Shown: one piece after another, positions 1 through 64,000 of the stretch
How the letters are laid out: each line of letters opens with the position of its first letter
Numbering within the stretch: the first letter of the stretch is position 1
Source of the DNA: Candidatus Kapaibacteriales bacterium
GTDB taxonomy: Bacteria; Bacteroidota; Ignavibacteria; Kapaibacteriales; UBA2268
Reading direction: 5' to 3'
DNA: 64,000 bases
NCBI GenBank assembly: GCA_965661945.1
Contig: CBFIFP010000001.1
Location: 777,103-841,102 of the forward strand
The notes under the pieces: generated by a model
What the model was told of the DNA's origin: nothing
Seen by the model: the letters and a program-made list of their open reading frames with translations, nothing else
Databases searched by the model: none
Made by a program: the position numbers and the translations under genes

Positions 1-407
1 GTTTAATGCTAGATAGAGAAAAAGACAGATTAAGAAAAGTTTTTGGTGGTATTGAAGATATGACTCGTCTGCCTGGTGCTATCTTTATTGTAGATATTCT
101 AAAAGAACATCTGGCTGTTAAAGAAGCAAAACTTTTAAATATTCCTGTAATAGGAATTGTAGATACAAATGCAGACCCTCATTTAATTGATACACCTATA
201 CCAGCTAATGATGATTCCATTGCATCAATTGAACTAATCTCTAATATCATTGCTGATGCAGTGATTGAAGGTAGTGAAATTGCTAAGAGTAGAATGGCTG
301 AGTCTCAAGCTGAACAACATCTTGAAGGGAAAGAAGATGGTGGAGATGCTGATGCTAAATTCAAGAAAAAAATGCGTAGAAGAAAGCCTGCAAATGCTTC
401 AAACTAA
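1..407 (+). CDS. rpsB: 30S ribosomal protein S2, C-terminal part (5' end lies outside the window)
   Basis: Translation GAIFIVDIL...IPVIGIVDTNADP...IELISNIIADAVIEG matches the conserved S2 C-terminal region. The frame is open to the window edge. tsf follows directly, as in the canonical rpsB-tsf operon. Confidence 0.85.
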   Translation, partial: LMLDREKDRLRKVFGGIEDMTRLPGAIFIVDILKEHLAVKEAKLLNIPVIGIVDTNADPHLIDTPIPANDDSIASIELISNIIADAVIEGSEIAKSRMAESQAEQHLEGKEDGGDADAKFKKKMRRRKPANASN

Positions 408-428
408 TAAAGATTAATTTTAAATCAA

Positions 429-456
429 AGCATCAATTATTTGGTGCTTTTTTTTA
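429..456 (+). terminator. hairpin plus T-run between rpsB and tsf (attenuator/partial terminator)
   Basis: A 7-bp stem agcatca/tggtgct (one G-T wobble) with a 6-nt loop, followed by tttttttt. An attenuator at this position in the rpsB-tsf intergenic region is known from E. coli. Confidence 0.4.
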
Positions 457-504
457 ATAAAATATTTGTTGAAAATAATTTAAAAATAAATTTAAGAGAA
501 AAAA

Positions 505-1356
505 ATGCAAATTACACCACAAATGGTTAAACAGCTTAGAGAAAGCACTGGTGCTGGTATGGCTGATTGTAAAAAAGCCCTTGAAGAAACTCAAGGTAAT
601 TTTGATGAAGCAGTTGAATATTTAAGAAAAAAAGGCGCTGCCTCTGCTGCTAAAAGAGCAGATAAAGAAGCTAATGAAGGTTTAGTTGTTACAGCTTCAA
701 ACGATAATAACACAAAAGCAGCACTTATTGAAGTTACTTGCGAAACAGACTTCGTTGCTAAAAATCTAGAATATATTGATTATGTAGATTCATTAGCAAA
801 TGCACTTTTGACGACAAACATTACAACAAAAGAAGATTTATTAAATCACAAAATTGGTAATGATACTGTTCAAGATTTACACAACTCAATTCTTGCAAAA
901 TTTAGTGAAAAAATAGACATCAACAGGATCGTAGTTTATGAAACTAAAGGTTATGTTGCATCTTATATCCATGGTGGATCTAAATTAGCTGTTCTATTAG
1001 ATGTTTCATCTGATAAACTAAATGATAGCGCAAAACAATTAGTAAAAGATATTGCTATGCAAATTGCTGCAATGCAACCAGTTTCTGTTGATAGAAGTGG
1101 TGTATCTACTGATACTTTAGAAAAAGAAAAAGAAATTTATAAAGAACAAGCAATTCAAGAAGGTAAAAATCCTGATATAGCTGAAAAAATTGCTCTTGGT
1201 AGAGTTGAGAAATTTTACAAAGAAAACTGTTTAGTTGAACAAGTATTTGTAAAAGACTCTAAAAAAACAGTTTCAGATGTATTAACAGAGATTTCTAAAG
1301 AAATAGGTGAAGACTTTAAAATCAATAAATTTGCAAGAATTGCAATTGGCGAATAA
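505..1356 (+). CDS. tsf: elongation factor Ts
   Basis: 283 aa. The N-terminal [24 protein letters not shown] is the EF-Ts UBA-like signature, and the gene sits downstream of rpsB. Confidence 0.9.
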
Positions 1357-1358
1357 AT

Positions 1359-2072
1359 ATGTCTTCTAACTTCAAAAGAATATTACTTAAGTTAAGTGGA
1401 GAATCATTAATGGGGTCAAAAGAATTTGGAATTGACCCCGATGCTCTTAATGGTTTTGCCGACCAAGTAGTAAATGCTATAAAACTTGGTGTTGAAATTG
1501 GAATAGTTATTGGTGGTGGAAATATATTCAGAGGTGTTCAAGCCTCCGCTCACGGCATCCATAAGGTATCTGGTGATCACATGGGTATGCTCGCTACTGT
1601 AATAAACAGTATCGCATTCCAAAATACTCTTGAAGATAGAGGCGTTCAAACTAGGTTGCAAACTGCTATTAAAATGGAACAAATTGCTGAACCATTTATT
1701 AGGCGAAGAGCTATCAGACACTTAGAAAAAGGTAGAGTTGTTATTTTTGGAGCTGGAACTGGTAATCCTTATTTTACAACCGATACTGCAGCTGTGCTTA
1801 GAGCAATAGAAATAGAAGCAGATATCGTAATAAAAGGAACTAGAGTTAATGGGGTTTACGATTCCGATCCAGAAAAAAATCTAGATGCTAAATTATTTGA
1901 CGAAATAACTTTTAAAGAAGTCATAGAAAAAGATTTAAGAGTAATGGATCATACTGCTATAACTTTATGTAGCGAGAATAAACTACCTCTTAAAGTAATT
2001 AATATGAACCATAATGGTAACCTTATAAAGTTACTAACTGGTGAAAAAATTGGAACAAGCATTAATAATTAA
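1359..2072 (+). CDS. pyrH: UMP kinase
   Basis: 237 aa. ILLKLSGE...[12 protein letters not shown]...[16 protein letters not shown] are UMP kinase motifs. The tsf-pyrH-frr order is conserved. Confidence 0.9.
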
Positions 2073-2082
2073 AGGTATTATT

Positions 2083-2643
2083 ATGGAAATATCAGAAATA
2101 ACTTCAAAAACAGACTCACAGATGCATAAATCTGTTGAATTTTATGAATCTCATCTTGCTAAAATAAGAACTGGGAGAGCCTCTGCTTCATTGTTAGATG
2201 ATGTAAAGGTTAACGCCTATGGAGCGCCTACACCAATTAGTCAAACTGCTAATGTTTCTGCTCCTGATGCAAGAACTCTTCTTATTCAACCGTGGGATAA
2301 ATCTTTAATTGGTGAAATCGAAAAAGCTATTTTATCCTCAGACTTAGGATTTAATCCTCAAAATGATGGACAAATTGTAAGAATTCCTATTCCAGCTTTA
2401 ACTGAAGAAAGAAGAAAAGAATTTGTGAAATTAGCTAAAAAGAATTCAGAAGATGCAAAAGTTGCTATTAGAAATATAAGAAGAGATAATATAGAAACTT
2501 TGCGTAAAGCTGAAAAGAACAAAGAACTTTCCGAAGATTTCAGATTGCAGGGTGAAGACGAAATTCAAAAGTTAACAGATAAGTATATTGCACTTGTTGA
2601 CAGTAAACTAGAAGTAAAAGAAAAAGAATTAATGGAAGATTAA
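2083..2643 (+). CDS. frr: ribosome recycling factor
   Basis: The ORF is open from 2041, but the alignment to Frr (MEISEITSK...KIRTGRASASLLD...LTEERRKE) begins at the internal Met at 2083, which also clears the pyrH stop. Confidence 0.85.
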   Translation: MEISEITSKTDSQMHKSVEFYESHLAKIRTGRASASLLDDVKVNAYGAPTPISQTANVSAPDARTLLIQPWDKSLIGEIEKAILSSDLGFNPQNDGQIVRIPIPALTEERRKEFVKLAKKNSEDAKVAIRNIRRDNIETLRKAEKNKELSEDFRLQGEDEIQKLTDKYIALVDSKLEVKEKELMED

Positions 2644-2649
2644 ATAAAA

Positions 2650-2672
2650 GCCCTCTTTTGAGGGTTTTTTTC
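2650..2672 (+). terminator. rho-independent terminator after frr
   Basis: gccctc-tttt-gagggt hairpin followed by a run of 8 T. Confidence 0.6.
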
Positions 2673-2693
2673 TAATTAATTGAATTTGAATAC

Positions 2694-3413
2694 TTAAAAT
2701 AAAATATATAAATAAGCAAATAATTCATATAAAAGATATTTCATATAATTCGATGCTCTAGAGCTGGGAAAATAATCAAATACTTCAAATTCTAAGTTTT
2801 TAATTTTATGTTGGGTAGGAACTAAATGATATTTTTCTAAACCATATTTATCAGCTAATAACTTAATTCTTGGAATATGACTTGCTGAACTAACTAACAA
2901 GACTTGTTTGTAATTAATAGTCTTTAGATATTTAATCTGTTCTTCAGTATTTATCGATTTATTATCAAGAATAATAGTAGCTTCCGAGCCAATAGACTTA
3001 AAAACATTACGCATAAGAACTGCTTCACTATTTTCGTCAAAAACGCTGTACCCACTTAGAATTACCTTAGACTTATCATTTATTAATGACATTGACTCAA
3101 GAATCCGAATTGCAGTTTCATCTTCTAATTTTGAAGTATTTGATATATTATTATTACTATGAGCACCTCCTCCAAAAACAAAAATATCATAATCACCTTT
3201 GATTTTTGATATATCTAAAGTTGGCTCTTGTCTTTCGTAATAATATAAAAGCGTTTCAGATATAAACGCAGTATTAAGTAAGTAAGCTATAAATATCGAA
3301 ATAAGTAAATATTTAATAGTTCTAAATTTAACATATATATAAAATGAGATAAAAATAAAAAGAAAGGAAAACAAAAGTGGATCTAAAAACTCTAAAAGTA
3401 TTTTTTCTGTCAT
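2694..3413 (-). CDS. DUF218 (YdcF/ElyC/SanA-superfamily) membrane-anchored protein
   Basis: 239 aa with an N-terminal TM helix. FVFGGGAH...VILSGYSV...LLVSSASHIPR matches the DUF218 core. A 4-nt ATGA overlap with the upstream pepP stop suggests translational coupling. Confidence 0.6.
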   Translation of the reverse strand: MTEKILLEFLDPLLFSFLFIFISFYIYVKFRTIKYLLISIFIAYLLNTAFISETLLYYYERQEPTLDISKIKGDYDIFVFGGGAHSNNNISNTSKLEDETAIRILESMSLINDKSKVILSGYSVFDENSEAVLMRNVFKSIGSEATIILDNKSINTEEQIKYLKTINYKQVLLVSSASHIPRIKLLADKYGLEKYHLVPTQHKIKNLEFEVFDYFPSSRASNYMKYLLYELFAYLYILF

Positions 3414-4756
3414 TTATTCATTAACTCCTCTAATTCCTTTACTTCTTTTGGTAAATCTTTTGATAATACTTTATTTCCATCTGATGTAATCATAATATCG
3501 TCTTCGATTCTTATACCAATATTCCACCATTTTTTATCACAATTACTTCCTTCTGGAATATAAATTCCTGGCTCAACTGTTATGACATTGCCTTTTTTTA
3601 AAATATCATAGGAACCGACATCATGAACATCTAAACCAAGATAATGCGATGTACCATGGGGAAAGTATTGTCGGGATTGAGAATTCGTTTTAATAAGACC
3701 TAGTTCAATTAATGCACTATCGATATATGACCTTGCTGTTAAATCTATATCTGAGAATTTAACACCTGATTTACATATAGAGATCGCTCTTTTTTGTGCT
3801 TCTAAGACTATTTGATAAATTTTTTTTTGTTCTTTGGTAAATTTACCACTTTTGGGAACTGTTCTTGTAATATCAGAGGCATAACCATGGTATTCAGCTC
3901 CACAGTCAAAAAGTACTAAATCATTGGTTTTAATGCTCATTCTATTATTGCTATAATGTAAGATGCAAGAGTTATATCCAGCTCCTACAATAGAGTTATA
4001 AGCTGTATTTTCTGCGCCTAATGTTTTAAACTCTCCTTCAATTTCTCCCTCTATCTCGTACTCATAATTATATTTTTTAATATTTTTAATAACTTTTTTA
4101 TGAGCTTCTACAGAAATATCAACTGCTTTTTGTATTAAGTTAATCTCGTACTCATCTTTAACTTCTCTTAGTTTTTTACTATATTTATGTTCATTATTAA
4201 ATATTATAAAAGGATTTTTCTCTCTTAAGTCATTAATTATTGATATTTCAAAATCATTTGGTGATTTTGAGTTTAAGTATGGAAAAAATTTTTCTCCTTT
4301 TGAATATGGGGCAACTGATACCTCCATTACATCATCAAGTATTGATGAGAAATTAATTTCTGTGTCATAAAATACTTCTTCAATACCTGAAAACTGTTTT
4401 ATTTCATTTTTAGAAGGAAGAGTGCCATGCCATATTTTATCATTATTTTCTTGCTTTTTAATCATTAAAAATTCAAAAATTATTTTTCCATTTATATTAA
4501 ATCCATTTTTGCTTATGAAGAGTATTGCATTTTTAAATGGATATGAAGTATAATAAAGCATATCACTGTTTTGTCTAAATTTACCATGTTTATCATTTGA
4601 ATAAAAATCTGATGATAATGCAAGATATACTTCACCCTCAAATAAAATCGACTTCAAATTACTTCTTCTTTTTTGATAAACTTCTTTCGGGGGGGTATCA
4701 ATAAAAACGTGATAATAATTGCTAAATAGTAAAGTAATAAATAATAGATTAATCAT
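3410..4756 (-). CDS. Xaa-Pro aminopeptidase (M24B family), probable signal peptide
   Basis: HGTSHYLGLDVHDVG, VITVEPGIYIPEG and GIRIEDDIMIT are M24 metal-ligand motifs. The ORF extends to 4783. The Met at 4756 (MINLLFITLLF) is the likely start and abuts the comF stop. Confidence 0.8.
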   Translation of the reverse strand: MINLLFITLLFSNYYHVFIDTPPKEVYQKRRSNLKSILFEGEVYLALSSDFYSNDKHGKFRQNSDMLYYTSYPFKNAILFISKNGFNINGKIIFEFLMIKKQENNDKIWHGTLPSKNEIKQFSGIEEVFYDTEINFSSILDDVMEVSVAPYSKGEKFFPYLNSKSPNDFEISIINDLREKNPFIIFNNEHKYSKKLREVKDEYEINLIQKAVDISVEAHKKVIKNIKKYNYEYEIEGEIEGEFKTLGAENTAYNSIVGAGYNSCILHYSNNRMSIKTNDLVLFDCGAEYHGYASDITRTVPKSGKFTKEQKKIYQIVLEAQKRAISICKSGVKFSDIDLTARSYIDSALIELGLIKTNSQSRQYFPHGTSHYLGLDVHDVGSYDILKKGNVITVEPGIYIPEGSNCDKKWWNIGIRIEDDIMITSDGNKVLSKDLPKEVKELEELMNK

Positions 4757-5445
4757 TTTTCTGCCAAAGTTATTGTTGCACAATCAATATTCTTAGGGGT
4801 GTATTTCATAATTTCTTTTGCCACTGAGTTAATTGTAGAGCCGGTTGTGAAAACATCATCAATAATTAGTATGTTTTTATTATTTATATAATTGTGATAC
4901 TTTTCATTTAAAATAAATACGTTTTCTAAATTAATCTTTCTCTCTTCAGAATTTAGTTTTGTCTGAGTTATAGTATATTTATTTCTAATTATTATATCAT
5001 CATTAACTTCACACTTTAAAACATCTGCAACTCCATTTCCAATTTCATAAGCTTGGTTAAAAGTCCTTTGACGCTTTTTTACTCTATGCAAAGGAACAGG
5101 AATTATTATATCGTATTCTATTTTGGATTCTTGTTTAATTTTTCTACCAAGATGTCTGCCATAATTAAAACCAATTTCTTTGTATTTCGTGTATTTAATG
5201 TAATGTATTAATTTTTGAACTTCATGAAAATTAGCAAATAAAGAAAATATATTATCAAAGTATATATCTTTTTTGATTAATATATCATTTTTTGTTTGTT
5301 TTATGTAATTTTGGTTTCCAGCTATTTCAAATTTATATAAAATTGAATCTGAAAAAACGATTTCTCCTTTTTTTAACTTATTTCCAGTTAAAATACAAAA
5401 TGGAGGATATACAATATTTAATAATATATGAAACATAATAAACAA
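4753..5445 (-). CDS. ComF-family protein (phosphoribosyltransferase domain)
   Basis: 230 aa with a C-terminal PRTase motif ILIIDDVFTTGSTI, the ComFC-like arrangement. Confidence 0.65.
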   Translation of the reverse strand: MFIMFHILLNIVYPPFCILTGNKLKKGEIVFSDSILYKFEIAGNQNYIKQTKNDILIKKDIYFDNIFSLFANFHEVQKLIHYIKYTKYKEIGFNYGRHLGRKIKQESKIEYDIIIPVPLHRVKKRQRTFNQAYEIGNGVADVLKCEVNDDIIIRNKYTITQTKLNSEERKINLENVFILNEKYHNYINNKNILIIDDVFTTGSTINSVAKEIMKYTPKNIDCATITLAEK

Positions 5446-5742
5446 TTTTTAAAATATGATTAATAAATTATATAAAATTAAATAATGTTTTCGGAATTAC
5501 CAAAATAATATTTATTAACTTTAATTATTTTATAAATATATACGAAAAAAAAGGTGTCTAAGAATATGTGAGATATTAATCAAGTTTTTCATTTATAGAT
5601 ATATAATTATCGCAATATTTTTGGATATTAATAATTATAAAGCCCTACTCCTACGGAGCAGGTGATTTGTTTTCTATTTATAGATAACTGCTTCGCTGTT
5701 GTTAAATTATTATAGATTTTGATTGATTATAAAAATTCTTTT

Positions 5743-5793
5743 GCCGAGGAATTTGGGTTCTGTGCCTATTATGAAATCGATGAAGACTTTTAC
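5743..5793. repeat. left copy of a 51-bp direct repeat (49/51 identical to 8561-8611); a detached remnant of a sanA-like gene 3' end
   Basis: gccgaggaatttgggttctgtgcctattatgaaatcgatgaagacttttac compared with the 3' end of the sanA-like gene at 8561-8611. The minus-strand translation gives VKVFIDFIIGTEPKFLG..., against VKVFIDFIIGTQPKFLGEKIKIE in the intact gene. Confidence 0.7.
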
Positions 5794-5829
5794 TTGGTTT
5801 TTATAACTGATTAAATTTGTATCCACCTC

Positions 5830-6357
5830 TCATTCTAAAATTATATTTTTTGTTATAATTTTATTTTTGAATTTGTATACAATTCTAAAATTACTTATTT
5901 TCTTATCAATTGGAATTGGATTATTAAACTTGTTAAAAGTATGTTCAATTTGATTACCATACAAATCAACTAACTTTATAAACTCATATTCATTTTCTGA
6001 AATAACTTCATCATCTAATTTTAAAGAAGTATCAGTTTCTAATATTGAAAAATAATTACTACTTGCTATAATTTCATTTTCAATTTCTACAATTAACTTG
6101 TATCTTAGGGAATTTTTAACTAAGTTTCCAACTACTAAATTCAATTTGATTTTATCATTAGATAAAAATACATTTTCAATTTCATTTTTTTCTTTTTTAA
6201 TTTTATCAAAAATGTAAATCTTTGCATTTATATACTTTTCAGTTGCTTTAATTTTCAATATGCCATCTTTGTAGTAATAATCATTTAGCGAACCTGAAGG
6301 CAATTCTATATTTGAAAACATAAAATTACTTAAAATTAATATTATTATTGTGAACAT
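5830..6357 (-). CDS. hypothetical secreted protein (N-terminal signal/TM), no recognisable domain
   Basis: 175 aa, hydrophobic N-terminus MFTIIILILSNFMF, very AT-rich codon usage (I/N/K/E rich). It is tightly coupled to the upstream 612-aa gene, with a 2-nt gap. Confidence 0.5.
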   Translation of the reverse strand: MFTIIILILSNFMFSNIELPSGSLNDYYYKDGILKIKATEKYINAKIYIFDKIKKEKNEIENVFLSNDKIKLNLVVGNLVKNSLRYKLIVEIENEIIASSNYFSILETDTSLKLDDEVISENEYEFIKLVDLYGNQIEHTFNKFNNPIPIDKKISNFRIVYKFKNKIITKNIILE

Positions 6358-6359
6358 TA

Positions 6360-8198
6360 TTACTCCGATTTAAAAATTTTTAAAATTCTATTGTCTTTTG
6401 TTTGAATTAATAGCAATTTATTACTTTCTATGTTATCTAATTTATTGCCATTTATATCATAAATTGATTCAATTTCAAAGTCATCCAATTCTTTTTGGGT
6501 AACTGATAACGTATTTAGTTCGAACATTAATACCCTCGCTGGACTATAAATTACTAAATTATTATCAATTTGTTGAAATGATATTGTTCTAGAGTACATT
6601 TCAAATTGAATATTATTTACAATAATAAAGTCATCATTAATTTCTAAATTCAAATTCGCAAATTGAAATTTTCTAGGTTCAGGAAAACTTACTACTTTAT
6701 TATCAACTATTTTATAAGTATTATTATATTTACTAGTTAAAATTATTGTCTCATCATTATAATGCAACATAAACCTTATTGTATTTGGAAAATTAAAATC
6801 ATAATCATTTAATTTATTATCCTTTATCATATATAAAGTACCATTGAGAACAAAAAATTTATCTATTTTTGAATCAATCAATGTAGTTGTACTATCTGCA
6901 ATTTTATAATTATATAAATCATTTTCATCATCTAAGATAATTAAATTATTATCATCCTTTAAAGTCATATTTTTAATTTTAGAATTAAAATTAATTTGAA
7001 TAATTTCTTCATTTTTATCTTCATAGTTTTTTATAATAAAATGAATGTATTCATTATGATGTCTATAATTTTGGGTATAAAGAATATTGTTAAAAGTATA
7101 TAAATTAAATTGACTGCCATTTCCAATTATTCTAAATTCTTGTTTTCCTTTTGATATATTCATTAAATATTCATTCCCTCTTATTTGAATTAATTCTTTT
7201 TTTGAATTTAACAAAAATAAATTATTCCAAAAATTTGATAAATATTTTGGGAAATATTTGATATTATCAAAATCATTATTTTCAAATAAAATGTATTTTG
7301 GATGACTTCTTTGCATAATTTGAGTTGCAAAATAATAGTTACCAATTCTTTCAATATTTTCAATTATGTGATTAATTTTATATTCTTTGATTGGTAAATT
7401 GTTTTCATAAATTCTTAAATATACATTATTGATATCTTCCTCATCTTGTGCTAAAGTTATTATGTTGTTTTCATTAATTATAAAATCTCTGATGAAATTT
7501 CCAGGCAAATCTAATATTTTAATTATTTCATTATTTTCAAGTTTATATATTCCATTCAAATCATAGAAATAATTAATATCATCATATTTTTTTGAATAAA
7601 TCATAGACAGATTTGATGTAAACATTACTTCTTTAATATTTGACTTAAATTCGTATTTAATTATTTCACTATTAATACTTGAATAAATCAAATAGTTATC
7701 ACCAATTTGAATTGGTTTATCAATGTTTTCTATATATCTATGATTATTCGTTTCTAAATTAATTAATGTATCACCTGATATTTTGTAATATTCATCATTA
7801 AGATTAAAAATTTCTTTAGTCGATTTATCAATTTCTCTGAAACTCAAATCTGCAACATTTAATTCAAAATTATGATATCCAGAACTCAAACTACCGTCAT
7901 ATATTTGAATTAAATCACCTTGTATTTTGTTTATTGAAATAAATCCATGAAATCCTAATTCTTTTAATCTGTTGTTTTCTATCACATTGACTAATTTTAG
8001 TTTTTCATCATAAATAAAGAGCATATCTGTAGAAAAAACAACTATATAATTTTCAGTTACTACTAACTGAGTAAAACCCATTTTCCCTATGTGTACAATG
8101 TGAAAACTAAAATCATCTATGCCAAATTCATCAATTATTTGACATTTTATACTTATTGAAAACATAGCTAAAACTAAAAATATTAATATTTTTCTCAT
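6360..8198 (-). CDS. hypothetical secreted protein, 612 aa, N/I/Y/K-rich (possibly a beta-rich repeat fold)
   Basis: A long clean ORF with a cleavable-looking signal peptide MRKILIFLVLAMFSISIKCQ. No motifs I recognise. Extremely AT-rich compared with flanking housekeeping genes. Confidence 0.55.
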   Translation of the reverse strand: MRKILIFLVLAMFSISIKCQIIDEFGIDDFSFHIVHIGKMGFTQLVVTENYIVVFSTDMLFIYDEKLKLVNVIENNRLKELGFHGFISINKIQGDLIQIYDGSLSSGYHNFELNVADLSFREIDKSTKEIFNLNDEYYKISGDTLINLETNNHRYIENIDKPIQIGDNYLIYSSINSEIIKYEFKSNIKEVMFTSNLSMIYSKKYDDINYFYDLNGIYKLENNEIIKILDLPGNFIRDFIINENNIITLAQDEEDINNVYLRIYENNLPIKEYKINHIIENIERIGNYYFATQIMQRSHPKYILFENNDFDNIKYFPKYLSNFWNNLFLLNSKKELIQIRGNEYLMNISKGKQEFRIIGNGSQFNLYTFNNILYTQNYRHHNEYIHFIIKNYEDKNEEIIQINFNSKIKNMTLKDDNNLIILDDENDLYNYKIADSTTTLIDSKIDKFFVLNGTLYMIKDNKLNDYDFNFPNTIRFMLHYNDETIILTSKYNNTYKIVDNKVVSFPEPRKFQFANLNLEINDDFIIVNNIQFEMYSRTISFQQIDNNLVIYSPARVLMFELNTLSVTQKELDDFEIESIYDINGNKLDNIESNKLLLIQTKDNRILKIFKSE

Positions 8199-8328
8199 AA
8201 AGTGTGTTGAACTCCAGTTAAAATAATTTTGGTGATTTTTTTAATAATTTAATTACAATTAATATTTTAAACATAATTTTACCTTTTTTATTTTTAAAAT
8301 TTTCATCTTTAAATAAGATTTATCAAAA

Positions 8329-8394
8329 TTAAAAAAATAATTAAAAAAATAATTAAAAAAATAATTAAAAAAATAATTAAAAAAATAATTAAAA
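8329..8394. repeat. 12-bp tandem repeat (ttaaaaaaataa) x5 plus a partial sixth unit
   Basis: Perfect head-to-tail copies at 8329, 8341, 8353, 8365 and 8377, plus partial ttaaaa. It lies about 130 bp upstream of the start of the 612-aa gene (minus strand). Confidence 0.85.
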
Positions 8395-8539
8395 TTTGAT
8401 GTTTTTAAGATTTTTTTAATTATTTGGCAATTTTCTAAAATTAGTGTGTAGAATACCTGACACTTTTTGTATTTTTATGGTTTGAAAAATCTAAAAACAC
8501 CAAATTATTAAGCATATTTTGTTTTGTTAATTTTGTTTC

Positions 8540-9172
8540 TTATTCAATTTTGATTTTTTCGCCGAGGAATTTGGGTTGTGTGCCTATTATGAAGTCGATG
8601 AAGACTTTTACGCGGGCGAGTTTTTCACGGAAGTATTGTCCGATTTGTAGGTTTGTGTTTACGTTTTTGGCGTTGAATGCGATTGCTTTATGTCCTAATT
8701 GGTTTGCTATGAATATTGCTCTTTGGTTATGGTACTGCTGACTTATAACAGTGTATGATGTTAAACCAAATATTTTATTTGCTCTTATAATTGAATCGTA
8801 AGTTCTGAATCCAGCGAAATCTAAGTAAATAATTGAATCTGGTATTCCTTTTTTTACAAGTGCTTTTTTCATATCAATTGGCTCATTGTAGTATGACTTG
8901 GAATTATCGCCACTTATTAATATTCTTTCGATTTTACCAAGTGCAAATAATTTATATGTTGCTTCAATTCTATATTTGAAATAGAGGTTTTGACTTCCGT
9001 CTTTAAAGTATTTTGAAGTACCGAGGAGTAAGCCCACTCTTTTATTTGGCAATTCTTCAATATTACTATAGATATATTTATTTGAATTAAATTGAATAAG
9101 AATATCTGCAATAATTATTGAAACTATTGCAAATGAAATTAAAATTAATATAATATATTTGATTATTTTCAT
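8540..9172 (-). CDS. SanA/YdcF-like DUF218 protein with N-terminal membrane anchor
   Basis: 210 aa. N-terminal TM, then VGLLLGTS...ILISGDNS...FAGFRTYDSIIRA...YHNQRA, which matches SanA-family DUF218. Its last ~17 codons constitute the right copy of the 51-bp direct repeat. Confidence 0.7.
   Translation of the reverse strand: MKIIKYIILILISFAIVSIIIADILIQFNSNKYIYSNIEELPNKRVGLLLGTSKYFKDGSQNLYFKYRIEATYKLFALGKIERILISGDNSKSYYNEPIDMKKALVKKGIPDSIIYLDFAGFRTYDSIIRANKIFGLTSYTVISQQYHNQRAIFIANQLGHKAIAFNAKNVNTNLQIGQYFREKLARVKVFIDFIIGTQPKFLGEKIKIE
8561..8611. repeat. right copy of the 51-bp direct repeat (inside the 3' end of the sanA-like gene)
   Basis: gccgaggaatttgggttgtgtgcctattatgaagtcgatgaagacttttac, with 2 mismatches to 5743-5793, same orientation, 2818 bp apart. 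Confidence 0.7.
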
Positions 9173-9216
9173 AAAAAAACCCGTTACTTTTATTAATAAC
9201 GGGTTTGAGTTTTTTA
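9170..9216. terminator. bidirectional hairpin terminator between the fkpA-like and sanA-like genes
   Basis: A 10-bp stem aaacccgtta/taacgggttt flanked by an A-run on one side and a T-run on the other, so it is followed by a U-run on either strand. Confidence 0.5.
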
Positions 9217-9228
9217 AGTTTTAGTTTT

Positions 9229-9927
9229 TTATTCAACTATTTCTAATAATTCAACTTCAAACATTAATGTTTCGTTTGGTCCTATCATTTGACCAGCCCC
9301 TCTTTCGCCATAAGCAAGTTCTGAAGGTATCCAAAATGTATATTTTGCACCAACATTCATTAATAAAACTCCTTCTGTCCAGCCTTTAATAACTTGATTT
9401 AATTGGAATTCAGCTGGTTCGCCTCTATCAACAGAAGAGTCAAAAGTTTCACCACTTAATAATTTACCAGTGTAGTGTACTTTGACTTTAGTTGAGGCAC
9501 TTGCTGGTTTAGGTCCGTTACCTTCTTTTTCAACTTTGTATTGAAGACCAGATTCAGTAACTTTAACACCAGGTTTGTTTTTGTTTTCTTCAAGGAACTT
9601 TTTACCTTTTTCAATAGCTTCTTTTTGTTGTATTTCCTGTTGTTTTTGTTGTTTTTCTTGCATAAATACTTGGAAAGCTCTCATAACTTCTTCTCTTTGT
9701 TCTTTAGAAAGAGTAGCATCTCCACTTTTTAATGCAGATTCCATAGCACTTTGGATTATTTTAGTGTTCATCATTAGAGAATCTCTTAATAGGTTTTCAC
9801 CTAAGTTCCAACCGATTGTATATGCAACAGAATCAAGTTGTGTTTTAATTTCAATTTTTTTACTTTGGCTTTCATTTGAGCAAGCTAAAAAACTGAATAT
9901 AACCGCAATTAGAATTGTAAATTTCAT
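9229..9927 (-). CDS. FKBP-type peptidyl-prolyl cis-trans isomerase (FkpA-like) lipoprotein
   Basis: The C-terminal [18 protein letters not shown]...[26 protein letters not shown] is the canonical FKBP domain. The N-terminal [16 protein letters not shown] is a lipobox signal. The central region is Q/K-rich and helical. Confidence 0.8.
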
Positions 9928-9968
9928 TTTTGCCTTAAATTATTGTGAATAAATATTTTTTAAATAAG

Positions 9969-9998
9969 AAAAGTAGTGCTAACTAAAGCACTACTTTT
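9969..9998 (-). terminator. hairpin terminator downstream of rpoC
   Basis: A 12-bp stem aaaagtagtgct/agcactactttt with loop aactaa, immediately 3' of the rpoC stop on the minus strand. Confidence 0.5.
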
Positions 9999-10004
9999 AA
10001 ATCA

Positions 10005-13000
10005 TTATGCTGATAATATTTCTTTGATATTAATTTTACTAGGTTGTTTATTACCAAAGATATTACCTACATTACTTTTTATAACTATGCGTTGATAATC
10101 TCTAATACCTGTACCAGCGGGGATTAACTGACCTATAATAATGTTTTCTTTTAGACCAGCAAGATTATCTACTTTTGCACCAATTGATGCTTCAGAAAGT
10201 ACTTTAGTAGTTTCTTGGAAAGAAGCAGCAGACAACCAGCTTTCAGTAGTTAAAGATGCTTGAGTAATACCGAGTAGAATTGGTTCCCCAATCGCAGGTT
10301 CAGCATTTCTAAATTCAGCTTGAACTTTATCTTTTTTCTCTAAATCAGCATTTGCTTGTCTAACTTTACGTTTTAAATAAAGGTGGTTTTCATTAAATTT
10401 AGAATCACCTTTATCTGAAATCACTACCATTCCTTTCATTCTTTCATTCTCGTCAAGGAATCTATTTTTATTTACGTTATCATTTTCAATTAAGTCTGTA
10501 TCGCCAGAATCATAAACTTTAACTTTTTGAAGCATTTGACGAACAATAACTTCAATATGTTTATCGTTAATTTTTACACCTTGCATACGGTAAACTTCTT
10601 GAACTTCATTTACTAAGTATTCTTGAACGGCATTAACCCCTTTAATTCTAAGAATATCATGCGGGTTAATTGAGCCCTCAGTAAGTCTATCTCCTGCTCT
10701 AACGAAGTCACCTTCTTGAACTAGAACGTATTTGGAAATAGGAACAGAGTATTCAGTTTTAGTTTTCTCATCAACGGAGGTAACAACAATAATTCTTTGA
10801 CCTCTTTTGTGCTTCTCGAAAGAAACAATACCATCGATTTCAGATACAACAGCAGGATTTTGCGGAGAACGAGCTTCAAATAGCTCAGTTACTCTTGGAA
10901 GACCTCCTGTAATATCTCTTGTTCTACCTAAATCTCTAGGGATTTTAACAAGAGGAGTACCTATTCTTACATCATCGTGGTCATCAACTCTAAGTTGAGA
11001 ACGTGATGGTATATTATAAGTTTTAAGAATTTCTCCATTTGCATCAACGATTTCAATAGAAGGAGACTTTGTTTTATCTCTTGAGTCTATAACGACTTTC
11101 GTAATGTGTCCTGTTTGCTCATCATTAACTTCACGGAAGGTTGTATTTAAAACTAAATCTTTAAATCTTACTTTACCAGTATGTTCAGCAATAATAGTTG
11201 CGTTATAAGGATCCCATTCATAAATTAAATCACCTTTTGCAACAGTATCACCTTCTAAAACTTTAAGTTCAGCACCATAAGTGGCATCATAATGTGTAAT
11301 TAATCTATCAGTCTCAACATCTTTAATGTTAATAACACCTGAACGAGAAACAACTACATTTACATCTCTACCCTCTTCCTGGTAGCTTACAATTTTAATG
11401 TTTTCAAATTCTATTCTACCTGCAAATTTTGAATTTACAGTTGATTGAGAGGCAACTAAAGAAGCTGTACCACCTGTGTGGAAAGTTCTAAGAGTTAACT
11501 GAGTACCTGGCTCACCAATAGATTGAGAAGCGATTGTACCAACTGCTTCACCTTGGTCCACCAGACTGCTAGTAGCCATATTTCTACCATAACACTTAGC
11601 ACAAACTCCTCTTCGAGTTTCGCAAGTAAGAACCGAACGTATTTTAACAGTTTCAATAGGAGAATCTTCAACTATATCTGCTAAATCTTCAGTAACAACT
11701 TCACCTTTTTTAATTAAAAGTTCATTAGATAATGGGTCATATACATCATCAAGAACTACTCTTCCAAGTATTCTTTCACCTAAAGATTCTTTAATTTCCT
11801 CACCATCTTTAAGAGCAGAAATGTTGATACCTCTTACCGTTTGACAATCAACTTCAGTAATAATTGCATCTTGAGCAACATCATGAAGACGACGAGTTAG
11901 ATAACCAGCATCAGCAGTTTTAAGTGCAGTATCAGCCAGACCTTTTCTCGCACCATGTGTAGAGATAAAGTATTCAAGAACCGAAAGACCTTCTTTAAAG
12001 TTTGCAATAATTGGATTCTCAATCAACTCACCAGAAGAACCAGAAAGAGATTTCTTAGGTTTAGCCATAAGTCCTCTCATACCAGCCAACTGACGAATTT
12101 GCTCTTTAGAACCTCTTGCTTTAGAATCAAGCATCATCCAGAAAGAGTTAAACCCATCGTTATGACTTGACATTTCATTATAAAGTTTATCAGCAACCCT
12201 GTTAGTAGCAGTTGACCAAGTATCAATTATTTTGTTGTATCTTTCACCAGAAGAAATAACACCATTCATGTAAGCAAACTCGATTTTGTCAATTTTGCCT
12301 TCTGCATTATTAATAATATCAGTTTTTAATTCTGGAACAACTACATCCTCAATTGATACAGATAAACCACCAGCAGTTGCATATTGAAAACCTACTGCCT
12401 TCATTTTATCAAGGAATTTAACAGTTTTAGCAATACCTGCTCTTCTAAAGCAAAGTCCGATAATTTGTCTTAATCTATTTTTAGTTAAAAGTTCGTTAAC
12501 AAGACCTAGTTCAGCAGGAGCAAAACTATTAAAAATCATTCTACCAGTAGAAGATTCAACTATTTCGCCATTATGACGAACTCTAATTTTAGCATGTAAA
12601 TCTAATTTCTTGTTATTAAAAGCAACAAGCATTTCATCATAAGATGAAAATAGTTTATTCTCACCTACAGCACCTTTTCGAATCTTGGTAATATAATAAA
12701 TACCAAGAACCATGTCCTGAGACGGAACAGCAATAGGTTCACCATTCTGAGTGTGCATAATATTGTGTGGAGCAAGCATCAAAAGCATTGCTTCTAACTG
12801 TGCTTCATAAGAAATAGGAAGGTGAACAGCCATCTGGTCACCGTCAAAGTCTGCGTTAAAGGCAGTACATACAAGTGGGTGAAGCTGAATTGCTTTACCT
12901 TCTACTAATCTAGGTTGAAATGCTTGGATACCTAATCTGTGAAGAGTTGGTGCGCGGTTTAGCATAACCGGGTGACCATCTATAACTTTTTCTAGTATAT

Positions 13001-14252
13001 CCCAAACTTCATTAGTTTTTCTTTCAACCATTTTTTTAGCACTTTTTACAGTTTTTACGTGTCCGCGCTCTATTAATTTTCTAATAACAAATGGTTTGAA
13101 TAATTCTACAGCCATATCCTTAGGCAAACCACATTCGTGGAGTTCTAATTCAGGACCTACAACAATTACAGAACGACCGGAGTAATCAACCCTTTTACCA
13201 AGTAAGTTTTGACGGAAACGACCTGCTTTACCTTTAAGAGTATCAGCAAGTGATTTTAATGCACGTTGAGATTCTGCTCTAACCGCTCTTCTTGAGTTAT
13301 CAAAAAGTGCATCTACAGATTCTTGTAGCATTCTTTTTTCATTTCTAAGAATAACTTCTGGAGCTTTTATGTCAATTAATCTTTTAAGACGATTATTTCT
13401 AATAATTACTCTTCTGTAAAGGTCATTTAAGTCAGATGTAGCGAATCTACCTCCCTCTAAAGGAACTAAAGGTCTTAAATCTGGAGGAATTATAGGGACA
13501 ACATCAAGCACCATCCATTCAGGTCTATTCTCTAAATGAGAAGCTTCTGACCGTCTGAATGCGTCAAGAATTCTTAATCTTTTAAGTAAGTCAGCTTTTT
13601 TAATTTGAGAAGTTTCTTCTTTAAGTAAAGATTTTAATCTATAATACTCATCAGTAGGATTTACTCTTTTTAGAAGCTCTTTAATACCTTCGCCACCAAT
13701 TAATGCTATGAATTTATTAGGGTCATCGTCATCCATTTCCAATTCTTCATCAGGAAGTGAATCAACAACATCAAGGTATTGTTCTTCAGTTAATAAGTCT
13801 TTAGTTTGCAAACCAGTCTTACCTGGTTGAACAACAACATAAGATTCATAATATACTATTCTTTCAATATCCTTAGTCGGCATTCCAAGAACACCACTAA
13901 TTTTACTTGGAAGAGAGCGTAAGAACCATATATGAATAACTGGAACAGCTAACATAATGTGTCCCATTCTTTCACGGCGTACAGATTTTTGAGTTACTTC
14001 AACCCCACATCTGTCACAAACGATACCTTTGTATCTAATTCTTTTATATTTACCACACGCACATTCCCAGTCTCTTATGGGTCCAAAGATTTTTTCACAG
14101 AAAAGACCATCTTTTTCAGGTCTGAAAGATCTATAATTGATTGTTTCGGGTTTAGTAACCTCGCCTCTTGACCTATTCAAAATATCGTCAGGAGAAGCGA
14201 TTTTAATAGTTATGCTACTAAAACCTTTTTTAGGAATCGATATAGTTTGCAT
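10005..14252 (-). CDS. rpoC: DNA-directed RNA polymerase subunit beta'
   Basis: 1415 aa. It has the NADFDGD catalytic motif, zinc-finger cysteines near the N-terminus and the overall beta' architecture. It lies directly downstream of rpoB. Confidence 0.95.
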
Positions 14253-14280
14253 TTGGATATCCTAATGAATTTATTTTCTA

Positions 14281-17200
14281 TTAAACAATATGAACATCAA
14301 GACAAAGCCCTTGAAGTTCCCTAATAAGTACATTAAATGATTCTGGAATATTTGGGTCTTGTAAGTTATCCCCTTTTACAATGTGTTCGTACATTTTAGC
14401 ACGACCTTGAACATCATCAGATTTCACAGTAATCATTTCTTGTAAAGTATGAGCTGCACCATAAGCTTCTAATGCCCAAACCTCCATCTCTCCTAATCTC
14501 TGACCACCAAATTGTGCTTTACCACCAAGAGGTTGCTGAGTTATAAGTGAGTAAGGTCCTATTGAGCGCGCATGAAGTTTATCATCAACCAAGTGAGCAA
14601 GTTTTAACATATAAATGTAACCAACTGTAACTCTCTCAGTAAATTTTTCACCGGTTCTACCATCGTATAATTCAGTTTTTCCATCTGTTGGAAGTCCTGC
14701 TTTATCGAGGTAATATTTTACTTGATCCCAAGATGCACCATTAAAAATAGGAGTTGCAAAGTGAACGCCAAGTTTACTCGCAGCCCAGCCAAGAGCAGTT
14801 TCGTATAACTGTCCAAGATTCATCCTTGAAGGTACACCCAGAGGATTTAAAACTATATCTACAGAAGTACCATCTGGAAGGAAAGGCATATCCTCTACAG
14901 GAACGATTTTTGAAACAATACCTTTATTACCATGACGACCAGCCATTTTATCACCAACTTGTAGCTTACGTTTTTTAGCAACATAAACTTTAGCCATCTG
15001 AAGGATGCCTGGTTGAAGTTCATCTCCTGAAGCAAGTTTTGTTTTTTCAGATCTAAAATCTGCTTTAACATCATTTCTTACTCTAAGGTAACTTTGTATT
15101 ACATCTCTTAATAAATCATCTTGAGTTTCATCTTCTATAATTTGAGAATTGAAATCAACCAATTCAGGTTTTAATAATCCTTCATAATATTTTTCTTTAA
15201 CATCTTGTTCTGTAACAAGAGTACCTTTTCTAAAAATATTAACATTATTAGTTAGTTTAAAGAATATTATTTTTTGACCATCTAATATTTTAGAAATTCT
15301 TCTAACTACTTCATCATCTAATTTTTTAACTGCAGTTTTTTCAAGAGTATTTATTTTATCTTGACGTTTTTTCTCTTCTTTTCTGGTTTCTTTATCCATA
15401 GTGAGAAGTCTGCGAGTAAAGAGTTTAGTATTAATAACAATACCTTTTAGTCCAGGTCCAGCTTTTAATGATACATCTTTAACATCACCTGCTTTATCAC
15501 CAAAAATAGCACGTAGAAGTTTTTCTTCTGGAGTAGGGTCAGTTTCACCTTTTGGAGTTATTTTACCAATCAGAATATCACCCTCATAAACCTTAGCTCC
15601 AACTCTTACTATACCATATTCATCTAAGTCTTTGGTAGCTTCTTCGGAAACATTAGGTATTTCTCTTGTAAACTCTTCTTCTCCGCGTTTAGTATCTCTT
15701 ACCTGAAGAGTAAATTCTTCAATGTGAATGGAGGTAAACACATCTTGAGCAACAATTCTTTCAGAAATTACTATCGCATCCTCAAAGTTATAACCTCTCC
15801 AAGGCATAAATGCAACTAGTACATTCTGACCTAAAGCAAGTTCGCCCATTTCAGTTGCAGCACCATCGGATAAAGGTTGCCCTTTAACTACCTTATCACC
15901 TGCCCTTACTAAAGGACGTTGATTGATACAAGTATCTTGGTTAGTTCTAAAGAATTTTAATAATTTATAAGTTTTAGTTTGTTGATATTCAAAATCGATT
16001 AATTTTTCTTTATCATCTCTATTGTCTTCATATTTTACTCTAATTTCATCGGATGATACGTATTCAATTATCCCATCATTTTCTGCAAGAATTAGAGTTT
16101 TTGAATCTCTTGCAGATTTAGCTTCCATACCAGTACCTACAAAAGGTGCATGTGGTTTGAGAAGTGGAACTGCTTGACGTTGCATGTTTGCACCCATCAA
16201 AGCCCTGTTTGCATCATCGTGTTCCAAAAATGGAATGTGAGCAGATGCTATAGAAGTGATTTGATCAGTTGAAACATCCATATATTCAATATCTGTAGGA
16301 GCAACTAAAACGAAATCACCAGATTTTCTTGCTTTAATTTTATCTCCAATAATTTTACCATTTTCATCTACAGGAGTAGAAGCAGTTGATAAAATATGAC
16401 CGTCTTCAATTTCTGCTGTTAAGTAAACAATCTCATCAGTTACATAACCATCTTTGCAAATATAATAAGGAGATTGTAAAAATCCTAATTCATTAGTTGT
16501 AGAATGAATAGCAAGAGATGAAATTAGACCAATATTTGGTCCCTCAGGAGTTTCAATAGGACATAAACGACCATAATGAGTATAATGAACGTCTCTTACC
16601 TCAAATCCTGCTCTTTCACGAGTTAGACCACCTGGTCCTAATGCAGAAGTTCTTCTTTTATGAGTTAACTCAGCTAAAGGATTAGTTTGGTCCATAAATT
16701 GAGAAAGCTGATTAGTACCAAAGAATTGGTTAACTACAGAAGTAATTGTTCTAGCGTTTACTAATTCCGATGGTGTTAGATTTTCACCATCATTTACAGA
16801 TAATCTTTCTTTAATTGTTCTTGCCATACGAGCAAGACCAATATTAAATTGATTTTGTAATTGTTCTCCAACAGTTCTTACTCTTCTATTTCCAAGGTGA
16901 TCGATATCATCTCCACCCCATTTGTTTTTATGAAGCAATATTAATTGTTTAATAATTGTAACAATATCTGTTACAGTTAAATAAGTAACATCTTCTGGTA
17001 TATCTAAATTTAATTTATCATTAATTCTAAATCTACCTACTTTACCTAAGTCATATCTTTTATCAGAGAAAAACATTTTTTCTAAAAGGGCTTCAGCAGT
17101 TTCCATGTCTGGCGGCTCACTTGAGCGCAGAGTACGGTAGATAAGTTCTAATGCGTCTTCTTTATTTCTTGTAACATCTTTAGTTAATGAGCGTGCAATA

Positions 17201-18147
17201 AGTGGCTCTTCAGTAGCATCAGTATAATTAAATAATCTAACTGGCGATAAGGTAGTTGATTTGGCTATTTCTAAAAAAGCTTCATCAATATACATATCTC
17301 TCACTGCAATAATCTCACCTGTTTCAAGGTTTATAACATCAGACGCGATTCTTCTGTTTAAAAAGCTTTCATCAAAAGTTTTCGCATCATGATCAGCTGC
17401 TAAATCAAATAAATTTAAAATTTCTTCATCAGAAGAGAAACCTAAAGCTCTTAAAAATGTAGTAATTGGGAATTTTTTCTTTCTGTCAATATAAGCATAA
17501 AGAACTTCGTGAATATCTGTTATAAATTCTATCCAAGAACCTCTAAAAGGTATTATACGAGCAGTATAAATTCTTGTACCATTTGGGTGAAGTGCATCAT
17601 CAAAAAATGCACCTGGTGAACGGTGAATCTGAGTTACAACAACACGCTCAGCTCCATTAATTATAAAAGTACCGCGTTCAGTCATACTTGGAATATTTCC
17701 AAGATATACCTCTTGTTCTACAGCATCAATATAATCTTCTGTATCTTTTTCTGCTTTACTTGATAAACGAAGTTTAGCTTTTAATGGTTTAGAGAAAGTT
17801 AATTCTCTTTCTCTACATTCTTCTTCTGAATATTTTGGTCTTTCGATAATATATTCCAAAAATTCCAATTGGAAAACTTCGGAATTATCCAAAATAGGGA
17901 AGTTATTATTAAAAGCTGCTTGCAAACCAATGTTCTTTCTTTTGTGAGGAGGAACTTTTTCTTGCAAGAAGTTGTCGTAAGCATCAACTTGAATATTGAG
18001 AAGGTCTGGATAGTGAGCTGAGAAATCTCTTTTGGAGAAATTAATTCGCTCCCTTAGACGTATTATACCTTGACCCGATTTTAGTTTACGTTCTTTATAT
18101 TCTTTTGCTTCCACTTGATTATTCCCATTTTTTTTTGAGGAGTCCAT
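14281..18147 (-). CDS. rpoB: DNA-directed RNA polymerase subunit beta
   Basis: 1288 aa. Conserved beta-subunit blocks are present (rifampicin-cluster region GPGGLTRERAGFEVRDVH..., C-terminal GGQRLGEMEVWALEAYGAA). Confidence 0.95.
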   Translation of the reverse strand: MDSSKKNGNNQVEAKEYKERKLKSGQGIIRLRERINFSKRDFSAHYPDLLNIQVDAYDNFLQEKVPPHKRKNIGLQAAFNNNFPILDNSEVFQLEFLEYIIERPKYSEEECRERELTFSKPLKAKLRLSSKAEKDTEDYIDAVEQEVYLGNIPSMTERGTFIINGAERVVVTQIHRSPGAFFDDALHPNGTRIYTARIIPFRGSWIEFITDIHEVLYAYIDRKKKFPITTFLRALGFSSDEEILNLFDLAADHDAKTFDESFLNRRIASDVINLETGEIIAVRDMYIDEAFLEIAKSTTLSPVRLFNYTDATEEPLIARSLTKDVTRNKEDALELIYRTLRSSEPPDMETAEALLEKMFFSDKRYDLGKVGRFRINDKLNLDIPEDVTYLTVTDIVTIIKQLILLHKNKWGGDDIDHLGNRRVRTVGEQLQNQFNIGLARMARTIKERLSVNDGENLTPSELVNARTITSVVNQFFGTNQLSQFMDQTNPLAELTHKRRTSALGPGGLTRERAGFEVRDVHYTHYGRLCPIETPEGPNIGLISSLAIHSTTNELGFLQSPYYICKDGYVTDEIVYLTAEIEDGHILSTASTPVDENGKIIGDKIKARKSGDFVLVAPTDIEYMDVSTDQITSIASAHIPFLEHDDANRALMGANMQRQAVPLLKPHAPFVGTGMEAKSARDSKTLILAENDGIIEYVSSDEIRVKYEDNRDDKEKLIDFEYQQTKTYKLLKFFRTNQDTCINQRPLVRAGDKVVKGQPLSDGAATEMGELALGQNVLVAFMPWRGYNFEDAIVISERIVAQDVFTSIHIEEFTLQVRDTKRGEEEFTREIPNVSEEATKDLDEYGIVRVGAKVYEGDILIGKITPKGETDPTPEEKLLRAIFGDKAGDVKDVSLKAGPGLKGIVINTKLFTRRLLTMDKETRKEEKKRQDKINTLEKTAVKKLDDEVVRRISKILDGQKIIFFKLTNNVNIFRKGTLVTEQDVKEKYYEGLLKPELVDFNSQIIEDETQDDLLRDVIQSYLRVRNDVKADFRSEKTKLASGDELQPGILQMAKVYVAKKRKLQVGDKMAGRHGNKGIVSKIVPVEDMPFLPDGTSVDIVLNPLGVPSRMNLGQLYETALGWAASKLGVHFATPIFNGASWDQVKYYLDKAGLPTDGKTELYDGRTGEKFTERVTVGYIYMLKLAHLVDDKLHARSIGPYSLITQQPLGGKAQFGGQRLGEMEVWALEAYGAAHTLQEMITVKSDDVQGRAKMYEHIVKGDNLQDPNIPESFNVLIRELQGLCLDVHIV

Positions 18148-18180
18148 AATTTTTTGCTCCTTTAATTTAAAACAATAAAA

Positions 18181-18221
18181 GGACTTTTTGATAATCGCGA
18201 TAAGCGTTTATCAAAAAATCC
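18181..18221 (-). promoter_or_regulatory. long imperfect hairpin in the rplL-rpoB intergenic leader (candidate processing/attenuation structure)
   Basis: A 14-bp stem ggactttttgataa/ttatcaaaaaatcc (1 mismatch) with a 13-nt loop containing the palindrome atcgcgat. It lies 34 nt upstream of the rpoB start. An RNase III site is known at this position in E. coli. Confidence 0.4.
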
Positions 18222-18304
18222 TGTTTACTACTTGTTATTATTTATACTTAGATTTAAAATCATTTTGTGCCGATAATTACTACGAAAAAATTTATAATAA
18301 GTTT

Positions 18305-18329
18305 AAGAGGAGAGAAGAACTCTCCTCTT
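18305..18329 (-). terminator. hairpin attenuator/terminator immediately downstream of rplL
   Basis: A perfect 10-bp stem aagaggagag/ctctcctctt with a 5-nt loop. On the minus strand it is followed by a U-rich tract. This is the classic rplL-rpoB attenuator position. Confidence 0.4.
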
Positions 18330-18345
18330 AATATAACTTAATAAA

Positions 18346-18729
18346 TTACTTCAAAGTAACTTTTGCACCAGCTTCTTCTAATTTTTTCTTAATATCTTCT
18401 GCTTCTTCTTTAGAAGCACCTTCTTTAACAGCTTTTGGAGCAGCTTCAACTAAATCTTTAGCTTCTTTTAAGCCAAGACCAGTTACTTCTCTTACAGCTT
18501 TAATAACTGCAATTTTTCCAGCTGCAGGAACTTCAGTAAGTTCTACATCAAAGTCAGATTTTTCTTCTGCAGCAGGTGCATCACCACCAGCAGCAGGTCC
18601 GCCAGCCATCATTACAGGGGCAGCAGCAGATACACCAAATTTTTCTTCCATTGCTGATTTTAATTCAGCAGCTTCAACTAATGTTAAGCTTGCGATTTCT
18701 TCGAGTAGTTTTTCAACTTTTTCAGACAT
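18346..18729 (-). CDS. rplL: 50S ribosomal protein L7/L12
   Basis: 127 aa with an Ala/Glu-rich hinge and a C-terminal KEAKDLVE...GAKV signature. Confidence 0.9.
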
Positions 18730-18770
18730 TTTTAAACTCCTAAATATTTTTTATGTTACAAATTAATAAA

Positions 18771-19301
18771 TCAAGCAGCGTTATTTTGTTTTTTCGCTAC
18801 TTCTTCAATCAACGACGCTACATCTCTAATTACTGCATTAATAGATCCAACGATACCTGAAGCAGGAGCGTTAAGACTACCCATAATTGCAGCAATCAAA
18901 TCTTCTTTCGAAGGTAGTGATGCTATTTTATTCAAATCAGCGCCATCGAAGTACTGCCCATCTAATAGTGCAGCTTTTAGAACTGGTTTTTCTTTTTTGT
19001 CGAATGCTTTTTTAATTATCTTTGAAGGAACAGTAGGGTCACCATTAGTAATGATAAGACCAGATTGTTCTTTCAATTTTTCTGCTGGAAATTCTAATCC
19101 TTCAGTTTGCTCAAACGCTTTTCTAATAAGAGTATTTTTTGCTACTCTGTATTTGATATCAGCGTCTCTTAGAGTGCTTCTGAATTCATTAGTCTCTTCA
19201 ACAGACATTGCTCGATAATTAACCAAGTAAACACCAGTTGCATCTTTTAGCATTTCAACCAATTCTTCAACTTGTTGCTTTTTTTGGCTTAAACTGATCA
19301 T
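18771..19301 (-). CDS. rplJ: 50S ribosomal protein L10
   Basis: 176 aa, positioned between rplA and rplL, with an L10-like N-terminal region. Confidence 0.9.
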   Translation of the reverse strand: MISLSQKKQQVEELVEMLKDATGVYLVNYRAMSVEETNEFRSTLRDADIKYRVAKNTLIRKAFEQTEGLEFPAEKLKEQSGLIITNGDPTVPSKIIKKAFDKKEKPVLKAALLDGQYFDGADLNKIASLPSKEDLIAAIMGSLNAPASGIVGSINAVIRDVASLIEEVAKKQNNAA

Positions 19302-19397
19302 AATTCCACTTTTTTAAATTAAAATTACTTTATACATTTTAACGGCATATTTAAAAATATGAGAAGCCCGCATTTATGTTCTAAAGTGCGTAATAGA

Positions 19398-20090
19398 CTA
19401 TTTTATTGTTGCGTCAGATATATTAACAGACGGACCCATTGTAGAACCAAAATATACAGCTTTAATATATTGTCCTTTGGCACTTGATGGTTTAGCAGCA
19501 ACTATACTTTGATAAAATGCTTTGATATTTTCTTCTAATTTATTAATCTCAAAAGAACATTTTCCTACTGCACCAGCGATATTACCTGATTTATCAACTC
19601 TGTATTCAATCTTACCTGCTTTAAGCTCAGTAACAGCTTTTGCTACATCAAATGTAACAGTTCCGATTTTCGGATTCGGCATTAATCCCCTTGGTCCTAA
19701 TATTCTACCGAGTTTACCAACTTCACCCATTACATCAGGAGTAGCTACTACTACATCTACATCAGCCCAACCAGATTTGATTTTATCAACGTATTCGTCA
19801 AGTCCTGCGTAATCTGCACCAGCATCAAGAGCTTCTTGATCTTTTGGCGCTTTAGCAAAAACTAAAACTCTTACATCTTTACCTGTACCATTTGGAAGAG
19901 ATACAGTACCTCTAACCATTTGATCAGCTTTTTTAGGGTCAACGCCTAAGCGTAAATAAATTTCAAAAGACTCGTCAAATTTAGCATTTGATGCTTTTTT
20001 GATTAACTCAACACCTTCAGAAAAAGTATATTGTTTTTTAGGGTCAATTAACTTTGCAATTTCGTTATATCTTTTACTTCTTTTTTTCAT
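19398..20090 (-). CDS. rplA: 50S ribosomal protein L1
   Basis: The ORF extends to 20126, but the alignment to L1 begins at [12 protein letters not shown] (20090). A GGAGG RBS lies 5-10 nt upstream of that Met. Confidence 0.85.
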
Positions 20091-20100
20091 TTTTTCCTCC

Positions 20101-20529
20101 TTAATTTTCGCTGTATAAAACACCAAGAGAGCGAGCAGTACCTTTAATCATGTCTATTGCAGCGTCTAAATTGCCTGCAGTTAGTTCATTCTTTTTGATT
20201 TCTGCAATTTTTTCGCATTGAGCTCTTGTAATTGTACCAACTTTTTTCTTATTAGGTTCACCTGAACCACTTTTAAGACCTAATTCTGCTAGAATTAATA
20301 CAGCCGCTGGAGGAGATTTGATTTCAAAATCAAATGATTTATCACTGAAGAAAGAAACTAGTACTGGTAAAACCATACCACCTTCTTTTTGAGTTTTAGC
20401 ATTGAATTGTTTAACAAATTCAGCGCCATTTAAACCTCTTTGACCGAATGCAGGACCTACGGGAGGGGACATTGTAGCTTGGCCTGCTTTAAGCTGCAAT
20501 TTAAATTTTCCCAATAACTTTTTAGCCAT
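20101..20529 (-). CDS. rplK: 50S ribosomal protein L11
   Basis: 142 aa. [18 protein letters not shown]...[13 protein letters not shown] is the L11 N-terminal signature. Confidence 0.9.
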
Positions 20530-20547
20530 TTTAAATCGTTTTAATTA

Positions 20548-21111
20548 TTAATGATTTTCCAATTCAACTTGAATGAAATCTAACTCGACAGGAGTTTTAC
20601 GACCTAAAATACCAACTTCAACTTTGAGTTTCTGCTTTTCGTTATTGACTTCTTTAACTGTTCCAGAAAAAGTATTGAAAGGACCATCAATAACTTTAAC
20701 TGGGTCACCAATACTAAATTGGGTTTCAACAGTAGCAATATCTTTACGCTCTTCGACTCTGCCGAGAATTCTTTCGATTTCGGCTTCTTGAAGTGGCTCA
20801 GGCTCTTTCCTTCTGCCGATGAAATTAACAACACCGGGCAAATTTTGAATTTCTTCTTGCAGACGTTTTGTTAAATCACATTTAACTAACATGTATCCTG
20901 GAAGAAAATTTTTCACTCTTTGCTTACGTTTGCCGTTTCTGACTTCAAATATTGTCTCCTCCGGTATCACGACTTCATCAATTAAATCTAAAAAACCGAG
21001 ACGAGTCATTTCTCGCTCGATAGCGTCTTTTATAGCATTCTCTTGGCCGGTAAAAATCCTAAGAGCATACCATTTATTTGATGTAGTATTTTCCGCAATC
21101 GGAGTATTCAT
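20548..21111 (-). CDS. nusG: transcription termination/antitermination factor NusG
   Basis: 187 aa. It has the NGN domain KWYALRIFTGQE and a C-terminal KOW motif GDPVKVIDGPF, and lies between secE and rplK. Confidence 0.9.
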   Translation of the reverse strand: MNTPIAENTTSNKWYALRIFTGQENAIKDAIEREMTRLGFLDLIDEVVIPEETIFEVRNGKRKQRVKNFLPGYMLVKCDLTKRLQEEIQNLPGVVNFIGRRKEPEPLQEAEIERILGRVEERKDIATVETQFSIGDPVKVIDGPFNTFSGTVKEVNNEKQKLKVEVGILGRKTPVELDFIQVELENH

Positions 21112-21125
21112 ATTACCTTATATTT

Positions 21126-21305
21126 TTAGAATAATAATCCAACAAGTGTACTAACAATGTTGTCCATTATAAAAACAATTGCAGTGATAACCAATGAAAC
21201 ACCGATTACCACATTAGTAGATTCTTTGAGTTGGTCTTTTGTAGGCCAAGAGACCTTTTTCATCTCAATTCTAACTTCTTCAATAAACTTTTTTAAATTA
21301 GCCAT
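21126..21305 (-). CDS. secE: preprotein translocase subunit SecE
   Basis: Manual translation gives a 59-aa single-TM protein MANLKKFIEEVRIEMKKVSWPTKDQLKESTNVVIGVSLVITAIVFIMDNIVSTLVGLLF. This is typical short SecE, located between tRNA-Trp and nusG. It is below the ORF-track size cutoff. Confidence 0.7.
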   Translation of the reverse strand: MANLKKFIEEVRIEMKKVSWPTKDQLKESTNVVIGVSLVITAIVFIMDNIVSTLVGLLF

Positions 21306-21324
21306 AGTTTTCTCTTGTTATTTG

Positions 21325-21397
21325 CACGGGTGGTAGGACTCGAACCCACAGCCTACGGTTTTGGAGACCGCCACTCTACCAATTGAGCTACACCCGT
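21325..21397 (-). tRNA. tRNA-Trp (anticodon CCA)
   Basis: Cloverleaf folded by hand: acceptor ACGGGTG/CACCCGT, anticodon loop CTCCAAA, T-arm GTGGG-TTCGAGT-CCTAC. CCA is not fully encoded. Confidence 0.85.
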
Positions 21398-21436
21398 AAA
21401 AATTAATGCGAGCGTCCAAAAACCTGTAAGATGACG

Positions 21437-21508
<72 letters not shown>

Positions 21509-21515
21509 GGATTAG

Positions 21516-21588
21516 AGCGGAAGACGAGACTCGAACCCGCAACCCTCAGCTTGGAAGGCTGATGCTCTACCAATTGAGCTACTTCCGC
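21516..21588 (-). tRNA. tRNA-Gly (anticodon TCC)
   Basis: Acceptor GCGGAAG/CTTCCGC, anticodon stem-loop TCAGC-CTTCCAA-GCTGA, T-loop TTCGAGT. Confidence 0.85.
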
Positions 21589-21606
21589 ATTTATATCCTT
21601 AATTTG

Positions 21607-21689
21607 TGGGCAGAGAAGGATTCGAACCTCCGTAGGAGTACTCCAACAGATTTACAGTCTGCCCCGTTTAACCACTTCGGTATCTGCCC
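21607..21689 (-). tRNA. tRNA-Tyr (anticodon GTA), type II with long variable arm
   Basis: Acceptor GGGCAGA/TCTGCCC, anticodon stem-loop GCAGA-CTGTAAA-TCTGT, long variable arm, T-loop TTCGAAT. Confidence 0.85.
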
Positions 21690-21923
21690 AAAAAATGAAA
21701 TCCTAATAATATTAAATATTACTTATGAATTTTAATTTCTATAATTTAATTTTAAGAACTATATTCTTTTAAGAGCTGTTATCATTAATAAAGGTAAACT
21801 TTTTTAAGACCGGCTCAAAAAGAATTACAAAATTAAAGGTTATTTTTGATATTTCCAAATTATTTTTTAAAAATGTTTATTATTTTTTTAACATTCTGTA
21901 TTTTTATTTTATTAAAATAATTA

Positions 21924-22748
21924 TTAAAACATCTCAGATTGATCTTGATTTTTATTTAATAACTTAAAAAACCTTAATTCTTCTTCAGTGTTTTCAATAT
22001 TTTTATCTATTCCACCGTATCTATTTATACTTTCTTTTACTTGATAAATTACATTATTTAAATCCTGGTTAATATCATAAGTAGTGTATCTTAAAACATT
22101 CCACCCCTTACTTTTTAGATTATTATCTCTTATTTTATCATATTTTACATCCTTTTCGCTCAGATGGTAAGCATCCCCATCACATTCTATAGCTAACTTT
22201 ATATTTTTGCAAAACAATGCAAAATCAATAAAATAATTAAAACTCTTTATTTTTTCGTGAAATTCTCTTTCAGCAGGTATCATATTCTTTTTTAATTCCT
22301 TCCATAATTTTTCTTCTATTGAAGATCCAAGATATAAATCATTTATTTCATCGGCAGAAAGAAATTTTTTCATATTTGAATTTATAAATATGATAATTCT
22401 TCTTTTTTTACTTAATATAGGTTTTTCTAGTTTTATTAGATCTTCTATTTCAATTTTATAATATTTATCATATGTCTTGTCATTATATAGTTCATTTGGA
22501 AATAGTTCATTTCTTTCTACAATTTTAACATTCTTAACTTTTGAATAATATCTTACTTGAAATCCATCTTCTCCAAAAATTTTTCCTTGGTAAAAACCAA
22601 TATACTTTATACTTCCATCAATGACCATTTTTGGAACACTCTTTATTCTTTTGGTAGGAATCCTATACCAACCATATTTAAAAAGATAAATGAAATCATT
22701 ATTATCTTTAATAAGTGCAATTAAAATTTTTGAATCTGCATTTTTCAT
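21924..22748 (-). CDS. DUF559 (Vsr-like PD-(D/E)xK) endonuclease-domain protein with an uncharacterised ~140-aa N-terminal domain
   Basis: The C-terminal half EEKLWKELKKN...IDFALFCKNIKLAIECDGDAYH...YDKIRDNNLKSKGWNVLRYTTYDI fits the DUF559 pattern (ElDGxxH...D..RD..L...G..VlR). The N-terminal 140 aa (YGWYRIPTKRIK...) has no motif I can place. Confidence 0.6.
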   Translation of the reverse strand: MKNADSKILIALIKDNNDFIYLFKYGWYRIPTKRIKSVPKMVIDGSIKYIGFYQGKIFGEDGFQVRYYSKVKNVKIVERNELFPNELYNDKTYDKYYKIEIEDLIKLEKPILSKKRRIIIFINSNMKKFLSADEINDLYLGSSIEEKLWKELKKNMIPAEREFHEKIKSFNYFIDFALFCKNIKLAIECDGDAYHLSEKDVKYDKIRDNNLKSKGWNVLRYTTYDINQDLNNVIYQVKESINRYGGIDKNIENTEEELRFFKLLNKNQDQSEMF

Positions 22749-22878
22749 AACTTAAAATTAAAAAAAAATGTTATCAAATGCAATAAAATAAGCATATTTT
22801 ATCTTATGTTTTTTTTATTAAAGAATTTATTATTAATTTTGTAATCTGTATTTTACAAATTTTAAAATTTGAGATTTT

Positions 22879-24306
22879 ATGTCTGCTGAAATGAATAATG
22901 AGAATAATGAAGTTACTAATGTTGAAGTTAATGAAGAAGTAACTGCTAATGAGGTTGAAACTGAAAATGTTAATGAAGTTGAAACTAAAGAATCTACTAA
23001 TGAAAATATTATAAACACGGACGATAAAGCTAACTCTAATGAAGTTGCTGAAATTGCTGTTAACAATAATGACTCTGTAGAAAAAAACAATGAAGTTAAA
23101 GAAAGCGAAGCTCCCAAACCAGTAGAGCCAGAAATGAGCGCTGAAGATAAAAGTAAAATAGAAGAAGAGCTTAAAGGTTTACATTCTTCTAATAGCCCTA
23201 TAGAAGTGAACATTAAAGAAAGTGCTATTGGTGGTTATAGAGTTACCTATAAAAATTATACTTTATTTTTACCTATTTCTCACGTTTCAGTTAGAAAAAA
23301 ACCTGATAATGATGAAGTTGAAAAACTAAAAAATGAACCATTCGAAGTTCTTATCCAAGATATTAAAGACTTAAATGGAAGTTTAACTTTTGTTGTATCA
23401 AGAAGAAAATTATTAGAATCTAAAGTTTGGGATTCAATAAATGTTGGTGATGAAATTGAAGGTAGAATAACTTCAATTACAACTTTTGGAGTTTTTGTTG
23501 ATTTAGGAGGAATAGAGGGCTTAGTTCATATCTCTCGCTTAGCTAAATTCAGAGTTAATAAAGCTTCTGATTTTTGTAAAAAAGGTGATACTCTTAAAGT
23601 TGTTGTAATTGAAATTGATAAAGAAAATAAAAAAATATCTCTTAGCCACCAAGAATTTACTAAAAGTCCTTGGGAAGGTGTTGAAGAGAAATACCCTAAA
23701 GATTCCAAGCATAAAGCAAAAGTTAAAAGGTTTACACCTTATGGAGCTTATTTAGAATTAGCCCCAGGAATTGAAGGGCTTCTTCGAAATGGTGAAATAT
23801 CATGGACTAAAAGATTCAAAGAACCACAACAAGTTTTAAAAATTGATTCTGAAATTGAAGTACTTGTAAAAGATATTAACACCACAAAAGAAAATATGGC
23901 GCTTAGTATCAAAGCACTAATCGAGAATCCTTGGAACGATTTGAAAGAAAGATTCCCAGTTGATTCTGTATATTTTGCTAAAGTTAGTGAAATAAATCAA
24001 AAAGGTGTTGTTTTTGAAATCAATGATGAAATTGATGGATTTATGCCAAAAAGCAAAATTGGTGGTAATAGAAATTCGCCAATACCTTACAAAGTTGGCG
24101 AAAGCATTGAGGTTAAAATTGCTGAAATAGTTCCTGAAAATGAATCATTAATTTTAAGACCAAATGTAGAAATAGAACAAACTACACCTAATGACAGACC
24201 CGAAAAAATTGACCCTAAATTTAAGAAATCATCTAAAAATAATGGCTTCTCATTAGGTGAACTTCTTTCAGAAGCAGTTTTAACTGATTTAAACAAAATC
24301 GGTTGA
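22879..24306 (+). CDS. S1 RNA-binding domain protein (about four S1 repeats) with an acidic low-complexity N-terminus
   Basis: Repeated OB/S1 signatures (GDEIEGRITSITTFGVFVDLGGIEGLVHIS; KAKVKRFTPYGAYLELAPGIEGLL; YFAKVSEINQKGVVFEINDEIDGFMP; GESIEVKIAEIV). The first ~80 aa are an E/N/V repeat (NEVETENVNEVE). Confidence 0.7.
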   Translation: MSAEMNNENNEVTNVEVNEEVTANEVETENVNEVETKESTNENIINTDDKANSNEVAEIAVNNNDSVEKNNEVKESEAPKPVEPEMSAEDKSKIEEELKGLHSSNSPIEVNIKESAIGGYRVTYKNYTLFLPISHVSVRKKPDNDEVEKLKNEPFEVLIQDIKDLNGSLTFVVSRRKLLESKVWDSINVGDEIEGRITSITTFGVFVDLGGIEGLVHISRLAKFRVNKASDFCKKGDTLKVVVIEIDKENKKISLSHQEFTKSPWEGVEEKYPKDSKHKAKVKRFTPYGAYLELAPGIEGLLRNGEISWTKRFKEPQQVLKIDSEIEVLVKDINTTKENMALSIKALIENPWNDLKERFPVDSVYFAKVSEINQKGVVFEINDEIDGFMPKSKIGGNRNSPIPYKVGESIEVKIAEIVPENESLILRPNVEIEQTTPNDRPEKIDPKFKKSSKNNGFSLGELLSEAVLTDLNKIG

Positions 24307-24331
24307 TTAATTGAATATTTAAAAATTAAAT

Positions 24332-24358
24332 AGCAGGTTCATTGAATCTGCTTTTTTT
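24332..24358 (+). terminator. rho-independent terminator after the S1-domain gene
   Basis: agcag...ctgct hairpin followed by ttttttt. Confidence 0.55.
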
Positions 24359-24432
24359 GTTTTAAGGTATAAATAGAAATAATTTATAATTTTATTGTTA
24401 AATTTGTTATTTATTTTTGAATCGAACCAAAA

Positions 24433-25887
24433 TTGATAATTATTTTATACATATTGTTTGCCTCATTTCTAAATTCATTTCAAATTGATAATAAATTAAA
24501 TTTACAATTTGAAAGGGGTTATCAATCTCATACCTCAGACTTTAGAACAATAGATTCAACTCCTACATGTTGTTTTAATATTAATAATGGAACCTCCCTT
24601 TCAAATGGTCTACTTTTAAATTATAGATTTAAAGTTTTTAAAAAATTATATCTCGGTATTGGATTTGATTACAGACGACTTAAAGGAAAAATGAATTCTT
24701 TTTTAGAAGAAGAAATAAGCATTGAAGGAATCAACTATCTCGGAAGATTTGAATATGCAGTTGAGCATAAAACTGATATGCTGTTTTTAAATCTTGGAAT
24801 AGATTATAATGTATATAAAGATTTATATTTTGGATTTAATTTTGGAACTAATAGTATAATAAATTTAAACTATTATCAATATGAGAAATTAATCTCACCA
24901 TCAGATAGAGGTTACTTTCTTCAAGAAGATGGAGTAAGAACCAGGCGAAATAATGAATTTAGAGGGGATATCAAAACAAGTGCTTTGAATTATAATATTG
25001 GAGCAAAAGTTTTTTATGAACTACCAATCAACAAAAAGAAAACTTTAAACATTACTCCAACAATAGGGTATAATTTATTCATCGGAGAGTTAATTGAAAA
25101 CACAAATTGGTCTTTTAATTCAGTAAACCTTACTATGGGTATAAATTATTATTTTCATAAGGATACATCAAATTATGAAGTTGATAAAAATATTGATAAA
25201 ACCTTGCTTATTGCTCCTGTAATAATAACAAAAGGTCGAGAAGTTTTTAGAAATGAATTAGAATATGAAGTAATAAATTATAATGTTGAAATTATTGACA
25301 TTGGGCTTACTGAAAAAATAAAAAAAATAGAAATAAAGAAAAAAACTCCATTAGATGATACATTAAGGTTGTTTTATAAGTTTGGTAAATTTAATAATAT
25401 TCAAAACTTAGAACTAGAAATAAATTATGACAAATCTCAAACCACAAGAAATTTAGATTTACTAAGTGATAAAATAGACTTTAAAATTGATGATTTATTA
25501 GATTATTATGAAGATAAAGTAACTTATAATCTAAAATTAATAGATAAACAAAAAGTTTATTCTAAAGGAAATTATACTTTTGAAGAAAAAGTATACTACT
25601 CCAATAATATTGTCATTAATCAAAAAAAATCATTTGATAAAAATTATAATATTAAACTGATAAAATGGAGAGGGGAAACAGAAAAAAATAGAATTTTTGA
25701 ATTAATTAAATCGAATGTCAATGATATTAATAAAATAGAATCGATACAATCAAATAGTGAGTATGGTTTAAAATTAATTCAAGAATCAGACAATCCACGC
25801 ATTTCTTACAATGATAATGATGAGTTAGTTAAAGTATTAAAAAGTTTTATTGGAATTGATTACTACATAATATTAAATGAAAATTAA
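24433..25887 (+). CDS. hypothetical protein, probably outer-membrane/beta-barrel-like; TTG start
   Basis: 484 aa. The only start candidate after the in-frame stop at 24418 is TTG. It has a hydrophobic N-terminus and alternating aromatic/polar strands (GIGFDYR, LNLGIDYNVY, GFNFGTNS) typical of beta-barrels. No recognised domain. Confidence 0.45.
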   Translation: MIIILYILFASFLNSFQIDNKLNLQFERGYQSHTSDFRTIDSTPTCCFNINNGTSLSNGLLLNYRFKVFKKLYLGIGFDYRRLKGKMNSFLEEEISIEGINYLGRFEYAVEHKTDMLFLNLGIDYNVYKDLYFGFNFGTNSIINLNYYQYEKLISPSDRGYFLQEDGVRTRRNNEFRGDIKTSALNYNIGAKVFYELPINKKKTLNITPTIGYNLFIGELIENTNWSFNSVNLTMGINYYFHKDTSNYEVDKNIDKTLLIAPVIITKGREVFRNELEYEVINYNVEIIDIGLTEKIKKIEIKKKTPLDDTLRLFYKFGKFNNIQNLELEINYDKSQTTRNLDLLSDKIDFKIDDLLDYYEDKVTYNLKLIDKQKVYSKGNYTFEEKVYYSNNIVINQKKSFDKNYNIKLIKWRGETEKNRIFELIKSNVNDINKIESIQSNSEYGLKLIQESDNPRISYNDNDELVKVLKSFIGIDYYIILNEN

Positions 25888-25963
25888 ATTTATAAAATAT
25901 AGCGTATTTAAAGTATATATAAGATTATCAAACTTGGTACAAGAATATATACAAAAGCTAAAG

Positions 25964-28039
25964 ATGACTGAACATCTTTATCTGATGATTATTGCTGCAA
26001 TAATTGGCTTAATAGGTGGTTTTGGTGCAATATTAATAAAATATGCAGTTCATTTTATTTCAGACCTAACATTTGTTGGAGGGGAAAATTTAATAGATAG
26101 TGTTATAAAAACCCCATGGTATTTTGTAGTTACAATCCCTGCTATCGGAGGATTGATAGTAGGTCCGCTTGTCCATTTCTTCGCACCGGAAACTAGAGGT
26201 CACGGAATACCCGAAGTTATGCAAGCAATATTAACAAAAGGTGGAGTTATAAGACCCAGGGTTGCCCTTATTAAAGCTTTAGCTTCTTCGATAACTATCG
26301 GTACTGGAGGTAGTGTTGGTAAAGAAGGACCCATAGTACAAATTGGATCATCAATTGGCTCAATGATTGGTCAATTTTTAAGAATACCTACATCAAGAAT
26401 GAGAGTGTTGGTTGGCTGTGGTGCGGCTGCCGGAATAGCTGGTGCTTTTAATGCACCAGTAGCAGGTGCATTATTTGCTATTGAAATAATTTTAATGGAC
26501 TTTGCGGTAAGCTCATTTTCACCGATTGTAATATCTTCGGTTATTGCAACTGTTGTTTCTCACAGCTTTGTTGGTAATTTTGCAGAATTTAATGTTGAAA
26601 ATTTTGAATGGGTTAGCGCATGGGAAGTACTTTCATATATACTATTAGGAGCGTTAACAGGTATAATATCATATATTTTTATTAAAATCTTATATCAGAC
26701 AGAAGATTTTTGGGATAACAAAATCAAACTAAAGCCATATATAAAACCTGTTTTTGGTGGCTTGATTATCGGACTTATGGCGCTTGTCTTTCCGGAGATA
26801 ATAGGTGTTGGTTATGATGGTATAAATATGGCTATAAATGGAAATCAAATAGAGTATAATGGCTTAGGCAACAATTTTTTTGATAAATTAGGTTATTTTA
26901 ACATCACTAATACATTTTGGTTTGTTGCTTTGGCATTAGTTTTTGTTAAAATTCTTGCATCTTCAATAACTCTAGCATCTGGTTTATCAGGCGGTGTTTT
27001 TGCCCCAAGTTTATTTGTTGGAGCAATGTTTGGTGCATTTTTTGGATACGTAGTTCATTACTTTTTTCCTGAACAAACAGCTAATTCTGGCGCCTATGCT
27101 TTAGTAGCTATGGGAGGTTTGGTTGCGGGAACAACCCGCGCTCCAATTACTGCAATACTAATTATTTTTGAATTAACAAAAGAAAATGATATAATTTTGC
27201 CGCTAATGCTGACTTGTATTGGCTCTGTTATAGTCTCAACAAAACTATCAAGAGAATCAATTTATACTCTTAAATTACTACAAAAAAATATAAATTATAA
27301 AGATGGACCAGAGAGTAACATATTAAAAAATATATTTGTTACAGACGTAATCAACAAAGATTATAAAATTATACCTGATAATACTAACTTTAATGATTTG
27401 GTAAATTCATTATTAAATTATAAATTTAACATTCTTTTTGTGCAAAATTTAAATTCAGAATTAATTGGTGTAATCACTCTTAATGATATTAAAGACTATT
27501 TATTTGAAAAGGAAGAGTTAAATCAATTATTAATAGCTGCTGATATAGCAAACACAAATTACCCTACTTTACTTTCAGGCATTACTTGTAACGATGCCTT
27601 AGAACTTATGAATAAAACTGGTTATGATTGTTTGCCTGTTTTAAAAAATGATGAATCAAGAAAACAAATAGGAGTTGTTTGGAGAAAAGATATAGATTTT
27701 GCATATCAAAAAGAAACAGAAAGATTAGAAGTTACATCTGACTTGGCTACTCGGATTATGCTGGATAATAACGAGAAACAAGTTCATTTCCTTGAAGGAT
27801 ACCTGGTTGCAGAGATAAAAGTTCCAAACTCATTAATAGGAAAATCACTTATTGAAGCAAAAATTAGAAATAATTACGGTATAGATGTGCTTTCTATAAA
27901 ACAAACTATAAACGATGGTCGTAGTAAAAAGAATATTATAAAGGCAATCCCTGATGCTACCCAAATTCTTAAAGAAAAAGATATTTTAGTAGTTGCAGGA
28001 GAAACCGAAAAAATTAACAAATTCAAATCATTAAGTTGA
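25964..28039 (+). CDS. ClC-family chloride channel/transporter with C-terminal CBS pair and TrkA-C (RCK_C) domain
   Basis: ClC selectivity motifs GHGIPE, GKEGP and GVFAPSLF are present. CBS-like repeats follow the TM core, and the last ~90 aa (AEIKVPNSLIGKSLIEAKIRNNYGIDVLSIK...ILVVAG) are a TrkA-C fold. The ORF is open from 25877; the Met at 25964 is preferred because it does not overlap the upstream gene. Confidence 0.8.
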   Translation: MTEHLYLMIIAAIIGLIGGFGAILIKYAVHFISDLTFVGGENLIDSVIKTPWYFVVTIPAIGGLIVGPLVHFFAPETRGHGIPEVMQAILTKGGVIRPRVALIKALASSITIGTGGSVGKEGPIVQIGSSIGSMIGQFLRIPTSRMRVLVGCGAAAGIAGAFNAPVAGALFAIEIILMDFAVSSFSPIVISSVIATVVSHSFVGNFAEFNVENFEWVSAWEVLSYILLGALTGIISYIFIKILYQTEDFWDNKIKLKPYIKPVFGGLIIGLMALVFPEIIGVGYDGINMAINGNQIEYNGLGNNFFDKLGYFNITNTFWFVALALVFVKILASSITLASGLSGGVFAPSLFVGAMFGAFFGYVVHYFFPEQTANSGAYALVAMGGLVAGTTRAPITAILIIFELTKENDIILPLMLTCIGSVIVSTKLSRESIYTLKLLQKNINYKDGPESNILKNIFVTDVINKDYKIIPDNTNFNDLVNSLLNYKFNILFVQNLNSELIGVITLNDIKDYLFEKEELNQLLIAADIANTNYPTLLSGITCNDALELMNKTGYDCLPVLKNDESRKQIGVVWRKDIDFAYQKETERLEVTSDLATRIMLDNNEKQVHFLEGYLVAEIKVPNSLIGKSLIEAKIRNNYGIDVLSIKQTINDGRSKKNIIKAIPDATQILKEKDILVVAGETEKINKFKSLS

Positions 28040-28048
28040 GGAGCATCA

Positions 28049-30781
28049 ATGAAAAAAATTTTATTAATTTCGCTTTTAATATCACTCTCTTTGTATAGTA
28101 AAGAATATAAATTCTTTGGCTTGGAAGATGCAATGAAATTTGAAAATTACACTTTCAAAATGATAAGTGATAATGGAGATTGGATTATTTATGGTTTAAA
28201 ACCAGATAGAGGCGATGGAAAAACTGTAATCCAAAGTACTAGAAATGATACTACTATTTATCAAATTCCTAGAGCAACAAGAGCAATCACATCAGAAATT
28301 GCAAATTACGTAGCTTTAAAAGTAGAACCTGACTTTCTACAAAAAGAGAATCTTAAAAAAGATCAACTTAAAGATACATTGTATCTTTTAAATACTCAAA
28401 ATGGTAATATAACTAAAACTCCAAATGTATCTAAATTTCAAATCTCTAATAATGGCAAATGGTTATTTTATTCATTAAATGAAGAGAATGCAAACAAAAA
28501 AGATGGTAATAATTATTACTTAAAGCATTTAAACTCTAATTCTGATATAATAGTTAATAATGTTAATAATATTTCATTTGACTCTACATCATCTTATTTA
28601 ATTTATACAAAAACAAGCGAAAATAATGATGCAAATGGAATATATTTTAGAAATTTAAATAACGAATTTGCTCCAGAGGTTACTATCCAGAAAGATACTA
28701 ATTATCTCTTCGAAGATTTCGAACATAATATTGATTTTGATAAAATAGTTTATAAACTTGCAAAATTAGATAGCAACAAAACGGCTTACAAGTATCAATT
28801 AAATATTTATGATTTTTTCACTAAAGAAGTGAATTCAGTAGCAAAAGAAGATGAATTTGAAGATTGGTTTATACCAAAATATTCAAAACTCAAATGGACT
28901 GACGCTGGTTTAAGATTATTTTATGGCGTAAAACCATTATCAGAGTATATACCTGAAGATAAGGATGATAAAAATAAATATAAATTGGATAATTATTATG
29001 ACTTAAACAAAATTCTTTCTGAAACAGATTTATATTTGTGGCATAATGATGATAATAAAATTATTACTCAAAAAAGAACTGAGTGGAATAAAGAAAAAAA
29101 TAAAACCTACACGGCAGTTTTCCACTTACGAGGCAATAATAATGTTCGTTTGGGAGATATAAATTTACCAGAGATTGAATATACAGAAAATACAATTTAT
29201 ACAATCGGATACGACCCAACTCCTTATGAAAAATTAATTACTTATGATGGATGGTATTATGATTTGTACTACATAGATTTATTTTCTGGTGAAAAAACAT
29301 TGATTGAAAAAGGATTATACAATAGTGCCTATATCTCTGATTTCAACCCACATGTTACTTATTTCAAAGATGAACACTGGCATTTTTATGATATTACTCA
29401 AAATATTAAAACAAACATTACTAACAAACTTAAAAACACCAAATTTTATGATGAACTAAACGACACTCCACAAAAACCAAGAGCTTATGGGGCTGCTGGT
29501 TGGGGCGAAGAATGTAAAACCTTTATCATTTATGATAGATATGATGTTTGGGAGGTTTTATTACCAAGTTGTTCTATAATAAACTTGAATCAAGGTTCTG
29601 GTAGAATGGAAAATAGTACAATAAGAATAGTTAACTTGCATCATGATAGAAAATATATTGACCATACTGTTTCTGTTTATCTTCAATCATTTAATAACAA
29701 TGATAAAAGTAATAAACTTATCCACCTTAGGGATAGAGCAGAATTTTACACTTTAGGTGATTCAGTTTACTGGGCTTATGAGTTTAAAGCAAAGCACACA
29801 AACGATGTTATAGTTTCTAGAAAATCTTATGATATTTTCCCTGATTTATACTTAACAAATGATAAATTAGAAGAGCCAAAAAAACTAACAAATATCCATC
29901 CAGAAATAAAAGAATATAACTGGGGATACACTGAAATGGTGAAATATACTAATTCAGTTGGAGATACACTCCAAGGATTTGTAATAAAACCAAATAACTT
30001 CGACCCCAATAAAAAATACCCTTTACTTGTATATTTCTATGAAAGATTCTCACAGCTAAGACATCAATTTACAGCACCACGAATCTTACACAGACCTATT
30101 TATCAATGGTATATAAGTCAAGGATATTGTATGTTTTTTCCAGATATAAAATTTTATGATGGAAAACCAGGTGATTCTGGATTAGATGCCGTAGTATCAG
30201 GATGCCAATCACTTGTAGATGATGGATTTATCGATAAAGATAAAATAGCAATTCATGGGCACTCATGGAGTGGTTATCAGTCTGCATATTTTATCACACA
30301 AACTGACTTTTTCAAAGCATGTGTTTCAGGCGCTCCTGTATCAAATATGACATCTGCTTATTCAGGAATTAGATTAGGCAGTGGGTTGGCAAGACAATTT
30401 CAATATGAAAAAGCACAAAGTAGAATTGGTGGAAATATCGTTGATTCATTAGATGCTTATATAGCAAACTCGCCAGTTTTCTTTGCGGATAAAATAAATA
30501 CTCCTCTTCTGATAATGTTTGGAGATAAAGACGATGCAGTTCCTTGGGAGCAAGGTATAGAATTATATCTTGCTTGCCGTAGATTTGATAAAGAATGTAT
30601 AATGCTGCAATACGAAAATGAGCCGCATCATCTTAAAAAGTATGCAAATAAACTTGACTATACTATTAAAATGAAACAGTTTTTTGACCACTACGTTCTC
30701 GGCAAAGAGCCAGCAAAGTGGATAACAGACGGAATACAATATAAAGGTAAATCTCAGATTATGGAAGTTGATAGACCATAA
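28049..30781 (+). CDS. S9-family (prolyl oligopeptidase/acylaminoacyl-peptidase-like) serine peptidase, secreted
   Basis: 910 aa with a signal peptide and a long beta-propeller-like N-terminal region. The C-terminal alpha/beta hydrolase domain has the nucleophile elbow HGHSWSGY plus later Asp/His (GDKDDAVPW...EPHH). Confidence 0.8.
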   Translation: MKKILLISLLISLSLYSKEYKFFGLEDAMKFENYTFKMISDNGDWIIYGLKPDRGDGKTVIQSTRNDTTIYQIPRATRAITSEIANYVALKVEPDFLQKENLKKDQLKDTLYLLNTQNGNITKTPNVSKFQISNNGKWLFYSLNEENANKKDGNNYYLKHLNSNSDIIVNNVNNISFDSTSSYLIYTKTSENNDANGIYFRNLNNEFAPEVTIQKDTNYLFEDFEHNIDFDKIVYKLAKLDSNKTAYKYQLNIYDFFTKEVNSVAKEDEFEDWFIPKYSKLKWTDAGLRLFYGVKPLSEYIPEDKDDKNKYKLDNYYDLNKILSETDLYLWHNDDNKIITQKRTEWNKEKNKTYTAVFHLRGNNNVRLGDINLPEIEYTENTIYTIGYDPTPYEKLITYDGWYYDLYYIDLFSGEKTLIEKGLYNSAYISDFNPHVTYFKDEHWHFYDITQNIKTNITNKLKNTKFYDELNDTPQKPRAYGAAGWGEECKTFIIYDRYDVWEVLLPSCSIINLNQGSGRMENSTIRIVNLHHDRKYIDHTVSVYLQSFNNNDKSNKLIHLRDRAEFYTLGDSVYWAYEFKAKHTNDVIVSRKSYDIFPDLYLTNDKLEEPKKLTNIHPEIKEYNWGYTEMVKYTNSVGDTLQGFVIKPNNFDPNKKYPLLVYFYERFSQLRHQFTAPRILHRPIYQWYISQGYCMFFPDIKFYDGKPGDSGLDAVVSGCQSLVDDGFIDKDKIAIHGHSWSGYQSAYFITQTDFFKACVSGAPVSNMTSAYSGIRLGSGLARQFQYEKAQSRIGGNIVDSLDAYIANSPVFFADKINTPLLIMFGDKDDAVPWEQGIELYLACRRFDKECIMLQYENEPHHLKKYANKLDYTIKMKQFFDHYVLGKEPAKWITDGIQYKGKSQIMEVDRP

Positions 30782-30819
30782 TTTATATATTTTTTGAACT
30801 CAATAACTCAAGTTTTTAT

Positions 30820-30850
30820 AGGAATACCATTAGGTATTCCTATTTTTTTA
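30820..30850 (+). terminator. rho-independent terminator after the S9 peptidase gene
   Basis: A perfect 9-bp stem aggaatacc/ggtattcct with loop atta, followed by attttttta. Confidence 0.6.
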
Positions 30851-30964
30851 TGATTTTTTTTTATTCTATTTGACAAATATGATAAGTAAAATAATCCTTA
30901 TTTTAAATTATTGTTTATTTGTTTAAATTTTTCTTTTTAAATTTGTAAAAATTTAAAGTTTAAA

Positions 30965-31624
30965 ATGGATAATTTTTATAAATTTCATAATAATAACTCG
31001 CTAAAAATAAACACTATTTGGTGCATTGGAAGAAATTATGCTGAACACGCTAAGGAGATGGGCGCAAAAGTTGAGGAAAAACCAGTTGTTTTCATAAAAC
31101 CATCTAGTGCTGCTACAAATAATGATTTAATCAGTTTACCTAGTTATTCTAATGAAGTTCACTTTGAGTGTGAAATAGTAATAGTAATAGGAAAAGACGC
31201 TTACAATATTGAAGCAAACACTGCTCATGAATATATTGCTGGAGTAGGTCTTGGTTTAGATTTAACTTTAAGAGATATTCAATCTGAACTAAAGAAAAAA
31301 TCACTTCCATGGGCATTATCAAAAAGTTTTTATGGCTCTGCTCCAATCTCCTCAATTATAGAAAATAATGAGGTAAATAAATTAAATTTAGATAAATTAG
31401 AATTTCAATTTTTTGTAAATGATGAATTAAGACAAACTGGAAAAGTAAGTGATATGATTTTTTCATTTGCTGAGCTTATCTCTTTCATTTCTAAAAGATT
31501 TTCTTTGCAAAAAGGAGATTGTATTTTTACTGGAACCCCAGCGGGTGTTGGTAAATTAAACAAAAATGACAAACTAAAAGCTTCCTTAAATAATATATTA
31601 AACTGGGAATTAAAAGTAGTATGA
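30965..31624 (+). CDS. fumarylacetoacetate hydrolase (FAH) family protein
   Basis: 219 aa. IWCIGRNYAEHAKEMG...PVVFIKPSSA...ECEIVIVIGKD is the FAH-family core. Confidence 0.75.
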   Translation: MDNFYKFHNNNSLKINTIWCIGRNYAEHAKEMGAKVEEKPVVFIKPSSAATNNDLISLPSYSNEVHFECEIVIVIGKDAYNIEANTAHEYIAGVGLGLDLTLRDIQSELKKKSLPWALSKSFYGSAPISSIIENNEVNKLNLDKLEFQFFVNDELRQTGKVSDMIFSFAELISFISKRFSLQKGDCIFTGTPAGVGKLNKNDKLKASLNNILNWELKVV

Positions 31625-33018
31625 AAAAAATAATAATATTGATTGCAATACTTAGTATTTTGCAATCTTGTAATATTCACGAGCAATATACAAGAACAGA
31701 GGTTGATAAATACACTCATACCATAAAAGATACAACAGAGAGACATTATTATGCTAATTCGCCTCGTAACAAAGAAGATGGCGTCGTAAATCCATCAAGT
31801 AGAGATATTTATAAAACAGATAGAGTAACACAGTATGATAGTATTACTGTAAGAAAATATCCTAATTTTATAAGATTAGGACTGTTTGAAAGCGTTGGTA
31901 TCTTCGGAGGAGATGCGTCTAATGCTATTGGTGGTGGAATCTTTGGACTACACATAGACCCTACCAAAGGACTAGACCCCTCTTATAGAGGCAGCGAAGC
32001 TAAGTCATTTTTAACAGGTGGTATTTACAGGGTTGGAGTAGTCGAAAAACGATTAAGATGGTTTGAAGATTCTAAAAACTGGACTTATGGCTTTACAGCT
32101 ATGGAATTAATAATGCCAGATGCTCATTTAGAAAATGCTTTACTAAGCTTTGCTAATTTTAATGTTACAAAAAGATATTATTTTAAAACTGATATACCTT
32201 ACTTTGCTCTTGGGCATAGATTTGGAATAGGAGCTTTTCCAAGCCAATATGGAAAATTAGAGGGTTTTGCTGAACTTGGTTCATTAAGCGGATTAAATTT
32301 AAGGCTTTATGTTGGATTAGCACAAGGTATAAATAGAGAAACATCTACACTAATTGAAAATAACGAGTTTGCAACTGAAACAACTTATCCTACAGTCTTT
32401 TATGGTGGTCTTGGAGTTTCATATTTTGATTTTATTAATATAGTGCCAGAAACTTATCGCGTGTGGGAAGACATGGAACACTCTGCCTGGAGAATTGGTT
32501 TGGCAGAAGCCAGTGTATTCAGAACAAACTCAGAAACTTCATACTTCGAAGGAGATAACCCAATTATTCAGGGCTTTGCTTTTAAATTTTTGACTTCTAA
32601 TATTTCTATACCTCAAATTGATGAAAGACTATATGTAGGAACCTCTCTAATAAATTTAATGTATTTAGGAGGAACATCTATGGGATTAGGTATAATGCCA
32701 TTAAGAGTTGGTTGGTTTCAGCAAATCATGAAAGATGAACTATTTATTGACCCTTTTATTGAATATAATTATTTCCCTTCAAGATTTTATAACATAGGAG
32801 CTAAATTGTCTCTTATTTTTCCGCCGCTTCCAAAACATACATTAAACTTAGTAGCAGGTTATGCCTCTGGAAATGCGATTGGAGCATTGGCCGTTAATGA
32901 ATTTGGTAATAACGACTTTTTTGATGGATTTAGAGAGTTTGGAAACTTTTATTTTGGATTCCAAATCGGGCTTTATGAAAAATTGTTCCAAAGCAAAGAT
33001 TTAAAACATAACAAATAA
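31621..33018 (+). CDS. hypothetical lipoprotein
   Basis: 465 aa. Lipobox signal MKKIIILIAILSILQSC. Gly/aromatic-rich with no recognisable domain. ATGA overlap with the FAH gene stop. Confidence 0.5.
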   Translation: MKKIIILIAILSILQSCNIHEQYTRTEVDKYTHTIKDTTERHYYANSPRNKEDGVVNPSSRDIYKTDRVTQYDSITVRKYPNFIRLGLFESVGIFGGDASNAIGGGIFGLHIDPTKGLDPSYRGSEAKSFLTGGIYRVGVVEKRLRWFEDSKNWTYGFTAMELIMPDAHLENALLSFANFNVTKRYYFKTDIPYFALGHRFGIGAFPSQYGKLEGFAELGSLSGLNLRLYVGLAQGINRETSTLIENNEFATETTYPTVFYGGLGVSYFDFINIVPETYRVWEDMEHSAWRIGLAEASVFRTNSETSYFEGDNPIIQGFAFKFLTSNISIPQIDERLYVGTSLINLMYLGGTSMGLGIMPLRVGWFQQIMKDELFIDPFIEYNYFPSRFYNIGAKLSLIFPPLPKHTLNLVAGYASGNAIGALAVNEFGNNDFFDGFREFGNFYFGFQIGLYEKLFQSKDLKHNK

Positions 33019-33024
33019 AATTAG

Positions 33025-33915
33025 ATGATAGAAAAAACAATTGCAATTTATACACTGCCCTCAAAACCTGAGGCAAAAATTTATGCTAAAGAAGCAGCTC
33101 ATATTTTAAATGAATTAGGTGTTAAAGTTATTGGTAATGAAACCTTTTGTGATTCAATTAACCAATCTGAATTTCCCTTTATCTCTGAGTGTAGCGATTC
33201 TGATTTTGAAAGGAAAGCTGATATGCTAATCTCCTTTGGTGGAGATGGTACAATGCTTAGTGCATCTAAAATACTTATAGATTCTGGCGTACCAGTTATG
33301 GGATTCAACGTTGGGAAATTAGGTTTTTTAGCTGAATATCCAACTTCTCTTTTAAAAGAATCACTAATCGACTTAGTTAATGGCAACTACAGAATAGTAG
33401 AAAGAAGTATGTTAGAAACTCAAATAAAAGGTAAAACATACTTTGCTTTAAATGATTGTATAATGGAGAAGAAAAATACTTCAAGAATGATAACTATTAG
33501 TGCTTTTTCGAACGACCACCATGTTGCAGATTACAGAGCAGATGGCTTAATTTTAACTACTCCTACTGGCTCTACCGCATATTCACTTTCATGTAACGGT
33601 CCTATAATTGTACCTGGAACTCCGGTTTTTTGTCTTACTCCTATTTCTCCACATACCCTAACACTTAGACCACTTATAATACCTAATACATCAGATGTAA
33701 AAATGATTGTAAGCTCACCTACTGGTGAATCTAATTTTGTGATTGACGGGCAAGACGTATTAGTAGTAAAAGACGGTGAAGAAGTTATAATTAAAAAATC
33801 AACTGCAGTTGTAAAACTTGTAAAACCTTTAATTTCATCATATTTTGATCTTTTAAAAGAAAAACTATTATGGGCCTCTCAAATTCCTTTTGACAAGCAT
33901 AAAGTTGATAAATAA
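33025..33915 (+). CDS. nadK: NAD(+) kinase
   Basis: GGDGTML, NxGxLGFL, the NDCIMEK-equivalent region and DGLILTTPTGSTAYSLSCNGPI are NAD kinase motifs. Confidence 0.85.
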   Translation: MIEKTIAIYTLPSKPEAKIYAKEAAHILNELGVKVIGNETFCDSINQSEFPFISECSDSDFERKADMLISFGGDGTMLSASKILIDSGVPVMGFNVGKLGFLAEYPTSLLKESLIDLVNGNYRIVERSMLETQIKGKTYFALNDCIMEKKNTSRMITISAFSNDHHVADYRADGLILTTPTGSTAYSLSCNGPIIVPGTPVFCLTPISPHTLTLRPLIIPNTSDVKMIVSSPTGESNFVIDGQDVLVVKDGEEVIIKKSTAVVKLVKPLISSYFDLLKEKLLWASQIPFDKHKVDK

Positions 33916-34020
33916 TTAAAATAATTGAAGTTAAAATAAATGATTATAAATCGTTAAAAGTTAAATATTATATTTCATACAATATTAAGGTATATAAAAA
34001 ATAAGCTCTTATATGTTAAT

Positions 34021-34824
34021 CTATAAAATATAATCCAACTCAAATGTAAGACCATCATAAGCAAGGAATATACTCTCTGGAAGTTCCTTGCTTAGTTTTG
34101 AATGAGATATTTGATGAGCTAAATGAGTAAAATATGTAGAATTTGGATTTAACTTTTTAGATACTTCAATAGCTTCTTCTATTGTAAAATGAGTAGGATG
34201 CGGGTGAAATCTTAATGCATCTAAAATTAAAATATCAAGGTTTTGAAGTTTATACATCGACTCGTCTGATATGTAATTAGTATCAGTACAATAAGCAAAA
34301 TTACCAATTCTAAATCCAAGAACTTCAATTTTACCATGCATCATTGGTATTATTTCAAACTTAATATCTCCAATAATAAAATCATCTCTATCTATTTTAT
34401 TTATCTCAAATAATGGCAATCCACCACCAACTTGCACTGCCTCTCCAAAAGCATAAGAGAAGGTCTTCTTAACAGACCTAAGGGTTGAATCATTAATATA
34501 AATCGGAGTAGGTTTGTGTTGAATAAAATTATAAGCCCTTATATCGTCAAAACCTCCAATATGGTCAAAATGTTGATGTGTGAAAACAATAGCGTCTAAT
34601 TTATCAACATTAAATTTAATCATTTGCTGTCGGAAATCTGCAGAAGTATCAATCACTACAGTAGTATTATTTGTTTCAATAAGAAGAGAGCATCTGAGTC
34701 TTTTATCTTTTAAATCATTTGACTGACAAACTGAGCATTTACATCCAATAGTTGGAATTCCTGATGATGTTCCCGTTCCCAATAGTGTAAATCTTATTCT
34801 ACCTTCTTCTACTTTTTTTAACAT
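34021..34824 (-). CDS. MBL-fold metallo-hydrolase (PhnP-like, with N-terminal Cys cluster)
   Basis: HQHFDHIGG (HxHxDH) metallo-beta-lactamase motif. The N-terminal GCKCSVCQ cysteine cluster resembles PhnP-type phosphodiesterases. Confidence 0.65.
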   Translation of the reverse strand: MLKKVEEGRIRFTLLGTGTSSGIPTIGCKCSVCQSNDLKDKRLRCSLLIETNNTTVVIDTSADFRQQMIKFNVDKLDAIVFTHQHFDHIGGFDDIRAYNFIQHKPTPIYINDSTLRSVKKTFSYAFGEAVQVGGGLPLFEINKIDRDDFIIGDIKFEIIPMMHGKIEVLGFRIGNFAYCTDTNYISDESMYKLQNLDILILDALRFHPHPTHFTIEEAIEVSKKLNPNSTYFTHLAHQISHSKLSKELPESIFLAYDGLTFELDYIL

Positions 34825-34888
34825 TAAAATTTAGCTTTTTTATTAAATATTGAACAAAAATAAACTTGAAATAAGAAAGATATTAAGA

Positions 34889-35785
34889 TTAAGCTCTTGG
34901 ATGAGCTTTCTTATAAATATCTTTTAATCGGTTTACAGTATTGTGTGTATAAATTTGTGTGGTAGAAAGCGATGAATGACCTAACATATCACTCACAGAA
35001 TTTATATCTGCTCCACCATCCATAAGATGTGTAGCAAAAGTATGACGCAATACATGAGGTGATTTTTTATCAGAATTAACTTTACCTTGCAACATTCTAT
35101 TGATTATTCTATAAGCACCTGATGGGTCTAATTCATTACCATTTTTAGTTAAAAATAACTTTGATTTTGTTGATTCATTTATTAACTGAACTCTATAAGT
35201 TATATAAGAAACAAGTGCATCTTTAGCTTTATTTCCAAGAGGAACAATACGCTGTTTTCTACCTTTTCCCGTAATTTGAAGTAAATTTGTACCTATTGAA
35301 ATATCTTTTACACGAAGAGAAAGTGCCTCCGAAATCCTCAATCCACTACTGTATAATAACTCAAATAAAGCATAGTTTCTTGCATCTAAGGGGCTATCAA
35401 TTTTATAATTATTTAAAATATTATCCATCTCTGTTTTTGTAATAAAAGATGGCAGCTTTTTATCAATTTTAGTAGTAAAAATTGGTGATGCTGGATTAGT
35501 ACTTATAAATTCTCGTTTATTCAAAAATTTAAAGAATGACTTAATCGAAGAAGTTTTTAACCTAATCGAATTTTTACTCAACCCTTTATCATCTAACCAC
35601 CCAAGAAAGGGTCTAATATCTTCTGTATCTATTAATGATATATCAACTTCTTGCTCATATTCTTGCATCAAATAATCAGCAAAGTCCTCCAATGCCTTAG
35701 AATAAACAAGTAAGGTATGCTCAGAGTAATTCCTTTCATTCTTACAATATGTTAAAAATAATTCAATAGATTTTAATAAATTCAT
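34889..35785 (-). CDS. xerD: tyrosine site-specific recombinase XerC/XerD family
   Basis: 298 aa. It has the RISEALSLR box and the C-terminal HVLRHTFATHLMDGGADINSVSDMLGHSSLSTTQIYTH with the catalytic Tyr. Housekeeping neighbourhood. XerD versus XerC cannot be distinguished by eye. Confidence 0.75.
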   Translation of the reverse strand: MNLLKSIELFLTYCKNERNYSEHTLLVYSKALEDFADYLMQEYEQEVDISLIDTEDIRPFLGWLDDKGLSKNSIRLKTSSIKSFFKFLNKREFISTNPASPIFTTKIDKKLPSFITKTEMDNILNNYKIDSPLDARNYALFELLYSSGLRISEALSLRVKDISIGTNLLQITGKGRKQRIVPLGNKAKDALVSYITYRVQLINESTKSKLFLTKNGNELDPSGAYRIINRMLQGKVNSDKKSPHVLRHTFATHLMDGGADINSVSDMLGHSSLSTTQIYTHNTVNRLKDIYKKAHPRA

Positions 35786-35909
35786 AAGTTTTTGTGTACT
35801 GTTTTTATTAATAATAACGCAATTATTGTTCCATTATTTTATATTTTATAATACTTTGTTTTTTTTTTCTTAATTTTGTAATTATTTTCACTTAAATATC
35901 GGAGATTTT

Positions 35910-36338
35910 TTGGTAGTAAATCAAAAGAAAGAAGAGTTTTCAGACGATCTAAAGTTAGCAATTCTTTCAGCACAACTATGTCAAGATAAATTAGCCGATG
36001 ACGTGCTAATCCTTGATTTAAAACATATTGACACAGCACCAACAGATTATTTTGTAATTTGCAGTTGCGATTCTGCTCCTCAAATGGACGCCATAACTGA
36101 TTTAATCCAACGCACAACAAAAGATTATAAACTTCAAAAACCACACATCGAAGGTTTAGAAAGTTTAGAATGGGTGCTTTTAGATTATTTTGATGTTGTT
36201 ATCCATCTAATGCTCAAACCAGTGCGCTCATTATATAAATTAGAAAAATTATGGGGTGATGCTGAATTTTATACAGTAAATGATGATGCAGATTTATTGC
36301 CTGTAAAATTTGATGATATTCTTAGGATTTATGAATAA
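35910..36338 (+). CDS. rsfS: ribosomal silencing factor RsfS (Iojap family); TTG start
   Basis: 142 aa. The DVLILDL...DYFVICSCDSAPQMDAI...WVLLDYFDVVIHLM pattern matches RsfS. A GGAGA RBS lies 5 nt upstream of the TTG. Confidence 0.8.
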   Translation: MVVNQKKEEFSDDLKLAILSAQLCQDKLADDVLILDLKHIDTAPTDYFVICSCDSAPQMDAITDLIQRTTKDYKLQKPHIEGLESLEWVLLDYFDVVIHLMLKPVRSLYKLEKLWGDAEFYTVNDDADLLPVKFDDILRIYE

Positions 36339-37984
36339 TGGAAAAAGATTATTTATTTGATATTTTTAAAAATGCACTTAATAAATTAGATGTAACTGAT
36401 ACAAGTATTTTAGGCTTTGAAACTCCAAATAATCCTGAATTTGGTGATATAGCTACCAATGTTGCGATGCAATTAGCACGTACTTTGAAAAAAAACCCAA
36501 GACAAATTGCAGAAGATATTATCAATAACTTAGAATATAATTCAGAAGTAATTGAAAATGTTAATGTTGCTGGAGCAGGATTTATAAATGTGAAATTTTC
36601 TCCTGTCTTTTATGATATTTTATTTGAAAAAATCAGACAATCTGGTAAACATTTTGGTAAACAAGATGTTGGTAAAGGTATTAAAGTAAACGTAGAATAT
36701 GTTAGCGCTAATCCAACAGGACTTTTGCACTTAGGTCACGGAAGAAATGCTGTTGTAGGTGATACCGTAGCTAATTTATTTGAGTGGATGGGATATGATG
36801 TCACTCGTGAGTATTACTTTAATAATGCAGGTAATCAAATGAATAATCTTGGTAAATCTATTTATGCAAGATATATGCAAATAGATGAGCCAGAATTTGA
36901 ATTCCTTGAAGATGGTTATCATGGCGAGTATATAAAACTGATTGCACAAGACTTATACAAAAGCAATCCAACTAAATATAAATACCTTGATGAAAAATCG
37001 GAACTCTTTGCAGAGCTTAGAAAAGCTGGAGAAGAATGGTGTTTCTCTAAAATTAAAGAAACTCTTAAAAATCTAAAAATAAAGCAAGATGTTTTTTATA
37101 ATGAAGACTCTCTTTATAAAGAAGGAAAGATTGAAAATGTACTTAATACATTAAAAGAAAAGGGTTTATCTTATGATAAAGAAGGTGCTGTATGGCTTAA
37201 ACTTTCTGAAATGGGATTAGACCAAGATAGAGTAATAGTAAAATCATCTGGCGAGCCAACTTACAGATTACCTGATATTGCTTATCATATTGAAAAATTC
37301 AAACGTGGATATGATATTCTTGTTGATGTATTTGGCGCTGACCATATAGCAACAATTCCAGATGTTATGCAAACTCTCGAACATCTTGGATATGATAAAA
37401 GTAAAATAAGTGTATTAATTCACCAATTTGTAACACTTACAGAAAACGGCAAGCAAGTTAAAATGTCTAAACGAACTGGAAAAAGTTATACTTTAGATGA
37501 TTTACTCGAAGAAGTAGGACCCGATGTAGTTCGCTTTTTCTTCATAATGCGTAGTATCACAACTCACTTAGAATTTGACCTTGGGCTAGCAAAAGAGCAA
37601 AGTGATAAAAATCCAGTATTTTATCTTCAGTATGCTCATGCAAGGGCTTGTTCAATCTTTGCAAAAGCCAGTGAGCAAGATATTACATTAAATGAAAATT
37701 ATAATTATAAATTACTAAGAGACGAAGCAGAAATAAACTTAATTAAGCAAATAATTAGATTTCCTGAAATTATATCAATTTCCTGCGATAAACGTGAGTC
37801 ACATATTTTGGCTGAATACTTAAAAGAAGTTGCATCAACGTTTCACAAATTCTTCCATAATTGCAGAATTTTAGATTCGGAGCAAGAGCTAAGGGATGCG
37901 CGATTACAATTAGTAAATATGACAAAAATAGTTATGAATAATGGGCTTACAATACTTGGAATAAACGCTCCAGAGAAGATGTAA
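36338..37984 (+). CDS. argS: arginine--tRNA ligase
   Basis: 548 aa. The class I HIGH-type motif PTGLLHLGHGRNAVVGD and KMSKRTG are present. The start overlaps the rsfS stop (TAATGG). Confidence 0.9.
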   Translation: MEKDYLFDIFKNALNKLDVTDTSILGFETPNNPEFGDIATNVAMQLARTLKKNPRQIAEDIINNLEYNSEVIENVNVAGAGFINVKFSPVFYDILFEKIRQSGKHFGKQDVGKGIKVNVEYVSANPTGLLHLGHGRNAVVGDTVANLFEWMGYDVTREYYFNNAGNQMNNLGKSIYARYMQIDEPEFEFLEDGYHGEYIKLIAQDLYKSNPTKYKYLDEKSELFAELRKAGEEWCFSKIKETLKNLKIKQDVFYNEDSLYKEGKIENVLNTLKEKGLSYDKEGAVWLKLSEMGLDQDRVIVKSSGEPTYRLPDIAYHIEKFKRGYDILVDVFGADHIATIPDVMQTLEHLGYDKSKISVLIHQFVTLTENGKQVKMSKRTGKSYTLDDLLEEVGPDVVRFFFIMRSITTHLEFDLGLAKEQSDKNPVFYLQYAHARACSIFAKASEQDITLNENYNYKLLRDEAEINLIKQIIRFPEIISISCDKRESHILAEYLKEVASTFHKFFHNCRILDSEQELRDARLQLVNMTKIVMNNGLTILGINAPEKM

Positions 37985-38055
37985 AAAAGAATTATTGACA
38001 TTTAATTTATCGTCATATTGTTTTTGGAGATTTAGAAAAATTTTTGCCGAAACAT

Positions 38056-38253
38056 TTAATATTTTTTAGATTTTACTATTAATGTTTTATCAAAAGACAC
38101 TTTTTTCTTTAACAATTCTTCTGCATATTTCAGTTCAATATTTATCAAATTCGCAAATACATCAATGCTGATACCTCTCGCATCTAATTCATCTGCAAGA
38201 ATTTCTCTTGGATGGGTGTGGTTTATTTTTATGGAATTAAATATTATTTTTAT
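38056..38253 (-). pseudogene. HigA-like (XRE-HTH antitoxin) reading frame without a start codon; probably a decayed antitoxin
   Basis: Manual minus-strand translation gives IKINHTHPREILADELDARGISIDVFANLINIELKYAEELLKKKVSFDKTLIVKSKKY*. HPxEIL followed by an HTH-like stretch is the HigA-family N-terminal signature. The frame is open for 66 codons after a TGA with no ATG/GTG/TTG. Confidence 0.35.
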
Positions 38254-38287
38254 TCAAATTCTTGAAATTAAATTAACTTGCTTTTTT

Positions 38288-38720
38288 TTAATTCTTTACA
38301 TCAAGAAGATTCTTATCTCCTGTAATTATATATCTAGCTTTTGATTCAAAGGTAATTTCAATCAAAAAGCTATCTTTTGGTCTCGTAAAAATTTTAATTT
38401 ATTGGGTATATTAACATATTTAAGGTTATATCTAAATAAGATTATTAAATTATTTATATCTTCAGAACTAAGATTTTTGTTTATCTTTGGTTTGCTTATA
38501 GTGTTAATTAATTCAGGAATCTGTTTTTTAAGTTTTAATGCTTGTTTGTTTTTATTATCAATTATATCTAACAAATCTTTAAAAGATATACTTAATAAAA
38601 TACTTATCTAAATATTAGTATCAAATACACTCATATACATCTCTTTTCTTGTAGATTTTACTAAACTAAAAATTTCTTCTTTGCTTATATCAATATTTTT
38701 ATTCATTTCTACCAATAAAT
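38288..38720 (-). pseudogene. PIN-domain toxin (TIGR00305-like) pseudogene: in-frame TAG plus a 1-bp frameshift
   Basis: One minus-strand frame reads MNKNIDISKEEIFSLVKSTRKEMYM-SVFDTNI-*(TAG at 38608-38610)-ISILLSISFKDLLDIIDNKNK...KLKFLRD. A -1 shift near 38379-38385 (one c missing from a gaccc run would join RD+PKD) then continues PKDSFLIEITFESKARYIITGDKNLLDVKN*. Both the N-terminal hFDTNhh and C-terminal A.YhhTGDKDLL PIN signatures are present. Confidence 0.45.
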
Positions 38721-38734
38721 TCCTCCCCTCTTTC

Positions 38735-39724
38735 TCACCCCACCAAGCCCATCTCTATCATTTTTTCGGCGATTTGCACAGCATTTGTTGCGGCTCCTTT
38801 TCGCAGGTTATCCGATACTACCCAGAGGTTGAATGTTCGCTCAAAGTCTGCTTCTTTTCTTACTCGTCCAACATAAACTAAGTCCGAATGTTCGGCATCT
38901 TGAGGTGTTGGATAATTGAATATATCGCCTTCTTCTATTAACTCAATTCCTTCGACAGATTTGATTATTTCTTTTAATTCTTTAACACTTACATCTTTTT
39001 TAGTTTTGATTTGAACTGATTCTGCGTGTCCGCCTAATATTGGCAATCTAACGCAAGTGAAACTTGTTTTAATATCATTAGTTCCAAGTATCTTACGAGT
39101 TTCTTTGTGCATCTTATTTTCTTCATTTGTATTCCCATTTGGCTCAAGAGGGTGAAAAAGAGCATTATAGGCAATTCGTAAAGTTCCATCAGAATAGAAG
39201 TGGTCATTGATTTCTTGGGCGAGTTTATCCACTCCCTTCTGCCCAGCACCACTTATTGATTGGTAAGTAGAGCAAATAATCGACTCCAAACCAACTTTAT
39301 CCATTATTGGCTTTAATGCTACAACTAATTGAATTGTAGAGCAGTTAGGATTTGCTATTATATAATTATGATTTTTAAGAGCATCTGGGTTTACCTCTGG
39401 CACAACCAAAGGACAATTTTCATCCATACGCCAGGCAGAACTATTATCAATCACAATTGTTTTATTTTTAGCAGCAATAGGAGCATACTTTTTACTCGTT
39501 TCGCCACCTGCAGAAAACAGAGCAATATCAATATCTTGGAAAGAGTCTTCAGTTAATTCTTCAACCTTATATTCCTCCCCTTTAAAATTAATTGTACTGC
39601 CCGCAGACCTACTTGAGGCAAGTAATCTTAAATTTTTAATCTCAATATTTCTTTCTTCTAATAATTTAAGCATTGTACGACCAACAAGACCAGTCGCACC
39701 TACAACTGCTATATTATGAGCCAT
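38735..39724 (-). CDS. asd: aspartate-semialdehyde dehydrogenase
   Basis: 329 aa. N-terminal Rossmann VVGATGLVGRTML, the catalytic Cys region NPNCSTIQLV and a C-terminal His are present. Confidence 0.9.
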   Translation of the reverse strand: MAHNIAVVGATGLVGRTMLKLLEERNIEIKNLRLLASSRSAGSTINFKGEEYKVEELTEDSFQDIDIALFSAGGETSKKYAPIAAKNKTIVIDNSSAWRMDENCPLVVPEVNPDALKNHNYIIANPNCSTIQLVVALKPIMDKVGLESIICSTYQSISGAGQKGVDKLAQEINDHFYSDGTLRIAYNALFHPLEPNGNTNEENKMHKETRKILGTNDIKTSFTCVRLPILGGHAESVQIKTKKDVSVKELKEIIKSVEGIELIEEGDIFNYPTPQDAEHSDLVYVGRVRKEADFERTFNLWVVSDNLRKGAATNAVQIAEKMIEMGLVG

Positions 39725-40522
39725 TTACACACCAATAGTATTTATAAATTTAGGAAAAGTAAAATGTTCGATTGAGTAAGCTTGACCCGTTTCTTCATCA
39801 AAATTAATTGAAACGCCATTAATTTTCATATCATCTGTTGCCATTTCGTATTTATGCGCAGTTTGAAGTATATACCTACGAATTGCAATTTGAGAATCCA
39901 TACCAATAACAGAATCGTGAGGTCCTGTCATTCCAACATCACTGATATATGCGGTTCCTTTTGGCATAATTTGGGAATCTGCTGTGGGAATATGTGTATG
40001 AGTACCAACGATTGCAGTTACTTCGCCATCAAAGTTTTTTGCAAATGCCATTTTTTCTGCTGTTGCTTCAGCATGAAAATCAACAAATATATTATTTGTA
40101 TGCTTTTTTATATTTTTGAAGGCATTTTCTGCAGCTTTAAATGGACAGTCTATAGATTGCATAAAAGTTCTTCCTTGAAGTTGTATTACTCCAATTTTAA
40201 TATCGCCAATATCAATAATTGTATAACCTTTCCCTGGGTTCCCAGATGGATAATTCAAAGGACGTAAAACATTTCCATTAGAAGCAAGAAGTGGTCTTGA
40301 TTTCCAATTTTCCCAAATATGATTACCTGTAGTAATTACTGAAAATCCTGCATCAAACAAAACATTTGCCTCTTGCTCATTTAAGCCCTTTCCATTCCAA
40401 ATATTTTCGCCATTTGCAATCATCACATCTGGCTTATATTTTTCTTTCAACTCACCCAAATTATCAACCAGAAACTTCAACGCATCATCGCCAACTATAT
40501 CGCCAATAAAAAGTAAATTCAT
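39725..40522 (-). CDS. YmdB-family metallophosphoesterase (2',3'-cyclic-nucleotide 2'-phosphodiesterase-like)
   Basis: 265 aa. LLFIGDIVG...ANGEN...TGNHIWE...VDFHAEATAEK...GTHTHIPTAD is the TIGR00282/YmdB pattern. Confidence 0.75.
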   Translation of the reverse strand: MNLLFIGDIVGDDALKFLVDNLGELKEKYKPDVMIANGENIWNGKGLNEQEANVLFDAGFSVITTGNHIWENWKSRPLLASNGNVLRPLNYPSGNPGKGYTIIDIGDIKIGVIQLQGRTFMQSIDCPFKAAENAFKNIKKHTNNIFVDFHAEATAEKMAFAKNFDGEVTAIVGTHTHIPTADSQIMPKGTAYISDVGMTGPHDSVIGMDSQIAIRRYILQTAHKYEMATDDMKINGVSINFDEETGQAYSIEHFTFPKFINTIGV

Positions 40523-40541
40523 TATAAATCCTAAATATTAA

Positions 40542-41708
40542 TTACCAAATAAGAGAATCAAAAGCTGCTTTTGCTGATGATTTTACTTCATCTAACTCAT
40601 TACCAATCAACGTAATATGCCCCATTTTTCTTCCAACTCGAGAACTTTTCTTGTTATACAAATGCAGCTTTACTTTATCATATTTTAGCAAATCTAACAC
40701 ATTACTCGGAACTCCACTACCTTCTCTTTCGCCAAGTAAATTAATCATAATTGCATAATTATTAACCATTTCAGTAGAGCCGAGAGGCAATCCTAAAATT
40801 GCTCGCATACCATTCTCAAACTGCGAAGTAAAACACGCTTCAATTGTATAATGTCCTGAGTTATGGGGTCTTGGAGCAATCTCATTAACTAATATATTTC
40901 CACTTTCATCAATAAACATCTCTACTCCAAAAACACCAACTCCATCAATCGATTTCACACACTCAACCGCTAAATCCTTTGCTTTTTGTTGATATTCAGC
41001 ATTAATTTCAGCAGGAGCAATAACCTGATGGCAAATATGATTCTTTTGAATAGTCTCAACACAAGGGTATGTTTTTATTTCATTATTACTACTGCGAACC
41101 ACCATAACAGCAAGTTCCCTAGTGAAATTCACAAATTGCTCAGCATAAAGTGGTCGTTCAATTTTATTATTTGGATTAAAGTATGTAAATCCATTTTTTG
41201 CGTCTTCTTCATTTCTAACGGTATAATTACCATACCCATCATAACTATATTTTCTTGCTTTTAAAACATAAGGAAAGCCAAATTCTTTACCAAAGTTTAT
41301 CGCATCGTCAATTGAATTAATATCGCCATAATTTGGAACATTTATTCCTGCATTTTTAAAAGTATTTTTTTGAATAAACTTATCTTGAATTAGAGAAATA
41401 GTTTTAGATGACGGAAAAACAGGTCTGGATCTTTCAATATATTCCAAAATACTTGGAGCAATAAATTCATTTTCAAGTGTTATTATATCACTTTCTTCAA
41501 TAAACTTATCTAATTCATCAGTACTTTCCCAGCCATTACCAAATTCATAAGAAGTCATATCACCAGCTGGAGTTTCAAAACTTTTATCAATTGTTACTAT
41601 ATTTAATCCCATTTTATAAGCTTCCTGAGCAAGCATTTTTGCTAGTTGTCCCGCGCCTAATACACCAAGGTGAAGAGGATAACCCTTTTTTAAATTTGAT
41701 TTTAACAT
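40542..41708 (-). CDS. purK: N5-carboxyaminoimidazole ribonucleotide synthase
   Basis: 388 aa ATP-grasp. VLGAGQLAKML..., VLKARKYSYDGYG, and NEIAPRPHNSGHYTIEACFTSQFENGMRAILGLPLG match PurK (NELAPRVHNSGHWT...SQFE). Confidence 0.8.
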   Translation of the reverse strand: MLKSNLKKGYPLHLGVLGAGQLAKMLAQEAYKMGLNIVTIDKSFETPAGDMTSYEFGNGWESTDELDKFIEESDIITLENEFIAPSILEYIERSRPVFPSSKTISLIQDKFIQKNTFKNAGINVPNYGDINSIDDAINFGKEFGFPYVLKARKYSYDGYGNYTVRNEEDAKNGFTYFNPNNKIERPLYAEQFVNFTRELAVMVVRSSNNEIKTYPCVETIQKNHICHQVIAPAEINAEYQQKAKDLAVECVKSIDGVGVFGVEMFIDESGNILVNEIAPRPHNSGHYTIEACFTSQFENGMRAILGLPLGSTEMVNNYAIMINLLGEREGSGVPSNVLDLLKYDKVKLHLYNKKSSRVGRKMGHITLIGNELDEVKSSAKAAFDSLIW

Positions 41709-41973
41709 TTAATAAATAAATTAATAACACATTTTTTTAAAATGTAAACATAGAATTTCAAAATTACGAAAAAATAGCACTAAACACATAATTTTTAATA
41801 AAAATCAAATAAATTTATCATTTTTAAAATTATATCTACATTTTTAAAAATAAATACGCAACTAAATTAAGACTAAACTTTTCTAAATTTTAATATTTTA
41901 ACAAATATAAAATATTTACATCTTCAATTCGTTCAATACATAAATTTAGAACATATAATTAGAATACTTAACT

Positions 41974-42546
41974 ATGGAAAAAATGGAAGATAAAATTAAA
42001 AATGAAAATAGTCAACTCTTAATTGATAAAAAGTTATTAGAAGAAAGAAAAATATTCCTGTGGGGACAGGTTGACGATGAATCTGCAAAACACCTTATAG
42101 AAAGAATTTTTTATTTGGAAGCACAAGCACCGGGCAAAGAAATAAAATTTTATATAAATTCTCCAGGCGGTTATGTAACTTCTGGCTTTGCAATCTATGA
42201 CGCTATGAGGTCTATAACTTCACCTGTTTCAACAATATGTATGGGATTGGCTGCTTCAATGGGTTCTATATTACTTTCTGCTGGCGAGAAAGGTAAACGC
42301 TTTATTTACCCAAACGCTAAAGTTATGATACACCAACCAAGTGGTGGTGCAAGAGGACAATCTTCCGATATAGAAATTCAAGCTAAAGAAATAGTAAAAA
42401 CTAAAGAACTTGGTGCAAGAATCCTTGCTGATAACTGTGGACAAAGTGCCGAAAAAGTTATGGCTGATTTTAATAGAGATTATTGGATGGATGCTAAAGA
42501 GTCATTAGAATACGGAATCATAGATAGTATTATTGAAATAAAATAG
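41974..42546 (+). CDS. clpP: ATP-dependent Clp protease proteolytic subunit
   Basis: 190 aa. GLAASMGS (Ser nucleophile), IHQPSGG (His) and the overall ClpP fold are present. Confidence 0.9.
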   Translation: MEKMEDKIKNENSQLLIDKKLLEERKIFLWGQVDDESAKHLIERIFYLEAQAPGKEIKFYINSPGGYVTSGFAIYDAMRSITSPVSTICMGLAASMGSILLSAGEKGKRFIYPNAKVMIHQPSGGARGQSSDIEIQAKEIVKTKELGARILADNCGQSAEKVMADFNRDYWMDAKESLEYGIIDSIIEIK

Positions 42547-42577
42547 TGAGTTGATAAAACTCACTTTTATTTTTTTA
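42545..42577 (+). terminator. rho-independent terminator after clpP
   Basis: An 8-bp stem agtgagtt/aactcact with loop gataa, followed by a T-run. Confidence 0.55.
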
Positions 42578-42591
42578 CAAACATTATTATT

Positions 42592-43491
42592 GTGTTAGAT
42601 AAAAATATAATTTCAGAATTAATTAAGTTTGACGGTGGAATATATAAAGTAAACTCCTTAAAAGATTCGTATAATTTTTGTGAAAAAATAACAAAATCTC
42701 ATTACGAAAATTTTCCGGTAGCATCAATTTTGCTTCCAAAAAATAAAAGGGAATATATTTATCCAATTTATACTTTTGCAAGAATTGCTGATGATATAGC
42801 AGATGAATTTGAGTTCTCTGAACAGAAATTAGATCTATTAAATCAGTTAGAAAAGTATATCATAACTCAAAATTTTGAAAACCCGCTTTTTTGGGCATTA
42901 CAAGACACAATAAAAAAAATTAATCTAGACCCTAATTTACTATATGACTTATTATTTGCTTTTAAAAGTGATAGTAATTTCAAAATATTAAATACTTTTG
43001 ACGAAGTTCTTGATTACTGCAAATACTCTGCAAACCCGATTGGAAGGATTATCCTTAGAATCTTTGAAGAAGATAGCGAATTAAATTGTAAACTTAGTGA
43101 TGAAATATGTACAGCACTTCAACTTACAAACTTTTGGCAAGATCTCTCAAGAGACTTAAAAAACAAAAGAATTTATTTTCCAAAAGATTTTCTGAATAAA
43201 TATAAACTTAATGAAAAAGATTTGTTAAATTTGCAATATAAAAAAGAGTTAAACGATTTGATTTTTAGACTAATTATTGAAACCGAAAAATTATTTTATA
43301 ACGGCATGACTATAATTAACTCAATAAAAAACAATCGATTAAAACTTGAATTAAAATTAACGATATTAGGCGGTATGAAAGTTTTAGAGTATTGCAAAGA
43401 ATTAAAATCGGATTTAATATTTAATAGACCAAAATTAAGCAAACTAGATTATATATCTTTAACTTATAATGCAATAAAATGGAAGTCATAA
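42592..43491 (+). CDS. hpnC: squalene/phytoene synthase family protein, HpnC-like (hydroxysqualene synthase); GTG start
   Basis: 299 aa. HYENFPVASILLP followed by YTFARIADDIADE (first Asp-rich motif) and ALQLTNFWQDLSRD are HpnC/squalene synthase-like. The only start candidate upstream of the conserved N-terminus is GTG at 42592. Confidence 0.7.
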   Translation: MLDKNIISELIKFDGGIYKVNSLKDSYNFCEKITKSHYENFPVASILLPKNKREYIYPIYTFARIADDIADEFEFSEQKLDLLNQLEKYIITQNFENPLFWALQDTIKKINLDPNLLYDLLFAFKSDSNFKILNTFDEVLDYCKYSANPIGRIILRIFEEDSELNCKLSDEICTALQLTNFWQDLSRDLKNKRIYFPKDFLNKYKLNEKDLLNLQYKKELNDLIFRLIIETEKLFYNGMTIINSIKNNRLKLELKLTILGGMKVLEYCKELKSDLIFNRPKLSKLDYISLTYNAIKWKS

Positions 43492-44375
43492 CTCAATCTA
43501 ATCTTGCTACTTATGAGAATGTTGGTTTTTCAAAATGCGAAAAATCCAACTTCTTATATTCCTTCACATTCTTACCAAAAGAAGAAAGAGAAGCAATTAA
43601 CTCCATTTATGCTTTTTTTAGTTATATAGATAATATTGTAGATGAAACTCCAACTGTTAACCAAAAAGATATTGAAAAAAAACTCAATAGATTAGAATTT
43701 TGGGAAAATACAATTACAAAAATATATAACAAAAAAGAAAATACTAATTTATTGAAGCCATTAGAAAAAACAATTGATAGATTTTTAATTCCCAGACAAT
43801 ACTTCACAACTCTTATTGATGGCTGTAAAAGAGATTTAGTTCAAACAAGATATGAAACTTTTGAAGATTTAAAAGAATACTGCTATAGCGTTGCAAGTAT
43901 TGTAGGACTTACATCTATAGAGGTATTTGGGTATAAATACGAAGAAACAAAAAACTACGCAATTCATCTTGGCTATGCTCTTCAACTAACTAATATTATC
44001 AGAGATATTAAAGCAGATAAAAATAGAGGTTATATTTATATTCCAAAAGAGGATTTAGTTAGATTTAAATATTCTGAAACTGACTTAATGAATGAAGTAT
44101 ATAATGATAATTTTATTAAACTTATGAGTTTTCAAGTTAAAAGAGCAAGAGATTATTATCATAAAGCTCGCTCTTTTATGAGACCTGATGAAAGAAGAAG
44201 ACTTATTGCCGCAGAAATAATGGATGATATTTATTTTCGATTATTAGATAAAATTGAATTAAATGATTACAATATTTGGGATAAAAAAATAAAAGTCTCT
44301 ACTTCTCATAAAATAATAATGGCTTTAAAACATTGGCTTTCGATTAAACTGTTTATCAGAAATAAAAAAGAATAA
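43479..44375 (+). CDS. hpnD: squalene/phytoene synthase family protein, HpnD-like (presqualene diphosphate synthase)
   Basis: 298 aa. LPKEEREAINSIYAFFSYIDNIVDE, YCYSVASIVGL, and ALQLTNIIRDIKADKNRGYIYIP are the trans-isoprenyl diphosphate synthase head-to-head family motifs. Overlaps hpnC by 13 nt. Confidence 0.65.
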   Translation: MEVITQSNLATYENVGFSKCEKSNFLYSFTFLPKEEREAINSIYAFFSYIDNIVDETPTVNQKDIEKKLNRLEFWENTITKIYNKKENTNLLKPLEKTIDRFLIPRQYFTTLIDGCKRDLVQTRYETFEDLKEYCYSVASIVGLTSIEVFGYKYEETKNYAIHLGYALQLTNIIRDIKADKNRGYIYIPKEDLVRFKYSETDLMNEVYNDNFIKLMSFQVKRARDYYHKARSFMRPDERRRLIAAEIMDDIYFRLLDKIELNDYNIWDKKIKVSTSHKIIMALKHWLSIKLFIRNKKE

Positions 44376-44416
44376 TATAATTTTATAAACTTAAATTTTT
44401 AGTTTTACAAAATCTT

Positions 44417-45052
44417 ATGCAAGAAATAGCTGGTTTCGCACTTTTATGTTTAACATCATATTTTACTTTAATAAATCCCCTTGGGATAATGCCCATTTTT
44501 CTTACAATGACTTCAAATTTGAGTGCAAAAGAAAAGTCTAGAACCGCTCAAAAAGCTGTAATAGTTGCCTTTGGAACTTTACTTGCCTTTGCATTTACAG
44601 GGCAGTTTTTATTCAAATTTTTTGGGATTTCTGTTGATAGTTTTAGAATTGTAGGTGGGGTAATATTTTTTATGATGGGGTTAGAAATGCTAAATGCTCG
44701 CCTTGCTCAGATGAAAGTAAGAGAAGATGATATTAAAGAATATGTTAACGATATTTCTATTACTCCTTTAGCAATACCGATGTTAGCGGGGCCGGGTGCA
44801 ATTACTAATTCAATCATACTTATGGAAGACGCAAATACAGTTGGCTTTAAAATAACATTAATTTCATCTATAGCTCTTATATTAATAACAGCATATATTG
44901 TTTTGTGGGCAGGTTCCTCTATTTCAAAGTTCTTAGGTGATACTGGAATAAAAATTATGATGAGATTAATGGGATTAATTGTAATGGTTATTGCAGTTGA
45001 GTTTTTCTTTTCGGGACTAAAACCAATTTTAAAAAGCATTTTAAATAGTTAA
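44417..45052 (+). CDS. MarC-family (UPF0056) integral membrane protein
   Basis: 211 aa, six predicted TM segments. N-terminal TLINPLGIMPIFLTMT is MarC-like. Confidence 0.75.
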   Translation: MQEIAGFALLCLTSYFTLINPLGIMPIFLTMTSNLSAKEKSRTAQKAVIVAFGTLLAFAFTGQFLFKFFGISVDSFRIVGGVIFFMMGLEMLNARLAQMKVREDDIKEYVNDISITPLAIPMLAGPGAITNSIILMEDANTVGFKITLISSIALILITAYIVLWAGSSISKFLGDTGIKIMMRLMGLIVMVIAVEFFFSGLKPILKSILNS

Positions 45053-45210
45053 TAATAAACAAATAAAACTAATATCTATTATAAATGCTTACTTTTTCGT
45101 CATTACATTTAATAATTTTCATCTAAGCAATTTAACATTATATGGAAATAAATATTATTATAAGAATTAGCTTTTAATTAACTTAATAAATAAGATTTCA
45201 AAATTATTCT

Positions 45211-46491
45211 ATGAAAAACTTTTTACTAATTACATTAATTTTAATCAGCATTCAATCTTTAAAATCTACTGAATTTTATTTAGATGCGATATCTTTTAAA
45301 TCAAATGATTTAGATAGCGTAGGAAGATGTGATATCTTTGTTGTTGTGCCATATTCACTTTTAAAATTCGAAAATAATAATGATATTTTTTATGCTTCAT
45401 ATAATTTAATCTATAAAGTTTTTGATGCTGATTATAATTTGATTTTTGAAGATAATCAAAAAACAAACCTAAAAGCTGATGACTATTTTCAAGCTCAAGG
45501 AGGAGATGGTAAGTTTAAAACAAATAGTAAATCATTTAATTTAAAACCAGGCAATTTTACAATTGAAGTAACGATGCAAGATAATCTGGCTAATATTATT
45601 TATAAAAAGAAACGTAACCTTAATATTCTTGAGTTCAATGAATTTCCTTTTGCATTAAGTGGAATTATGCTTCTTTCAGCTATTGAAGAAAATAATAAAA
45701 GATTTAAAATTACTCCATTCTTTGATGATAACATAGCAACTATTAAAAATGGTTTTTTTGCCTTTTTTGAAATTTATAGAAATAACAACATTGAAAAAAA
45801 ATATAAATTCTTTTATCAGTTAATTAATGAAAATGAAAAAGATATTATTACAGGTGAATTAATTTCACATAATCTAACAAATATAAAAGAACAGTTTTAT
45901 TTACATATAAAATCTGACAAATTCCTAATAGGTAAATATACTTTAAGAGTTATTGCTGTTGAAAATGAGACGGAGGGCATACCCGACAAAAAAGATTATT
46001 TAGCAATTACACAACGAGTTGTAAACTTCACCCCTTCTTTAATTATTTCTCTTTTAGAAAACATAGATGATTCAATAAAAAAACTCAGATACGTTGCATC
46101 TTCAAGCCAAATAAACTTAATGAAAGAGGCAGAAACTAAAGATAAAAAAATTGATTTATTCATAAAATTTTGGGAAGAACTTGACCCAACACCTAACACA
46201 GAAAAGAATGAAGCCCTTATAGAGTATTTTGCAAGAATAGAATATGCTAATAATAATTTTAAAGCTTACACAGACGGCTGGCTTACAGACAAAGGAAACG
46301 TATATATAATTTATGGAAAACCCCTTTCTATTACAACTTCAAATTCAAGTTACGAATCAAGAATAACTTATGAACAGTGGCTTTATGATGGCAATAGAGA
46401 GTTTGTATTTCAAGATAAATCTGGTTTAGGTGATTTTAGATTAGTTCGCCCTTTTTCTATAATGGATGTTTATAAATATAGGAGTAATTAA
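45211..46491 (+). CDS. GWxTD-domain protein, secreted
   Basis: 426 aa with a signal peptide. The C-terminal region contains the literal GWLTDKGNVYIIYGKP (GWxTD motif) and YGxP. Confidence 0.6.
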   Translation: MKNFLLITLILISIQSLKSTEFYLDAISFKSNDLDSVGRCDIFVVVPYSLLKFENNNDIFYASYNLIYKVFDADYNLIFEDNQKTNLKADDYFQAQGGDGKFKTNSKSFNLKPGNFTIEVTMQDNLANIIYKKKRNLNILEFNEFPFALSGIMLLSAIEENNKRFKITPFFDDNIATIKNGFFAFFEIYRNNNIEKKYKFFYQLINENEKDIITGELISHNLTNIKEQFYLHIKSDKFLIGKYTLRVIAVENETEGIPDKKDYLAITQRVVNFTPSLIISLLENIDDSIKKLRYVASSSQINLMKEAETKDKKIDLFIKFWEELDPTPNTEKNEALIEYFARIEYANNNFKAYTDGWLTDKGNVYIIYGKPLSITTSNSSYESRITYEQWLYDGNREFVFQDKSGLGDFRLVRPFSIMDVYKYRSN

Positions 46492-47178
46492 TTGAGAATA
46501 TCATTAATAATTCCTTCTGGTGGCATTGGTCAAAGAATGAATTCTGATTTACCAAAACAGTACCTTGAAATTAACAACCAACCAATATTACTCAAAACAT
46601 TAAAGAACTTTGATGATATTGACGAAATAGATAATATATTTATTCCAATCAATGAGAAATGGATTAATTTTGTAAAAACCAAAGCAGATTTTTTTAACAT
46701 TAAAAAAACTCTTGTTTTTGTGCCTGCAGGAAAAACAAGAGCAGAATCAATAAGCAATGCAATAAAAGATATACAAATCAACAGCTCAGATTTTGTTTTA
46801 ATTCACGATGCTGTTAGATGTTTAATAAATAAAAGTTTAATTCATAATGTTATAAATGAATTAAAAAATAATGACATAGTAATTCCTGCAATAAAAATTA
46901 CGGATACTATAAAAAAAATTAAAAATGGTTTTGTTGTAAAAACTTTAAATAGAGAAAATATTTATAAAGTTCAGACTCCTCAGGGAGTAAAATTAAGTAT
47001 ATATCAAAATATTCTCAACAAAATTAATTTAATAGATAATAAATATTCTGATGATGCTTCTATTTTTGAGGATTTTGGCTATAAAGTCAAAGTAATCGAA
47101 GGAGATAGTCTAAATATAAAAATTACTAACGCTTTTGATTTAGAATTTGTTAAATATATTATAAATAAAAATAAATAA
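46492..47178 (+). CDS. ispD: 2-C-methyl-D-erythritol 4-phosphate cytidylyltransferase
   Basis: 228 aa. The N-terminal SLIIPSGGIGQRMNSDLPKQYL is the IspD P-loop-like motif. Confidence 0.85.
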   Translation: MRISLIIPSGGIGQRMNSDLPKQYLEINNQPILLKTLKNFDDIDEIDNIFIPINEKWINFVKTKADFFNIKKTLVFVPAGKTRAESISNAIKDIQINSSDFVLIHDAVRCLINKSLIHNVINELKNNDIVIPAIKITDTIKKIKNGFVVKTLNRENIYKVQTPQGVKLSIYQNILNKINLIDNKYSDDASIFEDFGYKVKVIEGDSLNIKITNAFDLEFVKYIINKNK

Positions 47179-47186
47179 GGATAGAT

Positions 47187-48191
47187 ATGTCAAAATCTAG
47201 TTTAACCAGAATTGGTATATTTTATGATGGTAACTATTTACACCATGTAAGTAACTACTACTATTATATCCACGAGCGAAAAAGTCGCTTGTCGATAAAA
47301 GGTATTCACGAGTTCGTAAAAAAATACCTTGCTGAGCAAAATGAAATAAATCACCAACTTTGTCAAATTGTTGATGCACATTATTTTAGAGGTCGCTTAA
47401 CAGCAAAAGAAGCTAAAGAAAAAGATGGCGCACTTTTTTACGACAGACTTTTTGATGAAATTTTAATGAACGAAGGTGTTACAACTCATTATTTACCTAT
47501 TAGATACTATGGAGGTATAAAACAAGAAAAAGGAATAGATGTATGGCTTGCGTTAGAAGCTTACGAAATGGCTTTTTATAAAAAATTCGACGTTTTAGTA
47601 TTAATTGCTGGAGATGGTGATTATGTTCCACTAATCAGAAAACTTAACACACTTGGAACTGCAGTAATGGTTTTAAGTTGGGACTTCGAATACACTGGCG
47701 AAGATGGAAAACCATACTATACAAGAACATCACAATACTTGCTCGAAGAAGTTTCGTATCCAGTTCCTATGCACGAAATAATCAATAATAGAGTAAGAAA
47801 AAATGATGCAATGGTAAACAATCTATTTGTCCCTCCATCAGTCATAAAAGAAAAACCATACAGAAGACCAACACCTTCTTACTCTGCTCCTAATCCTAAT
47901 TCTCTTGATGATGATGAAGACGATGACTACTATTCAACCTCAAACCTCGATAAAGATGTGTTTATAAGTAAAGTACTAACAATTAAAGATGGTTACGGTT
48001 TTATTAAAAATGAACCAGATAATGCTTTCTTTCATTATACATCATTAATAGATTTTGACTTCAATGATTTAGAAGTTGGAGATAAAGTCCAATTCAGATT
48101 AGAAATCACAGACGAAGGAAAAACAGTAGCAAAAGAAATCACAGTATTAAATGCTCTAAATAAACAGCCAACGGTTGATGAAGATGAATAA
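47187..48191 (+). CDS. NYN-domain (LabA/DUF88-like predicted RNase) protein with C-terminal cold-shock (CSD/OB) domain
   Basis: 334 aa. KGIDVWLALEAYEMAF...VLVLIAGDGDYVPLI is the NYN/PIN-like core. The C-terminal DGYGFIKNEPDNAFFHYTSLIDFDFNDLEVGDKVQFRLEITDEGKTVAKEI matches the CspA-like pattern (GFGFI...D.FFH.S.I). An acidic linker DDDEDDDYY lies between them. Confidence 0.6.
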   Translation: MSKSSLTRIGIFYDGNYLHHVSNYYYYIHERKSRLSIKGIHEFVKKYLAEQNEINHQLCQIVDAHYFRGRLTAKEAKEKDGALFYDRLFDEILMNEGVTTHYLPIRYYGGIKQEKGIDVWLALEAYEMAFYKKFDVLVLIAGDGDYVPLIRKLNTLGTAVMVLSWDFEYTGEDGKPYYTRTSQYLLEEVSYPVPMHEIINNRVRKNDAMVNNLFVPPSVIKEKPYRRPTPSYSAPNPNSLDDDEDDDYYSTSNLDKDVFISKVLTIKDGYGFIKNEPDNAFFHYTSLIDFDFNDLEVGDKVQFRLEITDEGKTVAKEITVLNALNKQPTVDEDE

Positions 48192-48336
48192 AATTAATAA
48201 AAAAATAAATTCTAAAATTAAAACTTACTAAATATGGGGAAAATTAAATTTCCCCTTTTTTATAATATAAATTTTTAAAACTAGTTTCAAAAAATTTATA
48301 GAAGTTTTTAAATATAAAGAAAGTGCTAAATTTATT

Positions 48337-48369
48337 TCAAAAAAAAGCCCTCCAAACGAGGGCTTTAAT
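48337..48369. terminator. bidirectional terminator between the NYN gene (+) and hppA (-)
   Basis: gccctc-caaac-gagggc hairpin, flanked by A8 upstream and TTT downstream. Confidence 0.55.
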
Positions 48370-48396
48370 TTAAAATACTAAATTCTTAAACTTATA

Positions 48397-50565
48397 TTAA
48401 ATCGCAGTTGCAATAACTAATGCAACAACAGACATCAACTTAATAAGAATATTAATAGAAGGACCAGAAGTATCTTTGAAAGGGTCACCTACTGTATCAC
48501 CAGTTACTGCTGCTTTATGAGCATCAGAACCTTTTTTATAAGTTACACCATCAACCTCAATTCCTTCTTCAAACATTTTCTTAGCGTTATCCCAAGCACC
48601 ACCAGCGTTAGATTGGAATATTGCAAGCAAAACACCAGATACTGTTACACCAGCAAGCAGTCCACCTAGAGTTTCAGCTCCGAAAGTAAAGCCAACAACA
48701 ACAGGTGCAGCAACTGCTAAAAGACCAGGTAGCATCATTTCTTTAATAGAAGCTTTAGTCGATATTTCAACACATTTAGCATACTCAGCTTTTCCTTCTG
48801 CTGCTTCATAAGTTTTCTTATCAGCATCAGACCATTTAGAAGAATCATCTCCACTTTTACGCATAACATCTAATGCAGCTTTTAAAGCAGGTATCTCTAA
48901 AAATTGTCTGCGAACTTCTTGAATCATTGCCATAGCTGCACGTCCTACAGCGTCCATAGCCATTGCTGAGAAAACATAAGGTAACATTGCACCAACTAAT
49001 AAACCAGCCATAACAGTAGGGTTAGAAACATCAATTTTAATTATACCTGCTTGTTGCATAAATGCAGCAAATAATGCAAGTGCAGTTAAAGCAGCCGAAC
49101 CAATAGCGAATCCTTTTCCGATTGCCGCTGTTGTGTTACCAACTGCATCTAATTTATCAGTTCTTTGTCTAACCTCTTTAGGTAATTCACTCATCTCTGC
49201 AATACCACCAGCATTATCAGAAATAGGTCCATAAGCATCAACTGCCAACTGAATACCAGTAGTTGAAAGCATACCTACCGCAGCAATAGCGATACCGTAT
49301 AATCCAGCATAATCAAAAGCAACCATAATTGCCGCTGCAATAATAATAATAGGAATAGCCGTTGACATCATACCCACACCAACACCAGCAATAATATTCG
49401 TAGCAGCTCCAGTGATTGATTGTCTAGCAATCTTCAAAACCGGTGGAGTTCCTGTTCCAGTGTAATATTCGGTAACTTTACCAATTCCAACACCAGCTAA
49501 AAGACCAGCTACAGTTGCCACAAAAACACCAACAGAAGTGTAATCAGTTCCTGAAACAGACCATGAACTAGGTAACATCCAATCAATAATAAAATAAGTT
49601 AAAACAAGCATCACACCAGCAGCACCAAACTCACCAATATTTAAAGCAGTTTGAGGGTTACCACCTTCTTTTACTTTCACAAAGAAAGTACCGAAAATAG
49701 AAACCAAAATACCAATTGCAGCTAACATCAAAGGTAAAATTATAGCTGACAAAGCACCAAAAGGCAATGCTATAAATTCAGATACATTAAAAAAGGCAGC
49801 CCCAAGAACCATAGTACCTATTATAGAACCAACATAAGATTCAAATAAATCAGCACCCATACCAGCCACATCACCTACGTTATCACCTACGTTATCAGCA
49901 ATAGTTGCAGGATTAAGAGGGTGATCTTCTGGAATTCCCGCCTCAACTTTACCTACAAGGTCAGCCCCAACGTCTGCGGCTTTAGTATAAATACCACCAC
50001 CAACTCTTGCAAAAAGAGCAATAGAAGAAGCACCAAATGAAAATCCGGTTACAACTGTGATAATTTTATTTACATTATCTAAAGTTTCGATTCCAAATAA
50101 ATTTGAATACAATAAAAAGAGAATAGAAAGCCCTAGAACTCCAAGACCAACAACTCCCATTCCCATAACAGAACCACCTGTAAAAGCAACAGCAAGGGCT
50201 TTATTAAGTCCTGTGATAGCTGCGTTAGTAGTTCTAACATTAGCTTTAGTTGCAACTCTCATTCCTATAAAACCTGCTAATGCTGAACTCACAGCACCAA
50301 CAACGAATGATAAAGCCACAAGAGGGGAAGAATTTTCACCCTGTGAACCTTGCCAAGCAAGTAAAATAGCAATTGCTACAACAAATATCGACAGTACCTT
50401 ATATTCGGCTCTTAAAAAAGCCATTGCACCATCTGAAATGAATTTGGCAATATTTTGCATTTTTGCATTGCCTGGGTCTTGCTTAGTTACCCACGAAGAT
50501 TTTATGAATGTGTAAATTAATGCTAACACACCGCAAGCAGGAACAATATAAATAATTTGATTCAT
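48397..50565 (-). CDS. hppA: membrane-bound H(+)/Na(+)-translocating pyrophosphatase
   Basis: 722 aa polytopic protein with V-PPase signatures ([40 protein letters not shown], the C-terminal DTVGDPFKD). Confidence 0.9.
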
Positions 50566-50783
50566 TGTACATCAAAAATTATTGAATAAATATTTTACTT
50601 TTTAAAAATTTGAAAAAACAAGTTTGCAACTTAACTATAAGATTTTAAATATACAATATATTTATACATCTTGTTAAAAAATATTCTAAAATAATAACTA
50701 ATTTAAAAAAATATATCCTTTTTGTATGTAATGCTTTTTATTTTTCTTAATTTTGTAAATTATTTAAATCATATTAATATTTA

Positions 50784-51662
50784 ATGACAAATCAAATAGA
50801 ATTTAAGCAACTCACTTTTGATAACAACAAAAAAAATAATACAGAATTTGCTGAAATAGCAAATACAATAAGGCAAGATATTATCAAAAGTTTACTTTTA
50901 GCAAAATCAGGACATAGTGGAGGTCCACTTGGGATTTCAGATTTTATGTCTGTACTTTATTTTGGTGGATACATGAACCATAATCCCCAAAATCCTCAAA
51001 TGAAAGCAAGAGATAGGTTTGTTTTGAGTGCCGGACACATGGCACCTGTTCTATATTCTGTACTTGCTCGCTCTGGCTATTTTCCGTGTGAAGAACTTTC
51101 TACACTTAGAAAACTCGGCACGCGATTACAAGGTCACCCAGGACTTGATGTTAATCTACCAGGGATTGAAACTTCATCTGGTTCCTTAGGTCAAGGAATA
51201 TCAATTGCTGTTGGAATGGCTATGTGCGATAAGTATATAGATAAAAATAATGCTAGTGTATATTGTATTACAGGCGATGGAGAGTTACAAGAGGGTGCTT
51301 GCTGGGAAGCAGCAATGGCAGCCGGTACTCATAAATTAAACAACCTTTGCTGGATAGTTGATAACAACGATTGTCAAATTGACGGCAGAGTAAAAGATAT
51401 AATGAGCATCTACCCTATTAAAGAAAAATTTGAGTCATTTAACTTTAATGTAATAGAAATTGACGGACATAACTACGATGATATCAAAAAAGCAATTGAA
51501 TATTTTAAAAATAATCAACAAAATAGTGATTTACCAACTTGTATTGTAACTAAAACTTATATGGGTAAAGGCATATCCTTTATGCATGACCAATATACTT
51601 GGCACGGAAATCCTCCTAATGCAGAACAAGCTGAAATTGCTCTCTCTGAATTAAATTCTTAA
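50784..51662 (+). CDS. transketolase, N-terminal (TPP-binding) subunit of a split enzyme
   Basis: 292 aa. GHSGGPLGISDFM..., GSLGQGISIAVGMA, and ITGDGELQEGACWEA are the TPP PP-domain motifs. It ends where full-length Tkt would continue. Confidence 0.85.
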   Translation: MTNQIEFKQLTFDNNKKNNTEFAEIANTIRQDIIKSLLLAKSGHSGGPLGISDFMSVLYFGGYMNHNPQNPQMKARDRFVLSAGHMAPVLYSVLARSGYFPCEELSTLRKLGTRLQGHPGLDVNLPGIETSSGSLGQGISIAVGMAMCDKYIDKNNASVYCITGDGELQEGACWEAAMAAGTHKLNNLCWIVDNNDCQIDGRVKDIMSIYPIKEKFESFNFNVIEIDGHNYDDIKKAIEYFKNNQQNSDLPTCIVTKTYMGKGISFMHDQYTWHGNPPNAEQAEIALSELNS

Positions 51663-51684
51663 TTAAATATGGAAAAATATTAAA

Positions 51685-52698
51685 ATGAAATTTGAAGTTT
51701 ATGGAAAAAAACCAACAAGACACGGATTTGCTCAAGGGCTTGTTGAATTAGGTGAAGAAAATGATGATGTTGTAGTATTTGGAGCAGACGTAACAGGTTC
51801 AGTAAAAACATCTGAGTTTCAAAAAAAATTCCCAAATAGATTTTTCTCAATAGGAGTTGCAGAGCAAAATGCCACAACAATAGCTGTAGGATTCGCTCTT
51901 TCTGGTAAGGTTGCAGTATTTTCTACATACTCTGCATTTGCAGCATTTAGAAATGCAGACCAATTAAGAGTATCAGTTTGCTACAACGAAGCGAATGTTA
52001 AAATAGGTGGAGGACACTCTGGTATAACTGTTGGTCCTGATGGAGCAACTCACCAATCGCTTGAAGAAGTTTCTTGGTTGCGTGCATTACCGAATATGAC
52101 CCTTGTTGTTCCATGTGATTATGAAGAATCACGTAAAGCAATAAAACTTGTTGGCAGAATGCACGGACCCGCTTATGTTAGATTTGGTAGAAGTGATGTT
52201 CCTATGTTTACAAAAGAAGATACACCTTTAGAATATGGAAAAGCACAAGTTTTCAGAGAGGGTAATGATGTTGCAATTGTTGCAAATGGACTGATGGTCT
52301 GGCGTGCTTTAGAAGCAGCAGAAAAACTTAAAGAAAAACACGGTATCGAGGCAAGAGTTATAAATAATGCTTTTGTTAAACCAATGGACGAAGAAACAAT
52401 TACCAAAGCAGCAATAGAGTGTGGATGTATTGTAACTGCAGAAGAACATCAAGTTATTGGTGGTCTTTCAGGTGCTGTTGCAGAAGTTGTAAGTAAAAAC
52501 TTCCCAGTACCTATAGAATTTATTGGAATAAAAGATACATTTGGCGGCTCTGGAGAACCGGATGAATTATTAGAATACTATGGCTTAAACTGGCAAAGTA
52601 TTTATGCTTCTGCGCTTATGGCAATCGACAGAAAGAAAAATGGATTTAAAAAAGTTAGAAAATTAATAGATATACCCGAATATGATGAAAATTTATAG
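51685..52698 (+). CDS. transketolase, C-terminal (pyrimidine-binding plus C-terminal domain) subunit
   Basis: 337 aa. RHGFAQGLVELGEE..., FFSIGVAEQNATT and GPDGATHQSLEEVSWLRALPNMTLVVPCD match the Tkt Pyr domain. Confidence 0.85.
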   Translation: MKFEVYGKKPTRHGFAQGLVELGEENDDVVVFGADVTGSVKTSEFQKKFPNRFFSIGVAEQNATTIAVGFALSGKVAVFSTYSAFAAFRNADQLRVSVCYNEANVKIGGGHSGITVGPDGATHQSLEEVSWLRALPNMTLVVPCDYEESRKAIKLVGRMHGPAYVRFGRSDVPMFTKEDTPLEYGKAQVFREGNDVAIVANGLMVWRALEAAEKLKEKHGIEARVINNAFVKPMDEETITKAAIECGCIVTAEEHQVIGGLSGAVAEVVSKNFPVPIEFIGIKDTFGGSGEPDELLEYYGLNWQSIYASALMAIDRKKNGFKKVRKLIDIPEYDENL

Positions 52699-53275
52699 TC
52701 TCATAATTTTAATGGTTTTATTATTAAATTCTTGCGACAAAAAAGGTATTGGAGATGTCAAAACCATCAGTAAAAATAACTATTACCACGCAGTTATTTC
52801 AATTCCTTCAGGAACAGCAAAAATTTATGAATATGATGTAGAACTTAAAGGGTTTAAAAATAAAATTGAAAATAAAATTGAAAGATCTTATGACTTTCTT
52901 CCTCTTCCTTTTAATTATGGCTTCATACCTTCAACTAAAATGTTAAATCATTCTGATGATACAAAAGCACTTGAAACAGTTGTTCTATCAGAGCAATATT
53001 CAATTGGAACATTAATTGAGACAGAGGTCTTAGGGTGTTTAGAATACTATTTTGAAGACCAAAAAAACTATTTATTTGTTCAAAATCCTATTTATGAAAA
53101 TGCGAAGTTGATTAAAGTTACAAGCATTTCAGAATTATATAATCAAAAACCTGATATAATTTCTGTAATCAAAATATTTTTTGAAAACAATCATAATTAT
53201 ACATTTACAGATACCTTAATCAGTAAAGAGGATGCAATAGTAATAATTAATAATCAAATAATTAGTAAAAATTAA
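52682..53275 (+). CDS. inorganic pyrophosphatase-like lipoprotein (divergent family I PPase fold)
   Basis: 197 aa with lipobox MMKIYSLIILMVLLLNSC. HAVISIPSGTAKIYEYD...FNYGFIPSTKML...ETVVLSE aligns by eye to the soluble PPase core (IEIP...KYE...NYGFIPQT...DGDPLDVLVL), but several of the canonical Asp/Glu positions appear substituted. Confidence 0.45.
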   Translation: MMKIYSLIILMVLLLNSCDKKGIGDVKTISKNNYYHAVISIPSGTAKIYEYDVELKGFKNKIENKIERSYDFLPLPFNYGFIPSTKMLNHSDDTKALETVVLSEQYSIGTLIETEVLGCLEYYFEDQKNYLFVQNPIYENAKLIKVTSISELYNQKPDIISVIKIFFENNHNYTFTDTLISKEDAIVIINNQIISKN

Positions 53276-53318
53276 AAAAATTACTTAATTTGTATTTTTA
53301 AAAAAAATATTTATAAAA

Positions 53319-54668
53319 TTGGCTGTCGATATTAATAACATAGAAGAACTAAATAGAAAGATTAAAGAACTTGAGGAAAAAGTATCTGGTTTATCAATGG
53401 AAAATCAGATGCTTCAACTTTCTCTTAAAGAAAGTGAAGCTCTGCACCGTTCGGTTGTAGAAAACTCGCTTGATGGAACTATTATTTTTGATAAAGATTT
53501 TGATATCATCTATGCTAATGACGAAGTTTTTAACATTACTGGTTATAATGAAACCGAAATATTAGAGTTTCAGATTAACGATATTATTGCTCCAGATTCT
53601 CTTGATGAGGTTAAATTTATTTTTAATGAAGTTATTTCTGATAAAATTGATAACCAAAGATTTGCATTCGACTTAATAAATCGCTATGGTGAAATAAGAA
53701 ATATTTTTGCAAGCTGCTCTTTTACTAATGATTTCCAAGGCAACAAAGCTTTTGTTATCCAAATTCTTGATATTACTGATATTAAAGCTGCCGAACGTAG
53801 AATGCAAGAGATTAATCAAGAATTGGAAGAAAGAGTTAAAGAAAGAACCTCTCAATTACAAGAAGCAATGAACGACTTAAAAGTCGAAATAGCAGTAAGA
53901 AAAAAAGCTGAAACTGAACTGCAACACGCCAAAGAAGAAGTGGATAATGCTCTTGAAAAAGAAAAAGAACTAAATACTCTAAAAACTCGTTTTATTTCAA
54001 TGATTTCTCACGAATATAGAACACCTCTAACAGTGATATTAACATCCACATACTTAATGGAGCAATACTACGAAGGTAGTCATCGTGAGCAATTTGATAA
54101 ATTTTTAGGTAAAGTAAGAAACTCTGTTGAAACTATGACTCAACTTCTCGAAGATGTTTTAACTATTGGTAAAAACGAATCTATGAACAGCAAATTGAAT
54201 ATTAAGCAAATTAATATTATCAATTTTATTAGAGAAATTATTGACGAATGCAAAGTTGTTGATAAGGAAAAACACGATTTTATTTTAAATTATGAACTTA
54301 GTGATACTTTAATAAATTCTGATGAAAAGAACTTAAGGCATATATTTCAAAATTTAATAGGAAATGCTGCAAAATACTCTCCACTTGCTGATAAAGTAGT
54401 AATTGATATTAAAGAAAATACAAGAAACTTAGTGTTTCATATTACTGACTTTGGAATTGGAATTCCTCAAGAAGATATTAGCCAACTATTTGTAACTTTC
54501 CATAGAGCAAGTAACGTTGGATCCATTTCTGGCACTGGACTTGGACTTTCGATTGTAAAAAAATGTGTTGATTCACTTTATGGTGAAATTGGCGTAAAAA
54601 GTGTTATTGGTCAAGGAACTAAATTCATAATTGAACTTCCGAAAGACTTGAACCTTTTTATCAAATAA
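53319..54668 (+). CDS. PAS-domain sensor histidine kinase; TTG start
   Basis: 449 aa with an N-terminal coiled coil and PAS domain (SVVENSLDGTIIFDKDFDIIYANDE). H-box SHEYRTPLTVI. HATPase_c with N box IGNAAKYS, G1 DFGIGI and G2 GTGLGLSIV. Apparently cytoplasmic. Confidence 0.75.
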   Translation: MAVDINNIEELNRKIKELEEKVSGLSMENQMLQLSLKESEALHRSVVENSLDGTIIFDKDFDIIYANDEVFNITGYNETEILEFQINDIIAPDSLDEVKFIFNEVISDKIDNQRFAFDLINRYGEIRNIFASCSFTNDFQGNKAFVIQILDITDIKAAERRMQEINQELEERVKERTSQLQEAMNDLKVEIAVRKKAETELQHAKEEVDNALEKEKELNTLKTRFISMISHEYRTPLTVILTSTYLMEQYYEGSHREQFDKFLGKVRNSVETMTQLLEDVLTIGKNESMNSKLNIKQINIINFIREIIDECKVVDKEKHDFILNYELSDTLINSDEKNLRHIFQNLIGNAAKYSPLADKVVIDIKENTRNLVFHITDFGIGIPQEDISQLFVTFHRASNVGSISGTGLGLSIVKKCVDSLYGEIGVKSVIGQGTKFIIELPKDLNLFIK

Positions 54669-55075
54669 TGAACTTATCACGATTAAAATATATACTTCAA
54701 AGTGAGATAATTTTTTTACCTCTAATTTTAATTGCAAAATATATAACATTTTTTATGTTCCAAAATGATGAAGACAATTTTAATATAGCAATTAACATAA
54801 TAGAGTCATTATATTTAGCTGGTATTTTTGCTAGTATGATGTCTGTTTCTAGTAAAGTAATTAGCAGGTTTACAGACGATATTTATTCTCTAAAATTTAA
54901 CTTTACATTAGTATCTGCATATATTTTTGGTCATTATCTAATATCATTTATAATCATAGAATTATCAGAAAATAAAGATTATCATGCTTATACAGCAATC
55001 TTTATTTCCATTTTAATTATAAGCGTTATTTTTTCAAATATAAAGTTTAAAAAATTAATAAATGACAAAAAGTAA
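54668..55075 (+). CDS. hypothetical small membrane protein
   Basis: 135 aa, three to four hydrophobic helices, no motif. Start overlaps the kinase stop (ATAATGA). Confidence 0.4.
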   Translation: MNLSRLKYILQSEIIFLPLILIAKYITFFMFQNDEDNFNIAINIIESLYLAGIFASMMSVSSKVISRFTDDIYSLKFNFTLVSAYIFGHYLISFIIIELSENKDYHAYTAIFISILIISVIFSNIKFKKLINDKK

Positions 55076-56402
55076 ATTAAGTTATACTGAAGGAAATGTT
55101 ACAAAAACATTAATATTTAACTCAATTCCAATGTTTTTTGGTATCGGAGCAGCAATTGCATTTAATTTTGTTGATACTATCTTTATAGCTCGTCTTGGAA
55201 CTTTAGAACTTGCAGCAATTACTTTTACATTTCCAATAATATTTTTAATTATTGGTGTTGCCATGGGAATGGGAATGGGAGCAAGTGCTGCTATTTCTCG
55301 TGCTTATGGAGAAAAAAACTACGAAAAAGTGAAAAAGCTTACAACAGATGGAATAGTTATATCTTTTATATCTGCATTAATATTTGTAATTATTGGCATA
55401 GTATTTTTTGAAGAAATATTTATCATAATGGGAGCAAACCAAGAAATTCTGCCATATATCAAAGAATTTATGAGAATTTGGTATCCAGGAATTGTCTTTA
55501 TAACTATTCCAATGGTTGGTAATGCTGCAATTAGAGCAATAGGTGATACAAAAATACCAAGTTTGATAATGATGATTGCTGTTGCAGTAAACCTAATATT
55601 AGATCCCATCTTTATATTTGGTTGGGGTTTTATTCCTAAAATGGGGCTTTCTGGTGCTGCAACTGCCACCTTATTCGGAAGATTTATATCGCTGGTTATA
55701 TGTCTTTATTTTCTCATAAAAAAATACGACATGATAGACTTAAACTTTAAAAGTTTATTCAATATCAAAGAATCATTTAAAGAAATAATGTATGTAGGAG
55801 GTCCAAGTTCAATTACAAATATTTTAGTACCACTTGGAATGGCAATTGTAATTGGATTAATTTCTAAATATGGAGAATCTGCCGTTGCTGCAATGGGGGC
55901 GGCAAGTAGAATAGAAATGGTTACAATGACAGTTTTTATGGCTCTTGGTAGTGTATTAGGTCCTTTTATCGGACAAAACTGGGGTGCAAATAAACCTGAA
56001 AGGATTCTAGACGCTTTAAAGAAAAGTTATATATTTTCATTCATTTGGGGAGCTTTAATGTATCTAATGTTTTATCTGTTTAAAAAGGAAATTGCTATTT
56101 TTGTAAAAGATGATATAAAAGTTGTAGAATTTATGGTTGTTTATTTGAGTATTACTCCTATTTCAATTGGCTTCAGAGGTGCTTTGATGATTGTTTCTAC
56201 TTCATTAAACGTATTAAAAAAGCCAATAACTGCATCAATGTTAACAATATTACAAATGTTTGTAATATTTATACCTCTGGCTTATTTACTATCAGCTAAC
56301 TTAGGATTTGAAGGTATTTTCTGGGCTTCTGTAACTTCTTCCATTATTGTTTTTGCAATTGCATATTACCTCTTGAAAAGACATCTCAAAGTTATATTCT
56401 AA
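55062..56402 (+). CDS. MATE-family efflux transporter
   Basis: 446 aa, 12 predicted TM segments. The N-terminal ...GNVTKTLIFNSIPMFFGIGAAIAFNFVDTIFIARLG is MATE/NorM-like. Confidence 0.8.
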   Translation: MTKSKLSYTEGNVTKTLIFNSIPMFFGIGAAIAFNFVDTIFIARLGTLELAAITFTFPIIFLIIGVAMGMGMGASAAISRAYGEKNYEKVKKLTTDGIVISFISALIFVIIGIVFFEEIFIIMGANQEILPYIKEFMRIWYPGIVFITIPMVGNAAIRAIGDTKIPSLIMMIAVAVNLILDPIFIFGWGFIPKMGLSGAATATLFGRFISLVICLYFLIKKYDMIDLNFKSLFNIKESFKEIMYVGGPSSITNILVPLGMAIVIGLISKYGESAVAAMGAASRIEMVTMTVFMALGSVLGPFIGQNWGANKPERILDALKKSYIFSFIWGALMYLMFYLFKKEIAIFVKDDIKVVEFMVVYLSITPISIGFRGALMIVSTSLNVLKKPITASMLTILQMFVIFIPLAYLLSANLGFEGIFWASVTSSIIVFAIAYYLLKRHLKVIF

Positions 56403-56484
56403 ACTTTGTAAATTTTATATTTTTAATAATGATGTTAGATATTTTAAATATTAATTAAAATTGTAATGTAGCTATTATTAAAAA

Positions 56485-56520
56485 TAAAAAAGGGAGCTTA
56501 AATAAACTCCCTTTTTTTTC
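56485..56520. terminator. bidirectional terminator between the MATE gene (+) and rpsD (-)
   Basis: agggag...ctccct hairpin flanked by an A-run on one side and T8 on the other. Confidence 0.55.
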
Positions 56521-56542
56521 AGTATAAATTTTAAGATAATGA

Positions 56543-57145
56543 TTATCTTGAATAATATTCCACAACAAGCGGAATCTCACATTCTACAGGTATTTCATCT
56601 CTTGTAGGAACGTGTAAGTATTTCACAGAAAAATCAGTTTTTGAAATTTCAAGATATTGAGGAGGAGTAGCACCACGCACCAAGTCTTGGAACATTTCAA
56701 GTTTTTTACTTTTTTCTTTTATTGAAACCACATCACCAATCTTAACTTTGTATGAAGCAACATCAACTTTTTTGCCATTCACTAAGATATGACCATGACC
56801 TACATATTGACGAGCCGAGTAAATAGAGGATGCAAATCCAGCTCTGTAGACAACAGCATCTAATCTTTGCTCTAGAAGTTGCATAAATATCTCACCAGTA
56901 TTACCTGTGATTCTTACAGCTTGAGCATAGTAATTAGACATTTGTTTTTCAGAAATGTTATATTGCAGTCTTAATCTTTGTTTTTCTAGTAATTGCTTAC
57001 CATAGTCAGATTGTTTAGCTCTTCTTTTACTTTGACCATGTTGCCCTGGTGGGTATGGTTTTTTACCAGTTACTTTACCTGCTTTAGCAGTTAAATTGAT
57101 TCCAATTTTCCTTGAAATTTTAACTTTTGGTCCGTTATACTTCAT
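56543..57145 (-). CDS. rpsD: 30S ribosomal protein S4
   Basis: 200 aa. N-terminal MKYNGPKVKISRKIGINL and the S4 domain RLDAVVYRAGFASS...GHILVNGKKVDV are present. Confidence 0.9.
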   Translation of the reverse strand: MKYNGPKVKISRKIGINLTAKAGKVTGKKPYPPGQHGQSKRRAKQSDYGKQLLEKQRLRLQYNISEKQMSNYYAQAVRITGNTGEIFMQLLEQRLDAVVYRAGFASSIYSARQYVGHGHILVNGKKVDVASYKVKIGDVVSIKEKSKKLEMFQDLVRGATPPQYLEISKTDFSVKYLHVPTRDEIPVECEIPLVVEYYSR

Positions 57146-57269
57146 TTAATTAACCTATTAAAAACTTTTTTTCAAATTTTGCTATTAAGAACTACAAAAT
57201 TAAATAAAAATGTTTAATTAAAAAAATATTTTTGATATTTTTATTTTCTGAATAAAAATATTATAAATT

Positions 57270-58565
57270 TTAGTCTTCTTGTGAGATATCTTCGTAAGGA
57301 ACTTCGTTAGTAACAGCAAAGTCTAAAACGAAATCAATAACTTTTTTGTTTAGAATTTGCATTTTGAAGTTTTCATTTTGGAGAATTAGTTTTTTAACCT
57401 CTTCCTTATCCCTTTTCAATCTTTCAGCTTCGGAATTTACTACATTTTCAATATCATAATCTTCGATTTCAATCTGCTCTTGTTCTATGATTTTATTTCT
57501 AATTAACTCCCATTGAACATTACGGATAGCCATTGGTCTAAATTCATCTTTAAATAAATTCATATCTAATTTTTTTGCGGCTTCACCATATTGTTTGCTA
57601 AAATTCTCAACCATAGCAGAAATTGCATTTTGTACAAATGGCTCAGGTGTATCAACATTGTTATTATCAATTAATTTAGCAACTATTTGATCTTCAACTG
57701 CAGCTCTACATTTTTTATCCCATTCTTCTTGTAAACCGAATTCAACATCTTCTTTAAAATCATCAATGTTATCAAATTTTTCTTTAGAAAAATTCTTCAC
57801 AAACTCATCGCTTAATTCTGCTGGGATTAATTTTTGGACATCTTTAACTTCTACATTATAAAAATGCTGGTGTGTTTCACCAGGTTCATGCTGATGTTCA
57901 TCATGTGGTTGATCATGTTCAACAACATATTCAAAACTCTCACCTTTTTTTCTACCGATCACTAATTCTACTAAATTTTTATCAGCTCTCGGGTTACCCA
58001 AAAACACATTATCTTCAAATGGTTCAATTGATTCATCAACCTCTTTGTTATCAAGTAAAGTCTGAAATGAAAGTCCTACAACATAATCTTCATTATCTAC
58101 TATTTCGGCATCTTCAAAAATACCCTCAGATTTCAAGATTTGCTCTATTCTTTCTTCAATTTCATCTTCAGTTACTGTGTGGATTGGTTCATCAACAGTC
58201 AAACCCTTATAATCGTTTAGCGTAAGTTCAGGGTATACACCATAGGAGAAAAGGAATTTAACTACTCCGTTATTAATATCAACATTTAATAATTCAGGTC
58301 TGGAAATAAGATGGATTTTATCTTCTTCAACTACTTTTTCAAATGTACTTTGAGCCGCTTCTTCTACTGCGTGCTCATGGATAAGAGCGCCAAATTGTCT
58401 CTTTGCTATATGGAAAGGAACTTTACCTTTTCTAAAACCGGGAACATTAATTTGATTTCTGATTTTATTATATGCAGAGTTAAAATAAGATTGAAACTCT
58501 TCATCTTCAATTATAATTTCTAATTCTTGTATTCCGTTTTCAGTTTTTAGTATCTTTCTTTCCAA
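57270..58565 (-). CDS. tig: trigger factor
   Basis: 431 aa. The N-terminal ribosome-binding signature GFRKGKVP, the overall acidic composition and the size fit trigger factor. Confidence 0.85.
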   Translation of the reverse strand: MERKILKTENGIQELEIIIEDEEFQSYFNSAYNKIRNQINVPGFRKGKVPFHIAKRQFGALIHEHAVEEAAQSTFEKVVEEDKIHLISRPELLNVDINNGVVKFLFSYGVYPELTLNDYKGLTVDEPIHTVTEDEIEERIEQILKSEGIFEDAEIVDNEDYVVGLSFQTLLDNKEVDESIEPFEDNVFLGNPRADKNLVELVIGRKKGESFEYVVEHDQPHDEHQHEPGETHQHFYNVEVKDVQKLIPAELSDEFVKNFSKEKFDNIDDFKEDVEFGLQEEWDKKCRAAVEDQIVAKLIDNNNVDTPEPFVQNAISAMVENFSKQYGEAAKKLDMNLFKDEFRPMAIRNVQWELIRNKIIEQEQIEIEDYDIENVVNSEAERLKRDKEEVKKLILQNENFKMQILNKKVIDFVLDFAVTNEVPYEDISQED

Positions 58566-58679
58566 TTTGCCACCGGTTTTATGTATGTATCAATTTAAGA
58601 ATTTAAATAAGATTAACTTTTTAATTTTTTATAAATTTTAGTTAAATCATATTTTGTTTTATTAAATACTTAAAGTACG

Positions 58680-58761
58680 GACGGGGAGACTTGAACTCCC
58701 ACGGGTTACCCCACTAGATCCTAAGTCTAGCGCGTCTGCCAATTTCGCCACGTCCGCAGAA
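58680..58761 (-). tRNA. tRNA-Leu (anticodon TAG), type II
   Basis: Acceptor GCGGACG/CGTCCGT (G1-U72), anticodon stem-loop CTAGA-CTTAGGA-TCTAG, long variable arm, T-arm GGGAG-TTCAAGT-CTCCC. End coordinates are good to within 1-2 nt. Confidence 0.8.
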
Positions 58762-59090
58762 TTATTTTCAAAAAATTAGAAAATAAAAAACAAAATTAAG
58801 TAATATTTCTTTATATACAAAATATTATTTCTTTTATTTTTTAATTTCTAGTCTTTTATTTCATAAAATACTTGTAAATTATTGATTTTAACTTCTATAA
58901 CTATAATAATTTTTAAAAATAATATGCTTAAATTTTGAGAAATAAACCCTTCTTTTAATATCCAACTTTAATGCTACAAATAATTATGAGTAATTATTAA
59001 ACAATTAATTTTTAAAATTTTTTAAGTTATTTATTGCTAACCAAAAATAAGTCAGTAATTTTGAATTCTAAAAATAAATAAAAATAAAAA

Positions 59091-61388
59091 ATGACTTTTA
59101 AACTAAAAGCAGTTGACGAATTACAAGATTGGAAGGGGAAACTTAACCCCGAGCAGAATAGAGCAGTTGAGCATATAAATGGTCCATTACTTATTATAGC
59201 AGGAGCTGGCTCGGGTAAAACTCGAGTGCTTACAGCAAGAATTGCAAATTTAATTCAAAATGGCGTTGAGCCATGGAAAATATTAGCATTAACTTTTACT
59301 AATAAAGCCGCTCGTGAAATGAAAGAGCGAATTGGAACTATGCTCTCTGTAGAAAAAGCTGAAAGAATTTGGGCAGGAACTTTTCATAGTATTTTTGCTA
59401 AAATATTAAGAATTGAAGCTGATAAATTTGGATTTACATCTAACTTCACAATTTATGACGCTGAAGACCAGCTTTCTGCAATTAAAACAATTATGAACAG
59501 ACTCTCAATTCCATATCAAAATTACCCCCCTAAAGCTATTCGTAGTGTAATTTCTGACGCTAAAAATAAAATGATAAATTCCACAGAATTTAGACAATCG
59601 GCGGAAAGTGTTTTTGATAGAAAAGTTGCTGAAATTTATGTTGAGTATTCAAAATACTTAAGAAACAACAACTCAATGGATTTTGATGACTTACTCTTAT
59701 ATATGTATAAGCTATTAACTCTTAGCCAAGATATAAAATCATTTTATCAAGAAAAGTTTAAATATATTTTAGTTGATGAATACCAAGATACAAATAAGGT
59801 TCAATACCTTATACTAAAAGAACTTGCTAATGCGCACCAGAATATTTGTGTTGTTGGTGATGACGCTCAAAGTATCTATAAATGGCGTGGCGCTGATGTT
59901 AAAAATATACTTGATTTTAAAAAAGATTATCCAAACGCAAAGGTTATTAAACTTGAACAAAATTATAGAAGCACAAAAACAATTTTATCCGCAGCTGATA
60001 GTGTCATAAAATATAATAAATCAAGATTAGATAAAAAATTATGGACTGATAATCACGACGGAGAATTAATTGATGTATTTGAATGTGAGGATGATAGAGC
60101 TGAAGCTCAAAAAATTGCTGAAACAATAAAGAAAAACCAATCAGGAATATACAAGTTAGATTCTTTCGCTGTTTTATACAGAACAAATGCTCAATCTCTA
60201 GCATTAGAAAATGCCTTTAGAAAACAAAATTTACCCTACGTAGTGATTGGTGGTCTTTCTTTTTTCAAGAGAAAAGAGGTTAAAGATGTTTTAGCATATT
60301 TAAAGCTAATTGTTAATAAAAATGACAATGAAAGTTTACTCAGAATAGTAAATGAACCTCCAAGAGGTATAGGAAAAACTTCATTAGAACATATTGATAA
60401 ATTTGCTCAAGCAAGAGGAATCTCGCTTTATGAATCATTTTCTTCTGCTGAATTAAATATGAATTTGCAAAAAAGAGCTGTTGAGAATAGCAAGAAATTT
60501 GTATCTGTAATCGAAACACACAGAAAAAGAATATTAGATAATCCAAGTTTTGAAAATATTAAAGATTATTTGCGTGATACTGGTCTTATTGAAATGTATG
60601 AAGATATACCTACCGAAGATTCACAAGATAGATTAAACAATATAAATCAATTAATTGATGATATCGAAGTGTTTTTAGAAGAAGGTGATGGCTTAGGGAT
60701 TCAAGATTATTTAGAGCAATCTGCTTTAGCTACAGATTATGACGAAAAAGAGATTGGAAATGAAAGAGTTACCTTGATGACTCTTCATACTGCAAAAGGG
60801 CTTGAATTTCCTTATGTATATATTGCTGGAATGGAACATGGTCTTTTTCCTTTAATGAGAAGTGATTATGACAAAGAAGATGAAGAAGAAGAGCGAAGGT
60901 TATTTTATGTTGGTATAACTCGAGCGATGGATAAATTAACGCTAACTTTCGCTAAGCGTAGAATGAAATTTGGAGAGATATCTAACCAGTTAAAAAGTAA
61001 CTTTATAAATGAAATACCTCCTGTTTGCTTAAATTTGAATTACAGACAACCTAAAGCACAATTTGCAGGAACAGGAAATATACCTCAAGGTTTGTTTGCT
61101 AATAAAAATAATAAAACTTTACCTTTAAAAGATAGATTTTCAGCACCTTCAAAAAATGAATATAGTCAAGAAAGTGAGTTTAATTCTTATTCTCAAGTTC
61201 ATACTGAAGTAGATTTTAATGTAGGGGATATAGTTTCTCACTCTCAATTTGGAAAGGGAAAAATAAGCGGATTAAAAGGAGAAGGACCTAGAAGACAGGC
61301 TGTTGTTAGATTTGATTCAGTTGGAAGAAAAATGCTGATGCTAAAATATGCTAAATTACAGTTAATTAAAAAAGCAAATGAATTATGA
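59091..61388 (+). CDS. pcrA: ATP-dependent DNA helicase, UvrD/PcrA/Rep family
   Basis: 765 aa. Walker A GAGSGKTRVLT, motif Ia, DEYQDTN (motif II), motifs III-VI and VTLMTLHTAKGLEF are all present. Confidence 0.85.
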   Translation: MTFKLKAVDELQDWKGKLNPEQNRAVEHINGPLLIIAGAGSGKTRVLTARIANLIQNGVEPWKILALTFTNKAAREMKERIGTMLSVEKAERIWAGTFHSIFAKILRIEADKFGFTSNFTIYDAEDQLSAIKTIMNRLSIPYQNYPPKAIRSVISDAKNKMINSTEFRQSAESVFDRKVAEIYVEYSKYLRNNNSMDFDDLLLYMYKLLTLSQDIKSFYQEKFKYILVDEYQDTNKVQYLILKELANAHQNICVVGDDAQSIYKWRGADVKNILDFKKDYPNAKVIKLEQNYRSTKTILSAADSVIKYNKSRLDKKLWTDNHDGELIDVFECEDDRAEAQKIAETIKKNQSGIYKLDSFAVLYRTNAQSLALENAFRKQNLPYVVIGGLSFFKRKEVKDVLAYLKLIVNKNDNESLLRIVNEPPRGIGKTSLEHIDKFAQARGISLYESFSSAELNMNLQKRAVENSKKFVSVIETHRKRILDNPSFENIKDYLRDTGLIEMYEDIPTEDSQDRLNNINQLIDDIEVFLEEGDGLGIQDYLEQSALATDYDEKEIGNERVTLMTLHTAKGLEFPYVYIAGMEHGLFPLMRSDYDKEDEEEERRLFYVGITRAMDKLTLTFAKRRMKFGEISNQLKSNFINEIPPVCLNLNYRQPKAQFAGTGNIPQGLFANKNNKTLPLKDRFSAPSKNEYSQESEFNSYSQVHTEVDFNVGDIVSHSQFGKGKISGLKGEGPRRQAVVRFDSVGRKMLMLKYAKLQLIKKANEL

Positions 61389-62590
61389 ATAATGATGAAA
61401 ATATATTAAGCATTTCAAAACTAACTAATCTAATTCAAAATGATTTAGAGTCTAACTTTGCTGATATTGCAGTAGAAGGTGAAATTTCAAACTTCAAACA
61501 ACACAGTTCTGGGCATAAATATTTTAGTTTAAAAGATGATAACGCTCAAATATCAGCAGTGATGTGGAAAGGTCAACGCCTTAGTTTTGTTCCTGATGAT
61601 GGTCAAAAAGTTATTGCCTTTGGACGCATTACGGTATATCCTCCAAGAGGTTCATACCAAATGCAAGTTAATATGATGACTCCTAAAGGAATTGGTGATT
61701 TATTTTTAAAATTAGAACAATTGAAAAATAAATTAAAGAGTAAAGGTTTTTTTGAATACGAAAGAAAACGCCCTATTCCACAATTCCCTGAAATTATTGG
61801 TGTTTCTACTTCACCTACTGGTGCCGCTGTAAGAGATATTATAACAACAATTCGCAGACGCTACCCTATTGCAAAAGTTTATTTAAGGCCAACTGTAGTA
61901 CAAGGGGATAATGCCGCTCCAGATATTGTAAAAGCAATTTCAGAATTGAATAATATAAACTGTGATGTTATTATAATTGGTCGTGGTGGTGGCTCAATTG
62001 AAGACTTATGGGCTTTTAATATGGAAGAGGTAGCTGAGGCAATCTATAACTCTAAATCTCCTATTATTTCTGCGGTTGGTCACGAAACAGATTTTACTAT
62101 TTCTGACCTTGTTGCAGATTTAAGAGCTGCAACCCCAACCGCCGCTGGCGAACTTGCTACTCCATATAAAATAGATGATTTACAAAACTATATCTCGCAA
62201 CAAGAAAGTACAATTTCCGATATTCTCTATCAACAAATTGATGAAATCAAGCTTACATTAAATGATTTTGAAAAAGAAAGAACGAAAAATTTAATTTTTA
62301 ATAAATTAATATATTTTAATCAAAAAATTGATTTTACTCAAGACTCAATGTACAATCAAATAAAATCAAAATTAAAAGATTTGAAATATAGGATTAATAA
62401 CTTTGATTCAGAATTAAAATCAATAAATCCAGATCTGCCATTAAGTAGAGGTTATGCTATGATTAAAAGAAATGGCAAAATATTAAAATCAAATGATAAG
62501 CTGAAATTAAGCGATAAAATTGAAATAGTCCGACAACAACAAACGAATAAAGCGGTAGTAATTAATAAAAACCAAGAAGATTTATTTTAA
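61385..62590 (+). CDS. xseA: exodeoxyribonuclease VII large subunit
   Basis: 401 aa. N-terminal OB-fold (ISKLTNLIQNDLE...AVEGEISNFKQHSSGHKYFSLKD) and the central IGVSTSPTGAAVRDI...GRGGGSIEDLWAFN are XseA motifs. Confidence 0.85.
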   Translation: MNNDENILSISKLTNLIQNDLESNFADIAVEGEISNFKQHSSGHKYFSLKDDNAQISAVMWKGQRLSFVPDDGQKVIAFGRITVYPPRGSYQMQVNMMTPKGIGDLFLKLEQLKNKLKSKGFFEYERKRPIPQFPEIIGVSTSPTGAAVRDIITTIRRRYPIAKVYLRPTVVQGDNAAPDIVKAISELNNINCDVIIIGRGGGSIEDLWAFNMEEVAEAIYNSKSPIISAVGHETDFTISDLVADLRAATPTAAGELATPYKIDDLQNYISQQESTISDILYQQIDEIKLTLNDFEKERTKNLIFNKLIYFNQKIDFTQDSMYNQIKSKLKDLKYRINNFDSELKSINPDLPLSRGYAMIKRNGKILKSNDKLKLSDKIEIVRQQQTNKAVVINKNQEDLF

Positions 62591-62609
62591 ATATTAAACA
62601 ACAAAAAAT

Positions 62610-62819
62610 ATGAAATTTGAAGATAAAATAAAAAGAATCGAAGAAATTGCCTCTGAAATGGAAATGAAAGATATTGAACTAGAAAATCTTATCAAACTTT
62701 ATGAAGAAGGAATAAAACTCACTCGTGAAGCTCGTACTTTTTTAGAGAAAGCTGAATTAAAAATCTCCAAAATCAACGGCGAAAGCATAAAAGAAGTTAA
62801 AGAAGCAGAGTTTGAGTAA
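62610..62819 (+). CDS. xseB: exodeoxyribonuclease VII small subunit
   Basis: 69 aa. FEDKIKRIEEIASEME...LENLIKLYEEGIKLTREARTFLEKAELKI is the XseB helical pattern, directly after xseA. Confidence 0.8.
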   Translation: MKFEDKIKRIEEIASEMEMKDIELENLIKLYEEGIKLTREARTFLEKAELKISKINGESIKEVKEAEFE

Positions 62820-62965
62820 CAAGTTTGAAATTTTGTTTTAATAGACTTACATACAGTAAAAAATAGTCAAGAAAATATAATTAGCTTAAAATAGCTGATG
62901 TATATTTATAAGAATTTATGATTATTTTAATAGAAAATCTTGTTATAATTAGCTATAGATTAATT

Positions 62966-64000
62966 CTAAGGTCCAATGTATATAAAACCTTCGTTTTGGA
63001 AACCAGAAGAGCGATTATAGATGTTTCCTAATACTCTTAAGTCATTTACTGCAGATTGATTACTAAACATTGCGCTACCAATAATAGTTAAGTTACCTCT
63101 AATATTTAGATTACTTGCTACTGTTTTGGTGCCGATATTATTTACTAACACATTTCCGTAACCTAATGTTGTATTGAAATTAAGTGGAAGTAAACTTATT
63201 GTTTGGGTTGAGCCATTGAACTCGAACGTAGAGTTAGGGTCAATACTATATTGAGAAAAACCGGGTATTGAAATTTGTGCATTATTCAAATCACCAATTA
63301 TTATTTTAGTATCATCAGCGATGATAAATTCGCCATTATTTGTACCAGTTACAATTTTATCTTCAATATCAAATGTACCGCTTGAAATTGTTAAATCATT
63401 ATTTACTGTTACATTTGATTCTAGAGTTATAATTGCATCCGAATCATTAGTTAAATTATTAACTTCATTTGGCAATCCATTTCCTGTTATACCATTTGCA
63501 ATCGCTGTGTAGATAAAGTTTCCATTATTGTGATTGCTTGGGTTATAGTCCCTTGTTGAAGTTCTTATATTCCCAGCGTTTGTTGGATTTAAAGTTATAC
63601 CATCAATATCACCCATAGATAAAATACCACCAGAATTTAAAGTAAATGTTCCATCGCCACTTAATACATAAGTATCCATTGTTAATTGACCTTGTTCGCC
63701 AGAAGGACCTGCTTGTTCTAAAGTAAATGTTCTTCCAGCTAAAATTGATATATCGGTATCCAATGTTATATTATCTCCATCACCAATGAAAGCATTATCT
63801 CTTGAACGAGGAGAAAAGCCAGAGGGATAAACACTACCATAACCATATAAAGACCAGTTACCTGCCTCAGAGAATGAACCGGAAGAAGTAGAGTATATAT
63901 TTTGGAAAAAGTCTTCTGGACCTACAACATAAGTACCAAAACTTGACATTACTGAACTGACTGATGAGTTTGTAGTTGTCCCTGATGATAAAAATTGAGA
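62966..64000 (-). CDS. C-terminal part of a large secreted/surface repeat protein (N/G/T/S-rich, beta-helix-like); 5' end outside the window
   Basis: The frame stays open past the listed Met to the window edge. The sequence is dominated by GxN/T repeats (LTISSGTFDIEDKIVTGTNNGEFIIADDTKIIIGDLNN...), typical of beta-helical adhesin-like or T9SS-type cargo proteins. Lack of cysteines is a common feature of these. Confidence 0.5.
   Translation of the reverse strand, partial: SQFLSSGTTTNSSVSSVMSSFGTYVVGPEDFFQNIYSTSSGSFSEAGNWSLYGYGSVYPSGFSPRSRDNAFIGDGDNITLDTDISILAGRTFTLEQAGPSGEQGQLTMDTYVLSGDGTFTLNSGGILSMGDIDGITLNPTNAGNIRTSTRDYNPSNHNNGNFIYTAIANGITGNGLPNEVNNLTNDSDAIITLESNVTVNNDLTISSGTFDIEDKIVTGTNNGEFIIADDTKIIIGDLNNAQISIPGFSQYSIDPNSTFEFNGSTQTISLLPLNFNTTLGYGNVLVNNIGTKTVASNLNIRGNLTIIGSAMFSNQSAVNDLRVLGNIYNRSSGFQNEGFIYIGP

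What the first reader, a model, noticed from the sequence alone, without database searches (positions are those of the whole stretch)
5743..8611. A 2.8-kb ultra-AT-rich two-gene segment bounded by 51-bp direct repeats, one being the 3' end of a sanA-like gene
The 3'-terminal 51 bp of the sanA/DUF218 gene (8561-8611) recur 2818 bp away at 5743-5793 with only 2 mismatches. Flanking similarity extends to about 60 bp. The two copies are in the same orientation and the distal copy is non-coding. This is the footprint expected when an element integrates into the 3' end of a gene and carries a replacement 3' end. The displaced original tail stays as the distal direct repeat (attL/attR-like). The enclosed DNA (two coupled ORFs for secreted proteins of 175 and 612 aa) looks markedly more AT-rich than the housekeeping flanks. 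There is no integrase, so if this is an island it is a decayed or satellite one. Alternatively the repeat is the scar of a local duplication.
Basis: seen in the sequence. Interest (0 to 1): 0.6.

Follow-up and report, generated by a model that had tools for sequence, protein, structure and literature searches.

The report
Swappable gene slot behind sanA
A 2.8-kb pair of orphan secreted-protein genes sits in a slot at the end of the sanA gene, bracketed by two copies of sanA's last ~20 codons. Some strains of the same species lack the insert, and a sister species holds four different genes in the same slot, so this is a recurrent cassette insertion site with no integrase of its own.

Summary
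Window 5735-5793 and 8553-8611 are 59-nt direct repeats (55/59 identical), the only two copies in the window. The proximal copy is the 3' end of sanA.

- **Empty site found.** Conspecific strains (L158, L162 and five short contigs) have sanA followed directly by comF. Their rpoC, fkbp and comF are more than 99.8% identical to the window.
- **Distal copy marks the native end.** It lies next to the conserved DNA (R) that follows sanA in empty sites.
- **Second example.** A sister species (L165) carries four unrelated lipoprotein genes in the same slot. It shares the boundary module after the sanA stop, and its cargo is followed by a copy of its own sanA tail (47/50).
- **Repeats stay similar within a genome.** Within-genome identity is 93-94%; between species it is 61-71%.
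- **Composition.** The AT-richness reflects amino-acid content. GC3 and synonymous codon usage are host-typical.
- **Spread.** The insert moves between strains as part of a diverged block, with one crossover inside sanA.
- **No recombinase** lies in either insert.

Best reading: an integrase-less cassette hotspot at the sanA 3' end, a new variant of a known kind. The recombination mechanism is inferred, not shown.

The parts
8540..9172 (-). sanA-like (DUF218) gene whose 3' end is the target of the slot
   Evidence: Pfam DUF218 E 5.5e-16. NCBIfam SanA E 4e-54, below the equivalog cut-off. The order rpoC-fkbp-sanA is conserved in all relatives seen.
8553..8611 (-). Proximal repeat copy A, sanA codons about 188-207. 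The full 72-nt tail runs to the stop at 8540.
   Evidence: Homology to the empty-site strain L158 ends at 8553.
8553..9026 (-). Diverged 3' part of sanA, the left arm of the recombination block that carries the insert between strains
   Evidence: 23 differences from L158 lie between 9026 and 8556, 21 of them in 8894-8556 (about 6%). The background is about 0.2% (18 differences over the ~10 kb from 19173 to 9200). sanA dS is 0.18, against 0.007 for rpoC, 0 for fkbp and 0.008 for comF.
8395..8539 (-). L module, a conserved boundary element that starts right after the sanA stop. It has 20-nt inverted-repeat arms (8485-8504 and 8395-8415) and a conserved core AAAAAGTGTCAGGTATTCTACACACTA (8442-8468).
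   Evidence: 81% identical to L165 6974-7122 over 157 nt, E 4e-26, although the cargo is unrelated. No similar sequence after the sanA stop in the empty sites L158 and L172. Single copy in the window. RNA fold z -3.8 for the window and -4.7 for L165. No Rfam match.
8327..8394 (.). 12-bp tandem repeat (AATTAAAAAAAT, 5.7 copies) between the L hairpin and a TAATTTTG motif (8325-8332, minus strand)
   Evidence: The aligned array is about 36 nt (three units) shorter in L156, L084 and L165 than in the window. Reading TAATTTTG as a -7 promoter box is an inference from the published Bacteroidota consensus TAnnTTTG.
6360..8198 (-). ORF612, an orphan secreted or lipoprotein-like cargo gene
   Evidence: No Pfam, PHROG, NCBIfam or PADLOC hit. 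Only its own cluster among 1.84 billion representatives and 3 clusters at 90% identity. dN/dS 0.32-0.48, so it is a real gene; codons 29-130 give about 1.0-1.1 in the window allele. AlphaFold2 pLDDT 40, unusable.
5830..6357 (-). ORF175, second orphan cargo gene, 2 nt after ORF612
   Evidence: dN/dS 0.17-0.27.
5735..5793 (-). Distal repeat copy B, the non-coding displaced or duplicated sanA tail
   Evidence: In L083 the orthologous copy still runs to a stop codon (..KFLGERIEIE*).
5636..5734 (-). Haplotype-specific spacer after copy B, with a terminator-like hairpin at 5644-5662
   Evidence: L158 has 294 unrelated bp here. Terminator scan.
5446..5560 (-). R, the conserved native region downstream of sanA (TAGACACC-T8 ... 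TTTGGTAATTCCGAAAACATT...TAATTTTG), upstream of comF
   Evidence: Follows the sanA tail or its remnant in L083, L156-L158, L162 and L165. 86% identical between the window and L165, where the next gene is ffh rather than comF. Single copy in the window.
4753..5445 (-). comF-family gene, the right-hand neighbour of the slot
   Evidence: Pfam Pribosyltran and NCBIfam ComF/GntX.

Best explanation
This is a chromosomal cassette slot (an additive flexible genomic islet) at the 3' end of sanA. Inferred mechanism: a DNA unit made of [sanA-tail mimic + L module + cargo genes + terminator] entered by reciprocal, Campbell-type recombination within the last ~72 nt of sanA. As a result sanA now ends in an insert-linked tail (copy A, followed at once by L). 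The tail that originally ended sanA sits behind the cargo (copy B), still joined to the native downstream region R. Recombination at the two tails is ongoing or recurrent, which keeps A and B alike within each species. It can also remove the cassette and give empty sites. Neither insert encodes a recombinase, so the enzyme would act in trans (RecA on about 60-70 nt of identity, or a chromosomal tyrosine recombinase). Between strains, the filled and empty states move as whole haplotype blocks by ordinary homologous recombination, with one crossover inside sanA and one upstream of comF. The cargo encodes fast-evolving exported proteins of unknown function, so the slot most likely diversifies the cell surface. 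Shown: the repeats, the empty site, the second cargo in the same frame, the conserved L, T and R modules, concerted similarity of A and B, and the diverged block. Inferred: a circular intermediate, the crossover point, the recombinase, and the cargo function.
For: (1) Empty site: in L158 and L162, sanA is followed by 477 bp and then comF, and five further contigs (L159-L161, L163, L164) carry the same empty-type sequence after sanA; these strains are more than 99.8% identical to the window in rpoC, fkbp and comF. (2) Copy B is followed by R, the sequence that follows sanA in empty sites, and in L083 B keeps a full C-terminus and stop codon. (3) Copy A is followed at once by the L module, which L158 and L172 lack. 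(4) L165 (sanA 75% aa, rpoC 87% nt) has sanA, a homologous L, four unrelated lipoprotein ORFs, a hairpin and a 50-nt copy of its own tail (47/50) that ends at the stop codon, then R. (5) The terminator hairpin before B is shared by L083 and L165 despite different cargo. (6) Each remnant is closest to its own genome's tail: 47/51 within L165 against 31-36/51 to all other tails, and 55/59 within the window. (7) In lineages with the slot, the last 72 nt of sanA have GC3 0.46-0.50, against 0.17-0.25 in lineages without it and a genome mean of 0.18; the last 48 sanA codons give 2 of the 5 highest of 782 windows. This fits a long-standing recombination site or a DNA-level constraint. (8) SNP density rises from about 0.2% to about 6% in the 3' half of sanA.
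Against: No recombinase gene lies in the insert or in L165's insert. No circular or free form of the cassette was seen, and the L core and tail pattern have no match in viral contigs. The SNP pattern in the tails does not locate a crossover: A, B and the L158 tail are about equidistant, with 3-4 differences in 59 nt. The empty site is not a precise excision product, because 294 bp in L158 stand where the window has 100 unrelated bp after the tail. L and R diverge about as much as host genes (81-86%), which fits vertical descent of a fixed frame as well as it fits a mobile element. Only two independent filled lineages were seen. None of the other sanA loci scanned (L001-L155, from more distant genomes) showed a duplicated tail.
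Confidence: 0.5

Rival explanations
1. Fixed ancestral frame with replacement. One ancient duplication of the sanA tail produced sanA-L...T-tail-R in the common ancestor of the window and L165 lineages. Cargo is then swapped by double crossover in the conserved flanks, as at O-antigen-type replacement islands. A and B stay alike by gene conversion.
For: L, T and R diverge about as much as host genes (81-86% against rpoC 87%). The filled haplotype moves between strains by flanking homologous recombination. Cargo proteins are exported, as in replacement islands.
Against: Empty sites lacking L, T and B exist in the same species (L158), and another lineage has the same empty layout (L172). Gene conversion between 50-60-nt repeats 2.8 kb apart would have to be sustained over a divergence at which sanA itself is only 75% identical.
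Confidence: 0.25
2. Conventional integrative island or prophage remnant. A tyrosine-integrase element with an attP that carries the sanA 3' end integrated, as e14 and phage 21 do at icd. It later lost its integrase and most genes, leaving two cargo genes.
For: The attL/attR-like repeats of a gene's 3' end and the element-supplied stop codon match the e14/icd pattern (PMC6379469). L083 carries a larger version with an extra ORF of at least 787 aa, and its sanA-proximal end was not recovered.
Against: Neither complete insert (window and L165) has an integrase or any phage-family hit. Codon usage is host-typical. Independent decay would have to leave the same L and T boundaries in two species.
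Confidence: 0.1
3. Scar of illegitimate recombination or tandem duplication. Homology-facilitated illegitimate recombination, or a duplication followed by a deletion, copied the sanA tail by accident when the cargo arrived.
For: The left crossover of the imported block lies inside sanA, as expected for a homology anchor. No recombinase is needed.
Against: The same architecture recurs in L165 with its own tail copy. There the repeat ends at the sanA stop codon, the left end of the repeat falls at about the same codons, and the L and T modules are homologous. Accidents should not repeat so precisely.
Confidence: 0.07
4. Insertion with a very long target-site duplication. An unknown transposition-like integrase made staggered cuts about 72 nt apart at the end of sanA, and gap repair copied the host's own tail on both sides of L-cargo-T.
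For: It explains directly why A and B match the host's own sequence in each species, and why L starts right after the stop codon and B starts right after the terminator.
Against: To my knowledge no bacterial element makes duplications of this length (casposons about 14-15 bp, CRISPR repeats about 30-36 bp). No Cas1-like or transposase gene is present. In the window, the last 13 nt of A differ from native-type endings.
Confidence: 0.05

Closest known systems
e14 and phage 21 integration into the 3' end of icd in E. coli
   Same: The inserted DNA supplies an alternative 3' end and stop codon for a protein-coding gene. The displaced native 3' fragment remains as a pseudo-tail at the far end, giving homologous attL and attR (PMC6379469).
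   Different: e14 is a prophage-like element with its own integrase and a 163-bp duplicated region. Here the unit is 2.8 kb with a 59-72-nt repeat, no recombinase, no phage genes and host-typical codon usage.
Additive flexible genomic islands: integration hotspots at tRNA/tmRNA genes, described for Alteromonas (PMC4898812). Prochlorococcus islands with partial tRNA repeats are a further example from my own knowledge.
   Same: A fixed chromosomal site holds different gene cassettes in different strains or species and is sometimes marked by repeats of the target's 3' end. Cassettes also spread by recombination.
   Different: The target is a protein-coding gene (sanA), not a tRNA. There is a single small cassette with conserved L and terminator boundary modules, and no integrase was seen.
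Integron gene cassettes
   Same: Small, mostly unknown-function cassettes are inserted at one site next to a conserved module that appears to carry a promoter. Cargo varies between strains.
   Different: There is no intI next to the site. By eye the L inverted repeat does not match the attC R''/R' boxes, and only one cassette per locus was seen. The repeat is a gene's coding tail, not an attC.
Xer-dependent integrase-less elements (IMEX, pdif modules)
   Same: These are mobile units with no recombinase of their own that use a host tyrosine recombinase. An XerC/D-like gene exists at window 34889-35785.
   Different: By eye the sanA tail has no dif-like 11-6-11 site. The dif sequence of this organism is unknown, so the idea remains speculative.
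Replacement flexible islands (O-antigen or glycotype loci)
   Same: Unrelated surface-related genes occupy the same conserved frame and are exchanged by homologous recombination, with raised divergence in the flanks.
   Different: Those loci are large polysaccharide clusters without target-gene tail repeats and are rarely empty.

Membership tests
Integrative genomic island or prophage at a gene's 3' end (e14/icd type) | Direct repeats at both ends derived from the 3' end of the target gene, with the gene kept intact | tested here: met
   59-nt repeat at 55/59; sanA ORF intact to its stop.
Integrative genomic island or prophage at a gene's 3' end (e14/icd type) | Empty attB site in close relatives | tested here: met
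   L158, L162 and five further contigs have sanA followed by comF or by the empty-type sequence after sanA. The junction is not base-precise on the right side.
Integrative genomic island or prophage at a gene's 3' end (e14/icd type) | Integrase or recombinase encoded inside the element, next to an att site | tested here: not met
   ORF612 and ORF175 have no Pfam, PHROG, NCBIfam or PADLOC hit. The four L165 cargo genes have no Pfam hit on record.
Integrative genomic island or prophage at a gene's 3' end (e14/icd type) | Composition or codon usage differing from the host | tested here: not met
   Overall GC is low (about 20%), but GC3 is 14-15% against 18.2% with sd 3.2, and synonymous usage is at z +1.0 and +1.8.
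Integrative genomic island or prophage at a gene's 3' end (e14/icd type) | Excised circular form with attP | not testable with these tools
   This needs read-level data. The L core and the tail pattern are absent from viral contigs.
Additive flexible genomic island (cassette integration hotspot) | The same chromosomal site holds different cargo, or none, in related genomes | tested here: met
   Window: ORF612 + ORF175. L083: the same plus an ORF of at least 787 aa. L165: four unrelated lipoprotein ORFs. L158 and L172: empty.
Additive flexible genomic island (cassette integration hotspot) | Repeat of the target marking the cassette boundary | tested here: met
   Window and L165. Absent in the L001/L166/L169 clade.
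Integron | An intI gene and attI next to the cassette array | tested here: not met
   The neighbours are fkbp, sanA and comF. The only tyrosine recombinase seen is 26 kb away.
Integron | attC site with R''/R' boxes at each cassette's 3' end | tested here: not met
   The cassette's 3' end is a plain terminator hairpin plus the sanA tail. The L inverted repeat lies on the 5' side and was compared with the consensus by eye only.
SanA (outer-membrane permeability protein) equivalog | Score above the NCBIfam SanA equivalog cut-off | tested here: inconclusive
   183 bits against a 363-bit cut-off, but full-length coverage at E 4e-54 and a Pfam DUF218 hit. The nearest named homologues are annotated SanA/YdcF.

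The most novel reading that the evidence does not exclude
The sanA tail, the L hairpin module and the terminator-tail end together form a previously undescribed, integrase-less cassette-exchange system, integron-like in logic. Circular cassettes of surface-protein genes would be inserted and excised at the coding 3' end of sanA by a trans-acting host recombinase, for example the XerC/D-like enzyme at 34889-35785. The GC3 peak in the tail would then be the footprint of the recombination site.
Probability: 0.15. Interest if true: 0.75.

Novelty: new variant of a known kind. Interest (0 to 1): 0.45.

Why it matters
It gives a clean, small example of how a streamlined, AT-rich uncultured bacterium varies its exported proteins at a fixed site without carrying mobile-element machinery. 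If the tails are true recombination sites served by a host enzyme, this would add a protein-coding target (sanA) and a new boundary design to the known ways of cassette exchange. That idea is directly testable with existing metagenomic reads. If the structure is only a conserved frame kept alike by gene conversion, it is still a useful marker locus for strain typing and for studying recombination-linked GC3 elevation.

Tried and rejected
- **Cargo function.** Pfam, PHROGs, NCBIfam and PADLOC gave nothing for ORF612, ORF175 or the L083 ORF of at least 787 aa. AlphaFold2 on three sequences gave pLDDT 40, so no fold search was run. A profile search of 1.84 billion representatives found only the query's own cluster. 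The L083 large ORF had no homologue at all.
- **Structured RNA.** There is no Rfam match in window 5300-8700 at E up to 1, or in L158 and L165 at gathering thresholds.
- **Mobile origin.** The L core and a degenerate tail pattern have no match in viral contigs.
- **Crossover mapping from SNPs.** I first read the L158 tail as 'A-left plus B-right'. I dropped this because the 3' half of sanA is about 6% diverged anyway and the L083 remnant mixes the states.
- **Wider survey.** None of the other, more distant sanA loci scanned (L001-L155) showed a duplicated tail. The GTDB and JGI scans returned only one close lineage (L001/L085), which has other genes after sanA and no repeat.
- **Literature.** No paper linking sanA to an attachment site was found.
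- **MITE idea for the L inverted repeat.** Rejected because L is single copy in the window and among the loci.
Full report
**1. Observation**

The repeat is real. Window 5735-5793 and 8553-8611 are direct repeats of 59 nt with 55 identical positions, 2818 bp apart.

All genes here are on the minus strand:
- rpoC, 10005-14252
- an FKBP isomerase, 9229-9927
- sanA-like DUF218, 8540-9172
- ORF612, 6360-8198
- ORF175, 5830-6357
- comF, 4753-5445

The proximal copy is sanA codons about 188-207. The distal copy starts 37 nt after the ORF175 stop and still reads VKVFIDFIIGTEPKFLGKRI. The same layout is found in independent assemblies (L156, L157, L081/L082, L084), so it is not an assembly artefact.

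**2. Composition**

ORF175 and ORF612 have the lowest GC of 52 ORFs (19.5% and 20.5%, against a mean of 30.6% with sd 4.6). The deficit lies in codon positions 1 and 2. GC3 is 14-15%, against 18.2% with sd 3.2.

A leave-one-out synonymous-codon likelihood puts ORF612 at z +1.8 and ORF175 at z +1.0, which is more host-like than average. Both proteins are rich in Ile, Asn and Lys. The AT-richness therefore reflects the amino-acid content of poorly constrained proteins and not foreign DNA. The compositional outlier is sanA itself (z -2.3).

**3. Empty site**

ORF612 has only three 90%-identity clusters in 5.8 billion proteins and one cluster among 1.84 billion representatives. Close sanA homologues led to long contigs.

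- In L158 (a 179,894-bp scaffold) and L162, sanA is followed by 477 bp and then comF.
- Five further contigs from other samples (L159-L161, L163, L164) carry the same empty-type sequence after sanA.
- Against L158, rpoC has dS 0.007, fkbp is identical and comF has dS 0.008, so these are strains of one species.
- Homology to the window stops at 8553 and resumes at 5635.

The 2.8-kb segment is therefore a genuine presence/absence polymorphism.

The right junction is not base-precise. After the tail, L158 has 294 bp with no counterpart in the window. The window has 100 unrelated bp there (5636-5735), including a terminator-like hairpin at 5644-5662.

**4. Which copy is native**

Copy B is followed, after that spacer, by a conserved region R (window 5446-5560). 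R follows the sanA tail, or its remnant, in every close locus (L083, L156-L158, L162, L165).

In L083, a more diverged lineage with ORF612 at 86% aa identity, the remnant still runs to a stop codon (..KFLGERIEIE*). About 30 nt later comes R. Copy B therefore sits next to the DNA that follows sanA in empty sites.

Copy A is followed directly by insert-linked DNA, the L module.

**5. A second, independent example**

L165 comes from a sister species (sanA 75% aa, rpoC 87% nt). Its locus reads as follows:
- rpoC, fkbp, sanA
- an L module
- four ORFs of 180, 263, 250 and 139 aa, each with a signal peptide ending in Cys
- a hairpin
- a 50-nt copy of L165's own sanA tail (9728-9777 against 6912-6961, 47/50), ending at the stop codon
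- R, then ffh

These four ORFs show no similarity to ORF612 or ORF175. Three features nevertheless match:
- The roughly 150 nt after the sanA stop are 81% identical to window 8395-8539 (E 4e-26).
- The hairpin AAAGGGTAATTnATTACCCTTT before the remnant is shared with L083.
- R is 86% identical.

No L-like sequence follows the sanA stop in the empty sites L158 and L172. It is single copy in the window. It folds into a 20-bp stem closing about 75 nt (z -3.8 and -4.7), with one compensatory change between the species. It has no Rfam match.

**6. Concerted similarity of the tails**

Each remnant is closest to the sanA tail of its own genome. Within L165 the match is 47/51, against 31-36/51 to every other tail. 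Within the window it is 55/59. sanA as a whole is only about 75% identical between these lineages.

An ancient relic evolving freely would not stay 93-94% identical to its partner. The options are:
- the duplication arose separately in each lineage;
- recombination between A and B keeps homogenising them;
- the insertion process copies the host's own tail.

**7. Recombination signature**

Differences between the window and L158 rise from about 0.2% to about 6% in the 3' half of sanA (21 differences in 8894-8556; sanA dS 0.18). L156, a filled strain, shows a different mosaic inside sanA.

The filled and empty states therefore travel as diverged haplotype blocks exchanged by homologous recombination, with one crossover inside sanA and the other near 5635.

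The last 72 nt of sanA have GC3 0.46-0.50 in the window, L158 and L165. In lineages without the slot (L172, L001, L166) the figure is 0.17-0.25. Within the window, the last 48 sanA codons give 2 of the 5 highest-GC3 windows out of 782. This fits a long-standing recombination site or a DNA-level constraint, but it is suggestive only.

**8. Cargo**

ORF612 and ORF175 are real genes (dN/dS 0.32-0.48 and 0.17-0.27). Codons 29-130 of ORF612 have dN/dS of about 1.0-1.1 in comparisons with the window allele, against about 0.2-0.3 elsewhere. That fits an exposed, fast-changing domain.

Function is unknown. No family hits were found and the structure model is unusable (pLDDT 40). L083 carries an additional ORF of at least 787 aa overlapping the start of its ORF608. 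That ORF has no homologue on record, and the end of that locus nearest sanA was not recovered.

**9. Mechanism**

My best reading (0.5) is a cassette slot created and maintained by reciprocal recombination within the sanA tail. The incoming unit supplies a working end for sanA, as e14 does for icd (PMC6379469), but without an integrase of its own. Spread between strains is by flanking homologous recombination. This matches the 'additive flexible genomic island' category (PMC4898812).

Rivals:
- A fixed ancestral frame with cargo replacement and gene conversion (0.25).
- A conventional island that lost its integrase (0.1).
- Accidental illegitimate recombination or duplication (0.07).
- A long target-site duplication (0.05).

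The tail SNPs do not locate a crossover. No circular form was seen. The only tyrosine recombinase found is an XerC/D-like gene at 34889-35785. ORFs from 35.9 kb onward were not scanned against protein families.

**10. Verdict**

This is a new variant of a known kind. It is of moderate interest and is directly testable with the reads of the listed samples.

Noticed in passing
window 8327-8394: The 12-bp tandem repeat (AATTAAAAAAAT) has 5.7 copies here. The aligned array is about 36 nt (three units) shorter in L156, and related short arrays occur in L084 and L165. It lies between the L hairpin and a TAATTTTG motif, so copy number could tune cargo expression.
   Followed up: partly
window 8540-8690 (last ~48 codons of sanA): There is a local GC3 peak (11/24 and 13/24 G/C-ending codons, against a genome mean of 4.3/24). 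These are 2 of the top 5 of 782 windows. The peak is present in L158 and L165 but not in L172, L001 or L166.
   Followed up: partly
window 6360-8198, codons 29-130 of ORF612: The N-terminal ~100 residues are hypervariable (dN about 0.21-0.23, dN/dS about 1.0-1.1 against L084 and L083), while the rest is under purifying selection.
   Followed up: partly
window repeat spacing and L165 6912-9777: The start-to-start spacing of the tail repeats is 2818 bp in the window and 2816 bp in L165, although the cargo is unrelated (two genes against four). This may be coincidence or a size constraint. L083's insert is larger.
   Followed up: no
window 34889-35785 (-): A 298-aa tyrosine recombinase (Phage_integrase plus SAM_1 domains, the XerC/D-like architecture) is the only recombinase seen among the ORFs scanned. 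ORFs from 35.9 kb onward were not scanned.
   Followed up: no
window 21924-22748 (-): A low-GC (23%) ORF with DUF559 / REase_MTES_1575 endonuclease-like domains sits next to the tRNA-Tyr/Gly/Thr/Trp cluster.
   Followed up: no
window 2694-3413 (-): A second DUF218 (YdcF-like) gene lies at the end of the comF-pepP gene string, so the genome has two DUF218 paralogues within 6 kb.
   Followed up: no
L158 10634-10915: The empty-site haplotype has 282-294 bp between the sanA stop and the shared region that match nothing else fetched. The stretch is relatively GC-rich, has short hairpins and has no Rfam hit.
   Followed up: partly
L165 9922, L172 1206, window 5445: The gene after the sanA downstream region differs between lineages: comF in the window, ffh in L165, an enoyl-CoA hydratase in L172, and a 158-aa signal-peptide ORF followed by alr and pheT in the L001/L166/L169 clade. 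The sanA 3' flank is therefore a synteny breakpoint across the clade.
   Followed up: partly

What the first reader, a model, noticed from the sequence alone, without database searches (positions are those of the whole stretch)
21924..22748. DUF559 (Vsr-like) nuclease fused to an unknown N-terminal domain, sitting next to the tRNA-Tyr/Gly/Thr/Trp cluster
The C-terminal ~110 aa carry the DUF559 PD-(D/E)xK signature (IECDGDAYH...RD...GWNVLR), preceded by the typical EEKLWKEL helix. The first ~140 aa (YGWYRIPTKRIK..., basic, aromatic) have no assignable fold. Fusions of a small reader or DNA-binding domain to Vsr-like nucleases occur in modification-dependent restriction and in selfish homing-type endonucleases. 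The position beside a tRNA cluster, in an AT-rich gap with no operon partner, is typical of horizontally acquired defence or selfish genes.
Basis: partly seen in the sequence, partly recalled or inferred. Interest (0 to 1): 0.55.

Follow-up and report, generated by a model that had tools for sequence, protein, structure and literature searches.

The report
Clamp-tethered modified-base reader nuclease
This gene encodes an uncharacterised three-part enzyme: a pocket domain of the kind that reads modified DNA bases, a Vsr-like DNA-cutting domain, and a short tail that looks like the peptide used to dock onto the replication sliding clamp, which suggests a nuclease that inspects DNA as it is being copied.

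Summary
The ORF (21924-22748, minus strand, 274 aa) is real. Its C-terminal half is a bona fide DUF559/MTES_1575 Vsr-like nuclease with the catalytic motif intact.

The disordered C-terminal tail ends in a beta-clamp-binding-type peptide: QSEMF here, QLSLF/QLGLF/QLTLF in relatives. It occurs in 42 of 67 independent genomes against about 1.3 expected by chance. The tail is almost never present when the nuclease motif is degenerate: 5 of 150 sequences, against 121 of 151 with an intact motif.

The family is sporadic across at least 10 phyla, has no conserved neighbour, and is absent from phages and plasmids. In this genome it sits among housekeeping genes with no sign of a mobile island.

My best reading is a clamp-tethered, base-flipping-reader-directed endonuclease. 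I cannot settle whether it serves post-replicative repair (Vsr/NucS logic, slightly favoured) or type IV restriction of replicating foreign DNA. It is a new variant of a known modular kind.

The parts
21924..22748 (-). Complete ORF, 274 aa plus stop codon
   Evidence: An identical protein is present in public assemblies (P0001).
22329..22748 (-). Residues 1-140: PUA-like (EVE/YTH/ASCH-type) reader domain, not covered by any Pfam model
22656..22670 (-). Invariant W27-Y28-R29-I30-P31 signature of the reader domain, at the start of strand beta2
   Evidence: Invariant in 52 of 52 sequences. W27, Y28, R29 and P31 stay invariant in the sister clade, where I30 is about 90% conserved. A role as pocket or cage residues is inferred, not shown.
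22017..22328 (-). Residues 141-244: DUF559/MTES_1575 Vsr-like PD-(D/E)xK nuclease domain
22164..22187 (-). Catalytic motif E188-C-D190-G-D-A-Y-H195. It works together with E160/R161 and D175.
   Evidence: E160, R161, D175, E188, D190, H195, D204, R207, W216 and R220 are invariant in A1.
21927..22016 (-). Residues 245-274: low-confidence, probably disordered C-terminal tail
   Evidence: pLDDT falls to 64, 69 and 53 in the last three 10-residue blocks. The sequence is variable except for the terminal motif.
21927..21941 (-). Residues 270-274, QSEMF: beta-clamp-binding-type motif (Qxx[LM]F) at the extreme C-terminus
   Evidence: Present in 111 of 132 homologues and in 42 of 67 genome-derived members against 1.3 expected from shuffles. 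Published consensus is QLxLF (PMC4549789). F274 is at least 90% conserved.

Best explanation
The protein is a three-module DNA endonuclease. (1) The N-terminal PUA-like domain binds DNA and flips a modified or damaged base into a pocket. This step is inferred from the fold and from the invariant residues W27, Y28, Y53, Y96, D18 and R29. (2) The C-terminal tail peptide (QSEMF here, QLxLF in relatives) docks in the hydrophobic cleft of the DnaN beta sliding clamp, so the enzyme is recruited to, and possibly activated on, clamp-loaded DNA, meaning replicating or newly replicated DNA. This step is inferred from the motif, its position and its conservation. (3) The DUF559 Vsr-like domain then nicks or cuts nearby. 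The domain and its intact motif are shown; activity is inferred. I slightly favour a host-genome surveillance or repair role: a post-replicative nickase with Vsr/UvdE-type 'nick next to the odd base' logic and an EndoMS/NucS-type layout (base-flipping N-domain, PD-(D/E)xK C-domain, C-terminal clamp motif). Confidence that all three modules work as described is about 0.55. Confidence in the repair role specifically, which is the figure given in the confidence field, is about 0.4.
For: Nuclease domain and intact motif. PUA-like fold by two methods on a high-confidence model. Clamp motif: enriched about 30-fold over shuffles in an independent genome set, located at or near the C-terminus of a low-pLDDT tail, with canonical QLSLF/QLGLF/QLTLF the commonest forms, matching the published consensus. 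The motif tracks catalysis: 121 of 151 sequences with an intact E-x-[DN]-[GD]-x3-H motif carry it, against 5 of 150 with a degenerate motif. This still holds for clusters at 70, 60 and 50% identity (OR 25, 12 and 7.5). EndoMS/NucS is a precedent in which a C-terminal clamp motif is required for nuclease activity (PMC6159515). From my own knowledge, the nucleases known to bind the bacterial clamp are repair enzymes or transposases. Repair-flavoured rare fusions exist with UvdE, HRDC and RadC. One locus has a C5-methylase, an HNH gene and this gene in an M-R-V-like arrangement. The window gene sits in a housekeeping neighbourhood and the family is absent from phages and plasmids.
Against: No binding or cleavage data exist. 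The window's own motif, QSEMF, lacks the L at position 2. About 20% of catalytically intact members lack the motif. The motif/catalysis association may reflect only a few evolutionary events, because it has no power at clusters of 45% identity or less. The distribution is sporadic, as for defence genes. The closest solved DNA-binding PUA-like domains are all from modification-dependent restriction systems. Some loci lie next to RM or defence genes. UvdE fusions are rare.
Confidence: 0.4

Rival explanations
1. It is a type IV modification-dependent restriction endonuclease. The PUA-like domain reads a foreign modification (m5C, hm5C, m6A or a hypermodified base) and the Vsr-like domain cuts. 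The clamp motif, if functional, aims the enzyme at invader DNA being replicated by the host replisome, such as conjugative-plasmid complementary-strand synthesis or phages that use host DnaN.
For: All characterised single-chain PUA-like plus nuclease fusions are such enzymes. The top structural match is VcaM4I, followed by McrB N-domains, and PD-T4-3 also appears. AbaSI and PvuRts1I combine a Vsr-like nuclease with a PUA-superfamily reader. Lutz et al. 2019 list PUA-Vsr fusions as untested candidates. The family is sporadic across at least 10 phyla and its location varies. HNH_2 is adjacent in 5 of 67 loci and type I HsdM in 3 of 67, and AbiEii/OLD-like ATPases, JetA and IS200 occur nearby in some loci. 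No methyltransferase lies within 6 kb of the window gene.
Against: To my knowledge, and in the searched library, no restriction enzyme is known to carry a clamp-binding motif. Most neighbours are ordinary metabolic genes. In L003 the gene is translationally coupled to a C5-methylase cassette. There is no defence island in the window.
Confidence: 0.35
2. It is a nucleotide- or RNA-sensing effector. The PUA-like pocket binds a free modified nucleotide or a modified RNA rather than duplex DNA, and allosterically switches on the nuclease in an abortive-infection style. The tail motif would serve another partner.
For: YTH, ASCH and many EVE domains bind RNA (one search hit list). A PUA-containing defence module was recently reported to bind free m6-dAMP (bioRxiv 10.64898/2026.01.15.699771).
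Against: The tail motif matches the clamp consensus too well and too often. A pTM of 0.86 for the full model suggests a rigid reader-nuclease unit, as in DNA-scanning enzymes. The gene is not in defence islands.
Confidence: 0.1
3. It is a selfish free-standing homing-type endonuclease, or a mobile-element gene that uses the clamp to target replication forks, as transposases and TnsE do.
Against: There is one copy per locus and no intron, intein, phage or plasmid context. No terminal repeats are present. Close relatives are syntenic. The reader domain is strongly conserved across phyla.
Confidence: 0.05

Closest known systems
EndoMS/NucS mismatch endonuclease
   Same: It has the same three-part logic: an N-terminal domain that flips bases out of the duplex, a C-terminal PD-(D/E)xK restriction-enzyme-like nuclease, and a C-terminal beta-clamp (or PCNA) binding peptide that is required for activity (PMC6159515).
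   Different: It is not homologous. The NucS N-domain is not PUA-like, its nuclease is RecB-like rather than Vsr-like, and NucS did not appear among the structural matches. The analogy is architectural only.
AbaSI / PvuRts1I family (hm5C-dependent restriction enzymes)
   Different: The domain order is reversed (nuclease at the N-terminus). No clamp motif has been described for it.
VcaM4I / TspA15I EVE-HNH restriction enzymes
   Different: The nuclease is HNH, not Vsr-like. Sequence identity is only 11%. The N-domain here fails all Pfam EVE, YTH and ASCH models. No clamp motif is known for it.
Vsr very-short-patch repair endonuclease and stand-alone DUF559 proteins (e.g. PDB 3hrl)
   Different: The protein scores far below the Vsr family cutoff (TIGR00632, 12.3 against 97.85 bits). 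Vsr recognises its T:G target with the nuclease domain itself and has neither a PUA-like domain nor a clamp motif.

Membership tests
DUF559 / MTES_1575 (Vsr-like PD-(D/E)xK nucleases) | Pfam model match above the gathering score | tested here: met
   PF04480 scores 54.1 bits against a cutoff of 20.6, and PF18741 scores 50 against 38.2.
DUF559 / MTES_1575 (Vsr-like PD-(D/E)xK nucleases) | Vsr-like fold | tested here: met
DUF559 / MTES_1575 (Vsr-like PD-(D/E)xK nucleases) | Conserved acidic and His catalytic residues | tested here: met
   E160, D175, E188, D190 and H195 are invariant in 52 sequences. Assignment of their roles rests on the Pfam and 3hrl alignments.
DUF559 / MTES_1575 (Vsr-like PD-(D/E)xK nucleases) | Nuclease activity | not testable with these tools
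   This needs biochemistry.
Vsr proper (TIGR00632) | Family model above its cutoff | tested here: not met
   The score is 12.3 bits against a cutoff of 97.85.
PUA-like superfamily, EVE/YTH/ASCH group | PUA-like beta-barrel fold | tested here: met
PUA-like superfamily, EVE/YTH/ASCH group | Membership of a sequence-defined family (Pfam EVE, YTH or ASCH) | tested here: not met
   None of 30 members has a relevant Pfam hit at E<=10. A profile search of the PDB finds nothing.
PUA-like superfamily, EVE/YTH/ASCH group | Aromatic or polar pocket that accepts a flipped modified base | tested here: inconclusive
   W27, Y28, Y53, Y96, D18 and R29 are invariant, but I could not examine their position in 3D.
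Beta-clamp (DnaN) binding proteins | QLxLF-type peptide in a flexible terminal region | tested here: met
   The window protein ends in QSEMF, keeping Q1, M4 and F5 but with S instead of L at position 2. Across the family the motif occurs in 111 of 132 homologues and in 42 of 67 genome-derived members against 1.3 expected. The tail has low pLDDT.
Beta-clamp (DnaN) binding proteins | Physical binding to the clamp cleft | not testable with these tools
Type IV modification-dependent restriction enzymes | Reader domain fused to a nuclease, with no cognate methyltransferase | tested here: met
   No methyltransferase lies within 6 kb. A C5-methylase is adjacent in only 1 of 67 loci.
Type IV modification-dependent restriction enzymes | Defence-island context | tested here: inconclusive
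   A minority of loci have RM or defence neighbours, most do not, and there was no background control.
Type IV modification-dependent restriction enzymes | Modification-dependent cleavage or phage restriction | not testable with these tools
   This needs experiments.
EndoMS/NucS | Homology of the domains | tested here: not met
Homing endonucleases (I-Bth0305I type) | Residence in an intron, intein or phage genome | tested here: not met
   The gene is free-standing and chromosomal, and there are no full-length phage hits.

The most novel reading that the evidence does not exclude
This family would be the first replisome-tethered 'odd-base' endonuclease built from a PUA-like reader. One possibility is a previously unrecognised clamp-activated repair or strand-surveillance pathway, widespread in Bacteroidota, Ignavibacteriota and Chloroflexota. 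The other is the first restriction enzyme that rides the host sliding clamp to inspect replicating foreign DNA. In either case the catalytically degenerate, tail-less sister clade would represent a derived pure-reader function.
Probability: 0.4. Interest if true: 0.8.

Novelty: new variant of a known kind. Interest (0 to 1): 0.6.

Why it matters
Reader-nuclease fusions are the source of the enzymes used to map epigenetic DNA marks, and they are a major class of phage defence. Clamp-binding nucleases such as MutL and NucS define how cells couple repair to replication. A conserved family joining both principles would point to one of two things. It could be a new replication-coupled repair route in several large, poorly studied phyla. 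Or it could be a new way for restriction to find invaders, by following the replisome. It also defines a new PUA-like sequence family of about 1,000 clusters at 50% identity that no Pfam model covers. Its specificity, once found, could be useful as a reagent. The prediction is directly testable with one peptide-clamp binding assay and a panel of modified DNA substrates.

Tried and rejected
- Sequence searches of the N-domain against Pfam and PDB found nothing relevant. Only fold comparison identified it.
- The afdb50 fold library was unavailable, so I could not survey annotated AlphaFold relatives.
- I clustered 703 neighbouring ORFs from 82 loci to look for a conserved partner gene. None was found; the best candidate occurs in 8 loci.
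- I looked for Vsr-style linkage to a C5-methyltransferase. It occurs in only 1 of 67 loci.
- I looked for island hallmarks around the window gene (repeats, integrase, terminator, extra RNAs) and found none.
- Low GC as a sign of horizontal transfer is rejected, because the adjacent hypothetical gene is equally AT-rich.
- I tested whether the UvdE fusion is a common architecture. It is rare, with none among the top 120 relatives, so it carries little weight.
- Phage or plasmid carriage is rejected. The plasmid hits cover only the DUF559 part.
- Organism identification from cluster names failed, because no names were attached.
- One script used a wrong motif spacing and gave meaningless counts. 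It was corrected.
- I could not access model coordinates, so the pocket residues remain unmapped.

Full report
**Observation.**
- Residues 143-241 match Pfam DUF559 (E=1.6e-14) and MTES_1575 (E=3e-13), both above their gathering scores. They also match the solved DUF559 protein 3hrl by sequence (E=1.7e-7).
- The protein is far below the cutoff of the true Vsr family.
- PADLOC and PHROGs give only weak, domain-level hits to the nuclease part.
- Four tRNA genes (Tyr, Gly, Thr, Trp) lie just downstream on the same strand, followed by secE, nusG and rplKAJL-rpoB. An S1-domain protein gene diverges upstream.

**The family.** A search of 5.8 billion proteins returned 224 homologues. Nearly all are 245-290 aa and cover 88-100% of the query, so the two-domain architecture is a conserved unit.
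- In an alignment of 52 diverse members, the invariant residues of the N-terminal half are D18, W27-Y28-R29-I30-P31, Y53, L82, Y96, R117, F121 and N136.
- In the nuclease half the invariant residues are E145, E160, R161, D175, F176, E188, D190, H195, D204, R207, N209, W216 and R220. The active-site motif is therefore intact.
- A scan of one genome per GTDB species found at least 80 full-length copies, and up to 330 relatives in all. They occur in Bacteroidota, Ignavibacteriota, Chloroflexota, Armatimonadota, Cyanobacteria, Planctomycetota, Gammaproteobacteria, Desulfobacterota, WOR-3 and others.

**N-terminal domain.**
- AlphaFold2 models are very confident: pLDDT 92.1 and pTM 0.86 for the full length, and pLDDT 94.2 for residues 1-140.
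- Foldseek independently ranks YTH, McrB-NTD, VcaM4I and ASCH first, with probability about 1.0 and TM 0.42-0.52.
- None of 30 members hits any relevant Pfam model even at E<=10, and a profile search of PDB sequences finds nothing.
- The domain is therefore a divergent, so far unmodelled family of the PUA-like superfamily. A profile search of 1.84 billion representatives finds 1,065 clusters at E<=1e-3.

After the nuclease domain comes a 25-30-residue tail of low model confidence (pLDDT 64, 69 and 53 in the last three blocks). Its sequence is variable except for a terminal peptide.
- Q-x-x-[LIMFV]-F is present in 111 of 132 retrieved homologues. In an independent set translated from GTDB genomes it is present in 42 of 67, against 1.3 expected from shuffled tails.
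- The commonest forms are QLGLF, QLSLF and QLTLF. These match the published beta-sliding-clamp-binding consensus QLxLF, which is typically found at protein C-termini (PMC4549789).
- The window protein ends in QSEMF. Its closest relatives end in QTKLF, QTEMF, QTELF, QEAMF and QTNLF.
- No paper in the searchable library mentions DUF559 together with the clamp.

**Coupling of tail and active site.** A search seeded with the non-UvdE part of a fusion protein uncovered a very large sister clade: 3,187 clusters at E<=1e-10, about 245-258 aa, mostly Anaerolineae.
- Its E-x-D-G-D-x2-H motif is degenerate. E188 and H195 are lost, and the D204/R207/N209 region is replaced.
- These proteins stop right after the GGL that ends the nuclease domain, so they have no tail.
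- Over 301 full-length sequences, 121 of 151 with an intact motif carry the clamp-type peptide, against 5 of 150 with a degenerate motif (odds ratio about 117). An earlier strict regex under-called the intact class, and one search contained a spacing error.
- The association persists when sequences are collapsed to clusters at 70, 60 and 50% identity (OR 25, 12 and 7.5). It has no power at deeper clustering, so it may rest on a small number of evolutionary events.
- The asymmetry is informative. The tail is almost never kept without a functional-looking active site, which is what one expects if clamp binding serves the cleavage step.

**Genomic context.**
- In the window, and in an identical locus from another sample, all neighbours are housekeeping genes: S1 protein, a CLC channel and peptidase S9 on one side; tRNAs, secE, nusG, ribosomal proteins and rpoB on the other.
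- A 72%-identical relative has the same upstream genes. Relatives at 61-63% identity are elsewhere in their genomes.
- Clustering 703 ORFs from 82 loci shows no conserved neighbour.
- Pfam and PADLOC counts on 115 immediate neighbours show mostly metabolic genes, with a minority of RM, defence or mobile genes. An HNH_2 endonuclease is adjacent in 5 of 67 loci, type I HsdM in 3 of 67, and a C5-methyltransferase in 1 of 67.
- In that last locus the order is C5-methylase, HNH, this gene (its start codon overlaps the HNH stop codon), then IS200.
- There are no flanking repeats, integrase, terminator or extra RNA element around the window gene.
- The gene's low GC (22-24%) is shared by the neighbouring hypothetical gene.
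- No phage encodes the family, and plasmid hits cover only the DUF559 part.
- The 'island beside a tRNA' argument is therefore not supported, although the sporadic distribution does indicate horizontal spread over long timescales.

**Other architectures of the reader domain.** These are rare: UvdE + reader + degenerate DUF559 (two clusters), reader + DUF559 + RadC, + HRDC, + a class I methyltransferase, or + HEAT repeats, reader + DUF3800, and a tandem-reader form. They lean towards DNA-repair partners, but they carry limited weight because they are so rare.

**Mechanism.**
- Shown: an intact Vsr-like nuclease domain; a PUA-like reader fold; and a conserved C-terminal peptide that matches the clamp-binding consensus and co-varies with the active site.
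- Inferred: - The layout mirrors EndoMS/NucS, where a base-flipping N-domain, a PD-(D/E)xK C-domain and a C-terminal clamp peptide are all needed for mismatch cleavage (PMC6159515). The domains are not homologous.

**Role.** Two readings remain close.
- Repair or surveillance (about 0.4). In favour: the clamp motif, because the clamp-binding nucleases I know of are repair enzymes or transposases; the Vsr fold; the repair-type fusions; the M-R-V-like locus; the housekeeping context; and a conserved non-catalytic sister clade.
- Type IV restriction (about 0.35). In favour: every characterised PUA-nuclease fusion is of this kind; the best structural matches are too; the distribution is sporadic; some neighbours are defence genes; and PUA-Vsr fusions are explicitly listed as untested candidates (PMC6765204).
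- A nucleotide- or RNA-sensing effector (about 0.1) and a selfish endonuclease (about 0.05) are less likely.

**Novelty.** Reader-nuclease fusions, including Vsr-like + PUA-superfamily in AbaSI and PvuRts1I, are a known kind. Three things are new here: a distinct PUA-like sequence family in this order of domains, a clamp-binding-type tail on such an enzyme, and the tail's co-loss with catalysis. I rate it a new variant of a known kind, with moderate-to-high interest because one binding assay and one substrate panel would decide it.

Noticed in passing
Its DUF559 catalytic motif is degenerate and it has no C-terminal tail, so it may be a pure reader or adaptor protein.
   Followed up: partly
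P0184, P0233, P0175, P0254, P0204, P0229, P0199, P0136: Rare alternative architectures of the reader domain exist: UvdE + reader + degenerate DUF559; reader + DUF559 + RadC, HRDC, a class I methyltransferase or HEAT repeats; reader + DUF3800; and a tandem-reader form.
   Followed up: partly
Tails of Chloroflexota members, e.g. P0064, P0070, P0105: After the QLSLF motif these members carry an extra acidic extension of about 10-18 residues ending in ENLEL, EYDLD or PFEVD. A second conserved element, an aromatic patch (FKYY, PRIFY; LRFFKL in the window protein), lies about 10-15 residues before the motif. Neither has an assigned function.
   Followed up: no
L003:4259-7384: A Bacteroidota locus has a C5-cytosine methyltransferase, an HNH_2 endonuclease, the family gene (its start overlaps the HNH stop) and an IS200-type transposase in a row. 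It resembles an M-R-V cassette.
   Followed up: partly
window 22879-24306 (+): The divergently transcribed S1-domain protein begins with an acidic, low-complexity N-terminal region of about 100 aa rich in N, E and V. It is encoded by imperfect 40-nt repeats at 22905-23076.
   Followed up: no
window 24433-25887 (+): A 484-aa ORF has no Pfam family and very low GC (21-27%). It is conserved in the same position in the identical locus L001 and in the 72%-relative's locus L086.
   Followed up: no
window 21324-21689 (-): The tRNA-Tyr, Gly, Thr and Trp genes are packed with gaps of 6-38 nt and run straight into secE-nusG. No tuf gene lies between tRNA-Thr and tRNA-Trp.
   Followed up: no
window 20101-20529 (-): The rplK (L11) ORF reads as 142 aa from the first ATG, but it was called as 123 aa in the identical public locus, and both lengths occur in its 90% cluster. 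The start codon is therefore ambiguous.
   Followed up: no

What the first reader, a model, noticed from the sequence alone, without database searches (positions are those of the whole stretch)
38043..38720. Decayed toxin-antitoxin-like pair hidden in the argS-asd intergenic gap
The ~750-bp apparently non-coding gap contains, on the minus strand, a PIN-domain toxin-like frame. It has both hallmark ends (SVFDTNI... and ...ARYIITGDKNLL) but is interrupted by an in-frame TAG and a 1-bp frameshift. Immediately downstream is a HigA-type HPREIL-HTH frame that lacks any start codon. Both are therefore pseudogenes, presumably a module that was inactivated after losing its selfish function. Housekeeping flanks (argS, asd) show this was an insertion into core chromosome.
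Basis: seen in the sequence. Interest (0 to 1): 0.55.

Follow-up and report, generated by a model that had tools for sequence, protein, structure and literature searches.

The report
Dead three-gene toxin-antitoxin remnant
The gap between argS and asd holds the wrecks of three small genes: the tail of an antitoxin, its PIN-type toxin and a separate HigA-like regulator.

Summary
On the minus strand of the 750-bp argS/asd gap lie a PIN_3/TIGR00305 toxin pseudogene and a HigA-like HTH pseudogene. Two other independent assemblies carry the same lesions, so these are not assembly errors.

Decay goes further than reported:
- PIN has two nonsense codons and two 1-nt deletions.
- HigA has lost its start and 3' end, and has one 1-nt deletion and two nonsense codons.

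The pairing is wrong. A genome about 99.8% identical outside this spot (L124/L145) has intact genes between the same asd and argS. Their order is HigA-like (89 aa), then a 72-aa protein overlapping an intact PIN (133 aa) by 17 nt. That 72-aa partner precedes the PIN in all six contexts examined; HigA is present in only one. The 25-31 codons upstream of the window's PIN are the C-terminal stump of this partner.

So the gap holds three remnants: antitoxin stump, PIN and an orphan HigA-like gene. Gene order is permuted relative to L124.

The two versions differ by 12-30% only within a 1.5-1.7 kb tract that includes the 3' ends of asd and argS. This points to replacement by homologous recombination.

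Verdict: ordinary biology, a polymorphic and decaying TA island. Interest is low.

The parts
38735..39724 (-). asd (aspartate-semialdehyde dehydrogenase, 329 aa), intact. Its stop lies 13 nt upstream of the first remnant.
   Evidence: ORF list. Orthologue in L124 carries Pfam Semialdhyde_dh.
38722..38728 (-). GGGGAGG, a Shine-Dalgarno-like run 6 nt upstream of a TTG (38715). It has no counterpart in L124.
   Evidence: Sequence. One of only 2 GGGGAGG on that strand in 64 kb; about 24% of long ORFs in the window have an SD core, against 7% of random 17-mers.
38629..38721 (-). 3' stump (codons 40-70 of 72) of the conserved upstream partner of the PIN, a VapB15-like putative antitoxin. The start, promoter and first 39 codons are deleted. 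A 1-nt deletion at the old overlap fuses it in frame to the PIN.
   Evidence: tblastn of the L124 72-aa protein: 74% identity over 31 aa, E 2e-8. Alignment A4. Codon walk.
38608..38715 (-). Residual 35-codon ORF (TTG start): antitoxin stump plus the first 8 PIN codons, ending at the TAG.
   Evidence: ORF list. The internal ATG at 38706 is AAG in L081/L082.
38249..38636 (-). PIN_3/TIGR00305 toxin pseudogene. Lesions: Trp10 TGG to TAG (38610-38608); 1-nt deletion in Asp86 codon (38382/38381); 1-nt deletion in Tyr117 codon (38290/38289), creating TAA at 38290-38288; Thr124 to TAA (38270-38268); altered start region and a shortened C-terminus.
   Evidence: HMM hits. 66% identical to intact P0009. 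Codon walk against L124, 83/134 identical. DNA 75% identical to L124 2928-3390.
37993..38254 (-). HigA-like HTH pseudogene (conserved core 38217-38001). Lesions: ATG lost (38254-52); 4-nt insertion (about 38245-39); 1-nt deletion in Asp54 codon (38091/90); TAA at 38089-87 and at 38068-66; last 6 or so codons and the stop lost, so the frame runs antisense into the argS 3' end.
   Evidence: TIGR02607 E 8.8e-9, below cut-off. PDB HigA 2icp, E 7e-5. 75% DNA identity to the intact 89-aa gene at L124 2238-2455. Codon walk, 48/90 identical.
36338..37984 (+). argS (arginyl-tRNA synthetase, 548 aa), intact and convergent with asd. No terminator hairpin follows it in this haplotype.
   Evidence: ORF list. 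No terminator-like site. Fold z-score -0.22. L124 and L086 have clear hairpin terminators there.
37669..39113 (.). Divergent tract relative to the otherwise ~99.8%-identical genome L124/L145. It covers the 3' 316 nt of argS (77.5% identity), the island, and the 3' 379 nt of asd (87.6% identity). A few more differences extend to 37441.
   Evidence: Positions of all differences. Per-region identities. Background identity over 15.5 kb.

Best explanation
The gap is the dead remnant of a small toxin-antitoxin island, made of three gene wrecks.

1. The C-terminal third of a 72-aa antitoxin.
2. Its cognate PIN_3 (TIGR00305-type) toxin. When intact, this would be a VapC-like Mg-dependent RNase, neutralised by the upstream partner and translationally coupled to it through a 17-nt overlap.
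3. A separate, orphan HigA-like helix-turn-helix gene.

None can make a functional protein. The antitoxin lacks its promoter, start and first 39 codons. The toxin is stopped at codon 10 and has further frameshifts. The HTH gene lacks a start and has internal stops.

Inference on order of events: the toxin must have been inactivated before or together with the deletion that removed the antitoxin, because an unopposed toxin would be lethal.

A co-circulating haplotype of the same species keeps the island intact and larger: HigA-like, antitoxin-PIN, a 190-aa ORF, a glyoxalase and a bidirectional terminator. The two haplotypes are exchanged by homologous recombination, with crossovers inside asd and argS.

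Inference on the permuted order (window: antitoxin'-PIN-HigA; L124: HigA-antitoxin-PIN): the most economical explanation is an ancestor with a HigA copy on each side of the pair, followed by reciprocal loss.

What is shown: homology, lesions, synteny and the recombination tract. What is inferred: RNase activity, neutralisation, the order of events and the duplication model.
For: Family assignment:
- Reconstructed PIN: TIGR00305 at 67.9 bits and PIN_3 at 46.3 bits, both full length and above cut-off.
- Intact L124 PIN: TIGR00305 at 89.4 bits.

Lesions are real: identical in three assemblies.

Intact orthologous locus: L124/L145 carries purK-ymdB-asd | HigA-like 89 aa | 72 aa overlapping PIN 133 aa | orf190 | glyoxalase | argS-rsfS.
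- Outside the tract, identity is 98.9-99.1% over 15.5 kb including the tract, and about 99.8% excluding it.
- ymdB shows 0 differences in 798 nt.

Cognate partner:
- A 71-73-aa ORF overlaps the PIN by 17 nt in six unrelated contexts.
- The partners are homologous to one another at 38-68% identity.
- 2 of 7 hit the NCBIfam VapB15 antitoxin model (best E 4e-9).
- The window keeps residues 40-70 of this partner.

HigA is not the partner:
- It is absent from the other five contexts.
- No HigB/RelE remnant is detectable.

HigA duplication:
- L124 holds a second, 24/25-identical copy of the HigA 3' end at 4111-4135, downstream of the PIN and just before the glyoxalase gene.

Experimental precedent: a PIN3 toxin with an upstream antitoxin, Ssr8013-Slr8014, shows growth arrest and mRNA decay that are relieved by the antitoxin (PMC4963859).
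Against: - The 72-aa partner has no Pfam hit. Only 2 of 7 members hit the VapB15 model, and both are below its cut-off. No solved-structure relative was found by sequence. Its antitoxin role therefore rests mainly on conserved linkage.
- HigA-like genes lie beside the pair in both haplotypes of this locus, so a functional link (third component) is not excluded.
- The direction of change is unresolved. Both tract versions are equally distant from the outgroups, so it is unknown which haplotype is native and which imported.
- The two-HigA-copy ancestor rests on one 25-nt repeat and on junction anatomy.
Confidence: 0.85

Rival explanations
1. One reading: PIN (toxin, upstream) and HigA (antitoxin, downstream) were one cognate pair in higBA-like reverse order, and decayed together.
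For: - The two are adjacent and co-directional in the window, about 30 nt apart.
- HigA-like sequence lies near the PIN in both haplotypes.
- PIN3 toxins with a downstream antitoxin (HicB, toxin-antitoxin order) are listed in Synechocystis (PMC4963859).
- 'Mix and match' of toxin and antitoxin families is documented (PMC3337138).
Against: - Six of six contexts of the nearest intact PINs have the overlapping upstream 72-aa partner.
- Five of six have no HigA.
- In L124, HigA lies upstream, 324 nt away, with a terminator-like hairpin between it and the pair.
- The window itself retains the stump of the upstream partner.
Confidence: 0.05
2. A three-component module: the HigA-like HTH is a dedicated transcriptional regulator of the antitoxin-PIN pair (as in paaR-paaA-parE or omega-epsilon-zeta). 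The three genes travel as one unit, and the permuted order reflects tandem duplication or a circular intermediate.
For: - The same three gene families occur in both deeply diverged haplotypes of the locus.
- GAATAAAA occurs both just before the HigA start and at the PIN stop in L124. The window's PIN-to-HigA junction falls on that motif.
- L124 carries a second copy of the HigA 3' end downstream of the PIN.
Against: - The pair occurs without HigA in five other contexts.
- An 8-nt AT-rich motif is expected by chance in a 22-30% GC sequence.
- Only one locus supports the linkage.
Confidence: 0.1
3. Sequencing or assembly artefact, or recoding: the PIN is really an intact gene, either because of errors or through TAG read-through plus programmed frameshifting.
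For: None beyond the good residual similarity.
Against: - Three independent assemblies share every lesion.
- There are at least four disabling lesions in PIN and five in HigA. The two PIN deletions lie in unrelated sequence contexts (GA-CCA and TA-AAAA).
- Flanking genes translate normally with table 11.
- The cognate antitoxin is largely deleted.
Confidence: 0.01
4. Residual function (not exclusive with the best explanation). The 35-codon ORF with a strong SD encodes the C-terminal, normally toxin-binding, part of the antitoxin and is still translated as an 'anti-addiction' mini-antitoxin. Alternatively, the terminator-less remnant serves as a convergent-transcription buffer between asd and argS.
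For: - GGGGAGG lies 6 nt upstream of TTG.
- The stump has no internal lesion and is the best conserved of the three remnants: 74% aa identity, against 62% for PIN and 53% for HigA.
- There is no terminator in the gap.
Against: - 93 nt without a lesion is not significant at the lesion density seen in the neighbours.
- The ATG at 38706 is not conserved in L081/L082.
- There are no expression data.
- There are too few variants for a dN/dS test.
Confidence: 0.08

Closest known systems
TIGR00305 / Pfam PF13470 (PIN_3) putative type II toxins, e.g. Slr8014 of Synechocystis 6803 (Ssr8013-Slr8014)
   Same: - Full-length profile match above cut-off after repair.
- The DTN, E, RDPxD and TGD motifs are recognisable.
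- Intact relatives are 129-137 aa with a small upstream gene overlapping the start. This is the same antitoxin-then-toxin layout as Ssr8013-Slr8014 and as the plasmid examples H1, H3 and H4.
   Different: - Here the gene is dead (two stops, two frameshifts).
- The upstream partner is neither DUF2281 nor Phd/YefM, but a 72-aa family without a Pfam model.
- No activity was tested.
VapB15-family antitoxins (NCBIfam NF047401; M. tuberculosis VapBC15)
   Same: - Small upstream partner of a PIN toxin.
- 2 of 7 members of the 72-aa family match the model end to end (best E 4e-9).
   Different: - Scores are far below the curated cut-off (36.5 against 80 bits), and most members do not hit.
- The toxin partner is PIN_3, not a classical VapC (PF01850).
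- Only the last 31 codons remain in the window.
HigA antitoxins (TIGR02607; E. coli CFT073 HigA 2ICP, Proteus vulgaris HigA 4MCX)
   Same: - HPxEIL N-terminal motif.
- HTH core and the ...FWLNLQ..YD C-terminal motif.
- Collinear, ungapped alignment to solved HigA structures.
   Different: - Below the family cut-off, even for the intact L124 orthologue (27.9 bits).
- No HigB/RelE toxin upstream in either haplotype.
- The nearest annotated relative (Flavobacterium plasmid) does have a RelE/ParE toxin upstream.
- In the window it is a pseudogene.
Decaying chromosomal TA loci / variable islands exchanged by flanking homologous recombination
   Same: - Small selfish module at a synteny breakpoint between housekeeping genes.
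- Presence/decay polymorphism within a species.
- Toxin inactivated and antitoxin truncated.
   Different: Nothing essential; this is a textbook case. It is unusual only in how cleanly the recombination tract and the intact allele could be recovered.

Membership tests
PIN_3 / TIGR00305 toxin | Full-length profile match above the curated cut-off | tested here: met
PIN_3 / TIGR00305 toxin | Conserved acidic/active-site motifs (DTN, E about residue 41, RDPxD, TGD) | tested here: met
   All are recognisable in alignments A2 and A3. However, the Asp codon of RD-PKD carries the 1-nt deletion.
PIN_3 / TIGR00305 toxin | Uninterrupted reading frame (a functional gene) | tested here: not met
   TAG at 38610-08; 1-nt deletions at 38382/81 and 38290/89; TAA at 38270-68. 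The same lesions occur in three assemblies.
PIN_3 / TIGR00305 toxin | Mg-dependent RNase activity and growth inhibition | not testable with these tools
   Only precedent is available: Slr8014 (PMC4963859).
HigA antitoxin (TIGR02607) | Profile match above the curated cut-off | tested here: not met
   35.1 bits (repaired window copy) and 27.9 bits (intact L124 copy), against a cut-off of 47.7. E-values are 9e-9 and 1.5e-6, both end to end.
HigA antitoxin (TIGR02607) | Collinear similarity to experimentally solved HigA proteins | tested here: met
   2icp E 7e-5, 3cec E 5e-4, 4mcx E 2.5e-3; ungapped over about 70 residues.
HigA antitoxin (TIGR02607) | Adjacent upstream HigB/RelE-type toxin gene | tested here: not met
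   No RelE/HigB similarity in the window gap or in the L124 island. Upstream is the PIN (window) or asd (L124).
Type II TA pair (VapBC-like: upstream antitoxin + PIN toxin) | Two small co-directional genes, overlapping or tightly spaced, conserved together in different genomic contexts | tested here: met
   A 71-73-aa ORF overlaps the PIN by 17 nt in six contexts. In the window only the last 31 codons of the upstream gene remain.
Type II TA pair (VapBC-like: upstream antitoxin + PIN toxin) | Antitoxin neutralises the toxin and autoregulates the operon | not testable with these tools
   Needs co-expression and DNA-binding assays.
VapB15-family antitoxin (NF047401) | Profile match above the curated cut-off | tested here: not met
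   Best member scores 36.5 bits against a cut-off of 80. Only 2 of 7 members hit at E<0.1.

The most novel reading that the evidence does not exclude
Two readings are not excluded.

1. The HigA-like HTH, the 72-aa VapB15-like protein and the PIN_3 toxin form a three-component unit whose order can be permuted, by tandem duplication and reciprocal loss or through a circular intermediate.
2. The surviving 35-codon ORF, which has a strong SD and encodes the toxin-binding end of the antitoxin, is kept as a mini 'anti-addiction' antitoxin against incoming intact copies of the module.
Probability: 0.1. Interest if true: 0.45.

Novelty: new member of a known kind. Interest (0 to 1): 0.2.

Why it matters
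This matters mainly for annotation.
- The gap should be annotated as three pseudogene fragments, not as non-coding DNA and not as a PIN/HigA pair.
- The 72-aa protein family upstream of this PIN_3 subfamily should be recognised as its putative antitoxin. It has no Pfam model.

Beyond that, the locus is a clean natural example of TA-island turnover. Within one species (about 99.8% identity), one haplotype has an intact module plus cargo. The other has a decayed, rearranged stump that has also lost the argS terminator. The swap is delimited to about 1.5 kb by crossovers inside two essential genes.

Nothing here challenges current understanding of TA systems.

Tried and rejected
- Word-indexed protein searches with the repaired PIN and the repaired HigA found only the gene-caller's fragment P0001, or nothing.
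- Scans of JGI metagenome contigs and IMG/VR for the PIN found nothing.
An exact 81-aa window piece was used instead and gave the breakthrough hit P0002.
- The genome-contig scan with Asd and the metagenome scan with ArgS showed that relatives at 83% identity or less do not have argS next to asd and lack PIN and HigA. No 'empty junction' therefore exists there.
- Rfam found nothing in the gap or in the L124 island.
- No intrinsic terminator or significant RNA structure was found in the gap.
- No solved-structure homologue by sequence was found for the PIN subfamily or for the 72-aa partner.
- No HigB/RelE remnant was found.
- An outgroup comparison to polarise the recombination event was uninformative.
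- The 12-nt repeat flanking the PIN remnant is within chance expectation for this base composition.
- My first HigA repair placed the frameshift in an A-run near 38068. Comparison with L124 showed it is a deletion in the Asp54 codon, followed by two TAA codons.

Full report
**Setting**

The window has 30% GC. argS (+, 36338-37984) and asd (-, 38735-39724) converge on a 750-bp gap of 22% GC. That value matches the window's other non-coding DNA (21%, against 31% for coding). The nearest named relatives of the flanking genes are Ignavibacteria/Kapaibacterium-type MAGs.

**Checking the observation**

PIN on the minus strand:
- The frame reads MSVFDTNI, then TAG (38610-38608).
- It continues ISILLS...KLKFLRDQKIAF to TGA.
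- One base out of frame, it reads ...PKDSFLIEITFESKARYIITGDKNLLDVKN.
- Joined, this matches Pfam PIN_3 (46.3 bits, cut-off 27) and TIGR00305 (63.3 bits, cut-off 29.15) over the whole model.

HigA further downstream:
- The frame HTHPREILADELDARGIS...FLNLQKQYDDKL has no start codon.
- Repaired, it matches TIGR02607 HigA end to end (E 1e-7 to 9e-9). The score stays below the curated cut-off (31-35 against 47.7 bits).
- It aligns without gaps to solved HigA proteins (2icp, E 7e-5).

**The lesions are real**

The only close database protein, P0001, is a gene-caller's translation of the middle PIN fragment, with TGA read as Trp. Its two source contigs are independent assemblies of the same locus: L081 (Logan DRR816238) and L082 (ENA ERZ27267651). 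They have the same TAG and the same frameshifts. L082 differs from the window at four positions in 972 nt, two of them in the gap.

**Finding intact relatives**

An exhaustive HMMER search with the exact 81-aa middle fragment found P0002, an intact 134-aa protein 53% identical to it. A profile built from these hits recovered 2772 PIN_3 proteins. The best was P0009 (133 aa), 66% identical to the repaired window PIN.

**The orthologous locus**

P0009 lies in contig L124/L145 (Logan SRR24908277, 25.6 kb). Three further samples carry the same arrangement. The gene order is:
- purK, ymdB, asd
- a HigA-like gene of 89 aa, starting 10 nt after the asd stop
- a 324-nt spacer
- a 72-aa ORF overlapping, by 17 nt, an intact 133-aa PIN
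- a 190-aa ORF on the other strand
- a glyoxalase gene
- a bidirectional terminator
- argS, rsfS

Apart from the short 3' ends adjacent to the island (see 'A recombination tract' below), the flanks are almost identical to the window:
- ymdB shows 0 differences in 798 nt.
- Identity is about 99.8% over 15.5 kb once the tract next to the island is excluded.

Inside the island, similarity drops sharply:
- Window 38709-38250 matches L124's antitoxin 3' end plus PIN at only 75%.
- Window 38217-38001 matches L124's HigA gene at 75%.
- The order differs: L124 has HigA, antitoxin, PIN; the window has antitoxin stump, PIN, HigA.
- orf190, the glyoxalase gene and the terminator have no counterpart in the window.

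**What the PIN's partner is**

- In six different genomic contexts of the nearest intact PINs (L124, L128, L133, L137, L141, L144), a 71-73-aa ORF precedes the PIN and overlaps it by exactly 17 nt.
- These proteins are homologous to one another (38-68% identity) and end in ...NIDISEEEIxxLVKExRKExYESSN.
- They have no Pfam family.
- Two of seven hit the NCBIfam VapB15 antitoxin model end to end (best E 4e-9), below its cut-off.
- The window's NLLVEMNKNIDISKEEIFSLVKSTRKEMYMS (38721-38629) corresponds to residues 40-70 of this protein (74% identity, E 2e-8).

The window therefore retains only the 3' stump of the true upstream partner.

- HigA-like sequence is absent from the other five contexts.
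- No HigB/RelE remnant is detectable next to it in either haplotype.
- The closest annotated HigA relative, on a Flavobacterium plasmid, does have a RelE/ParE toxin upstream.

So the HigA-like gene is an orphan at this locus, not the PIN's antitoxin. Distant TIGR00305 genes on plasmids show the same layout of an upstream antitoxin overlapping the toxin. One PIN3 pair of that layout, Ssr8013-Slr8014, has been validated experimentally (PMC4963859).

**Lesion catalogue (codon walk against L124)**

Antitoxin:
- The first 39 codons, the start and the promoter are gone.
- A 1-nt deletion at the old overlap fuses the stump in frame to the PIN.

PIN:
- Trp10 TGG to TAG.
- 1-nt deletion in the Asp86 codon (38382/81), inside the RDPxD motif.
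- 1-nt deletion in the Tyr117 codon (38290/89).
- Thr124 to TAA (38270-68).
- The C-terminus is shortened.
- 83 of 134 residues are identical to L124.

HigA:
- ATG lost.
- 4-nt insertion near 38245-39.
- 1-nt deletion in the Asp54 codon (38091/90).
- TAA at 38089-87 and at 38068-66.
- The last 6 or so codons and the stop are lost, so the frame runs antisense into argS.
- 48 of 90 residues are identical to L124.

**A recombination tract**

Differences between the window and L124 are not spread evenly:
- 47 of the 49 differences on the asd side fall in 39113-38777.
- 72 of the 81 differences on the argS side fall in 37989-37669.
- Most are synonymous: dS is about 0.2 averaged over whole genes, and Asp-semialdehyde dehydrogenase has only 5 amino-acid changes.
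- Within the tract, identity is 87.6% for the asd 3' end and 77.5% for the argS 3' end. The argS 3' end is thus as far apart as either haplotype is from a different genus-level relative.

The island and the last 100 or so codons of both housekeeping genes therefore form a deeply diverged allele. It was exchanged by homologous recombination within an otherwise near-clonal background. Which allele is the import cannot be decided.

More distant relatives do not place argS next to asd at all. The island thus sits at a synteny breakpoint, and there is no 'empty site' to compare with.

**Permuted order (inference)**

- L124 carries a second, 24/25-identical copy of the HigA 3' end at 4111-4135, downstream of the PIN and just upstream of the glyoxalase gene.
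- The window's HigA remnant occupies the equivalent position.
- Its 3' junction leads straight into the sequence that in L124 follows the terminator.
- The window's 5' junction joins an SD-like run after asd to antitoxin codon 40.

An ancestor of the form asd-HigA-antitoxin-PIN-HigA-glyoxalase-argS, followed by reciprocal deletions, explains both arrangements. This is a model, not a demonstration.

**Mechanism**

- Intact form (inferred from family knowledge and from the Slr8014 precedent): the PIN is a VapC-like RNase, held inactive by the upstream 72-aa protein.
- Window form: no functional product is possible.
- The toxin must have been disabled no later than the deletion of its antitoxin.
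- A residual 35-codon ORF (38715-38608) is preceded by GGGGAGG, one of only two such runs on that strand in 64 kb. It encodes the antitoxin's C-terminal part. A remaining 'mini-antitoxin' role cannot be excluded, but nothing supports it beyond these features.
- The gap has no terminator, whereas L124 and L086 have clear ones after argS.

**Verdict**

These are pseudogenes of TA-type families, but three remnants are present, not two, and HigA is not the PIN's partner. The finding is an ordinary decayed, polymorphic TA island. It is useful for annotation and as a neat example of island turnover, but it is not surprising to a specialist.

Noticed in passing
window 37441-39113 vs L124/L145: A sharp mosaic. 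The two genomes are about 99.8% identical over 15 kb, but 12-22% divergent across the 3' ends of asd and argS and 25-30% divergent in the island between them. This is the footprint of homologous recombination that swapped the whole island allele.
   Followed up: yes
window 37985-38080; L124 4574-4595; L086 about 6665-6700: argS in the window haplotype has no terminator hairpin (fold z-score -0.22). L124 has a bidirectional hairpin (AATCCTCC-loop-GGAGGATT) shared with the glyoxalase gene, and the 83% relative L086 has a canonical terminator. asd and argS may therefore read through into each other's antisense strand here.
   Followed up: partly
L124 2454-2478 and 4111-4135: A 25-nt direct repeat (24/25 identical). 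One copy is the 3' end of the intact HigA-like gene; the other lies 9 nt upstream of the glyoxalase start. It suggests a former second HigA copy downstream of the PIN.
   Followed up: partly
L124 3409-3981 (-) and 4144-4569 (+): The intact haplotype carries two extra genes that are missing from the window: a 190-aa ORF with no family hit and a glyoxalase-fold protein. A 74%-identical glyoxalase sits elsewhere near asd in L001.
   Followed up: no
P0001; L081 828-1076, L082 692-940: The public protein P0001 is a gene-caller artefact. It is the middle PIN fragment translated through TGA as Trp (the tool notes 'translates_to_query: no' under table 11). A pseudogene piece has therefore entered protein databases as an 82-aa protein.
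   Followed up: yes
L001, L002, L008, L133 (record titles): The closest MAGs are titled 'uncultured Hyphomicrobiales bacterium'. Their Asd and ArgS, and the low GC of the window's lineage, place them with Ignavibacteria/Kapaibacterium-type genomes (L005, L006). The titles look like taxonomic mislabels.
   Followed up: no
L144 3739-4397: In the Ignavibacteria-type contig L144, a second PIN_3 gene preceded by a faint RHH_1-type ORF lies 1 kb downstream of the first 73-aa/PIN pair. TA modules cluster there.
   Followed up: no
window 21324-21689 and 58675-58757 (-): A tRNA cluster (Trp-CCA, Thr-GGT, Gly-TCC, Tyr-GTA) and a lone tRNA-Leu-TAG explain two of the other long gaps without long ORFs in the window. 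These are ordinary.
   Followed up: yes
L145 12317-13120 (window about 34020-34825): A metallo-beta-lactamase-fold gene next to the XerC/D-like recombinase carries a precomputed Pfam hit to Anti-Pycsar_Apyc1 (PF23023) as well as Lactamase_B. It is probably a housekeeping MBL/RNase Z-like enzyme, but this was not checked.
   Followed up: no
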